The position numbers were made by a program, and so were the translations under genes. The notes beneath the pieces were generated by a model. It did no database searches. It was given only the letters and a program-made list of their open reading frames with translations, and was not told where the DNA came from. From Octopus vulgaris (lineage: Eukaryota), in NCBI GenBank assembly GCA_951406725.2, contig OX597814.1:94612001-94676000 (forward strand): a DNA stretch of 64,000 nucleotides, read 5' to 3'. The stretch's first letter is position 1, and each line of letters opens with the position of its first letter. This document shows positions 1 to 64,000 of this stretch, piece after piece.

Positions 1-82
1 ACCTGGATATATTTAAGCAAGCATATTATGCTCATAGTTTACAGGTGATGACAAAGATAAACATGAGTTTATCAGGAATGAA

Positions 83-258
83 ATTTAAAGTAAACAGAAA
101 ATGGAAAAATATTGATCAACAAAAAATTACTTACATCAATTATTATTTTTTAATTAAATACAAATAGGGATACAGTCTATTTCTATTGAATTACAAAATA
201 ATAATTAATGTAAGTCAATTGTTGATCAATATTTTCCATTTTCTGTTTACGTTATATT
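83..258. repeat. Long imperfect fold-back (about 85-bp arms)
   Basis: GTAAACAGAAAATGGAAAAATATTGATCAACAA (90-122) is mirrored by TTGTTGATCAATATTTTCCATTTTCTGTTTAC (219-250); the inner arms also pair, with a loop near 170-176; followed by (TA)n. Confidence 0.8.
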
Positions 259-294
259 TACATATATATGTACGTATGTATGTATGTATGTATG

Positions 295-338
<44 letters not shown>

Positions 339-512
339 CATATATATATACATATACATATACATATACATATAAATATACATATATATTTATATATATA
401 TGTACATATATGTGCATTTGTTTGTTTGTATGTATATATACATGTTTTATATACATATATATGTATATATGTATGCATGTATGCACGTACGTACGTATGT
501 ATGTATGTTTGT
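259..512. repeat. Compound (TA)n/(TATG)n microsatellite
   Basis: Read directly from the sequence. Confidence 0.95.
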
Positions 513-1838
513 GTACTAAAAGCAAAACCTATCAAAAGGATAGATGGACCAAGTGTAGGTTCAAGCAATAGCACGTGCCCTCAGAAATTCTGGGTTAGTG
601 TCCGACGTGCTGGAAGACCACTGTGTGAGACAGCCCTTAGCTTCAGTTAAAGCATGCCTTTGAGAGAAGTTCACACTGATATAAGACCAGATATGTAGGG
701 AATGGCTTTGGACATTTGAGGGGGTCTATTGCTTGTGCTTCAGAGCATGACAGACCTATATTGTCACGTGATATCTTCCTCTGGCGTATCTCTGGAAGGT
801 GTCAATAGGGTAGAGACGGTTTGTGAGGTTCTGATGAAGCTGCCCTATCAGATCTAAAATTTGAGATTGTGCAGTCACCGACCAGGCGAATATTTGATGC
901 CCAGTTGCATAGGAGAGCACCGCGGCGAGCTTGAAGCCGCAGACATGAACCTGGTTGAAGCCGATAGTTAGTGCAATAACTCAATGAGCGAGCATTGCAG
1001 GCATTTTGCATGGGCGAAGGTAAGTGACGGTCTTTCTCGGTCATCAACTATCATCACTATAGGTTTATATAAGACAAGCTTCAGCTCAGTATCCGTCTAC
1101 GAAAATTCCACTTTCAGATACTTCTCTACGTATCGCGTAAAGAGATAGCGTGCGAAACCACGTGTATTGTGTGTGTGTATATGTGTGTGCGTGTATGCGT
1201 GTGTGTATACATGCCTGTGTGTCTGTTTGATAGTTCTTTTATAATCAACAATGATTATTACGTCTTTATTCTTTATTTTATATGTGAACACATGCGAACG
1301 TCCGCGCATAGTCACATATACTTTCTCCTTTCTCCCTAGTCCTGCCTCTTTCTTTCATTCTATCTCTACCTTAATTTCTCTCTCTACTTCCAATTCTCTC
1401 TCACTCTCTCTCTTCCTATCTCTATCTCTCTCTCTCTCCCGTTTCATTTCTGTGTCTTTTCTTCCATTTCTTTCTATCTCCGTCTATCTACGCACATCCG
1501 TATGCACCAATACATATTTTCATGCACATGCATATATTCCATTATATCTGTGTATAGCTACAACTGACGACCCGATGACCTTTAACAATTCCGAAGTTGT
1601 TGAAACATCTCCACGTGTTCTGCTGACGTAGATATTGATCCGTTTCAAAGATTTTCATCAGATTAATGATAATAACCTTCTAATAAAGAACATTTAGAAC
1701 AATATAGTTTACTTACACGTAAATAAGTTCCCCTTTTGTCAGAAGACTACTTGACACTATTAATCATTCTAAAAGGCAATATAGAGTTTATAGAGCTGTA
1801 TATGCATCTATTCAGACAGATAGATAGATCGATAGATC

Positions 1839-1906
<68 letters not shown>

Positions 1907-1948
1907 TGTGTTTGTGTGTATACACATGTGTGTGTGTATAAATATGTA

Positions 1949-1998
<50 letters not shown>

Positions 1999-2420
1999 GG
2001 CGCAGAAGTGGCTGTCTGGTAAGTAGCTTGCTTACCAACCACATGGTTCCGGGTTCAGTCCCACTGCGTGGCACCTTGGGCAAGTGTCTTCTACTATAAG
2101 CCTCGGGCTGCCCAAATCCCTGTGAATTGATTTGGTAGTCGGAAACTGAAAAAAGCCTGTCGTATATATATATATATATATATATAAATATATATACGTT
2201 TGTGTGTGTGTGTGTATGTTTGTATGACTGTGTTTGTTCCCCACCAATGCTTGACAAGCGAAGTTGATGCGTTTACGTTCCCGTAACTTAGCGGTTCGGC
2301 AGAAGAGACCGATAGAATAAGTACTAGGCTTACAAAGAACAAGTCCTGCGATCGATTTGCTCGACTAAAGGCAGTGCTCCAGCATGGCCACAGTCAAATG
2401 ACTGAATCAAGTAAAAGAAG
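1999..2420 (+). mobile_element. tRNA-derived SINE, family B (internal microsatellite), near full length
   Basis: A-box-like TGGCTGTCTGG, B-box-like GGTTCAGTCCC, CORE-like CCTTGGGCAAGTG, internal (TA)/(TG) run, 3' CAGCATGGCCACAGTCAAATGACTGAA; about 10 homologous copies in the window. Confidence 0.85.
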
Positions 2421-2549
2421 AAAAGAAGAAAAGAAAAATATATATAAACAGAGAGAGAGGGAGAGAGCGAGAGAAGGAGAGGAAGAGAGAGAAACAGACA
2501 GGCAGGCAAGTAGACAGACAGGCAGAGAGGCAGACAGACAGACATACAT

Positions 2550-2600
<51 letters not shown>

Positions 2601-2767
2601 GGAAGGTGAGCAGAAGCATCCATATTCTCAGCTGGCTGAACTTAGTAGTGATCTCAAGCACCACTTTTATGATAGAGTTTTATCAGAAGCAACTGTTGGG
2701 AATCCTAAGCGTGACTAATTGAGAACTATCTTAGTTCACTTCACGTCTCCTTTCGGTTGGTTCGATC

Positions 2768-2854
<87 letters not shown>

Positions 2855-3379
2855 ATCCTTAGCAGCTCTATTCGGCATTTTCGGCATTTTCAGTTCTCTC
2901 CAGAGTGGTTTAGCGAACCATATCAAATCCGTTCCTTATATCTAAGGAGATACTTAGAGTACCTCCAACAAACCTCATAACATCTGCCAATGCAATTGCT
3001 AATGTCAGTATCGCTCGCCTTCTTCAAGGTATATGTATATACGATTCTTATTCTATACAACCGAAACTTGGAATACGGCCATTAAAAGGTTGTATCTGAA
3101 GTTCCTAATTTCCATTAGATCCTTGTTCAATAGCATAAAGGATAGTGAATTTAAACTTGTCAAATGTAGAGTTAATTTTAGCTGTTTACTTTGGGTAGGA
3201 GAGTTACTTTCTGGAATAGTTAATCTGTATAAACTCTGCGTTTCAAATGAAACGAGAAAAGAGTTTTTATAAGCTGGAGAATAACTAACAAAATATATCG
3301 ATTTTAGACAAGGAAATGAGAACAGAATTCACCTGTGTATATGATAACGAGTTTATTTTGAAATTCTGAGTAAATTTCC

Positions 3380-3475
3380 AAACAGGACATGTACCTGAAG
3401 ATGTCTTTGGTGTACAACGTCCGAAACGTTGTGACTAAAGATAAAGAAGAGAACACTGATCTGAATAAATTAGGG
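3380..3475 (+). mobile_element. Degenerate hammerhead-like motif, probable Penelope-like pseudo-LTR remnant
   Basis: CTGAAGA (3395-3401) ... CCGAAACGTT (3421-3430), with AATAAA downstream; helix II pairs poorly. Confidence 0.4.
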
Positions 3476-4898
3476 TAAAATACATAAACAAAGTATGTGT
3501 GTGAGTGCACGCGCGTGTGTGAGCATGCGTGTCCGTATATATGTGTGTGTGTGTATTCGTTTCTTAGCGCGCGCTTGTTTGTGTGTGTATGTGCACGGAA
3601 GTATACCTGGTTTTGTACGTACGCTTGTGCGCACTTAAAAGAAATTATCTTAGAAATTTTAGAAAATATCAAAATTGCATGAGGGATGTCACACGTATTT
3701 ATAACCTGCCACCTACATATACACGCACGCATGTTGTGTTTCGCGTGCATAAGCACGCGCATCAGAGAGAGAAAGAGAAAGAGTGAAAGTGAAAGTGAAA
3801 GAGAGAAAGAGATATGCTGATAGATTGTCACTTATTACAGACACACGTGTAGGAGACTGTCAGACTGACATCCAGACAGAAAGACACATAAATAGATAGA
3901 GCAGTAAATCATATGAGCTTTCAACAGCAAGAAAAGATTGATAGGTGTTGAAAGAGAGAAAAAAATAAAACGTAAATCGAAGTGCAAGTGGTATCTGAAA
4001 ACAATCAGCTAAATGGATAATTCAGAGCCGGAGTAGGCAGTGATTATGAATTCATACCACTAATGGAGCAGACGATTTTTACACAATCTGTTATTGATTC
4101 TTTATCTTTGCCCTTGTTTTCCTCCATGTCCTTTTGTATCCTTTCTCTCTTAACCTGTAATATCTATGTCTGTATCTCTCGCACACTCTCCCACTCTCCT
4201 TTTCTCTCTATTTCTCTCTATGCCTTCCACATGCATCCTAATTCGTACTTCAACACCAATCCTCTCTTTTCGCTCTTTATATCACTCTCCTTCGAACTGA
4301 ATTCGTTTAAATCATTTTCTCCACTCTCTTCTACATGAACGATCTCGTCATCATTTTTTTTTTTCCTTTTTTCTTTTTCCTCTTTCACGCCCTTACGATT
4401 ATAACCAACCACCACTCGCAAAGCTTTTCTTTCTTTCTTGCTCTGCAATCTTCTTCGTTTTGTTGTTCTTCCATCACTTCTTCATCCTTCTTCTTTCTCA
4501 ACTTCCTTCTTCTTTTCATATCCTCGTTGGTTCCTTTGGCACATCTAAATATGCATTCCTTCCACTACCGTTCCTTGTTCTTTATCGTCTCCTCCTCTTC
4601 ATATCTTGCCTTTCTTCCTCTCTCTTTTCTATTTACTCCCTAGCGAAACTACTCTACCATAATCCGCTCTTCACATCCCTGTCCTCCGCCTACTACTAAT
4701 ATACCCTCCGTTCTTATCTCACAACCTTCACACTTCTTCCTCTTCACTAAGTTTTCAACTATATTTCCTTCTTTTCTTAGATCCTCTCCAAATTAAGTTT
4801 AATGGTTTATGCAAATTGAATTCGATCAAAGGTTAAGCATCAGCTTAGACTTCACACGCATATTAGTAACATCATTCATACAGGCATATACACCAACC

Positions 4899-4957
<59 letters not shown>

Positions 4958-6264
4958 TATATACATGTACATACGTATACGATACATATGTATATATGCA
5001 TAAATAGACACACACATGCATAAATGTATGTGTGTGTGTTTATGTGTGTATACATATGCATAGACACTTACATACGTAACTGAAAAATAATTTATACTTA
5101 GGCACACGTACGTAAACTCATAACTGCTTTCGCATAACCAGGTGCTTGGTGCACATATGGACACTGCTGGAAATCTTCCTAACACTATCATCTTTTCCAG
5201 CTGTCAGAAGCAACAAGCATATCTATCCCATTATATTATTACACACCAGCAGCATCTCCAGCATATTGTATATCCTTATTCCGTTGATATCATCGTCGTG
5301 GTCGTTGATGTTGGTGGTGATGGTGGTCGTTGTGTTGTTGGTACGGAGAGCAGTGCTGCTGCTACTGCTGCGGCTGCTGTGGTTGCTGCTCTTCTTTTAT
5401 CCACAAATTCAATTATATTCATCGTTTTTTTGCTGTTGATTTTCCTTCCAACTTCCCTTTTGTATCGATATCATTGATGTTTTACGGTTTATTTTGCTCT
5501 GTTGTTTTTTTTTTTTTCTTTATCGATGTAAGATGATAAATTTGATGAGAAATGTTATAACAACGAAATAAATATATTGTAGTACTTCGAGCGTATGTCT
5601 TAATTTCAAATGCTTCCGGACTTTATTTGTCCTTCATCCCAGCAAGATTTTCAAAAGTAGCTACCCTCCATATACTCTCGAAGATCTCATTGCCCTTCTC
5701 TTCCAAGTATTCAAAATATCGATGCATTTCATCACGACATACCAAGAATCTTTGTCTCTCATCTTCCCATCAGGTAAGTCCGCAATTTCCAATTGTATAT
5801 CTTTGGCAATAACGTTTAGTAGAAAGATCTTTGTCTTCTATTATGGTACGGAGGTCGCTAAAATATAACATCCGATATGGCTTGATGTTCATCACAATAG
5901 CAGTGACAAGCCTTAGTCTTATTGTTTATCTCATTTAGCACGCCGGGAAAAATGCTTAGCTGCATTTCGTCCGTCTTTATATTCTAAGTTCAAATGCCGC
6001 TGAAGTCGACATCCTCTTTCACCGTTTCAGGGTCGATAAAATAAGTACTGGACTCAATGTTATTGACTGAAGTCAATATAATCGACTCTAGTAATCGACT
6101 TACACCCTCACCCGAAATTACAGGCCTTGTGCCAAAACTTGAAGCCATTAATTATGCTATTTAATAGCTACAGTGTACGCAAAGCAAATAAGAGCCCGTC
6201 TTCTACACGTCGGTAAATGAAACGGCCCAATGAGCGTCATCAACCAAATTGCTTTGAGGTGCAA

Positions 6265-6638
6265 ATATTCTTTTCTACTCTAGGCACAAGGCTCGAAATT
6301 TTTGTGAGGGGACTAAGTTGATTAGATCGACCCCAGCACGATCCCGAAAGAATGAAAGGCAAAGTCGACCTCGGCGGAATTTGAACTCAGAACGTAAAGA
6401 CAGACGAAATACCTATTTCTTTACTACCCACAAGGGACTACACACAGAGGGGACAAATAAGGACAGACAAACGGATTAAGTCTATTATATCGACCCCAGT
6501 GCGTAACTGGTACTTAATTTATCGACCCCGAAAGGATGAAAGTCGACCTCGGCGGAATTTGAACTCAGAAGGTAACGGCAGCCGAAATACGGCTATGCAT
6601 TTCGCCCGGCGTGCTAACGATTTTGCCAGCTCGCCGCC
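6265..6638 (-). mobile_element. tRNA-derived SINE, family A: full copy 6414-6638 plus partial copy 6265-6413 in tandem
   Basis: Minus strand reads GGCGGCGAGCTGGCAAAATCG...GAGTTCAAATTCC (A and B boxes), then TTTCATCCTTTCGGGGTCGATAAATTAAGTACC, then tail; further copies at about 5935-6155, 10822-11220, 13690-14058, 19857-19965, 23348-23528, 26280-26490, 29888-30082, 41103-41318. Confidence 0.85.
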
Positions 6639-7789
6639 TTTTTGAAGTCCAAATATTGAGATCAAGTGAGGTTCTTGTTATTTTTATTTTATTTTCAGAA
6701 GAATACAAGAATTCACCACTGATGGTCTTTATTCATGCCGAAACGGACACCGTAACATATGTGGAAGTAATCATTATGCTATAGCTGCATTTAATTTACA
6801 CTTAAATGAAGTACCAGTGAAACACTGGGGTCGAAGTAATCGACTAGTCTCCTCCCTCAAAATTTCAGGCCTTGTGCCCTAAGTAGAAAGGATTATTCAG
6901 AGGGGACAACAGAAGAACTTGGGTACTTGCTTAAGAATTGCTCAAGACTATACCTCTTTCTGTCAGTGATGGAAAATTGGATTTTAACTCAGAACTCACA
7001 GAATTGAAACAGCTAACTAAAATCTTCTTGTTCGATGTTTTAATATTTCATCAATTCGCAACCTCCGACCGGTACTTTATTTATCGACTCTAAAAGGATA
7101 AAAGATGAGGGAGAAAAAGAGGGAATTTGAACTCAGAATGCAGTGAACAGGAAGGAATGCCAGTGAGACATCATACGATATAAGAATGGAATGTTCATCT
7201 GCAATAGTTTAGAAAATATTTCGATAAGTGTACTGCATGAAAGTATCTTCCAAACTTATGTGCTTGTGTATGTGTGTGTGAGTATAAGAGGCATACAGAG
7301 GGAGAGTTCGAAAGAGAGGAGTAATTGGCAGAATAAGAAGTGAAATAAAATACCTTAGAGTATAGATTTCGTTAAGTTATGCAAAAACAATCAACGGAGA
7401 ACACGTGTGTGCTAATGTAAAATTTATTTTGTTTCATTAGGTTATACACCGTGAAGGCGAGAGAGATCAGCCGCCTCGTGCTTCGGAGTCTCCTTCACTG
7501 CTGACCAGTTCACTAGCTAGCCTTTCAGTGAAGTTTCTGTCTACAGTTCGTCTGTTATAAGTTCATGGGCAGTGCCCTACAAGGGCATCGTTTCCTAGTC
7601 TCTAACGTCTGTATCCCACGTATCCCAGCGAGTACAGCTAGTTTTGCAGGAAATTATGATCATAATTATTTCCAATATAGGTAAATGGCCTGAATTGCTA
7701 AAAAGGTTATTCGAGTAAGTTGATCATAGTATCTGACCCTTTACTTTATTTTTACCTTCTAAGGTAGAGTTACCTTCTTGAGTCATATC

Positions 7790-7962
7790 AACTCATAAGC
7801 GCTGGTTTCCCGGTTTTCGAGGTATATATATTCTCCACCTGGACGGGACGCCGGTCCGTCGCAGGTTTACTCATTTTTGAAGATGAGAGGACTGGAGCAA
7901 TGTGAAATGAAGTGTTTTGCTCAAGAACACAACGCGTCGCCCGGTCCAGAAATTGAAACCAC
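7790..7962 (-). mobile_element. SINE family D, partial copy
   Basis: Shares TGGAGCAA.GTGAAAT.AAGTGT.TTGCTCAAG.ACACAACGCGTCGCC with 32900-32965 and 63290-63345. Confidence 0.75.
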
Positions 7963-8352
7963 TTTCGACCCAAACTCCGAACGTGGAGATCTGTAGCTGA
8001 ACACTGCCAGGCATTTGGTTTGATACTTTACCGATTTTGCATATCAAGAAAAAAACTAATTTTTAAAGTAACAGTTGATGGAATTTTGGGAATTTCAATG
8101 ACAAAAACAGTTTAGATATATGTAAGGAATGAAGGTTTGATCTGTGTCTTGTATTGTAACGACCGTAGTGCTTCATTTCAGTTTTATTAAACCTCCTCAT
8201 CGAAAGTACTGTCTAGACACATACAGTAAGATCCCTGAACAAGGGGTGGAGATGTGGTGTTATATATAGAAGTGATTCACATACAAACTGAATCGAATGC
8301 ATACACACATGTGTTATATATATGTATGTGTATATATTTATATTTATAAATA

Positions 8353-8385
<33 letters not shown>

Positions 8386-8410
8386 TACACATACATATAT
8401 ATATATATAT

Positions 8411-8454
<44 letters not shown>

Positions 8455-11339
8455 GGGGGACGCACTAAAATTTAAACTTACGCCTAGCATCACTAGTCGA
8501 GAAATTAGAATCTTCACTAAGGCATTAGTCATTATGTTAATGTAATAACTTGAAATGCGTGGGTTGGATTGTATTTTCACCGCAATAAATCACTACTATA
8601 TTGGTTCTTCTCTTAAGACAACAACGAGGATGACTAAAACGTGTTTAGTGTGCAACATTCACTGAGAATACTATAAAGTATTTATATACATACAAATCGT
8701 CGATTTCTTAAGAAGAACCCACTGAATTTCGGTATTCTTAATTATGACCATTTTAAATGATGTAAACCTATTCCGACTCTAGCAATCTACATTAAGCCGT
8801 AGTAAACTTTTACTGAATTTTTATTGCAAGCTTTAGTCAAAATGTATAACACTGCTATTAGATAAGAACTGCATTTCTATTACATTGAAACTATTTACAA
8901 AGAATTAAACCTCTATCTATATCTTCAGAATGTCATTATCATTTTTCCCTGCTTCTCAATTCTTATAATACTAATTCTCAGAGAGAATGACTATAACATT
9001 ATAATGATCAGTGACGTTTAAAATCGGCAGCATTGGCGTGTTTCCAGTCTCATGATTATTTTTACCAATTTCATGCAAATTGCTATGATCATGAATGAAT
9101 AATTTATTACTTACGTAAGGAGATAATTATAGATTACATCATGCAGCCTATGAATTAGTAAATCCCCTCTCTGTTAATATATTGACGTCTTACTCTAAAA
9201 GATATTTTGGATTGAGATGAACAAAAAGAACAAATTATTGATAACGAGAAATCATTAATAAAAACTACATATATTTTCCCATGAAGATATTCCTTCAGAT
9301 AATATATAGAATTCTCTATAATTATTGTCAATGCTTTTTCGTCAAAGCAACCTCATTTTCTATGTGTAACTCAAACCTTATGAATGCGTGTGCAAGAGGA
9401 AATGATAAAATTCTATCCACTGTTGTGACGATGATGATGACGATTAGATTAAGTTTATATTCACACATATCTTATGCATTAGATAAATTTTTTCTACTTT
9501 CGTTTCTTTATTTTCAGTATTGATTCACTGTACACTATTAGCCACAAACGTTTGATGCAATTCATTTAAATACACAAAATTTTTATTTGGAGTCTGATTC
9601 ATATTACTGTCTTGCTGGTAATATGCTTAGAGTTTTTAGAGAGAGGTGACTACAGAAGGCTTCGTTGTTACTGTTTAGATCCCAGTTCAACCCCGATCAG
9701 ACAGACCGTACTTTCCTCTCATGGCCGTCCAGTATTTTCGTTGCATAGAGGATTACAATGTCTAATGTACTTCCTCCTTATATTAGACGATATGATGCGA
9801 TTTAAAGAAGATTTGGTTGCGAAATCTAGCGGACCGAGCAACCACGTACAGGCTCTCTTGTTGTTGCTGTTTTTCCTGCTGTTGATGTTGTTGTTATTGT
9901 TGTTATTGTCGTCGCCGTCGTCGTCGTTGTTGTTGTTGCTGTTGTTGTTATTGTCGTCGTTGTTGTTGTTCAATCTGAGGTCTTTGGTTTAACTAAATAC
10001 ATTAAGGCCAATGTCTATACTCTCATAGAGTATAGTATATCTTAAGCATAGTATCCAATGTGTTCTTTCGTGTTAAAATATACTGTGTGATTCAAAGGCA
10101 ATTTTCCAATGTCTAATAGTCATATAGAATCCCCTTTGCTATTATAAACAATAGTTGAAACCTTACGTCAGGGTAACTTAACGATTCCCCTTTTTTCTTA
10201 TTTCTAATTCAACATGAGTTATATACATCTAGGAGCAATAGCTATTTGATGAAGCAAATAGAAATGCTACTAACTCAGAAATAATAACTAAACGAAGCTC
10301 AAAACCTAATACTATAAACCTTATGAAGAACAAGCAATGAACGCTTACCATATGCGTTTATCCATTACTGTTTCAATCCTTTATATTTTGACAGTATTTA
10401 CTATTTCTGATCGATATTCATTTTTCCCAAATTTTTATCATTAGAATATCAGAATATTTAAATAGAATAATTAATATCTTGCAATAGCGTGATTTCGTTC
10501 ATTATTGTTTCTGTAGTTATTTTGATTGCACTTTTTTAAACAAAAACACACATAAACATTATCATCTTTCTGTGTGAAACTATAACGCCGCTGAATTTCA
10601 TATCAGAAAGCTATTACTGTCGTCAATAAAGAAAATCATTTCAGTCTAATTTAAAATAAATAAATGTAATTACATTGGACCGATTATAATGGTTTTTATG
10701 TTAATGTATGACTCAACGTTTAAACATCGATTCAGAAAATTACTCTCACGTTGTATATTTTATGCTGTATGTCATATAGTTTATGTTATATATTTTACAT
10801 TAAGTGAACAGAAATGTTTAAGGCGACGAGCTGGTAGAATCGTTAAAGCGTCGTAGCAAATGCCAAGTAGTGTTTCCGCCCACACATTAACCTCTGTCCG
10901 AAGTCGACCTTGCCTTTTATTCCTTCAGGGTTGATAAAATAAGAACCAGTTTAGCAATGGAATCGATGTAATTGACTTACCCACTCTACCTAAAATTACT
11001 GGCCGTGTGACAAAATTTGAGGCTATTATCAGAATCTTTAAATTGACAGAATTTCTTCTGGCTTTATACGTTCTGAGTACAAATCCCGCCAAGATCATCC
11101 TTCTGCCTGTCATTCTTTTTGAATCGAAAGAAAATAGTATTGCTCAAGTACTGGGTGGCTGGTAACGTCTACACACTGCCCCACACAATTACTCTCCTTG
11201 TGCCTTAGTTAGAAACAGTTATACGTGCTTTAGCTATGTTAATCGACGTTGAATATGTTCTAAAAATGAATTTGGGCCATGGACTAGTGGGATCCATAGT
11301 CCAGCTCTCTTGTGATTTACTTTAATGGGTATTTTCATG

Positions 11340-13690
11340 TAGCCCTGGGTCTAACAAGTCAGAAAATTGATGTTGCCAGCGAACAAAATCTGGGATAGAA
11401 GATACCCACCAATGGACTTTTTGACCAAGCCCATTTTCACAACTGGAAGCAGAAAATTAGGGCTATGTAAAATTCAAACAGCTGTAACTTTGCAACTCTT
11501 CGCTAAAATATTTCAAATGACCACCTGCAATGATTGCCTGATCAAGATCTACAAATTCATGCAAACGATAAGGAAATTTATTCTGTAAAAAGGTGACCAG
11601 GGGTCAAAAGGTCACGAAATTTGACCTTCATCTATAATATCTTGCATTCATAGGTTTTATTCATCACCAAGACCCTATAACGTTTTTCTTTATTGAAAAT
11701 TATTCAAAAGGAAGGCTTACATGTGCTTTTTACTACCAGAAGTAAAAGAAAATTGAAAAAAGTACTGTTTACTCAGTGGAATGTGAGATATTTCTGCTCC
11801 TTTACATACTGTTTTGTACGTATTGGTGAATGTGTCGAAGTAAGGCAAAATCTAACAAGTGGCACTTTGGAATCTTTCCTTGAATCATTGCAAATGACAA
11901 CAAAAGATGATAATTGAGTTGATCTATAAAATGAGAATCAAATTATGCAAAGGGATTGTTGAAGTCAAAAGTAAACAAAAGTTGACCCTACCTACACCAT
12001 AGCAGTTTGTTGTGCATGGTCGTTATGACATCAAAGATGGACAAAGTCATATAAAGAACGAGCTAAATTCCTTCAGGCTACATTTTTTCAAGCGGGAATG
12101 TCTGATGAATAAGACAAAGGCGTGCAACATCGGGATGTTCGCCCTTGTGAAATTACTACCAGCGAGAAACTTGTCTCATGGACCATTGCAGATGTCAGAT
12201 GCTTCAACAACCCTTTCAGCATCTCAGGTGATGGAAAGTTGTACAATCTATCATCTGGCGCTCTGGCTTCAGAAGAAGTTGTGAAGGACGTCCTCACTGC
12301 TGAGATTGTTGGTAGGCTAGCAAAGGAAGAATTCATAGAAAACAGACTAATGAAGAAGGATGGCTTCTTTGATCCGATTAAACGCCCAAATTTAAAAACC
12401 GTAGCACACATGAACCAGTCCGGGAAATTCTCAACGTTTCTAAACAATGATAGTCGAGTACAAGCAGCAGGGAAACAGCGTTTCACTTACTAGTGAAGTC
12501 TCACGCACAGATTGATCGCAGACTTGCCCATGACAAACTGTTGACATACCCATTGACGCCTGTTCCATACAGCATTGGATTGGTAGATGGATTTCTTGCA
12601 AAAACAGACAAATCGAAAGGCTTCAAACATGTTCTGAAACACTGTGATGATGCACAGTTACCTGATCCAAGACAGAGCTTCATCATAGAGGATGGAAGTG
12701 CAGTGTTTCTTTGCTTGCTTGAGATTCCACAAATATTCGGAGAAATATCTCGTAAGGTGCTGGAATCTGCTCTTCAACTGTCGCCTATCATATTTAGCAC
12801 TGACATGTACAATTACAAGGAAGACTCTGTAAAAGGGGTGGAACGAAACAGATGAGGTGTTGGAGACAAACTCATCCTGAGTGATGAGAAAACAAATCGT
12901 CCGAAAGACTGGAAATATTTTCTTGCAAATGAAAACAAGACACAGTTCATTCAGCATCTGTTCTCAACTTGGAGGAGTGAGGTGTCTTCCGACATTCTCA
13001 CTGCACATGAGATGGTAATGATATGTGAAGGAAAAGCTTACAGTTGACATCGGATAGACATAACATTTTCTCTCTCTAATCTTCACAGGAAGAAACTGAC
13101 ACTCTTATAATCCTGTATTGCATGTTTGCCGAATAACGATGATGCAAATCCAATCGTGTGAAGAATCCTGATTCAGACATTTTTGAACTAGATTACTGGA
13201 AATACCTCAAATTCTGTTTGAAACTGGAAAGGGTAACATACGACGCTGTATCGATGTGACCAAGCTGGCTATATCTTTCACACGTGTTCTCTATTCTGTA
13301 TTGCTGGGTTATCATACCTTCATCGGGTGCGATAGTACCAGTGCCTTCAAAAGGAAGGGGAAATTGAAGGGACTGAAAGACGTTGAAACCGATGAATCAT
13401 TCCAGAGAGCGTTCTCCAAATTAGGGGTGCCTTGGGAAGTCGACGAGGAGGTGATGAATGAACTGGAGTGGTTCACATGTGTGCTGTATGGTAAGAAAAG
13501 GACAAAAATGGTGAATACATTGCGGTCCATAACCTTGCAAGCAAAGTGCGATGGGAAGGAAAATTTCACAAAATCTAAGCAATTCGATCTTGCTTCACTG
13601 CCCCCATGTAGAAACGTTCTCGAGCAACATGTTCGGCGAAGCAACTTCCAGACCAGGACATGCAAGATCGCGAAAATTGCAAAGCCAGCG
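11340..13690 (+). mobile_element. Decayed, internally deleted AcademX-like DNA transposon (XPG/FEN1-like nuclease region)
   Basis: Interrupted reading frame from about 12030 to 13690 with NPF...LYNLSSG...FFDPIKR, LLTYPLTPVP, PKDWKYFLANENK, QEETDTLIILY, PDSDIF, GCDSTSAFKRKGK (H3TH motif) and LPPC...LEQHVRRSNFQ; candidate TAG terminus at 11340; 3' end cut by a SINE; the Academ assignment rests on the known XPG domain of AcademX. Confidence 0.7.
12030..13690 (+). pseudogene. Transposon-encoded XPG/FEN1-family nuclease pseudogene
   Basis: ORFs 12122-12493, 12493-12855 and 13256-13720 plus readable intervening frames, joined across several stop codons and frameshifts. Confidence 0.8.
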
Positions 13691-15082
13691 TCTCCACGTT
13701 CGTCCGTCTTCACGTTCTGAGTTCAAATACCGCCGACGTCGACTTTGTCTTTCATCCATTCGGGGTCGATAAATTAAATACCAGTGTAACCCTGAGGTTG
13801 ATGTAATCAACTAGTGCCCTCCCGCTAAATTTCAGGCCTTGTAGCTATAGTAGAAAGAATTATTCTGCTTAGCTATAAAAACAGCAATAATCAATTGTTA
13901 GAACTCAATATAATTATAATTAACAATAAGGGGGGCGAGCAGACAGGTCCGAGTTCAATTTCAGGATCGATAAAATGAGAACCTGTTGAGCACGATGTAT
14001 TCGATTTACTCCCACTCCCGAAATTGCTGGCCTTGAGCCAAAATTTGAAAGCAATATGCTTATAATTCACAGTATTACTAAGATCTGACAGCCAGGAGGT
14101 TATAAAATGTCACTCCCTCACTCAACTCTGGGCTCGCAGTTTCTCAATTGCATTAAGCTTCGGTAAACTAATTAACATGATTACATAATTCCTGTTCCTA
14201 AATTAAATGATTACATAACTCCTGTTCCTATGTAATTTATTTATTATTTAATATAATTATATATATGTATGTGCGTGTGTATGAGATCGTATATGTGTGT
14301 GTGTCGGCGTGCCTGAGTGTGTGTATGTGTGTGTGCGTGTGTGGATGTGCGTGTGCATGTGAGTGTGCGTGTGCGTGTGTGTGTGTGTGGTGTGTGTGTG
14401 TGTGTGTGTGTGTGTGTGGTTCTCTATGACTGCATTTATGCACTTTCATGCGTATAGTTTTGTATCTATAAATATGTATTTTTATCCGTTCTGCTTGTTC
14501 GAAAAATATAAATGCCTTCCCTTTTTTTTTTTAATTAGTAATTACATATAGAGCTGCGTACATGAAATGAAATCATATCAGCAAAATTGTAAATGATCTT
14601 TATATGTTTGACCACAGCACCTCAAAACATCCCATTTTATTTATATTTGACTTTTAGATACAGCTATGTTACACACATAGGTCACAAAAAGCGTTGTTAG
14701 ATACACAGATATAAGTGTATGGATTAGAGATATTGCCACTTGGGAAACGACATATTTTACTGATAATTAGACGAGGCATCACAGAGAATATATTGACTAA
14801 CTGCAAGTTATGAATCAGCATAGAAAAGAAGAGCAAAAAAAAATAGTCGTCTTTCCCAATATTTAATAGAAAATACTTATTGGTGTCAAGAAAGACCTAT
14901 AATGAAAGAGACTGCCTGATCAATAATTCAATATCTACATAGATAATTACATGATTTGATAAATATAAAGACACATAGTGTACGTATGGATGCATATAAA
15001 TGAATATGTATGTATTTATGTACATACACCTATATATACATATATATATAACTATGTATATATACATACGCACACACACACA

Positions 15083-15129
<47 letters not shown>

Positions 15130-15196
15130 GCATATAAACAGACATACAGATATATATATATTTATATACATGCAGACAGACAGACAGACAGGTAAC

Positions 15197-15197
<1 letters not shown>

Positions 15198-15243
<46 letters not shown>

Positions 15244-15256
15244 GTAGGTAGGTAGT

Positions 15257-15341
<85 letters not shown>
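15198..15341 (+). repeat. (GATA)n microsatellite
   Basis: Read directly; similar arrays at 1818-1905, 19633-19720, 22921-23013, 29016-29230, 30921-31003, 31162-31281, 31993-32062, 43057-43157. Confidence 0.95.
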
Positions 15342-16380
15342 TAGTAAAGAGGACTGATGCCTTACTCCATGAACAGGTTGCTGTCAATGGCCGGGTGGTC
15401 TGTATGTATGTTTTATCTTGTGACATGAGATATGAGAAGCAGATTTGTAGAAAAAAGAAAGCTGATTATAAACTTATCATTATTCAAACGGTTTTACATT
15501 AGTGTATGAGTGGAAGATGCTGGCTTTCTAGAAAGAAAGTCCTTGATCGACTAGTTTGCCTGGATTTTTTTCTGTGTACTACTTACCTGCTAAATCCACT
15601 TGTTACTAAAGCATCTGATGAATATGTATCTGCCTGAGTATAGACTTACAACTGTCCTACTTAAGTCTTCTGCACAATTCTCAGTAACAGCTCTAGGGTG
15701 GTTGGAATCTCTGTGTATGAATAGCGTTTCCTCGTTTGTTTGTTGTTTTTTTTTTGTCCTTTTATTTTTTATGTCGGGGAATAGTATTTGTCTATAGGGA
15801 ATAGTAGTTTAATGTCTTAAAATTAAGCTAATTTTAGGTTGGTGCCAGTGGTGATGATTAAGTAGATATGATTGAAAATTCGATCACGTCTTATCAAAAT
15901 TCATTTATTTAGTGACTGTTCATATTGTGTATTACTAAACAGTATGTGCTGAGTCTCATGAGGTCAAATACATCAGCACTGAGATTACTACACTTAAAGC
16001 TGTCGAACAGAAACCCATCCACCTTTTTTATTTTGTGAATCGTCCTCTGTCTATGTATATGTGTGCGTGTGTGTGTGTGTGTGCGTATGTGTGTATGCGT
16101 GCGTGTCCGCATGTGTATAAATTTCAACTAGGGAATGCAGCAAGCGGGGAACTGAGGAGAGTAAAAAAGAGACACAGGAGATTTGTATAAATCAAAACTT
16201 GTAATCTACAAGTTGTACAGAATGCACTTTCACGCGCACAAAACTAATAACACAGATAGAGAAAGAGAGAGAGAGAGGGGAGAGAGAAAGAGAAAGGAAG
16301 CATTCACAGTGCAAACATACATACTTATCGGGTACACAAATACAAACACACACACGGACACACACACACATATATATATA

Positions 16381-16527
16381 TACAAAGTTTAGAGGATTGA
16401 CCACTAAAGTGGACAGCCTATATGCAAAACATAGACGTCTATTTAGTCCTTACTACTACTACTACTACGTCTATGTTTAGCATATAGTCTGTCCACTTTA
16501 GGGGCCAGTTCTCTAAATTTTTATGTA
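16381..16527. repeat. Fold-back with about 58-bp imperfect arms around a (CTA)n spacer
   Basis: 16381-16438 is an inverted copy of 16467-16527 (CTAAAGTGGACAGCCTATATGC / GCATATAGTCTGTCCACTTTAG). Confidence 0.85.
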
Positions 16528-17622
16528 ACACAGATTTTATCTTCAGATTTTTTTAAATATGCGAAGCCACTTGTTTTAATTGATTAATATCAATTTCTAC
16601 CCTTATTAAATCCTTAAAAATGTTTTAGTCTGAATTTATATATATATACAAACATATATCTACATATATATATATGTATACATGCATATATTTACACATG
16701 TATATATATGCTTATATATACACCTATGTGTGGGGGTGGGGGCGGGTGTGTGCATGCTTGCGTGTGTGTGTGTGTGTGTGTGCCAGATGTATGTCAGAAA
16801 TCAACATTTCTCGGTGGTACATTCAAAAATTTAGTAAGCTGTAAAGGATGCCTGGTTAAGTCGTACTCAAATCTCCTTAGAAGTACCAGCTCGAATTATA
16901 GATAAAACGTTCATTGTGTATTGGAGCATATATAGCGAGGACAATTTTTCATGCATACTTTACGAACACTAGATAAACACTATGGTTTATTTAATAGACT
17001 TGATCTGGTTAAATTAGTTTCGCATTCATATGATACACTGCTAAGATACGTAATTACACAAGAGTAACTATTACGCTATTAAAAGTAAGTTTAAATAAGT
17101 TCATCTTAACTAAGGTACGCAAACATCCTCTGCGTTAGATGAATTGCATATATTTATTTATGCACATATATATCGGTTTTGTTTTTAAAACAGAAATGAT
17201 TAGCTACATCAATGGAGTTCAATATCTATCTATATCATAAGACGTTTCTATTATTTATAATTACATAGAGAAAAGCGTATCTGATGGCTCTACATCCTTG
17301 CTTGAGAAAATGCTAATAACAGCATATAGACACAGACGTGGCTGTGTGCTGAGAGGATTGCTTCTCAATCACATGGTTCTAGGTTCGGTCCCATTGAGCG
17401 GCATCTTCGGCAGCACTCTTCTAATATAGCCGTAGGCCGACCAAAAACTTGTGAGAGGATTTGGTGAACAGAAACTGGAAGTAGCCCGTCGTGTGTGTGC
17501 ATGTGTGTGTGTGTCTGTCTGATTGTCTGTGTGTCTGTGTGTCTGCCTGTGTGTGACTGTGCGTTTCTGTTTGTGTGTTTCTGTTTGTGTGTCTGTGTAT
17601 GTCTGTGTGTGTGTGCGTGATT

Positions 17623-17655
<33 letters not shown>

Positions 17656-18693
17656 CTACTAGTAGTAGTAGTAGTACTACTAGTAGTAGTAGTAGCAGCA
17701 GCAGTAAGGAATAAAGGAAAGTGAATGTAAGATTTGTATGCTCTAATATGGTTAAAGTCCTCAATGGTATATTTATTATGTGTGCATATGTGGGTGAGAG
17801 AGATAGTGGACGTTTTATGTACGTATGAGAATCTGCATGTGTTTGAAATATTTATCGTCTGCTTACACTACTCACCTAAAAACAGACATTCTCTCTAAAT
17901 TCATATATAATTCAGAAAACATAACTTAAATATGTGTGTATATTTGCATGCACATGTGAATAATTCTTACATATTTCTACGTAGTAGATGCATAGCCATA
18001 ATTTCTATGGCTGCATGTAGACATTTAAACATAATTCGAAAGATCAGTATGTGAGTTTGAAATTGTAATTTTTGTGATTCATCCACTGCACATGCAAATG
18101 TGATTGGTTTCTTAAAAGCATTAGCAGCTAATGTGATTGTTTATTAACATTATTAGTTGCTAACAGAATTGACAGCAAAAGCAAATCGCTCTTAAGGTAA
18201 TTAGAAAACAATCTTTGAAACACTATCGTCATAGTATTTCCGCCTACAGCCATCGCTTCATAATTATTTCATATCTTCAGTGATTGCATTTTTGACGGTG
18301 ACCTATTTCTACAATATAACAAGGTCTGCGTTTCTGCAGGCGTATCAATTAATATTACATATATTCATTTGAATATAGTATCACATATACGTATGTATCT
18401 AAAGATTTATATATATATTTATGTGTAAGTATGTATACACGCACCACACACACACACCACACACACACACATGTATACAAATATTATATACATATACATA
18501 TACATATACATATATATATATACATACATATACGATGTAGAAACTTCCTTCTGTCATAATTTCGAATTAATAACAAGTGTATGATATATACATTCATAGG
18601 TACATACGTAAATAAATACGTGTAGAAAAACACACACACATACACACACGCACACACGTATGTATATATCTATGCAAACATATATACATATAT

Positions 18694-18746
<53 letters not shown>

Positions 18747-18819
18747 TAAATAAAACATATGCATATATATATATATACATATATGTACGTACCTACCTCT
18801 ACATGTATATATACACGCA

Positions 18820-19320
18820 TATATGAGTACAGGACACCAAATAAACCTCGAACACAATGAGAAACGAAAACATAGACACAAACCCAAGGAACTGGACATT
18901 TCTCTTAAACAACAAAAAAATAGAGTACAGGACAAATAACACAAGGAACAAACCCCTTCTTCAGTTGCCATGGTTTCATCTACTCTACGTTTCGAAGGTG
19001 AAGGCGAGACGTATCTTCGATAAGAAACTTTCCTTCCTGCGAAAAGCAAATCAAATAAAATTTGAGATCTTTTTGCAGAGGGGTAAAAATGGTAACAAAA
19101 ACAGGACAGTAACGACAGTACAAAATATAAGCAGTAAAAGACAGGACAAGGAAAATAACAAGACAAGAAGGGCTGTAAACGCCGAACGAAAAAAAGTATT
19201 ACGAACGCTAATTTCTGTGAACGGCGAACGGAGCAAAGAAAATTGCCGTCCACACCTCAAGAAGATCAGGCTAGAAAGACAGTAGCGGAGCTCTCGTCGC
19301 GGGTCAACGACGGGAGGGAG
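18820..19320 (-). mobile_element. Non-coding interspersed element, possibly Penelope-derived, between about 50-bp direct repeats
   Basis: Complex sequence set in microsatellite; minus strand carries CCTTCGAAACGTA and CTGAAGAAGGGG motifs; 18742-18795 is duplicated at 19570-19619. Confidence 0.35.
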
Positions 19321-19632
19321 GAGGAGAAGCAAGAGAAATGGAAAGAAGAAAGGGGAATGGTTGTGAGGAAACCATGAAGAATGAGAGAGAGGGAGAGAGA
19401 GAGAGAGTGTAGAATGAGATTGAGGGAGAGACAGTTAAGTAGAAGAAAAGGAAATCAAAGAATGGAGGCTGAGAAAGGGATGGGACAGAAAGGTTAAGAG
19501 TGCGCATCAAAATTAATATCAAGAACAATCTTACTTAGAAAGGGATGCGTGCGTTCCGTCATATAATATATTAATAAATAAAACATATGCATATATATAT
19601 ACATATATGTACGTACCTATATATACATATAC

Positions 19633-19706
<74 letters not shown>

Positions 19707-20214
19707 TGATAGATAGATATAAAAACATATATACATATATAAATATAAACATTTATACATATATATATACACACACACACTCACAGAAAGATACTTATAT
19801 ATGTGCATATGTGCGTGTGTTTACAGTTGGAAACACACACACACATGTGTGTGTGTTAAATAAAGTACCAGTTATGCACTGGGGTCGATATAATCGACTT
19901 AATCCGTTTGTCTGTCCTTGTTTGTCCTCTCTATGTTTAGCCCGTTGTGGGTAGTAAAGAAATAGATATATATAGAAAAGAAAACAACATCGGTGTTACG
20001 TTCATATGGTTATTCATTACATTCTTACGTGTGTTTCGGTGATGAATAAATCACATATGCAAAGATATAGCTTACCATCAGGTTACCATCAAAATTTCAG
20101 AGATGCTGTAATTAAATGGCAGCCTTGAGACTTCATATAGCAGTTCGACAGTTATATTTTATTCGGAGAATTAGGATTCTGTCATGGCTAACGTCATAAA
20201 ATACATTTAAATAG

Positions 20215-20525
20215 GTGTGTGTATGTATGTATGTATCTATGTATGTATGCATGTATGTATGTATGTATGTATTAAGTATGTATTATGTATGTATGTATTA
20301 TGTATGTATGTATTATGTATGTATTATGTATATATGTATATATGTATGTATTATGTATGTATGTATGTATGCACGTATGTAGGTATGCATGTATGTATGA
20401 ATGTATGTATGTATGTATGCATGTATGTATGTATATATGTATGTATGTATGTATGTATGCATGCATGCATGCATGTATGTATGTATGTATGTATGTATGT
20501 ATGTATGTATGTATGTGTGTATGTG
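20215..20525. repeat. (TATG)n microsatellite
   Basis: Read directly from the sequence. Confidence 0.95.
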
Positions 20526-20955
20526 CAAAGTTGTGTATATCTACCAGTCGCGGATGTGTGGTGAATTGTTAATTACACGATTTGTTCATGTAGAAAAAAA
20601 TGAAGGCTTACTGTTGAGATTCTGATGTCTTACTTTCTAACTAACCTTGCCATTTGATATCGTAAATCTGCCTGCCTGTTGCCTCAGGGACCACACGAAT
20701 GTCAGTCACTCACCAACTATCGACAGTATTATGAATATATGTATGCGCATATAAATATGTGTGTATCTATGCATGTATGCATAGATGTATATATATACAC
20801 ACACACAAACTGAATATCTAGTGTGCGTGTGTGTGTTTGTGTATATATATACATATGCACATATATATATATATGATATATATATATATATATGTGTGTG
20901 TGTGTATACACATATATATACATACATACATGTGTATATATATATATATATACAT

Positions 20956-20987
<32 letters not shown>

Positions 20988-21044
20988 CTGAACGAGATGT
21001 AAAGAGTAACCGCTCGACAAAGTATAGTATGAGATGGCTATTAT

Positions 21045-21127
<83 letters not shown>

Positions 21128-22920
21128 GTATATATATATATATATATACATATATATACATATATATATATTAATTATGAATCTATGGAAATAGACGGGA
21201 ATATGACTATTCTGTTTCAAAGCTTGTCATCTAATTAACTTAAGAGATATTAGCGCTTCCTCTCTCTCTCCTTTTAGCTGTTGATTTACTGCGTTACATA
21301 GCCGTTGCTTGTGTTATTTTGGGTTTCCCGGTTTGTGTCTACACAAATATATGCTTGAGCGTGTTTTGAATTATCAATCAAAAGTCAGCAAGGGAAATCT
21401 CACATATGTACGTTGCGACCGTGACAGCTGAATCAGCTTGCATGAGTTTTGTGTTCCAATTTTCCTAGGTTTCGTCCTTTTGTGTGCGGCATGTGGTAGA
21501 TTGTGAAGTCAAAAATGTTTGCCAAACATTTTATATGATGAAGATACGATGCAAAATATTCAAGATAAGGAATTCTTCGAACTGATTTCGTAAATCAGAT
21601 TCTTATTTTTTATATTTATTAGAAGAATGTTGTCTTTACGTGGAGTTAAGATATCGCTGAGTTAAATTCAGTAAATATCTTCGATTGTAAATTGCATGTC
21701 TTAGAAGCTATACACTGAATGATCCAACGAGGAAACTTTCGTACAGTCTCTCATCCACCTACAAATTGTTGCTAATTCTCAATCAAACTTTATTTTCCTG
21801 CCTTAAGATTATGCTTCACTATACTGGGCGCCGATCAAATGCAAAAGGGTTCTTCATAGGATACCATACTAGTGATGAGTCTGTATGAGTAAAATAACAA
21901 AATACTCCGAAAAAATAATTACAATTCAACAATACATATAAACATACTATACAAAACTTATCTGCAAAAACAAAATAGCTCATTCAAACCACACTAACGA
22001 TCTGGTAAAAATCACTTCATTGCAATTAAAACATTTTATTATGCATGACATTCATGTGACTGCTTTTACAATAAACGAAATTACGAGCGCACCACAGCAG
22101 CCATCAAATCCCAATTTATATGCTGATCAATTAGAACAAACTAATCCAAGGACGAGACAAAATATTCCATAAAAAATACGAAGAATAGCACAAAATGACG
22201 CACTAGACACAGAGCAATCAAATCGAACAACTTAAGCATACACTTAGGAATTCCAGACTCATTAACAGTCTATACATTTATACTAGTCTGTATATCTTAA
22301 CTATCACAGCTTAACACATTCACAAAGATCATACAGAGAAAGAAGACATTGCAGGCAACACATTATGGTACAAAACAATACAAATAATACAAAGAGTGAC
22401 ACAATGCCATCACAACTAATCTCCATATACATGAATCAACAATGGAACCTCTGCATTGTCACTCGGTCATCTGGAAATAGTAGCTAAATTGCTTAAAGTT
22501 ACATTCTACCAATTGGATACGAGAAAAGCACATTAGAAAATATTAGAGTATAATACATAAAACTACGTGATTGTCAAAGAGGAAATACCTTTGGTCATAG
22601 AGGTGCTTGATTAAGATTGATATGGGGCTAAAGAGTTAAATGAACTCCATTTATATTCTAAATACGCCACACTAATACACTGGCATCCCTTTGCAAGCTA
22701 ACTACAAAAATTCCACAACATGATCTTTTCATCTACATATCTAGCGACTACAACCACATAAACTATCCCACCTATTTCTTCCAACAGCCTATGTATTATC
22801 ATGAAGCACATAACACTGGAGAAAATATAAGATTGTTACAAACTTTAAACTCAAATTCAAGGTTCACAAAAGGCAATAGTGATACAGGATACCATTACAT
22901 TCAATATATATATATATATA

Positions 22921-23015
<95 letters not shown>

Positions 23016-23022
23016 TGTGTGA

Positions 23023-23325
23023 GGAGACGCAATGGCCTAGTAATTACGGCAGCGGACTCGCAGTTGTAGGATCGCGGGTTCGATTCCCAGACCGGGCGTT
23101 GTGAGTGTTTATTGAGCGAAAACACCTAAACCTCCACGAGGCTCCGGCAAGGGGTAGTGACCCATCCCTGTTGTACTCTGTCGCCACAACTTTCTCTCAC
23201 TCTTTCTTCTCTTGGCCAGCTCGCTTAGCCAGCCAGGTGGCGTCATTTGAAGGCTAAAACAATGCGAAGCACATTGTGACCAGCGATGTGTAGCAACATC
23301 TGATAGCCTGGTCGGTCACGGGGAT
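23023..23325 (+). mobile_element. tRNA-derived SINE, family C
   Basis: tRNA-like head (TGGCCTAGTAA...GGTTCGATTCCC); highly similar to 38648-38944 and 63458-63734. Confidence 0.9.
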
Positions 23326-24059
23326 ATATATATGTATAAATATACATATTTCTTTACTACCCATAAGGGGCTAAACACAGAGGGGACAAACAAGGACAGA
23401 CAAACGGGTTAAGTCGATTACATCGACCCCAGTGCGTAACTGGTACTTAATTTATCGACCCCGAAAGGATGATAGGCAAAGTCGACCTCGGCGGAATTTG
23501 AACTCAGAACGTAACGGCAGACGAAATGTATATATATGTGTGTGGGGGGTGTATGTATGTATTCATGTATGCACGTATGTATTTATGCATGTATGTATGT
23601 TTGTATATATGTATATGTCAGGTCACTTGTGAGGTCGCTCATGAGTGCTACTGGTAATATGGAGCCCAGTACAACCTTTTGCATGGTCAGTTTTCGGTGT
23701 CTAAACCGGCAAGCCCACTGAGCATGCCTTTGAGGATGGATCCTACAAACCCGGCAGAACTAAAAACAAGACATTTAAAAGGACAGGTGAAACTAGTCCG
23801 AATTCAAAGAGTATCTAGCAATATCACGGCCTTCTGAAATTCCGAGATGTTGTCCGACATGCTGGACGAACACAAGTAATGAGACAGTCTTTAAATTTTG
23901 TTGAGGCAAGTCTCTAGGAGAAGGTCATTGTGATGTATTCAATTAGATATGCAGGGGACGACATTGAACATTTCGGGGATTTTTTGCTAGTACTTGAGAT
24001 CATGACGCTCCCACATCGTGAACCTGCGTCCCATAGTGGCACAGAATATCCTGCGTGAA

Positions 24060-24440
24060 TGTGTGGTAAAATGTTTGCCTCCCAACCACATAGTTCCGGG
24101 GTCAGTCTTACTGCATCTTGCACAAGTGTTTTCTACTATAATCTCGTGCTGGCTAAAGTCTTGTGAGTGGATATGGTAGACGAAAACCGAATGACGTCCG
24201 CCATATATATATAGAGTGGACTCTTATATATATATATATATATATATATATTGACAGGGTTCTCTATGTTTGTTCTGCACCACCGCTTGTCAACCGGTGT
24301 CAGTGTGTTTACGTCTTCGTACATTAGCGATTCAACAAAAGTGACACCACAGTATGAATACTGGGGTTTATTCGTTCCAATAAAATTTTTCAAGCGGTGC
24401 CCCAGTCCGACCGTAGTCTAATGATTAGAACAAGTAATAT
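24060..24440 (+). mobile_element. SINE family B, diverged copy
   Basis: Colinear with 1999-2420. Confidence 0.75.
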
Positions 24441-27147
24441 ATGTATATATACGCCCACACTCCTATATGTATATACAGATATATGTTTGTGTTTATTTGT
24501 ATGTGTATGCGTGTGTAGCCACTCACACACTCACCCAGTACTGAGATATTCAACCTGATAAACTCGATACAAAAAATACAACAGAAAACTGGCAAGCACT
24601 TGTGTCCAGTATTAGCTAGTAAACAAGCAGTAAAACATTATACAAAATATTTGGCAGCCTCGGCAATTATAACAAAGGCTCCACGACATCACACGCTGCA
24701 GTAACAACGTCAGATAACAAACCCACGCTCAATAGCAAGCAAATGTGCTTGAGAAACATTTTACTAAAATCAGCCACCAATAAATAAATAAATATCTAAA
24801 TGATAAATAAATAAATAAACTCAAAGAAAACAAGAATTCACAAAGCAAAATACAAACCTTTCACCTCAACTTTGACTTCGACGAGCCAACGATAGAGAGT
24901 ATTTCTCGACATGAAACAGCTTTGCAATCTCCAGCAAACTACATCCTACCGTCTTGCAAATGAAGGACATATTGAATAATGTATTTCTGAAAGGCATTCG
25001 AAGGACATTAGCACAGTTCTTTCCCTCGCTCCAAACCCAAAAAAAAAAGAAAGAAAGAAAGAAAGAAAAATGCTTCCATACAAGATAGATAGACACATCT
25101 GCACCACAGCTATACTACATAGATTTACCAAATTGTGTTACAAGTAATGGATAACGCTACGCTACTTCTCGATAGTGTACGCTACATTTTTTCTAAATTA
25201 GGATCCTTGCTACTTTGAAATTTTAATTTTTAAAAGTAGAAAATCGTATTGAATATCATATTAAATTTTGAACTAAATATATTAAAACTGACCTGCAGCA
25301 AATTTATTTGCGTAAGTATTTTTAATTTACAGCCAACACTTTTATTTTATGCTACTTTCTAACATATTCCATTACTTTTTATTTTAAATATTTTGTGCTA
25401 CGTTTTATGAAATTGATTTCGCAATTCTGCTGCTACAACGGCATTCTAAGAACATTATTTCACCCACTCAGCCCGAACATATATTAAAAATACATGCACA
25501 CAAAAATAGAAGCTGCATCAATAACATTATTGGCCTCAAACACTGCACAGAATCAATAAGTACAGAGACGTAGTAGTTATATTCAGACGTAGCTCATCTT
25601 GCCACTCCCGTTGTGATTACCACCTTAATCTGCAAAAGCACAAAAACAGAGTAGAAACTAAGGAGCGTACAATATACGTAGAACATTCCAGTGCACCACA
25701 CCACATACAAGCAAACAGGCCAAGTCAGCATGTTCGATATGGTCTTCAGCAAAAATCTGCAGTATTTGTTTTGGTTCCATGTGTTCTGATTTCAAATCCC
25801 GACGAGATTAACTTTATCCTTCATTCTTTTGGAATCGATAAAGTACCACTCCAGGGCAATGGATTGATAAAATTGTTAAATCCTTGGTGATATACTTAAT
25901 TCATTACTCATATACTTAATTCATTACTCATTTTAATTACATGGTCCTTGAGTGTCTTTATCAGATGTTACTCTGTTGCAAGAATTCAAGCCACGTCTCG
26001 GTTTGAGGATAAATTCCTTCATCCTATCACCAAGCTTGGAAGACATGAAAACAAAAGAGCTGGAGGGACTAGCTTTTCTTTGTTGACTAAACAGTAACCG
26101 CTACCCGCCACTGCTTTGACTTATCCATAGGTTTAGCTGGACCATCTAGAGGATCAGTTAGTTTACTAAAAATATGCCGTGTTGTTTAAATCATGAGGAT
26201 ATGAGTACACAACAAATATATGCAAGAAACAAACATTGAAATGAGTTAATTATTAGGATACTGGCATGATGAATTATAATATTGATTTCAAATTTTGGCA
26301 CAAGGTCAGCAACTTCGAGGAAGGGGTTAAGTCGTTTACAACGATCCCAGTACTCAACTGGTACTTATTTTACCGACATCAGAAGGATGACAGGCAAAGT
26401 CAATCTCAGCGGATGTTGAACTAAAACGTAAAGACGATGCAATGCCGCTAATTATTTTGCCCGACGCGCTAATTATACTGCCAGCTCGCTATCATCTATA
26501 TTGAATAATAATGTTATCAATGATATTCATTAACCTGACTCTTTCATTTCACATCTGAGATATTTAACTTTCGCATATCAATTAAAACCACTGAATAATT
26601 AAGAGCCTCTAGCTAACAAATCATGTTGTTAGAAATTAAAATCAAAACTTATTGACATTGCTCCCTGTATTTTAAATACCGTAAAGGATACAGCATAGTT
26701 CTAAATACATTCTGCTTGAAAAAACATGACGTGATGGCCTCGATCAGAACACGTTATATCAACAGTCTGTTCAATTATAAGTGACGTAGTTCTAAATAAT
26801 AGCAATGGCACCAGCACTTGACAATTGAAGCTCATTTCAGTATGCTGCAAGAATACTGCATAGTTGACAAATGTTTTAGTTAGCTGACTGCGATGACCTC
26901 AAATTTCACATATAAACACAGGAATGCTCAAGAAGTATAGAGTACGTATATATATGGATTAGTAGTTGATGCTTCGTTCCATTATTACTTGGGATTTTAT
27001 ACTTGTATATTATGTGTTCGATCGTCTAAATAATGCCTAAAGAACATATAAAGGTTGTTGCATTCTAGCCGTGTACGTGGTAAGCTGATTATAATCGGTG
27101 AGAGATATCAGTATATATCAGCAGATACTTTGATTAATTCATAAATC

Positions 27148-27417
27148 TTGCTTCCCAACCACATGGTCCCAAGTTCAGTCCCACTGCGTGATAGCCCTGT
27201 GAGGGGATTTGGTAGACGGAAACTGAAGGAAGCTCGTCGTATATACATGTGCGTGCGTGTTTGTAGCCCGCCATCACTTGAAAATCGGTGCTGGTGTGTT
27301 TATGTCCTCGTAAATTAGCGGTTCGGCAAAAGAGACCGATAGAATAAGTACTAGTCTTACAAAGAATAAGTCCAGGGGTCGATTTCTTCAACTAAACCCC
27401 TTGAAAGCGGTTCTCCA
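27148..27417 (+). mobile_element. SINE family B, internally deleted and 3'-truncated
   Basis: Colinear with 54491-54866. Confidence 0.8.
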
Positions 27418-27419
27418 CT

Positions 27420-27936
27420 ACGGTAACTTCTATCATTTCTCTATTGATATTCTCCTTCAGTTGCACCAGGGTCTCCGGTTTGTTGATGTAAACCTTTTTC
27501 AGGTATCCCCACAAGAAAAAATCCGGGCTAGTCAAGTCTAGGGAACGTGAAGGCCAGTTGACATTGCCGTAGCGGGAGATTATTATCTCTCCAAAGCATT
27601 GCGTAGCAGCTGCTTGCTTTTCTCACGGTATGAGCAGTAGCCCCATCTTGCTGGAACCATGTGTGAGGTCTACTTTGATCAGAGAAGTGGGATCTGAAAC
27701 TCTTGTGGGTGTTATGGTGCAAGTTTTGGAAAGATTACGGGCGTGCGAAGCTGAAAATGGCTGCCATTTAAGCGATGTCATTTTTCGTATGTGATGTAGT
27801 GGTGTTGCAAAATTTGATTTAAGCATATTAAATTCCATTATATGCTTTATATTGTATCAAACTTTCATGCATATATTTGTAAAGTTAAGGAGGTTAGTAA
27901 TACCAGAAACCCAACAGTGACATTTGGGACACCTTA
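27420..27936. mobile_element. Mariner (maT/DD37D-like) transposase fragment with internal inversion
   Basis: Minus strand 27665-27445 reads WFQQDGATAHT...WPSRSLDLTSPDFFLWGYLK...LKENI; plus strand 27678-27794 reads IREVGSETLVGVMVQVLERLRACEAENGCHLSDVIFRM*, followed by a TIR-like GGGACACCTTA-TA end. Confidence 0.8.
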
Positions 27937-28338
27937 TATATAAGACTGTATTAAAATATGATAGTCTGCAGATAGTTGTTCAGGAATATTGGAAAGTAAT
28001 ATATCTAGATATCCTTTCCATGACTCAGCAAAGTCTGTCATCAGGTACATTGGGCCATTTTGTTGTACCATAGTTAAATATTTGATGCATTTGACAAGTA
28101 AATACGAAGAGGAAAGTTTAAGAATCTGACATTTCTCCTATTCGCTATTAATTGTAATACCAAAGATCAAAGTCACTCTTTTATGTGTTCTCCAATTATT
28201 TGGCAGCCTTCACGCTGGTTTTCCATAAAGTAGAGGAATAGTGTGACAACGCTTTTCCAGCACGACCGTCTCTCGATTTTATTGTTTGATTCTAAAAGAG
28301 AATTTTGGAGGTAATTAAGACCTTGGCTAACAAGAAAC

Positions 28339-28452
28339 CCAAAATGTAAACAGTAGTATAACCTATTTAAAGTAAGTTAAAGGGTTTCACATCAGTGTTC
28401 AGTTCCTTTATGTGGATATTGTCCATGTCGAGCCACTTAGTTCTCAACAAGA
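28339..28452. repeat. Inverted repeat, partner at 31796-31910
   Basis: About 115-bp match including roughly 66 identical bases. Confidence 0.9.
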
Positions 28453-29028
28453 AGTTATAGTCTGTGGATATATTTGTAGACAAATGTCCCTAATGGAAAT
28501 TCTCTGCCTCCATCTCTCTCTTTCTTTCCCTCTCTTTCTTTCTCTCTCTCACTCTCTCTCTCTCTCTCTTTCCTAATATATGTAAGTGTGTATGTGTGTG
28601 TGTGTGTGCCTGTATTCATGATGTGAAATAGCCTGAATATATGTACATGTGTGTATATGTATGTATGTGTGCATATGTATGTGTGCATATGTATGCACCC
28701 ATTTGTATATGTGTAATTATGTCTATATATTCATATCCACATGTATACTTATATACATACATATGTTCATTCACACCTTTTCATATCTCACATATATAAA
28801 TGGATTAAAGTGGGTGTTTGAGGTGTTCATGTCATTCAAAATGCAATCAGATATGTAAATGAATTGCTGCCTGTTGGGTATTACAATATTGATTATAAAT
28901 TATTTATTCCTAGAAACTTTTCAGACAAGTAGAGTAGAAAATACTTATGATTATGTTTACTTCAAACATCTGGGTATTCTTGCATTCTAGGTTTACAGTT
29001 CATACAGCTATATCATATAGATAGATAG

Positions 29029-29118
<90 letters not shown>

Positions 29119-29142
29119 GCAGACAGACAGACAGACAAACAT

Positions 29143-29231
<89 letters not shown>

Positions 29232-30813
29232 CATTCAATTCCTATTCCATTATGAGTTATATAGCTAAAGGAACGAGTAATAATTCTATGATTCGAATAT
29301 TATTAAATAATTAGTTGAGAAATGAAAATTTGAATAGTTTCTCAAAATCTATATCTGTAGGCTAACATAGTTTTCAAATTGTTTTCACCATCGAGGAATA
29401 CAATTTACCGATGATTATTAATTAATTCTTGGTTTTTCTCTAGGCATATGCACATTTTGAATTCTCACATGATTATATTTGCTAATTATTTTTACATATT
29501 ATTATTGAATAAATAGCAAAAATGATCTTTGGAGCTTTGTTAATAAATATATAATGTATATGTCACACAATATATTATTGGGTCTTATATAAATTATTAT
29601 GTTTTGATTGTTCGTATATTTTGCTGGTACTGGACTGGGAAAATAAAATCATTTGACAGTTAAGTTTTTTTTTTTTTTGCCAGGAACACAGTTCAGTGCA
29701 AATGATACACCGCCTTACTTTTAACTGCAAGTTGTTACCCCAATTTTCTGATTATTAAATACAAATTAACATTATCTTAGAACAAACGAAGTCGCACTCT
29801 CTGTATCCTTCAATACCTCGACATGTAACATATAAAACCAGTGTTTATATATTTGTAGTCAATGCATTTTGATATTAATCTAAACTATGGCTGTGATTTG
29901 GCAGAAACGTTAGCACGCCGGGCGAAATGCGTAACCGTATTTCGTCTGCCGTTACGTTCTGAGTTCAAATTCCGCCGAGGTCACTTTGCCTTTCATCCTT
30001 TCGGAGTCGATAAAAGGGGTCGATGTAATCTACTTGCCCCCTCCACTCAAATTTGTGGCCTTGTGCCAAAATTTGAAACCGATTGGAATAGCTTCTTGTG
30101 ATTCAGTGATATTCAAACAAATCTGAGAAACTATGAAAATTTTCTAAATACAACTAGAGAAACGTTCCTTATTTAATTTGCTAGCTAACTCAGTTAAATC
30201 TTCATCCTAGTAATATTGTTGCTCATATGCTTTCCAGCATATTTACAGATTTTATAACATATCTGTCACATCCCTGTATTCTTCTTGCACTAGCAATCTT
30301 TGCTTTCGACAATCTCCACAGCATCTCAAAGTTCGCCCCTCCTCTTTTTCTCTTTCTCTCTCTTTCTTTCTCCCATTCTATCTCTCTTACTCTCTCACTT
30401 CTCTGTAACTGCTCCACTTATTTCACAACTGCAACATCTAAATCACTTAAGGCTACCAAATTGAATCATTCTCGAGTCCTAGACATCCTCACGTACAAAC
30501 AGCCAAATTAAATGAAATATCAATCATACCAATTTCAAGTAGACAGTCAGCACTTTTTGCTTCGAGGTAACAACCACAAGCAAAGAAAATCATCACCTTC
30601 ACGCTGTTATTGCGAATAAAAAAATTATAGCATAATCATAAGAGTACAGAATTATTGGCTGTAAACATAGTGGAGCAATGCTGAAATGTTCAATAGATCA
30701 ACAATGAATACATTGAATGTGAATGTGAATGCTGATGTGTCTTTACAACATTTTCCTTTTACACTTCATGTGATTATATTACAGTAAATGCACACACATA
30801 TACAAGCACCATC

Positions 30814-30875
<62 letters not shown>

Positions 30876-30916
30876 AAAGAGAGAGACAGTCAGAGGGAAT
30901 GAGAGAGAGAGAGAGC

Positions 30917-31004
<88 letters not shown>

Positions 31005-31005
31005 T

Positions 31006-31452
<447 letters not shown>

Positions 31453-31991
31453 AGATAAATAGATAGATAGATAGATAGATATGTGGATAACCTATACTGG
31501 TGTGTGTGTGTGTGTGTGTCTTTGTGTTATTGTTTGTTCGTCTCCGCTTCCACACACACATACATACATATGTCACTTAGGCATCGAGATACAAATGAGT
31601 TAATAACCTGGCGATACTAGTAGCCTAATAACTCAATATAGTATGCTTCTGAACGAAGATTTAGTCGAGTTCAGAGCAGTGCTGAGAGAAAAGAAGTGTC
31701 AAAGAAACACCATACACTTATCTTATATATTTCATTTGCCCCAAAGATAATCATTTATGCCTCTGTCATCTCCTTTTTCTTACACGTAAATACGTACTTG
31801 TTTGAGAATTAAGTGGCTCAGCATGGACAGTATCCCCATAAAGGAACTGAACACTGATGTGAAACCCTTTAACTTACTTTAAATAGGTTATACTACTGTT
31901 TAAATTTTGGTAGCCTTAAGTGATTTTTCTTACACATAAATGCGTACATACATTCATGCATACATACAGACAGACAGACAGAAAGACAGAC

Positions 31992-32063
<72 letters not shown>

Positions 32064-32120
32064 TTGCCAAAGATCAAGTGTAGTTAATTTACACACACGC
32101 ATACCGACATAAACACACAC

Positions 32121-32185
<65 letters not shown>

Positions 32186-32195
<10 letters not shown>

Positions 32196-32450
32196 TAAAT
32201 TAGAGACAAAACCACTATTATGCAAATCAAACAAAGAAAGACTTAAGCCAATACATAAATAATTTATATAAATTAAATTTAATTAAAATTATTTTACGTA
32301 TTGGCTTAAGTCTTTCTTTGTTTGATTTGCATAATAGTGGTTTTGTCTCTAATTTAATATAATATAATATTTTACTATAAAATTGGATTCAATCCTAAAT
32401 CTGATTTTTCCCTGTAAATTTGGATTTATTCCCTAATATTTATTATTATT
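32186..32450. mobile_element. Fold-back insertion in (TA)n: perfect 69-bp arms plus a one-sided extension
   Basis: 32186-32254 is the exact reverse complement of 32298-32366; (TA)n on both sides. Confidence 0.8.
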
Positions 32451-32794
32451 ATATATATATATATATATGCATACATTACTACATTCACACAAGTGATCCA
32501 ACTCATAATGTGAGAGTCGCTTTTGTTTTATACTTTGGTTTCTTTTCTTGATTGTGCTGTTAGTTGCTGTTATTGTTGTTATGTATATTTCTAATTTTTT
32601 GAAGCCTATAAATTCCTGGAAAATGTGACAAAAATTGATTTCGTTCACATAGCTGATCGTATGGGATTGATCTCTTCATTGTTAAAACTTTCACTTTCCT
32701 ATCATTCTCGTTGATTTTTTAAATTATTTTCGTGAAAAATATCAAATTATATATACTTTTTCCTATTCCAATAGAAAACTTCTTTCTTTTTGCC

Positions 32795-33037
32795 CTTGTA
32801 AAGCCTAGCCAGGCTCATGGGCCCGGTTTCCCGGTTTCAATGGCGTATGTGTTCCCCAGCTGGTTCGGATATCAGTCCATCGCAACGTTACTCATTCTTG
32901 CCAGCTGTGTAGACCGGAGCAACGTAAAATGAAGAGTTTTGCTCAAGAACACAACGCGTCGCCCGGTCCAGGAATCGAAACCACAATCTTACGATCATGA
33001 TGCTGACACCCTAATCACTAAGGCACGCGTCTCCACA
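32795..33037 (-). mobile_element. SINE family D, near full length
   Basis: Head GTGGAGACGCGTGCCTTAGTGATTAGGG...GTTTCGATTCC, CORE-like TCTTGAGCAAAAC; other copies at 42780-43020(+), 51205-51445(-), 52020-52248(-), 58600-58770(-). Confidence 0.85.
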
Positions 33038-33984
33038 ATAGAAAACTTACAGTTTACAAAACGTCAAGCAAAATTGATTAACATAATTCGTTTTTAACTT
33101 GTAAGTTATTTTGTATGTTTCGTAATACAAGTTGTATTGAGTCTTTAAAAATATTTTCTCTTATTCTGAAATGGCGTTTGTGCAATAACTAATTCACTTT
33201 TCTTACTATTTAATCCTCTGCTTGCTTCTGTCATGCATATGCTTTTTTGTCACCGTGTTAATTGAAAGACGAAATGAAAACACACATCTACGAACATTTG
33301 TGTCTAGTAAATATATACTGAAATCTAATTTTAAAAGTGTCTGAATTGGAGAAGAGACGTGAAAGCCAAACACGAAATTAAAACAAAAATCCAAGTGAAA
33401 TGTCCAATAAACTTACACGTGTCAGCAATTAACAAATTAACTGTATTGCTATTTTAGCAAAATACATTACAATGATGAAAATGGATTTAAAATACTTTAA
33501 AGGATAGTTATAAATCTGTTTGAAATAGTTTCCTCGTCTTTACAGCTATAGTACGCAGGTTTATGATAATATCCTAACAAATAAATAGCATTTTAGTACA
33601 AAAGGAGAGTCATTGCCCAATAACCCTTGAAATATTAACATTCACCAATTCGAGCGCATTGTTTGCTAAGACGTATTTGTTCCCAAAATGAAGTGTTGGT
33701 TCTGACTTTTAAAGAGAATCTTTAGAGATAGACTAAGCAGTGAAAATATCGCACTCCTAAAAACACGGTAAAATACAGTATTGATTTGTAAACTTGTAAT
33801 ATCCTTGATAGTATATTAATGTTGCAAAACGAAATCTTGTGGCCGAACTAGTTTCGATACTTTGTGCTACAGAACCCGACTATGTTTTGGAGCTGACCTT
33901 GGCCAATCAAGAGCGACTATATTATATCCTTCCTGGAGTTGCAGAATACTTTCCCGATGAAGAGATAATAAAACGATCTTTTTA

Positions 33985-34195
33985 TTTTTTTATATGTTAT
34001 AGTCATTAAACAGCAGCCAGGCTGGAGCACTTCGAGGATTTTAGTCGAACAAATCGACACTAGTACTTAACTTTTAAAGTTTGGTACTTATTCTAGTAGT
34101 CTTTTTTTACCGAAAGTCACGAAGCTGTAAACAAACCAATACCGGTTTTCAAGTGGTGGGGCACAGACGAAAACAGAAAGACACACACATATATG
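33985..34195 (-). mobile_element. SINE family B 3' half (matching head at 37608-37670)
   Basis: Reverse complement aligns to the 3' half of family B. Confidence 0.7.
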
Positions 34196-34207
34196 TTGTT
34201 GTTGTTG

Positions 34208-34251
<44 letters not shown>

Positions 34252-34254
<3 letters not shown>

Positions 34255-35821
34255 TAGTTTTATTTTTATAGCGTGCTTTCACTTCACTACCGAGCGCAGC
34301 TCTGTGTGCCTTAGGTATGTGCTGTGATTTGTTGTGATGCTCTGATGGTTATTGTATGGAAAGTGTTCTGCGTAGGATGTGTGCAGTGCCTAGTAGTGCA
34401 ATTTTCTGTATGTTATATGTGTTTGTAAGTCCTGGTGTTTTTGTTATGTATTTATCTGAATATTTTTTTATCATGCCTAATGCACCTACTATGATAGGAA
34501 TTGTTTCTGTTTTTAGATTCCACATTCTGGTTACCTCTATTTCCAGGTCTTTGTATTTTGAAAGTTTCTCCAATACTTTTAGAGACACGTTGTCATCTGC
34601 CGGTATTGATACATCAATTAGAAAGCATTTTTTTCTTCATGATCTCTGACAACTATATCTGGTCTGTTGGCCTTAATTTCTCTATCTGTGTGTATCGGCA
34701 TATCCCAGAGTATGGTTGCTTTCTCGTTTTCTGTGACCTTTTCTGGTGTGTGCCTATACCATATTTTTTCTGTTGTTATTCCATAATGTTGGCATAGCTT
34801 CCAGTGTATGTAGGTTCCGACTCTATCATGTCTGTGAATATATTCCTTCTTAGCCAGGACTGGGCAGCTAGAGATAATATGATTTATTGTTTCTTGTCCA
34901 TCTCCACATATTCTGCAGTTACTTGTTATATTTCTTTTCATTACATGTTTTTGGTGGGGAGGCTTTGGTCTTGTGCTGCATTTAAAAATCCCTCCGTCTC
35001 TGCTTTGAGTCCTGAGCTTCTCAACCATTGCTGGGATTTTTCTTTGTCTATTTCTTTTGCGTTTAGTTTAGTCCAGTATTTACCATGAAGGGACTTTTCT
35101 TGCCATCGTTTTATCATGGTTCGTTGCTGTTCTATTTTTAGTTTGGATTTCATTTGTGTTATAGCTTTTGTTGTTCTTTATCTTCTTCTTCTTCTTCTTC
35201 TTCTTCTTCTTCTTCTTCTTCTTCTTCTTCTTCTTCTTCTTCTTCTTCTTCTTCATTAGGTGGTATGATTTCTTGTTTGTATTTGTCAGCTTCCTTAAAT
35301 ACTGAGAACAGTTTTTTGTTTTGCTCGTGTTTTGCCGCTATTTTGGTCAGTTCATTTAGTGTCCAGTTAAGGATATTGTAGCTGTAACTTATAACTGGGA
35401 CAGCTAAAGTGTTAATATATATTATCTTGTTTTTAGCATTGAGCTCTGTTTTTAGTATTGATCTAACTCGTCTATAATATTCTTTTTTTATTTTCTCTTT
35501 CATGTGTGTGTGTTGTGTCTTATCTAGTTCATGGATTCCGAAGTACTTGTAAGTTTGGCTTTGGTCTAATTCTTTTATTTCATTGGTTTTATCTAGTGTG
35601 ATATTGCTACTCTTAACTAGTTTTCCTCTTTTCATGGTTACTTTGGCGCATTTTTCTAATCCAAATTTCATATCTATTTCTTTGGTAAATCCATGAACTG
35701 TATTTAATAGTGTTTCCAGCTGTTTGTCATTTGCAGCGTATAGTTTTAGGTCATCCATATATAAAAGGTGGCTGATCGTTTTGCCGTAACATTTATATCC
35801 GCATCCAGTTCTATTTAGCAT
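34252..35821 (-). mobile_element. 5'-truncated R4/Dong-clade non-LTR retrotransposon (RT C-terminus, CCHC knuckle, restriction-like endonuclease)
   Basis: ISHLLYMDDLKLYA, CRICGDGQETINHIISSC, RHDRV, NRPDIVV, KLSKYKDL; frameshifted; 3' UTR followed by (TAA)n; (TAA)n also at the 5' junction. Confidence 0.92.
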
Positions 35822-36018
<197 letters not shown>

Positions 36019-37590
36019 TTATCGTTTGACTTCTAAAAACGTACGGTCTCGTTTGTTCTGGTAGATTATGGGAGAGCGGACAGCAGACTGCTAACAGAGG
36101 TGTCACAGGGTCCCTTTCTGCACGTTATAAGCTTTGATACTTGGTTGTGAATAATCGTGGGAGACATTCAGCAGACAATTACCAATCTGAAAATCCTAGC
36201 TGTCCCCAACAGACCAGTTTTTTGGGGCATGCTCTGGTCTCATGTCAATTCTGATTTCTTTGACATATTTCTTGAACTTGGTTGTTAGTGCTCCGAGTGC
36301 CTCTACAACAACTGGTATGACAGACATTCTCCGTATAGTCCACATTCTTGCAATTTCGTCTTTTAGTAGTCTGTACTTTTCAATCTTTTCTAGTTCTTTG
36401 TCACTTATACATGTATCTATGATCTTGGTTTCTCTTTTTCCATCAACTACCACAACAATATCTGGTTGCATTGGCTTCTAAAAGCCCACAGTATCTTATG
36501 TTCCTTGTTTTCGATGACTTCTATTTCATGATCGTACCATTTCTGTACTCTGTTCAGGCCGTACTCCAGTGGACGAAGTTAGCCACGTTATCGTGCCTCC
36601 TTTTGTACTGTTTTTGAGCCAGCTTGTTACACTCACTCACAATATGTGAGATTGTTTCGTTTCTGCTGCCGCACGTCCTACAAAGAGGCGATTAGTTACT
36701 CTTATCGATTTAGAACTTGATGTAATTATTTCTCAGAGCTTGTTCCTGAGCGCTGCATATCAGTGTCTCAGTGCATTCTTTCAGATCACTTTTTCTTAGC
36801 CATCTCCAAATGTTGATCTTGTCTTTTCCTCGATTTCTCTGAATTATTACCCATGCAGTGGCTTCATTTTCCAGCTGTTTACTCTTTCTTCTTCATCTTG
36901 TTTCTTAAATATTTGTGGGAGCATCACATATTCGGTATGTTTTATACTGTTAATTCTAACAGCGGCAAACAAGGATTCACTCTGCTGTTTGATATACGAT
37001 CCCAGACTGTTCTTCTCGTTGACAACACAGTTCTTGCATCCAATGAGATCGCTTCCAACCCTGTTTCTAGGCATATACAGTCTATCAGTATCTCTTTTGA
37101 GGTATAGTTCCTTGTTAATTGTCATCACGTTTCTAGCTTTCTTATTCATTTCTTCAAGCTCGACTTTGTCCACCTAATAACACCTGCGCCGTATCGCATT
37201 AAGGAAATAGCCCATGTACTTATTGCTCTGATTTTGCTTTTTGTTTTCGTTGAGTCTAGTTCCCATAATTAACCCGCTGCTTCTGAGATATTCTCGCCTA
37301 AAGCTTTCTTTCATTTCACTTTCGTTGACTTTGTCGTATTCTAAAATCCCCAAATATTGATATCCATTAGTCTCAATATCCTTGATTTTCTCGGCATTGG
37401 GTAGCTCTACACCATCAGACGACACTACTTTGCTTCTTTGTATTATAAGCATACCTAACGTTTTGGTCCCAAATTCCATTCCGATATCCTTACCGAATAT
37501 CTGCACTGTTGAAACTAGACCATATATTTCACTTCCGATCTTTCCAAAGATCTTTATATCATCCATATATAACAGATAATTTAATTTTCC
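36019..37590 (-). mobile_element. Older 5'-truncated R4/Dong-clade LINE of a different family
   Basis: LNYLLYMDDIKIFGK, YQYLGILE, DRLYMPR, KPLHG, CRTCGSRNETISHIVSEC, RHD, QPDIVVVD, KIEKY; multiple stops and frameshifts. Confidence 0.9.
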
Positions 37591-38042
37591 TCCATAGAAT
37601 TAAAGAAAACACTTGCTCGAGATGCAATGCAGTGGAATTGAACCCGAAATTATGTAGTTGAGAGGTAATTGTTATATATTTCGAAATATCTTTTACACTA
37701 CGGAAGGTTTTGAATCATTGCATTATATTTTTGTAATTTTATAATATATATAACAATAGTTCTTCGAAAATATATCTTTCGCGAAATGTCCTTTCGCTAA
37801 CGTTTTTAGTGAATATTCCTTGTCTCGTATGCATGTATATAAGCATGTGTGTGTATGTGTGCATATGTATACTTGTATATGTATATATAAATACATATAC
37901 ACATATGCATATGTATATATGTATACACACACAAACACACACATATATATATAAATATATATACATATATATATATACACAATATATATATATATATATA
38001 AATATACATATATATATATATATTTATTTATTTATATTTATA

Positions 38043-38077
<35 letters not shown>

Positions 38078-38129
38078 AACAAAAATCAAATAGAGCAATA
38101 GAAAAAGGCAGGTATATAGAGACATAGGC

Positions 38130-38184
<55 letters not shown>

Positions 38185-38597
38185 TATGTATGTATTTATG
38201 TATTGAAAATGTAAGGTGAGATGTAGAAAGAAATGTATATATATGTATGCGTGTACATTTTGCTATGCGTGAGTGTGTCTATGTTTATGAGTGAATGAGA
38301 GAGTAAGACCAACTTACAAGTTCGGATTACATAGAAAAACGATGTATTATACTACTGAGATATCTCATTGCTTTTAAGCTTATTTCATGATATAAATCGT
38401 GACATACAAGTCAGTGAATCCAACGTTATTGAATTATTTTATCAACACTCTGAAGAGCAAACGCATTACAAATCATTTCATTGATTTACATGCTAACACC
38501 CATTTTCGCATACTCACATATATTTCATATATTTGCCTTGAACGAATGCATATATATACAGTTAGATAAATAGATAGATAGATATAGATATAGATGC

Positions 38598-38647
<50 letters not shown>

Positions 38648-38649
<2 letters not shown>

Positions 38650-38937
38650 AGGCGCAATGGCCTAGTGGTTAGGGCAGCGGACTCGCGGTCGTAGGATCGC
38701 GGTTTCGATTCCCAGACCGGGCGTTGTGAGTGTTTATTGAGCGAAAACACCTAAAAGCTCCACGACGCTCCGGCAGGGGATGGTGATCCCTGCTCTACTC
38801 TTTCACCACTCTTTCTCTCTCTCTCTTTCTTCTGTTGGCCTGCTCGCTTAGCCAGCGGGGTGGCGTCATTCGAAGGCTAAAACAATGCGAACGCATCGTG
38901 ACCAGCGATGTGTAAAACATCTGATGGTCTGGTCGGT

Positions 38938-38944
<7 letters not shown>
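38648..38944 (+). mobile_element. SINE family C
   Basis: Full-length copy between (TG)n and (TA)n. Confidence 0.9.
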
Positions 38945-38980
<36 letters not shown>

Positions 38981-39979
38981 ATTCCGTTCAAAATGTCTCC
39001 CTTCAGAAACAAGTTTATCGAATTACTCTAAGCACACATTAAAGTGACGTGTTCTTTTAAAATCACACAGGTGAGAGAAAGTAGCAGAAACTTACGAAAA
39101 TGCCACCTTTATATATACATATGTGCCACTGTTTTTTCAGTTAAGCAAGAGAACTCTTATTTGTTTAGATCAGTAAAACGTAATTTCTGATATGTGAAAG
39201 ATAATTATTGGTACCGCTATATCTTCAGTATATCTATATTGAACAAATTTACGACATCAGTCTCTAAGCCGATTTAACCAGCGTAACGCTACGGATAACA
39301 TTGCACTATGTCCTGCAACTATTCATTACATAACTCTTTTCCTTCTTCTTTTCCTGCTGTTTCGCCTATCCTGTTCACATAGTTATTGTTTTTTATGAAT
39401 ATTAACATTGTACTGAAACACTTATGTTCTAGCTACATTCCATTATATATACGGCCATCATGCACCAGGAAATCAACAATATTGAATTTCGCCCTCCCAT
39501 TAAATACAAAATGAACATTTATGATAGATTGCTTCGCGTATGTATGATCATGAAAGACTATAGCAGACTAGATCGAGCCTAGCGCAATCCCACCATGTAA
39601 TTTTATGGTAATACGTTGAAGTGGCGACGAGAAAGTACGAAGATTTTAGCAGGTTATGAATACTTCAGAACAAAACTAAGCACTAAATGCCATTTTGTCC
39701 GGTGGTCTTGAATGGAATATTTTGGCATTTTCATCTTCCAATATAAATGTGGAAGTAATATACAGGCGCTGATTCAAGCAAATATTTCAGTTCCCTAACA
39801 AATTACTTTTTTCCTTAAGAAATAAATGTTGTGTTTCTCAGAAGAATCATCGTTTTCTTTATTTATAGTAATATTATTACTCAGGTTTGTAGTGTAGGTT
39901 GTACGGGAGCTCTTTTCTTAGTTATAGTTACTGTTCCTATGTTATAAATCCAACATTCAGGGGGTATAATACCATATCA

Positions 39980-40320
39980 TTTACCTTTTATCTTTTACTT
40001 GTTTCTATCATTGGACTGCGGTCATGCTGCAGCATCGCTTTGAAAGGTTTAACCGAAAAAATTCAGTGCCGGTACTTTTTTTAAAGCTAAGTACTTTTTC
40101 CATGCCGCGAAACTTCGGGAAGGTAAACAAACCAATGCCAGTTCTCAAGCGGTGTTTGGGGACAAACACAAACATAAACACACACATATATACATATATA
40201 TACGATTTTCAGTTTTTGTCTACCAAATCCACTCACAAGGTTTTGGTTGGCCTGGAGCGATAGTAGAAAACTCTTGCCCAAGGTGCCTTACAGACGGATT
40301 GAACCTGCATGTGGTTGAGA
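39980..40320 (-). mobile_element. SINE family B, diverged
   Basis: Reverse complement colinear with family B. Confidence 0.75.
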
Positions 40321-40718
40321 AAGAAAGTTGAGAAACAAGTTTGATTAAAAGTTCTATTTTAAAAGTGTCTACTTCATTTAACTAAGCGATATTCGATTTG
40401 GAGTGTATTTCATTTATTTCTCAAAGGTATTGTTACTTAATTACACTTTTCTATGATGAATTCAAGATAACAAATTTTACAACAAAGCGAAAGCTGACAT
40501 GAATTTTAAATAATAACTGTTAACAAACAATTCTGCACAAGTGTTGAGTTGGTGTAAATAGCTAACCGCATAGAATATGTTTAGTATTAGGTAGAGAGGT
40601 CGGCCACTTTAGAAATACATTCCTCAAAGAAATTTAGTTTGGAGAGTTTCGTTTTATTATTATGAGTTTTTATAGATGGTATATTTCATCACTTATCAAG
40701 TTGTAATATTTCTGTCCA

Positions 40719-40901
40719 TCAAAACGTGGATGTTCTGCTGGAACAAACTGTACCGCTAGAGTAAGCAGTTGAGCGTCCGTCATTGACAAAACCAGGGAAG
40801 GTCGAAATAACGTGATCTAGTGGCCTCGGCGCTGGAGGTGGCTGAAATTTGTCCCCCGCTGGCGCGGAAACAAAACTGCAACTGCTGTGGTATAGTTTAT
40901 T
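40719..40901 (-). CDS. Candidate terminal coding exon of an unknown gene
   Basis: GC-rich non-repetitive island; TTCTATTAG acceptor, then 60 open codons NKLYHSSCSFVSAPAGDKFQPPPAPRPLDHVISTFPGFVNDGRSTAYSSGTVCSSRTSTF*; AATAAA about 60 nt downstream; no homology recognised. Confidence 0.35.
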   Translation of the reverse strand, partial: NKLYHSSCSFVSAPAGDKFQPPPAPRPLDHVISTFPGFVNDGRSTAYSSGTVCSSRTSTF

Positions 40902-41462
40902 CTAATAGAACATCTACGTTTGAGAATATCTACGTTAAAGAAATAGATATTATTTCCCAGTATTAATACTGCCTCTATCACTAATAGATATTTTAACAAG
41001 CTCTCTTTTTAAGAATATCACCCTTATATCCAGCGCAATTACTAGTGTCTGAAGCAACTCATCATATCCACTTATCTATCCACGACATAGCCGAAAGTAT
41101 ACTTCCAAATTTTGACACAGGTCCTGTAATTTCGGGGGTGAAGTAAGTTGATTGCATCGACTCGACTCCAGTGTTCAAGTGGTACGTATTTTATCAACCC
41201 GAAAGGGATGAAAGTCAACCAAAGTCGACCTTCACGGCACTTGAACTCAGAACGTAATGGCATGAAATGCCGCTAAGCATTTTTCCCGTCGTGCTAACGA
41301 TTCTGCCAGTTCGCCGCACTATACGTAGTGGAAATACTGTTTCATTTCAGATATTCATCTCTGAATTTCCTTTGTCTGGTTCCGTACTTCCCTCTTTTAG
41401 GATAAGTTGTTTCGCTTTCACACTTTCTCGTTTATATATTCTTTTCTTTTTATATATATATA

Positions 41463-41925
41463 GGTGTACACATCTGTGTGGTTAAGAAGTTTGTTTTGCA
41501 AATATTTGGTTTCTGATACGGTCCCAATGTACAGCACTTTGGATAAGTGTCTTCTATTATAGCCACGTGTAAACCAATGCTTTGTGAGTGAATTTGGTAC
41601 TGAAACCGCGTGTGGCCTGAGGCATCTAGGGGCATCGCAGACCTTTTATCACACCGCCTCGTACGGCTTTCTGCCGCCCGTCCCTCTAAGTGTGATTTTG
41701 CGTGTGTGCATCTTTGTGTTTGTGTTTGTCCCTCCCACCACTCGAACATCAGTTTTCGTTTGTATACGACCCTGTATTTTAGTAGTTTGGCAAAAGAAAT
41801 AATAGAATAAGTACCAAACTTTAAAACAATAAGTACTGGAGCCCGTTTGTTCGACTAAACTTTTCAAGGCGGTACTCCAGCATGACCGCAGTTAAATGAT
41901 TAAATCAACTAAATGATATATGATA
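41463..41925 (+). mobile_element. SINE family B, diverged, with an internal insertion near 41610-41690
   Basis: Head and tail colinear with family B. Confidence 0.7.
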
Positions 41926-43055
41926 AAAGATATATTTCGTTCTTTTCCTTCCCCCTTTCCGCCCATTGATCTACAAATAATTATTCACCAATTCCAATTT
42001 TCTACTCGGCTTCCAATCGCTCACCCATTGCTTTCTTACTCTTTTCCTGCAATTTATTACTTCACTTATTCTGTCTACAATATTTCGTTCCGATAACCAT
42101 TTGGAAGGTATTCAAATTCACGTATGCTATTAATGTCTTTGCGAAAGTTATGAATGTGACTCATTCATATTTCTGTTGCAACGAAAATATTCGGTATTTG
42201 TGTCACATGAAATTAAATCATTACTTTAATTGATTTAAGAGCCATACACTTTTTATAAAAGGTAATCAATTTTTCTGTTTATTTTCTCCTCGAATTATAT
42301 GGCATAATTTGCATTGATAATCAATCCTTTTCTTCATTATCCTCAACACGAAATTATCCTGCAAGGAAGAAGAAAGTGTACAAGATTCTGACAAGCAATG
42401 AACGTATTATGGGTTCAATTGCCAGATCTTTATGAATTCATTTGAAACCTCAAAATCTTTGCTTCCTGTGTAGATATCTGAGCGCTTATATGAAACTAGG
42501 CTGAATAATCTTATGTTGTATGTTTGCCTGGACGAATAACAACTCAAACTATGATAAGGAACAGAAAGATACAGAATATTTTATATTTTTTTTGTAGATA
42601 AGGAATATGATGCATTGGGGGAAAAAGTAGATATCTGTGGCGCATTTAGCAAATGAATAAGTAGCTTACAATATATGTACACATATACACCTGTATGTAA
42701 AACATGTATATATGTAAGCACATATATATGTATGCGTGTGAGTGTGTATTATATTATGTATCTTGTATATTATACACCAGAGGTACGTGGCTTTGTGGTT
42801 AGGCTACTGCACCCATGATCGTAAGATTGCAGTTTCGATTCTGAGAACTTTGCATTGTGTTCTTGAACAAAGCACTTCACTTCACATTGCTCCGGTCCAC
42901 TCAGATGGCGAAAATGAGTACTTCTGCGACAGACCGACTCCCGTCCCAGGAGAGGTGGAGTATATACGCCACATAATCCGGGAATCCGTTCTAATGTTCC
43001 TATGGCTCGGGATGACCTTTAATCTTTTATGTATATATAAATATTTCATACATTT

Positions 43056-43159
<104 letters not shown>

Positions 43160-43792
43160 GGGATATATAACTTTTGACTACTACGTTTCTGCATTATCGA
43201 AGGTGGATTATGGAGACATAGTAACGTAATTAAGAAGCTCGCTTCGCAATCCCGTGCTTGGATTGCATTTCCATAGCGTCAGGAATAATTCAAGCCTTGT
43301 AAATGAAATTGAAGAGAAACTGAGAGGAAATCCGTTGAATTGCGCTTGCTCTTTCGTAGTTTGAATTATTCTTTCATCTATTTAATGTCTCCACAATCTC
43401 TTTCGTGAAATCCATTTTCGTGAAAGCATTTCGACCCGGTCAACCCGATCGTTTGTTAGAGATAACATTATATCCTGTTGCTATGCTTCTTTCTGAAGGA
43501 AGCTACAAATGGTGAACTTTCTTCTCTTTCCACACTCTAGGCTTGAAAACCTCGTAAAGGCCATAAACGTCGTAGACTCTTCACATCATATACTATATAA
43601 ATTCCTGAATTTCGTTGAATATTCAGCATTGTCGAAAAGAGCTTAGATGTAATATGTAAAGGGTAATGCAGGAAATTGTATCAGTCGGTACTTCATGAAA
43701 ATAAAAGGTACTTTAATTTCAGGCTTATCCCTTCTTTATGAGATAAAGATGTTTGCCAAACCTTTAGTTGAAGAATATTTTTTCTTTCATAC

Positions 43793-43918
43793 GAAGGAAA
43801 AGTTTATGTACACGCAAGGAACAAGGTGCCAAAACTTTGAGTTGTCTTCAGACAGAAGATGTTGTCGGACTTCTTCCAATACAATGGATTCCGCCAAAAG
43901 CCAAGGGGTGCTCTTCGA
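43793..43918 (-). CDS. Candidate internal exon (126 nt)
   Basis: TTCCCTTTCTAG acceptor, weak GTATGA donor, open in phase 0: SKSTPWLLAESIVLEEVRQHLLSEDNSKFWHLVPCVYINFSF. Confidence 0.3.
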
Positions 43919-44799
43919 CTAGAAAGGGAATTAATTTAAACAACCCAAGAACAGGTATAATACGAAGAATTTCCTCTCAGTTTCCGTGTCCTCGATTTCA
44001 TTCTGACGTTTGGGACCCTCTGGCACTCAAGCTTAAGACAATCATCCAAGGTGCTGTGCAGTGTAAGTACCTGATTGCAAAGTACATTTTTAAATCACAT
44101 TGATATTCCTGATTAACACGCAATATTTAATGGAGACAAACATTAATTAAAAACTTATTATCTGTCTATGTGTGCTAACGTATGTATATATGTACGTATG
44201 TATACACAGGATAATATTTTTTTCTTATCCTCGCAAGTAGAAGTAAATATATTCCATGACATAAGAAATTTACCGAGGGTATGTACTTTACTTTTCAAAT
44301 TTTGCCTATACCGACCACCACCAATGTGTTTATCCACATGTAACCTATAAAATTGCTTTCTTTTAAATATGAATATAATATCAGAGATATTCCAAGTGTA
44401 TTAGTGGCAAAAAGGAAGACATATAGCTTCAACTAAAAGCTGAGACTAAAACTGAAACTCCCTCACTCATAGCTTAAATCTTGCTTCATATTCCTCGACA
44501 TATTTAATATAAAGATATAACGCATAATATTGAGAGGTACTGGCGAATGAAAAGGAAATTATGGCATTTGTGTAGCTCTAATTCAACTATTTTCCAATAA
44601 CTCACTTCATAAGAGTCTGACCTTTCAGGTGACATTAGAATGTATGTTCATTCAATATTAATGTGTACTGCCATTTTTATTATGTTAATATACTTAACTG
44701 TCCCTTCTTGAGTCACCAACAAACAGAATAGTCTTAGTTAAAGTATCGCAGCTAACAGTCAACCCTGCAGACAATAACTTCAATAAGTACCGTACTTAC

Positions 44800-44891
44800 A
44801 AGCTTTATAAAGACGCCTAAATTTGAATTACTGTATCTGAATTGCTGCAAAGTAGAAGACAGTATAGAATGTGATTCACGGTAGATAAATG
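44800..44891 (-). CDS. Candidate internal exon (92 nt)
   Basis: Long pyrimidine tract plus TAG acceptor, GTAAGT donor; one open frame FIYRESHSILSSTLQQFRYSNSNLGVFIKL ending in phase 0. Confidence 0.35.
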
Positions 44892-45397
44892 CTAAGAGAG
44901 AGGGAGAAGGGAGATGCAGAGAGAGGAGGGAGACGGAGAGAGAGCAGGAGAGAGAGAAGAGGAAGTGGACGAATTTGTATTTGGCAAGTATTTTCTCAGC
45001 TTTTAGTAATGATTTAAATTCATTCTTATACAAATTCTTCAACAGATGTCTATATGTTTTTCAAACGCTTAATGGCTAAATACTCTGATGAGCTCCAACA
45101 CACCGAGACTTCTTCCAGCAACGATGATTGATAAATAAAAATATATATATACACTTGAAATGATAAAGCAATTCTCATCTACTCTACAACAGCATTTGGT
45201 ATCGGCGTTTTAAGGCAATGAAGCATCAGGAACGTTTAGCATGTAATATCCTGTAAGATAATTAGTTTGGACATTACATCCAACCTATTAGATATCGTTG
45301 AAGAGTTAGTCTTCCTATAGTGATTTAAAAGAAAATTACTTTTCACTTCGATCTTATCTTAACATTTGGTGAGCTGAAGCTAAGCAATGCAAGATAA

Positions 45398-45633
45398 GGC
45401 GCGGCTGCGTAGTAGAGAAGTTTATTTCGATATCTGTATCGCACAGCGGCACCTTGTGCAAGTGTCTTCTACTATAAACCTTATTAGTGGGCTTCGTAGG
45501 CAGAAATGAAAGAAACCTGTCGTATATATAGATACATATACATACACATATATATATATTCAGTCCCACAACGTAACACCTTAGGCAGGTGTCTTTTATT
45601 GTAGCCTCGCACCGACCAGAAGCCTGTCGCACG

Positions 45634-45665
<32 letters not shown>

Positions 45666-45898
45666 TGTATGTATGTATGTATGTATGTGTGTGTGTGACT
45701 TTGTGTCTGTGTTTGTCCCCAGTCACTGCTTGACAACCGGTGTGGGTGTGTTTACATGACAGATGGATTGAACGACCAATGGAATAAGTACCAGGCTTAA
45801 AAAATAAGTCCTGGGGTAGATTTGTCCGACTAAAGTCCTCTATGGCGGTGCTCCAGTATGACCACAGTCAAATGCAAGAAGAATTTAAAAATAAAGGA

Positions 45899-45929
<31 letters not shown>

Positions 45930-45951
45930 TACACACACACATACACACACA

Positions 45952-46022
<71 letters not shown>

Positions 46023-46400
46023 AATATTCGGGCATAGACCGTATAGTATTCGTCCACATCTCAGTATGACGAGTGTGAAAATGTGTCGAAACAATCGTAG
46101 TGACTTTAAATAAGGTCGTTCAATCCATTTTCTGTCATGTCTGTCTGTATCTGCGTTTTTGTGACTGTGTGTATCTGTATCTCTTTGCGTTTGTGTAGGT
46201 CTCCCACCATCGCTTAACAACCGACCGACTCTGGCTTGTTTACGTCCCCCTAACTTAGCCGTTCGGAAAAAGAGACTGATGAAATAAGTACCAGGTTTTC
46301 ACAGAAATAAATACCAGCAGCGATTTGTTCGACTAAATGCTTCAGGGCAGCGCGCCAGCATGGCTGCAGGGAGTGAAACAAGTAAAAGATATGAGAAAAG
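45398..46400 (+). mobile_element. Cluster of nested and partial SINE family B copies
   Basis: Heads at about 45400 and 45558, tails at about 45700-45890 and 46190-46400. Confidence 0.75.
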
Positions 46401-46867
46401 ATATATGACGCCCCACCACTGCTCACAACGATGATTTCTACTATATAACAAAATGTATTTCGAACTTGTTATTCTAGATCACTGAGTAATTTGGTTAGCT
46501 ACACCAGTGCCCCGCAACCGACGTGTCACGAGACGATACTTGGTGTGCTGCAGTGTAATCTGAATATAATTTTTTTTCTTATACTTTTAGTCATATTTTT
46601 AGTTCAGACGTGCCGCCGAATTTTGAAGAGAATATAAGTGTACCGCATATGACAAAACGTTATGGAACACTGAGTTACACAGCACAGCAACAGTGTCAGT
46701 ATGTGAATTCTCGGATCTTTACAAAGCAGATTGGTGCTGTATTAACTTGCTCAGAAATATTGACTTGCTGGTGTAGGTTTTGTTCATGTTGCTGTTCTTG
46801 TTGCTGCTGCTGCTGCTACTGTTGCTGTTGATGTTGTGGTTGCTACTAATGTTCTTATTGAGAATGT

Positions 46868-47075
46868 TTAACCCTTGGCATGCTTCAATCGAGCAAGCCT
46901 ATGATCAAATGTGTTCCATCTGTATCCAATACGATTTCATTAGATAGTTTAATGTAAAACTGCTTATTGATACAAATCAATATAAACATCAATATTTTGA
47001 AGACGGTGTAGTTTGAGTGGAAGATTTGGCTCCTTTTTCTAGTATGTCGCGCAACTATGAAAAGGTTCCTTTGTT
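46868..47075 (+). repeat. Old interspersed repeat beginning TTAACCCT
   Basis: Shares the GAAGATTTGG..GC....TCTAG motif with 9690-9860(+) and, reversed, 22445-22640; class not determined. Confidence 0.45.
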
Positions 47076-48326
47076 CTTTTATCCAAGAATATGTTTCGCC
47101 TTCTGCTATCAGTTAACAAACAGGGACTAGTTCCCCTCAACAATATGCCAAATTAGTAATTTTCAATTCTATATAAGAATATATTTCTAGTCTTACTCTA
47201 AAATAATTTCCATAATAATTATACACACCCAAGAGACAATAATTAATTAGCGTTCTTTATTATGATACGTAATACTCTTCCTAAACTAATTGCCAAATCT
47301 ATTCCACCGTATTATTTATTCAGTATATTGATTGATGTATAAACAGCTTAGCTAATAGAGCACATAAAAATTTGAACGAATCTAAACGAAACTAAAATCG
47401 CAATCATTCGGCTGATGAACTTGTAGGTTCTCTGTGGGTGGCATTATCCCAAATTTGTTTTAAAGATACTCTATAAATATATTCTCTTATAGTATTTAGT
47501 CGTCCATATGCTCTGCTTCATGGGATCATACGGTAATTCTAAATGTTTCTGGAGAAGAAAAGTCGGTTATCACAGAAAAGATATATTTTCACTTTAAAAA
47601 TTCCTATAATTATATGCTGTAACTTTCTGGTTTAAGATTCTGTAGGGCAGGAATTTCCCTTTCATCCCTCTAGGGGTCGAGAGGATAAATGTCATTAAGA
47701 GATTAACAGATAATTCAATTAATTCTATCGACTACACTCTTTTTCCTGAAAAGTTAGAAATCAATAAGTTTATAACGAATTACTGAGAACTTAAACTTCT
47801 AACAAACATCTATCTCATATTATCTGATAGATTTATATATATGCGAAGTCTTATGGCAATTATTTCTTATCTGCTAAATATGATAAGAGGTTATAAAATA
47901 TATAATCATGTTCCTCGAAGGAAGATAAGTTTGTTTTTCAAATAATGTATTATCAAAATAGTCTCAATTAGTAATCTATATCCATAAGCCTAGATATAAT
48001 TTCTGAATCTGAGTGTGTACGAATATTTGCTATAATCAATAAACGTGTCCAAACACATAACAAGACAGACACTGCTGTTTTATACATATGTTATTTATGT
48101 ACACCTATGAGTGTTCAATATGATGCTTAGTGTCTTATAAGATGTATTCTATGTTAATACATGTAATGTACATGGACTTACACATTAATAGGAAGCGTTA
48201 TTTATTATACCTCTCACCGTTTCAATGTTTCTAGCCATTATGACTATCCATTATCTATGCTTATAATATTCATCCATTTATCATGATGTAAATACGTTTA
48301 TATGTTAACTTATATACATACTTATA

Positions 48327-48402
<76 letters not shown>

Positions 48403-48521
48403 AATGTATATATGAGAGTGAACGAGAAAGAGAGCGATAGAAAATGGTAGAAGGAAGAAAGGTGTGACGGTTAATGTGAAAATATTTTACATTTATTTAC
48501 TACTATAGTAACATAAAATAT

Positions 48522-48660
48522 GTTAAGAGCGCGAGCCACTAATCCCAAGATTCCGAGTTCGATTCCAGGCAGTGACCTGAATAATAATGGTAATAATAAT
48601 AATAATATTAATAATAATAATATTAATAATAATAATAATAATAAAATAATAAAATAATTA
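48522..48660 (+). mobile_element. Short tRNA-derived retroposon fragment with (TAA)n
   Basis: B box GAGTTCGATTCC at about 48554-48566, followed directly by (TAA)n. Confidence 0.5.
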
Positions 48661-50125
48661 CTAAAAAATCATTACTTTGATATGACGTTACTGTTATAAG
48701 ATGTTAATGTGATACAACATTGCTTATAGAGTGTTATGATGTATACTGGTTCCTTTATATGAAATCTAGCATAGCTTTCTTAAATCTACATGAACTATTA
48801 TTACTCGTTTTCTCAGAACATTAAAATTTATAGGGTCGAAGGCACCTCATACTTATATAAATGACCTTCAGGATAAGTAAATTAAAGCAAAGTACTTGTA
48901 AAATATTTAATTTATGTTTACTAAAGCATAGGTGTGTCAGTAATGTTTACAAAAACCAATTCAAGACGGATTTATATAACCACTGAACTCGCTGAATAGA
49001 GATTATGAATTATGAATAAGCAAACTTCACATTTATTAAGTTTTCAGATATTAAAGAGAACAGACTACAGGAATAAAATTATTCCACTCAAGTGGAAGAT
49101 AACATTTTTTTATGTTTTAGGATAAAGTTTGATATTTTTATAATGCAGACGAATGGTCCGAAGAGAAATGAAACATTTATAAGTAACTAGAGTTTAATGA
49201 ATCATTACAATGAACCTATAGAGACGAATAGATTCATTACTGTAGAAAGCCTACTATTCGAAATCCTGCCAATTTTAGAATGCTCTTATTAGATCATTCT
49301 CTCGATGAAGGACTACTGAATTTAATCGAAAGCACAAGAATAAAAGTAAAGAATTAATACAGGATCTGTTTCATTTCTAATGATCAAAGGATAAAAAGCT
49401 ATAGCTGTTCAAAATTTTAGCAATAAATAACAAAGAAGTCACCTACTTAAAATATTTTACTCAAATAAAATAATTTAAAATGAAGTTTTTAATACTGCGC
49501 GATCTCTGCTATTGGATGTAATTTTTATCACTACTATAGAGTATGGTTCAATATTTTACTTTCAAATCTGTATGATAAGTTTGAATTTAGGTTAATACCA
49601 TTTCATTATTCTATGGAATTGCATAAGAAATATGTTCGCTACAAACTTGTGGTCATAACGTCGTTTCTTTCTTTCTTGTACAAAATAGAGCAAGTGTGCT
49701 TTGAATTATAATAAATATCATTGTGTTATCGATAGCAATTTACATGAAACTAAAATTTAAGAGCCATGTGTACTATGCTATTAAATATTATTACTTATCT
49801 TTATTGCAAAACAAAATTATAAGTCATAACTTTTTGAGATATATTTTACTAGATAACTCATTAAGATGATAGCTTTATTGCGTGATGCTACTCTGAGAAT
49901 TTTGAAAACTTTATGTACAAAATGTTTATCGCAAATGATACTTTGTAAATTGCATATATGTATGAGAGTGTATATATATATAACTCATTTCATATATAAA
50001 CATATATACATATATATATATATACATATATATATATACATATATATACTTCTAATATAAGGATAATTTTTTTTAATTTCATCAGTGGCCAGTATATCAA
50101 AATACGAACACAGACACACACACAC

Positions 50126-50178
<53 letters not shown>

Positions 50179-50179
<1 letters not shown>

Positions 50180-51055
50180 TGGGTGTCCATAAAGTCTCTT
50201 TACAATTTTAAAATTTTATTACAAACGCAGTTGACAAGATATCTTAACCAGATTTATTTTATTGTAATAACTGCTTATTAAAGTTTTTTTAACTGTTATT
50301 TAATAGACCTCAATATGAGCACCATTAGTTGCGCGAAGCACATCAAGACTGTACTCGATTTCTTGCCATGTTCGTTGTAGGATAGCCACATCAGTGGTGG
50401 CAATGGCATTACGAATCCTTTGCTTCAAGTCAGCAATGTCCTGTGTCTTTGTTTGATACACGATATCTTTTACATACCCCCATAAAAAGAAGTCCAAGGG
50501 AGTGATATCTGGCGAATGCGATGTCCATGGAATTGGCCCATCCTTTCCAATCCATCGGTCTGGAAATGTTTGATTGAGGAACTGACGAATGTGCCGTCCC
50601 GAATGTATGATGACTGGCTGTAAATCAATCAGTTGTGGTGCCACATATTCGGTCAGATGTTCGAGGTAAACATCTGCAGTAATTGTTGCCTCGTTGACGA
50701 AAAATGGACCAATTATTTGATTGCACATGATTCCACACCACACATTCACTTTTGGACTATCCCGTTGAAGCACCCTAGTCACATGGGGGTGTTCTGATCC
50801 CCAGATTCTCACAATGTGTTTGTTTAATTTCCCTGAAACATGAAAAGTCGCCTCGTCACTAAAACAAACTCGCTTGAAGAATGCTTCATCCTCATTCTAT
50901 AGGGGTTCAGTAAATCAGTTCCCTTCCATCAACAGAGTATCTGAAACACAAAACTTTAATAAACAATTATTAAAATACAACAAATCTGGCTAAAATATCT
51001 CATCAACTGCCTTTGTAATAATTTTTTAAAATTGTAACGAAACTTTAAGGACATC

Positions 51056-51058
<3 letters not shown>
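50179..51058 (-). mobile_element. Internally deleted Tc1/mariner (maT/DD37D-like) element, 880 bp
   Basis: About 85-bp imperfect TIRs (CTGGGTGTCCATAAAG / CTTTAAGGACATCCTG), TA on both sides within (TA)n; transposase remnant VCFSDEATF...SPKVNVWCG...SPDITPLDFFLWGYVKD...NGAHIEVY*. Confidence 0.93.
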
Positions 51059-51090
<32 letters not shown>

Positions 51091-51091
<1 letters not shown>

Positions 51092-51142
51092 CAAAATCTG
51101 TTACTCTGAGTTTCTCGTTGCCGTTCATCAGACAGTTTTTGC
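51091..51142 (-). ncRNA. Type I hammerhead ribozyme (Penelope-like)
   Basis: Minus strand GCAAAAACUGU-CUGAUGA-ACG GCAA CGA-GAAA-CUCAGA-GUA-ACAGAUUUUGU: complete core, helices I to III and a GUA cleavage triplet. Confidence 0.75.
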
Positions 51143-51186
51143 TAGAATGGAACTGATATATCAATTGATATATCAGTTCCATTCTA
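51143..51186. repeat. Perfect 44-bp palindrome
   Basis: TAGAATGGAACTGATATATCAA|TTGATATATCAGTTCCATTCTA. Confidence 0.95.
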
Positions 51187-51480
51187 TATATATATATATA
51201 TATAGACCCAGTTCGGTCATGAATGACCCTAGAAAATTCCCATCCAAGCCATAAGTTCGACCAAGATTGTTTTAATGGACGACCAACAGTCGTCCTTGCA
51301 CACCAGCTTTCCCTCTCCATGCCACCGATATTATCCAAGGGAAATGCAAAACCGATACAGCTTGCCACCATATCTGCTGCTGAATGAACTGGAACACATA
51401 CAGCCCGGTCCGGGATTGAACACACTACTTCATGATTGCGAGCCTTTATATACACATGTGGGTTGTTGTTGTTGTTGTTG

Positions 51481-51523
<43 letters not shown>

Positions 51524-53032
51524 TGTGTGCGCGTGTAGTCATATACTCATTAATGAAGCCATAAGCTCATTAATCTGCAGAACTCTTGTCCAGACGATAA
51601 CTAGTGCGAAACAGAAGCGAGTGTGGATGTTAGTGGAAAAAACACACATCCAATTAGCTCAAAAACATCTTGAGTTAATAAAGCATGTAACAGGATCTGA
51701 TTTAGCAATTGCTTCCGCTCTATGCATGTTGGTGCTCTTAACATAGGGAAGGTGTTTGTCCTTTTAATTATTCAATTCATATAACTTGAGTATCAACGGC
51801 TTCGCCAGGGAAAAAATTAATATCTGATTACAATTAAGTTGAAGTTTTATCATCTAAGTTTGTGTCATGTAATCCTCCATTTCTATGATTATTCACTAAC
51901 CTCCATCTCCGTTGTATTGCATTGGTATACCGTTTTCAATTATTCCCACTGTCTGTTTCTTTGATATCTACTCTAATTTATTTAGTAGTTTTGAATTGAT
52001 TTGTCAAAGAAGTAAAAGGTCCTTCCCAAGTCATATGAGCATAAGGCTGTTTCACGGGTTCTGTGGCATATAAATTTACTCCCAGTCCGTCAGCCCGTCA
52101 TAGCATTACTCATTTTTGATAGCTGAGTGGATTAGAATAGCGTGAAATAAAATGTTTTGTTCAAGAAAACAACGTATTGCTAACTATCGAAAACACAATC
52201 TTACTGTTATGAGAGCAACACCACACCACTAAGTCGTGTGCCTCTACAGTTTATTAGCCAAGTATATAATTATTTAATTAGAAATTATGTAATCAATTAC
52301 TTATCAATTTTTTTGATCGATAATCTATTTACTTAAATACTTGCTTATTAATTTAATTCTCAGTTATCTAATCGGCATAATGTCTTTCTTAAACACAATT
52401 ATTCCTCCCCACTGCTACCCCCCTCCCCCAGCGAAACTATTAGCCAACTACTCCCTATTGTATTATTATTATTCGTCTTATTTTATATCACAGTCTTTTT
52501 ATTCTAAGGATATTTATTTCTATTACCGGTCATTTTTAACGATTATTTTACTTTTTTATGGCAATCTGATATTTTTTTATACCGATCATTTACCTTTTGA
52601 TAGTAATCTGAGATTTGCTTTCTTGGTTGTTTGGATGTTTTTAATGAATGACACCGTATTTCACGCGTTAGTAATGCGAGAAGTTGTTTAGCCAATGGGA
52701 TAATGTGTTTCCTTAATTTTTTATTCACATCAGTTGTTTTCTTCCGCCATAGCTGTCATCTGTCAAACCGTTGTCACTCGCAAAATGTCAAGAGTATTGG
52801 ATTTGAGGTTTCATCCAGATAAAATAGCTATACTCCAGGACATTTATATCAACGTCTAAGTGTGTCTGTTTACGTATAAGTGAGTCCGTCTTTACAATAG
52901 CAGCAGTCAAGAGCCTGTGTTCGACAGAGGTCGGCAAATGAGTATCAGACTTCTTTCTTACATGTGAGTCGCTAAAATTAACAGAATCGGAAGACTATGG
53001 TTGTGCGTACGTGTATGTATGTTACATATATA

Positions 53033-53262
53033 CAGGATTTGGACAAAATAATGGAAACACCTAGCATCATAGCCTCATAATTTTGAAATATCTATAAAAC
53101 CGTTAAAAAGCTTGATAATTTTTATGTTTTTTGAATTTATTATTAGTACTAATATGTTTTAATATGTTTTGCTAAAATTGCTGTTTTTTTTTTCAGATAT
53201 CATCAGAAAAAGGTAATTAAAATTCATTAAAATGACAGATCTATCGGACTATCAAAAAGGTT
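53033..53262 (+). mobile_element. Tc1-like transposon left end
   Basis: TA|CAGGATTTGGACAAAATAATGGAAACACC TIR-like start; ATG at 53232 gives MTDLSDYQKG, resembling a Tc1 transposase N-terminus, then truncation. Confidence 0.7.
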
Positions 53263-53307
53263 TTCCTTCATGGTAGAATTAGTAGTCAAGACTATTTAAG
53301 CATTTTA

Positions 53308-53392
53308 TCTGATCAAATTCATATATGTTACGGGTCAAATCTTATCAAATTCATATATGTTATGGGATCAAATCTGATCAAATTGTATATGC
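53308..53392. repeat. About 32-bp minisatellite, roughly 2.6 copies
   Basis: ATCTGATCAAATTCATATATGTTAYGGG unit repeated. Confidence 0.8.
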
Positions 53393-53563
53393 TTTCTATA
53401 TCCCTCGCGGATATAAAAATACCATTATTGTTATTTACAGGACTGTAAACTCGGCGCTGTATAAAAAATCCATACACACCGAAAGCATATAGAAAGTTTG
53501 TTTACATAAAAAAAAAATACGAACTATTATAGTTCTTAACTTTGACAGAAATGGGCGGGGACT

Positions 53564-53636
53564 GATCCGCTGGTATAAAAGTAATACACTTAGTCGCGTT
53601 AACAAAGAGATGTGGGTTCGACTCTCACGCAGATAG
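53564..53636 (+). pseudogene. Atypical tRNA-like cloverleaf
   Basis: Acceptor ATCCGC/GCAGAT, D stem GTAT/ATAC, T arm GTGGG-TTCGACT-CTCAC, oversized anticodon arm; oligo-T at about 53647-53653. Confidence 0.55.
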
Positions 53637-53821
53637 GAAAGCCTTCTTTTTTTCTGTCGAGGGCCTATATGCCCCTTTATTAGACTATATTCCTTAGTCA
53701 TTGCACGGTGATCGCCATAAGCTTTAAGCTTATATAAAATTACCATTATTTACAGGATCATAAACTCGGCGCCGTATAAAAAAAAACATTCGCACCGAAG
53801 TATATATATATATATACATAC

Positions 53822-53882
<61 letters not shown>

Positions 53883-53979
53883 TATATATATACACATATA
53901 TAGGCGTGGCTGTGTATTAATATATACTTACGTATGTATGTATGTATGTATGCATATATGTATGTATGTATAACACTAA

Positions 53980-54139
53980 CGTGACTGTGTGGTTGAAAAA
54001 GTTGCCCCCCAATCATCTGATCTATGGTTTAGCCATATTGTGTGACATCTTGGGCATGTGTCTTTTGCTAATAGTGGTGGCTGCCCAAAGTTTTTTTTTA
54101 GTGTATTTAATTGATGGAACTTACAGAATGTGTGCGTGC

Positions 54140-54197
<58 letters not shown>

Positions 54198-54866
54198 GTG
54201 TGTGTGTGTGTTTGTGTACGTGTGTATGCGTGTGCATATGTGTCATTGTTTTTATGTCTGAACACATCACTTGACAACCGGTGTCGGTTTGTTTACGTTA
54301 CCGCAACTTATCGATTCAAGGAAAAGGACAACAGCGTAAGTACCAGACTTTGAAAAAGTAGTACTGGGGTTGACTATAACTTTTCAAGATGCTGCCTCAG
54401 CATGACTGAAACGAGTAAAAGATAAAAAATGTGTGTATGTGTGTGTGTGTGTGTGTGTTTCTGTGTGTTTGTGTTTATATATGTATGTGCGGTAAGTAGC
54501 TTGTTTACCAACCTCATGGTTCCGGGTTCAGTCCCACGTGGCACCTTGGGCAAGTGTCTTCTACTATAGCCTCGGGCCGACCAAAGCCTTGTGAGTGGAT
54601 TTGGTAGACGGAAACTGAAAGAAGCCCGTCGTATATATGTATATATATATGCATGTGTGTGTGTTTGTGTGTCTGTGTTTGTCCCCCTAGCATTGCCTGA
54701 CAACCGATGCTGGTGTGTTTATGTCCCCGTCACTTAGCGGTTCGGCAAAACAGACCGATAGAATAAGTACTGGGCTTACAAAGAATAAGTGCCGGGATCG
54801 AGTTGCTCGATTAAAGGCGGTGCTCCAACATGGCCGCAGTCAAATGACTGAAACAAGTAAAAGAAA
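53980..54866 (+). mobile_element. Two tandem SINE family B copies (diverged 53980-54425, well conserved 54491-54866)
   Basis: Both colinear with 1999-2420. Confidence 0.85.
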
Positions 54867-55573
54867 AAAGTGTATATCTGTGTAATTTGTTAGCGCCTGC
54901 GTGCATACAGAGAAAAAGAGAGATTCTATTTAAATAAATTCATTTGGTTGCATAAAACAGTGAACAAACGAATCTATCAACATTATATTACTTTATACTG
55001 AAAGTTCAATCAAGACTCTTTGTGGTGTAACACATTCACATGACATTCTAAATTATAAATAGCATTGTAGGAGAGTTCAGAAAAATTTAATTTTTTTTCT
55101 TCAATAACCTGCTTGTTTATTTTTAAAGCATCTCTTTTTAGTGGATTTTTGCATAACCAAAGCATTATATAACACTTTATTATTGAATCCCTGTAACAAG
55201 TGAAATTGATTGAGGTGTTTGATGCCACAATAGATTGTCATTTTGTAGCGTTTTTTCAATGATTTATATTAGGACAAAATGAATTTTTGCGTCGTCTTTG
55301 AGTGAAGAGCATCCATTTCAGATTCGTTTGTGAAGTGGGAGTTTTAATTTCTTTAAAACGCTTAATCAAACACGTTATAGCAGGTGAACTGAAACGAAAA
55401 TTATGAATGTCATTGTTCTATACTAATTATATTTAGTGAAGTATGTATATGTGTACGGGTCCATATATGCAGATATATATATGTGTGTGTGCGTGTGTAT
55501 GTATGTATGTATATGAATAATTATATATATATGTACATATACATATACACACACAAATCTATGTATATATATA

Positions 55574-55963
55574 TCTTATATAAAATCCGTTGTGTCTGTC
55601 TGTGTGTGTGTGTCTTGTAGGATCTCGGGCATCTTCCATCCGATTGCGCTCAAATATGATACCGACGATATCAGGGCGTGTATAAGTCTTTAAAAAATTA
55701 CAAAAATCGATTCCAGATGATAATCCGAACGATAAAGCCGTGCGAACGTGCATTTGTACGCGCAAGTAGATCAGCTCTCGCGATCGAGAAAAATGCACGT
55801 GCAGTTTGCGCAAAAAAACCGGCCTGTTTGGTGTCTTAAATTTAGATTAAATCAGTGTTTCTCAAAGGAGAGGCCTATGGGACGGTCGGACAAGTTTTGA
55901 GAAAATTTGGTTTAAATATTTTACAACTCAGCACCGTCTATTGGACGGGGGGTGTTTTGCTCG

Positions 55964-55994
<31 letters not shown>

Positions 55995-56027
55995 GATTTT
56001 CGCCCGACATGCTAAGGATTGTGCTAG
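55574..56027 (+). mobile_element. Non-autonomous Helitron
   Basis: A|TCTTATATAAAA 5' end, (GTCT)/(GT) tract just inside, GTGCTAG|T 3' end, no TSD; subterminal hairpin degenerate. Confidence 0.65.
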
Positions 56028-56036
56028 TTCACTGCC

Positions 56037-56105
<69 letters not shown>

Positions 56106-56107
<2 letters not shown>

Positions 56108-56115
56108 TATTATTA

Positions 56116-56189
<74 letters not shown>

Positions 56190-56247
56190 TAGTTTTATTT
56201 GTATAGCGTGCTTTCACTTCACTACCGAGCACAGCTCTGTGTGTCTT
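56106..56247 (-). mobile_element. Extreme 3' end of the same Dong/R4 LINE as 34252-35821, with (TAA)n tail
   Basis: 56187-56247 matches 34252-34312 with only about 3 mismatches. Confidence 0.9.
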
Positions 56248-56459
56248 ACCTGTGCATATACCTGTGAGTATGTATTCAGTACTTTAGGAGTTATTTCCCA
56301 TAACTTTACACCTTATATTTTGACTTTGTTCTGTCCGTTTATTTCTTCAATGTAAATGTATGTGGTTGTCCCGAATAATTTATAATCGTTTATACTTATT
56401 CTTTGAACCCTTTATGATTTTAACCCCCACGGAGCTGCAACAAGACAAGCAGCTGAGTT

Positions 56460-57485
56460 GTTTTTGTACAATCACTACTCAGTAACTACTGCGGTGTTAG
56501 GTCAGTAACTCTTGAATTCTATCATTACAATAATCATTGATTACTACAATCTTACAGCTATTTCATATTAGAATCACCATTGAAATCTCATTTACAAGCA
56601 CCTTATTGCGGCCTCATTACAACTAACACTGATTTGTGTCATTCTGACTACAAATGAGTTGGTGTCATTACTACTGCTATGCTGTATCATTTGCAACATT
56701 TGCTAGTGCTGAGATGCTTTCATTACCACCACATCTGATTGTGCCATAATTAGCGACTTCTGAAGTATTCAAAGCAACCATCATTAAGCTGTGTCATTTG
56801 AACCTCAACTGAGCTGTTTATTTGTAATCACTACCAAACTGATTTATTGCAACGTTCATTGGGGTTGTCATTGTAATCACAGCATAGTCATATCATTACG
56901 AACCCTATAGATGTATATCACTATAAAGCCACACTGAATTTATAAAGGCTGTCATTAAAAGTATCACTGGTCCTTTTTTTTTTTAAATCATCACAGGGTT
57001 ATGGTTGCTACTGATGACTTACTCACTTACATTGCACCCTATGTGGCACAAGTTATCGATCGACGACTTTTCTCCTCTTCCTTGCAACCTCCTTTCGGAT
57101 TTTGCTACACGGCGTCATATAGTTCTCTGAGGGAGTATATTACTTTCCAAGGTTTTGAATTGTCGTCGATGCTTCTGTAAATTTAATTTTTTTCTAGTAA
57201 AGAGTGTTGGCCCTACGCATACCCAGTCTTACCTCTAGAAGAAGATAGTCCATATTACATCATATTAATGACTTCACTGTTACATAACAAGCAACACAGG
57301 GATTTGTCATTGTAGCTATCACATAGAAATATAAGTGCATCTAACACTGAACTGGATAATGATATTAGAACTATTAAGCTTTGTCATTACAATAATTGCT
57401 TAGCTGTGTCATTGTTACTTCAACCATAACTTTAGCTACGTTATTACTACCAGCAGCACTGGACTGCGTCACAATTAACATTGAA
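56460..57485. repeat. Highly degenerate minisatellite (TGTCATTAC...CACTGA motif), interrupted at about 57000-57250
   Basis: TCATT(A/G)C motif recurs at roughly 20-25 bp spacing. Confidence 0.5.
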
Positions 57486-57850
57486 CAGCCTTTCCCCCAA
57501 CTGATGCCTTCGGTACGGTGTTTCGACTTTCTAGGATTGGCAACTAATTTTCCCTCAAATCACATATTAAAGTAGGAAACGACACATTGAACAAAACAAA
57601 GAGTTATGGGTAGTGTGGTGCGGTGGGGCAATTTGTAGTTTTCTAGAAGTGTAGACTACGAGAGCATGAATGGACACCGATGTGAAATAGAAAACATTGT
57701 CATTGGTTAGACAAATCAACAGATTGTATATGTATGTATGTATATATATAAGAGCACTTATAAATTCGTGCATACATATGGGTAGTCATCCATCTGTACA
57801 TATATGAATACAAACAATCCTGATTGACGTACTACAATACGACAATAATA

Positions 57851-57921
<71 letters not shown>

Positions 57922-58153
57922 CGACCAACGTGATAAATATACAGCTTGTCTTAGCCGTGGTATATATATATATCCCATGGGGTCTGTTCAGATTGAGATT
58001 CTTTCAGCATAAATGGATTATGGAGAATTAATTGCATCAACATAAATATATTGGCTTATAAATTGTCTCCCAGGAAAATAAATACATACATAATATATGT
58101 GTATTCATGTGTGTAGATAAGATGTAAGTGTGTAAGAATGCATACATACATAC

Positions 58154-58207
<54 letters not shown>

Positions 58208-59003
58208 ATGCGCACATATGCACACACAGATACACACAAATATATGTATGTATATTTGTGTATGCATATATATAGGGGTTTGTGTTCAGGAGTGTGTGAA
58301 TTTTCTATATCATCATATGTATCTATTTATATATATATATAATATCATATTTTAAGAATAGCTATGTGGTTACGAAATTCGCATCCCAAGCATAAGCTTT
58401 CAGGTTCAGTTACACTGTGGGTTGTGTGTATTAGTTTCTTCTGTTATATCGCCAGGCAGAGAAATATCTTGTGAGTAAATCTGATAGACAAAAAACGTGT
58501 GAAAGCTGTCATAGCCTTTGTCACTCATTACGTAACAACCGGTGTTGTTTTGATTCAAATACAAAAGAAAACAAGAAACAAACGTCCTTCGCTAATCATA
58601 GGCTCATCAGACCGGTTTCCCAGATTCTGTGGCGTATATATTCGCCATCCCCTCACTAGACTGAAGCAACGTGAAATGCAATATTTTGCTCAAGAACGCA
58701 ACGCGTCGCTCGGACGAGGAATCGAAACCACAACCTTACGATTATGAGAGCAACAACCTAACCACTACATCACCTACCTTGTTAAGGCCGGTTACTGATG
58801 AGAATTCGCCTAGCAAATTATCTTATTTGCTAAAGGAATTTGAAACCTAGGTATAACAGCAAAAATTAACAAGGTAAAAGTTTTCATTTTTCATTTCCTT
58901 CGAAAATTGCTATTAAATCTGGTCGTGGTCGTTTTGGCTGCTTCTTCTAGCGTGTAAAAATTACTTGTTAAAGGGTAGTTTTCTCTTATGTTTCAATGTA
59001 CAC

Positions 59004-59062
<59 letters not shown>

Positions 59063-59066
<4 letters not shown>

Positions 59067-59256
59067 CCCTGGAGAGAGACATCATGCTCGGAATGGTCAG
59101 TGGCAAGAGAGGAAGAGGCTGACCAAGAACCCGCTGGCTTGACACCATCAAGAGTGATACCGGAATAGACATAATCAATCTGAAAGAAGCGGCCCAGGAT
59201 AGAACTGACAGGAGGACACTGATCCATGGAGTAACCGAGAGTCGATTTCGACTGGG

Positions 59257-59260
<4 letters not shown>
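59063..59260 (+). mobile_element. RTE/BovB-like LINE 3' fragment inserted in (TA)n
   Basis: Translates KSLERDIMLGMVSGKRGRG*PRTRWLDTIKSDTGIDIINLKEAAQDRTDRRTLIHGVTESRFRLGG, the typical BovB/RTE ORF C-terminus. Confidence 0.88.
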
Positions 59261-59350
<90 letters not shown>

Positions 59351-59966
59351 CGTGTGCGCGGTGAGGGCTTTAAGTACATTTTCCATTACTCAAATGTATG
59401 GGCAATAGTATAATGATATATTTTATTCACACACACTCTCAGATCGATAAATAGACAAACAAAAATGTACAGAGATTACTACGGTACATATATGGGATGG
59501 ACATACAAATAAAGAAAGACCAACATATGAATATGAGAGATAGTTTAACTTCCTAATTGAATCAGACGAAAAGATTGTTTTCTTTCATTCATAGTTGCGT
59601 TTCACTTTCAATGGTTACGCCGAAATATTGCGAAATTATAGGTTAACTTCATACACATTAAACGCTCCTTTAACTTTATGCTTATATATATGACTTCACC
59701 CATATATATTCATGCACAAATATACATACTCGCCGAACTTACATATATAAGTATAGATAAATGAAAAAAAAGCTACATTCAGGAATGGATAAATGTACTG
59801 ATATGTATCTATACATGCTAATATATATATATACGAATATCTCAATACATGATACAGATATAGCTACATGTATAGCTAACAGATAAATAGATAAATATAT
59901 AGATTTATACCTGTGGGTGGGGATGACGTTCGTGTGTACAAGTAAATAGATTACGATATATATACA

Positions 59967-60046
<80 letters not shown>

Positions 60047-60785
60047 AGAGAGAGAGAGAGAGAGACTAATGATAGGTTTATTAATTGATTGGTCGACTTA
60101 CTGATTTATTGATTCTCTGATATATATATATGCATATACATTTATGCACAGATACATACAACCCAATCTATATATTATATGTGTAGTGAATTTTATCCTT
60201 TTTTGTAGGTAGTTAATCAGAAGAGGAGGGTAGCAACAATGACCTTTGCAAGCTCTTCTAGGTTTCTGATATTGAATCATAAACATTCGCTTTTAAAACC
60301 TCCTCGGTTGACCTTCGCAAGAGACATGATCGTGGTGCGGGAATTGCAGGAGTTTGCGGTTCTGAGACTGTTTATAATATCTAGTACGGAAGTTGCGGGT
60401 AAGACACAATAGATCGAATAAGACGAAAGGAGTGCGAACACCGCATGAACCTGGAGGAGAAGCTAAAAACTTGTGGTTTCAGATGAACGGAGGACTGTGG
60501 GGTGGGTACAGAAGCACAAGGAAGAAACAACGTGTATTATTGTGCTCTTCACAGTATTGGCTTATCAGTCAGAAATTCTGGATTGCGTATGACCAAAATT
60601 ATTTGTGCGTATAGATGCATCACATCCCAGATATGTCAGATGTGCTCTCGTGTGAGCCCGAGAACACACTTGAATGTTGTAGGGGACCACCAAGTGATTT
60701 CAATTTTTTTCCATGAGGAAGGTTAATTTTTCACATGCGTATATTTTCATGTAAGCATTCGTGTATATATATATATATTTTGTGT

Positions 60786-60845
<60 letters not shown>

Positions 60846-61220
60846 GTGTGTGTGTTTGTGTGTGTGTGTGTATATATATTTATATATATTTATAAATATC
60901 TGTATATGCACTAAATTTTAGAACACTGAGGCTGATATAATAAGTCTGCTACCAGTATAATTTAACGTGAAACCATTGGTATCATATCGACAGCACAGTA
61001 TTATTGAAGGAAAATATTTATTCAACAATGCGATCGTTATTACTCATTCTTTTAGTTCAATAGTATTGCACTACATAGATACATGCAAACACAATACATG
61101 CACATACGCATTTATATGTGTATGCATATACATGTACATACACACACACACACACATATATTTATATATATATATATATATATATGTGCACATACGCATT
61201 TATATGTGTATGCATATACA

Positions 61221-61270
<50 letters not shown>

Positions 61271-61304
61271 CATACATACATACGTACATACATACATACA
61301 TACA

Positions 61305-61340
<36 letters not shown>

Positions 61341-61880
61341 CGAAGTGATAGATAGATAAATAAATATATAGATAAACACGCATGCATATAGGTAATTATA
61401 TATACATATATAAGTATATATATGTTTTTATATGCGTGTGTGTCTATAAATATATATATATATATGTGTATGTATATAAATATATATATACATATATACA
61501 TGTAGATAGTATGTATGTATCTATCTATTTATCTATATATATATATGAATGTATGTATGCATATAAGAATGTAGGAATGTATGTCTGTGAGCACATGTAC
61601 ATGAGTACACATATGCATTACGTTGGTATGATTCCAAGTAAAATATGTTTTCGTTCTCTCTTTAATATCGCTGCTGGTTATAACAATAACAATGAGCAGT
61701 GACATTAACGAGAGAAGAAAACATATTTGTTTTGCTTCTGTATGATAGCACAGGTTTATTATTTTATTTTGGTTCCTCCATACGGTACTTTATGGGGGTT
61801 AAGTATAATATTTATTATAGGAATATACTTTTTGTTAAGAATTATAGATTAACGGTTTACGGATTTACATTACGTAACAA

Positions 61881-61949
<69 letters not shown>

Positions 61950-61958
<9 letters not shown>

Positions 61959-62143
61959 GGAGCTTCTACAGGACTAGAACTGTTTCATTCAAGAGAAATC
62001 TTCAAGAGCTTCCTGAAGATTTCTCTTGAATGAAACAGTTCTAGTCCTGTAGAAGCTCCTTCTATATAATAAATTAATTTTACTCTGCTATGTATTGAGT
62101 ACCTTATTTACTGTGGTTAACCCCGAATCAACCCGGGACCTAC
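61950..62143 (+). mobile_element. Fold-back insertion in (TA)n with hammerhead core (Penelope-like pseudo-LTR)
   Basis: Perfect 55-bp arms 61950-62004 / 62014-62068; CTGAAGA-T-TTC TCTT GAA-T-GAAACAGTTC at 62013-62041; AATAAA and about 75-bp extension. Confidence 0.75.
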
Positions 62144-62417
62144 ATATATATATATATATATATGCATATGGAATGGTATACATACAAGTAAAATTAGATT
62201 TCAACTTATGTAGTTGAAGCTGTAAGTATTTAGCAATGCACTCGTAGTTGAATGCTCGTGTATCACCCTATAGCCTCATCGGAGCTTCAAACATGAAGTG
62301 CACTTTATATTAGACGTTCTGGGGAAGCTATTGCACTTAGCTATGATTGCAGATACAGATATAAGCTAATAAAGCTCATAACATAATTGTTTATTTTCAT
62401 AGTCATTCCAATTTTTT

Positions 62418-62449
<32 letters not shown>

Positions 62450-62995
62450 GAAACTTTCGCTCACAAACATACACTATACATATACATATTATTTCGTCAC
62501 AGACGCTCACAGATACATTCACCACCTGGACAAGCACACATCAACTGGTACACACACGTTGGTTTCACAAATATACACACGTCCATACGCACGCGCAATC
62601 AAACACTCGCTCACACATACGTACTCATACACTCGCCCCTATTCACACATGTACACTCACATACACCATTCTCACATGCACTTGTGCACTTTAGTTCGTT
62701 GGGATCACCTTTATCGTTATTATTATTATTATCTCCCTTTAATTCAGTCTCTTTTTTCCAGCCAACTTGTCATGTTGGACATGTACACTGCACATATTTT
62801 CTCTCACGGTTTATTTTCCCTTATCTCTCTGTTCTTGTTTCATTCTCTATCAGCTTTTTTCCTATTAATCCTTTCTGTCGAAGAGCGTGGACTCGAAACG
62901 TGAAAGACTTTTTCCATTCTTCCCGAGCGTTAAACTAATACACCACCTTGTTGTTCCTACACCTGCCTTCGTCTTTTGTTTTCTGTACATCTGAA

Positions 62996-62996
<1 letters not shown>
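62450..62996 (+). mobile_element. CA-rich element ending in a hammerhead-like vestige, possible Penelope derivative
   Basis: CTTTC-TG-TCGAAGAG-CGTGGA-CTCGAAACGT-GAAAG at 62871-62906; (TA)n at both ends. Confidence 0.4.
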
Positions 62997-63084
<88 letters not shown>

Positions 63085-63087
63085 AAA

Positions 63088-63404
63088 GACTCCGCCGGTT
63101 ACGACGACGAGGGTCCCAGCTGATACGATCAACGGAACAGCTTGCTCGTGAAATTAACGTGCAAATGGCTGAGCATTCCACAGACACGTGTACCCTTAAC
63201 GTAGTTCTCGGGGATAATCAGCGTGACACAGAGAGTGACAAGGCTGACCCTTTGAAATACAAGTACAACTCATTTTTGCCCGCTGAGTGGACTGGAGCAA
63301 CGTGAAATAAAGTGTCTTGCTCAAGGACACAACGCGTCGCCGGGAATCGAACTCACAACCTTACGATCATGAGCCGAATGCCCTAACCACTAAGCCACGC
63401 GCCC

Positions 63405-63408
<4 letters not shown>
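63088..63408 (-). mobile_element. SINE family D, full length, alternative body and tail
   Basis: tRNA head TGGCTTAGTGG...GAGTTCGATTCCC, CORE-like CCTTGAGCAAGACACTT; (TA)n on both flanks. Confidence 0.9.
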
Positions 63409-63457
<49 letters not shown>

Positions 63458-63734
63458 GGAGGCGCAATGGCCCAGTGGTTAGGGCAGCGGACTCGCGGTT
63501 TCGATTCCCAGACCGGGCGTTGTGTGTGTTTATTGAGCGAAAACACCTTAAAGCTCCACGAGGCTCCGGCAGGGGGTGGTGATCCCTGCTGTACTCTTTC
63601 ACCACTCTTTCTCTCACTCTTTCTTAGCCAGCGCGGTGGCGTCATTCGAAGGCTAAAACAATGCAAACACATTGTGATCAGCGATGAGTAGCAACATCTG
63701 ATGGTCTGGTCGGTCACGTGATCACGCGACATGA
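63458..63734 (+). mobile_element. SINE family C with small internal deletions
   Basis: Colinear with 38648-38944. Confidence 0.9.
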
Positions 63735-64000
63735 TATATATATACATACATATATTATGAGATTATGAGATTCTGAGGTAATTCTTGAACACGTGGAAAA
63801 GCATTTGATCAGCTACAAGCATAAAAATAATCTTAACATATAAAACAAACACAAATCTTGTAACTACAGTTACCTAGAGTTTCCTGGTCGAAATAATAAT
63901 TTATTAAGCTGAAAAGAAGATCACTTGTGAGTTGATTTTTGAGAAGTAAACGTTTAAAGAAGAGGCACTTGTAATGAAGAAGATAAGAAGAAAAACACAA

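What the first reader, a model, noticed from the sequence alone, without database searches (positions are those of the whole stretch)
51091..51186. Near-complete hammerhead ribozyme fused to a perfect palindrome, inserted in (TA)n
Seen: a 96-bp island between two (TA)n runs. On the minus strand it has CUGAUGA (51131-51125), helix II CG-GCAA-CG with a GNRA loop, GAAA (51114-51111), helix III ACU-CAG-AGU, a GUA triplet (predicted cut between 51102 and 51101) and helix I CUGU/ACAG extended by GCAAAA/UUUUGU after one mismatch. The 10.1-11.1 position is A.A instead of the usual G-C. Its 5' side is a perfect 44-bp palindrome. Established: minimal type I hammerheads lie in pseudo-LTRs of Penelope-like elements, some cleave as dimers, and Penelope insertions often carry an inverted 5' segment. 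Inference: this is a tiny, possibly still self-cleaving Penelope-type unit that would cut any minus-strand transcript crossing it.
Basis: partly seen in the sequence, partly recalled or inferred. Interest (0 to 1): 0.8.

Follow-up and report, generated by a model that had tools for sequence, protein, structure and literature searches.

The report
Penelope retroelement scrap carrying a hammerhead
This 96-base island is a worn-down scrap of the end of a very abundant jumping gene, and the hammerhead-ribozyme motif it carries is real but is predicted not to cut RNA on its own at this spot, so the island itself is ordinary.

Summary
The sequence features are as reported. The 52-nt hammerhead part is identical to the pseudo-LTR of a young Penelope-like retroelement family in this genome: 3,710 exact copies of the 32-nt core, and a 52/52 match in 20 of 20 loci picked for a long RT + GIY-YIG frame. 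Motifs RWK and DKT, no CCHH, and (TA)n targets place the family in the Hydra clade (Craig 2021), though its linker CxC reads CNF. The A·A junction is the fixed state of the youngest subfamily, not decay; older subfamilies have A-U, A·G or A·C and mostly C4. The 44-bp palindrome is not part of the element: it is the joint of an inverted insertion, centred on the element's own AATT (15 such loci; 213 centred on CTAG). This copy has lost both normal ends. Alone, the RNA is predicted to misfold; only a dimer gives the hammerhead fold. Cleavage was not shown. A by-product: 63 of 64 inverted insertions have exactly one long and one short end, which favours two separately primed cDNAs.

The parts
51091..51142 (-). 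Minimal type I hammerhead motif of the element's pseudo-LTR, with extended helix I
   Evidence: 52/52 identity in 20 of 20 ORF-bearing loci; 3,710 exact core copies
51125..51131 (-). Core C3-A9 (CUGAUGA); U4 and N7 differ between subfamilies
51115..51124 (-). A10.1·A11.1 mismatch around a 2-bp helix II with GCAA loop
51102..51114 (-). GAAA core, palindromic helix III ACUC-A-GAGU and GUA triplet; predicted cut between 51102 and 51101
51143..51166 (-). Native element sequence just 5' of the hammerhead (AATT to CTA)
   Evidence: 51166-51090 aligns to the full element at 96%
51163..51186 (+). Inverted second arm, sharing the central AATT (51163-51166); with the native arm it makes the 44-bp palindrome
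51059..51090 (.). (TA)16 target microsatellite, left
51187..51204 (.). (TA)n target microsatellite, right

Best explanation
The island is an eroded remnant of an inverted insertion of a Hydra-clade Penelope-like retroelement into a (TA)n repeat, and its hammerhead is likely silent at this locus. Shown: the 76 native bases are the element's pseudo-LTR; the palindrome is a junction centred on the element's own AATT; both normal ends are missing. Inferred mechanism: the element's GIY-YIG endonuclease cut both strands of (TA)n; the RT primed one cDNA from each end, at two start sites about 66-70 nt apart on uncut RNA; both stopped just past the ribozyme, annealed through the self-complementary AATT and were filled in, giving a head-to-head repeat; the outer parts were then lost or never fully copied. 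In the full element the ribozyme likely works slowly, as a dimer of two pseudo-LTRs in a tandem transcript or with help from the element's protein.
For: Identity and linkage; fold model of the ORF (pLDDT 91.8) has TERT as best Foldseek match, E 1.4e-9, TM 0.33. Joint is recurrent and variable: 15 loci centred on AATT, 213 on CTAG, many other joints; the full element has no palindrome there. Two ends: (loose ends at 7023 and 7087 of L066). One long plus one short end in 63 of 64 distinct short inverted insertions, none long-long or short-short (65 rows, L093 and L130 are one place), and in 11 of 11 kilobase-scale inversions whose two ends could be read. Zero-spacer joints at native self-complementary 4-mers fit annealing of two cDNA ends better than a hairpin. 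In vitro a PLE protein nicks and extends both strands from two RT start sites, uses uncut RNA, and its ribozyme needs the protein (PMC11167929). Template mostly uncut here: 14 of 18 5' breaks near the site lie upstream of it. Monomer misfolds, dimer is the hammerhead fold at -21.4 against 2 x -9.6 kcal/mol.
Against: No cleavage assay and no RNA ends could be examined. How the two outer ends were lost is not shown. The arms that share no sequence (L095, L140, L164) could also come from later deletion in a palindrome. PMC3846280 explains such palindromes by self-priming. 2 of 18 breaks start at the cut position, though helix I microhomology explains both. Pfam found nothing in the ORF and the PDB sequence search nothing; the GIY-YIG call rests on motifs and on homologs' Pfam labels.
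Confidence: 0.75

Rival explanations
1. Same origin, but the palindrome was made by one strand folding back and priming on itself, the short end being set by endonuclease resolution.
For: Proposed for Penelope palindromic junctions in PMC3846280 (passages); PMC8557442 ascribes the tail to EN-mediated resolution. Arms share private variants (L028, L145), and joints with a spacer such as L025 look like hairpin priming.
Against: Zero-spacer joints leave no loop; short ends also terminate insertions with no inverted arm (L065, L067, L074, L078, L080); three insertions have arms with no shared sequence.
Confidence: 0.3
2. This lone copy is an active ribozyme that cuts host minus-strand transcripts. 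It is unusual in that its antisense arm stops just short of the ribozyme and so does not mask it.
For: All 11 core bases and GUA are canonical; 2-bp helix II and a U·U 10.1·11.1 mismatch occur in natural hammerheads (PMC3088659); thousands of copies could supply a partner in trans; the motif stays unmasked in the fold of its 300-nt context.
Against: Predicted inhibitory CUGA/UCAG helix; dimer gain only 2.2 kcal/mol; no second copy in the 64 kb; flanks are other repeats; no host transcript shown; U·U is reported as the best-tolerated mismatch, so A·A should be worse.
Confidence: 0.1
3. The 96-bp island is itself a mobile non-autonomous unit (retrozyme- or MITE-like).
For: Small inverted derivatives are common (213 with one joint); a 2026 preprint links retrozymes to PLE pseudo-LTRs (10.64898/2026.07.22.740005, abstract to start of methods).
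Against: The window's left boundary occurs at 4 places genome-wide and only this one has this structure; similar eroded ends scatter over many positions; the CTAG joint recurs in different subfamilies; no tandem array.
Confidence: 0.04

Closest known systems
Hydra clade of C-terminal EN+ Penelope-like elements, e.g. Hydra-1_Obim, Hydra-2_Amil, Penelope-3_HM (Craig et al. 2021, PMC8557442)
   Same: Single ORF with RT then GIY-YIG, RWK and DKT motifs, CxxC and CxH near the C terminus, (TA)n target, 3' hammerhead with palindromic helix III. Hydra-2_Amil has the same helix I (ctgt/acag) and actc-N-gagt helix III; 15 of 26 listed Hydra hammerhead rows have a mismatch at 10.1·11.1 (my count).
   Different: A different family from Hydra-1_Obim (other DNA and other hammerhead; compared by eye). 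3' UTR about 1.1 kb, unit about 3.35 kb against <3 kb. Linker CNF instead of CxC in 41 of 41 reads. Helix II only 2 bp (3-7 in the published rows), mismatch A·A rather than U·U, and C4 in older subfamilies. Thousands of young copies.
Minimal hammerheads of metazoan PLEs (Cervera and de la Pena 2014, PMC4209133)
   Same: Type I, in pseudo-LTR, palindromic helix III, dimer architecture, dispersed truncated copies and pairs on opposite strands.
   Different: Lacks the conserved G10.1-C11.1 pair and the longer helix II described there.
Poseidon element PAc of Anolis (Frangieh et al. 2024, PMC11167929)
   Same: Two 3' ends separated by a tail, AT-rich target, uncut RNA used as template.
   Different: Tail here about 66-70 nt (30-40 elsewhere) and both ends lie upstream of the start codon, not inside the ORF; the one-long-one-short pairing is not stated in the half of that paper that I read.
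Penelope inverted pLTR junction palindromes of Adineta vaga (Arkhipova et al. 2013, PMC3846280)
   Same: 18-38 bp palindromes at head-to-head junctions; tail optional on one of the inverted pLTRs.
   Different: Few copies there, interpreted as self-priming; here hundreds of joints at self-complementary 4-mers.

Membership tests
Penelope-like element (EN+) | Single ORF with telomerase-like RT | tested here: met
   Open frames of 718-774 codons in 18 of 20 loci picked for long frames; best fold match TERT. Pfam and PDB sequence searches blank.
Penelope-like element (EN+) | C-terminal GIY-YIG endonuclease | tested here: met
   GVVY...YTG motif at the C terminus; homolog P0003 carries PF01541. No direct Pfam hit in P0001.
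Penelope-like element (EN+) | Pseudo-LTRs in partial tandems, inverted 5'-truncated copy, tail at one end | tested here: met
Hydra clade | RWK and DKT motifs | tested here: met
   LRWKAFFF and NSDKTRN in P0001; 117 and 118 of 120 homologs (relaxed to RW[KR], DK[TS])
Hydra clade | No CCHH motif; CxxC and CxH around the conserved E and N | tested here: met
   Read by eye: CRLC ... E ... N ... CRH
Hydra clade | CxCX5C linker | tested here: not met
   CNFKNESSC in 41 of 41 reads: second Cys is Phe; 118 of 120 homologs keep CxC. A derived loss within the clade is likely, since all close homologs have it.
Hydra clade | Insertion into (TA)n | tested here: met
Hydra clade | Groups with Hydra RTs in a tree | not tested
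   Published reference proteins were not available as tool sequences; only by-eye comparison with Hydra-1_Obim.
Hammerhead ribozyme | Eleven core bases, three helices, NUH triplet | tested here: met
   U4 is C in about 31 of the first 100 family copies listed (counted by eye)
Hammerhead ribozyme | G10.1-C11.1 pair | tested here: not met
   A·A here; A-U, A·G, A·C in other subfamilies
Hammerhead ribozyme | Compensatory changes in helices | tested here: inconclusive
   0 of 16 pairs with two-sided change, 95.8% of cells paired, 25 distinct close variants
Hammerhead ribozyme | Self-cleavage at the NUH site | not testable with these tools
   Needs an assay; no raw RNA reads were offered
Non-LTR retrozyme | Tandem repeats each with a complete type I hammerhead | tested here: not met
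   Single copy in the window; no tandem array

The most novel reading that the evidence does not exclude
The family's thousands of insertions record a twin-priming mechanism in vivo: a Penelope protein dimer primes one cDNA from each end of a double-strand break, always one from the near and one from the far start site, and the two cDNAs anneal at self-complementary 4-mers. The ribozyme is kept deliberately weak (C4 in older subfamilies, A·A and a self-blocking helix in the youngest) so that uncut RNA remains as template.
Probability: 0.4. Interest if true: 0.6.

Novelty: new member of a known kind. Interest (0 to 1): 0.3.

Why it matters
The island itself matters little: it is one broken copy among more than 7,000 hammerhead-bearing ends (3,710 plus 3,360 non-overlapping variants). 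The family is more useful. It is young, has intact frames, and offers a natural data set on an open question, how Penelope elements make inverted repeats with a tail at one end. It also offers a natural allelic series (U4/C4, four bases at 11.1) for testing how weak a PLE hammerhead can be, and whether it needs to cut at all.

Tried and rejected
Rfam scan: no hammerhead hit; only low-scoring microRNA matches to the palindrome and repeats, all far below gathering score. Pattern search of metagenome contigs: 0. Pfam on P0001: 0 families; PDB sequence search with alignment A1: 0. Sequencing runs: no RNA holder listed; only contigs could be laid, so expression, strand and ends are open. Test for 5' truncation at the predicted cut: 2 of 18 breaks among the first 30 of 2,462 matches (12 rows dropped as indels), both explicable by helix I microhomology; inconclusive. 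Covariation: none. Two other CTGATGA...GAAA sites in the window (1630-1661, 28001-28044) fail the helix descriptor. DNA-transposon/MITE reading rejected: the inverted arms belong to an RT element and the joint moves. A homodimer prediction for the protein did not run, so dimerisation is untested. Lunse et al. (RNA Biol 14:1499) is not held; only its title was seen in a reference list. Earlier scan notes: none.

Full report
Observation. The 96 bases consist of a 52-nt hammerhead motif (51142-51091, minus strand) and a 44-bp perfect palindrome (51143-51186) between two (TA) runs. Rfam does not score it as a hammerhead at E<=10, and the 52-mer is no more stable than its shuffles. A descriptor written afterwards finds only this site in the window and a site in 1 of 200 shuffles.

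What it belongs to. A DNA search of the own genome (2.80 Gb, 227 contigs; likely an octopus, inferred from size and repeat make-up, not shown) gave 75 matches from 40 of 533 candidates scored. Most are head-to-head repeats of about 270 bp in (TA)n. One is a 3.35-kb inversion holding the end of a GIY-YIG frame. That protein piece has 19,100 candidates, the 150 scored being 95-100% identical. I fetched 20 of these 150, chosen for long frames: all 20 hold the 52-nt motif at 52/52, on the strand of the ORF, about 1.0 kb after the stop codon and again about 165 nt before the start codon in tandem copies; 18 have open frames of 718-774 codons. The 32-nt core occurs exactly 3,710 times, control 0. 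The ORF model (pLDDT 91.8) matches telomerase RT best (E 1.4e-9, TM 0.33); Pfam and PDB sequence searches were blank. There are 1,738 homologs at E<=1e-20 among 7,999 scored, the best 120 being 43-58% identical.

Clade. Craig et al. 2021 (PMC8557442; outline, passages, section 11, supplement parts 1, 2 and 52) define Hydra elements by RWK, DKT, no CCHH, CxxC/CxH, a CxCX5C linker and (TA)n targets. All are met except the linker, which is CNF in 41 of 41 reads. They list Hydra-1_Obim from an octopus; by eye it shares protein motifs but is another family with another hammerhead. No tree was built. A 2026 repeat annotation of Octopus vulgaris (PMC13282606; first third read, term search) counts 30 recently active Penelope families and does not mention Hydra or hammerheads in its main text; its library and supplements were not seen and may already contain this family. 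Searches for this family's ribozyme in print found no description; most subscription papers are not covered.

The ribozyme. The A·A junction is fixed in the youngest subfamily. Another 3,360 copies have G, U or C at 11.1 (that pattern fixed most other positions). With only the flanks fixed (4,805 matches), about 31 of the first 100 listed have C4 (by eye). Among 188 held copies (a sample enriched for both best hits and variants) the recurrent changes fall at U4, N7, loop II, 11.1, the helix III centre, the helix I mismatch and the terminal G·U/A-U pair; contigs from four runs show three of them at 5% or more. Five of seven lie on positions that the hammerhead leaves free (hypergeometric p 0.001-0.005, classes chosen by me). 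But the 95 bases downstream are at least as conserved, U4 and N7 are CpG sites, and no pair covaries, so selection on catalysis is suggested, not shown. The type with C4, C7 and an A-U pair is the most diverged (5.7% against 0.6%), hence likely oldest. In print, 15 of 26 Hydra rows have a 10.1·11.1 mismatch, mostly U·U, and 2-bp helices II and U4C occur in nature, U4C with much lower activity in vitro (PMC3088659 passages). The monomer is predicted to pair CUGA with UCAG (0.94-0.98) and to adopt the hammerhead fold at about 1e-4; for two copies the double hammerhead is the minimum-energy fold, 2.2 kcal/mol better than two monomers. This matches PMC4209133 (parts 1-2 of 4 read): no monomer activity, low dimer activity. 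PMC11167929 (parts 1-2 of 4 read) found a PLE hammerhead to need the protein and uncut RNA to be the main template. Here too most cDNAs ran through the site: 14 of 18 breaks lie upstream of it, 2 downstream, and 2 at it with helix I microhomology.

The palindrome. The full element reads ...GATTGAATTGATATATCAGTTCC... with no palindrome. The palindrome is the joint of two inverted arms sharing the native AATT. This joint occurs at 15 loci, a CTAG joint at 213, and many others exist. Such junction palindromes are known for Penelope and were ascribed to self-priming (PMC3846280 passages). The family has two 3' ends about 66-70 nt apart. Of 64 distinct short inverted insertions that my script selected (both arms reaching the end region, joint within 60 bases), 63 have one long and one short end, one has a long and an intermediate end, none has two alike; 11 of 11 large inversions with both ends readable agree. 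The loci were not chosen by end type. With zero-spacer joints and three cases of arms without shared sequence, this favours two cDNAs primed from the two ends of one break (inferred; about 0.6 against 0.3 for fold-back). Later deletion within palindromes weakens the non-overlap argument, and joints with spacers fit either model.

This copy. It has neither end: the sense arm stops about 25 nt short of the short end and the inverted arm after 24 nt, both running into (TA)n. The same left boundary occurs 4 times in the genome, and similar short ends scatter over many positions (45 places in the first 100 rows of 252, some being internal deletions), roughly 1% of copies. It is thus a rare eroded or abortive insertion, flanked by a Tc1/mariner-like remnant (label from recalled motifs, no Pfam hit) and another repeat. 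No host transcript was established.

Verdict. Real hammerhead motif, known kind of element, one broken copy; likely silent alone. Interest 0.3, most of it from the family-level end-pairing rule and the natural ribozyme variants.

Noticed in passing
Family-wide; L002-L176: Inverted insertions have one long and one short end in 63 of 64 cases, never two alike.
   Followed up: partly
G000, pattern: 213 loci have a zero-spacer joint at CTAG exactly at the 5' foot of the ribozyme's extended helix I, in more than one subfamily: a stop or annealing hot spot for the RT.
   Followed up: partly
L066:3756-5939 (P0001, residues about 580-590): The endonuclease linker reads CNF where 118 of 120 homologs have CxC, yet the family is young and still targets (TA)n, which bears on the idea that this linker sets the target.
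   Followed up: partly
L117-L146: Older subfamilies have C4 in the core together with A-U, A·G or A·C at 10.1·11.1; U4 in the youngest creates a predicted self-blocking helix.
   Followed up: partly
organisms A-G: Runs labelled as seven different organisms hold about half to two thirds of the sampled words of the element's 3' part; could be sister species, mislabels or horizontal spread. Four were laid and do hold it.
   Followed up: partly
window 50300-50896 (-): Tc1/mariner-like transposase remnant just left of the island (label from recalled motifs; no Pfam hit).
   Followed up: partly
window 32186-32366: 83-bp inverted arms, 94% complementary, beside a (TA)n run; a different repeat whose sequence also flanks L002. 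The head-to-head form suggests another Penelope-like family.
   Followed up: no
window 56036-56189: (TAA)23 directly followed by (ATT)27, forming a perfect long palindrome.
   Followed up: no
window 34618-35821 (-), 37174-37599 (-), 12454-13720 (+): Fragments resembling non-LTR reverse transcriptase frames and a transposon-like frame (by eye).
   Followed up: no
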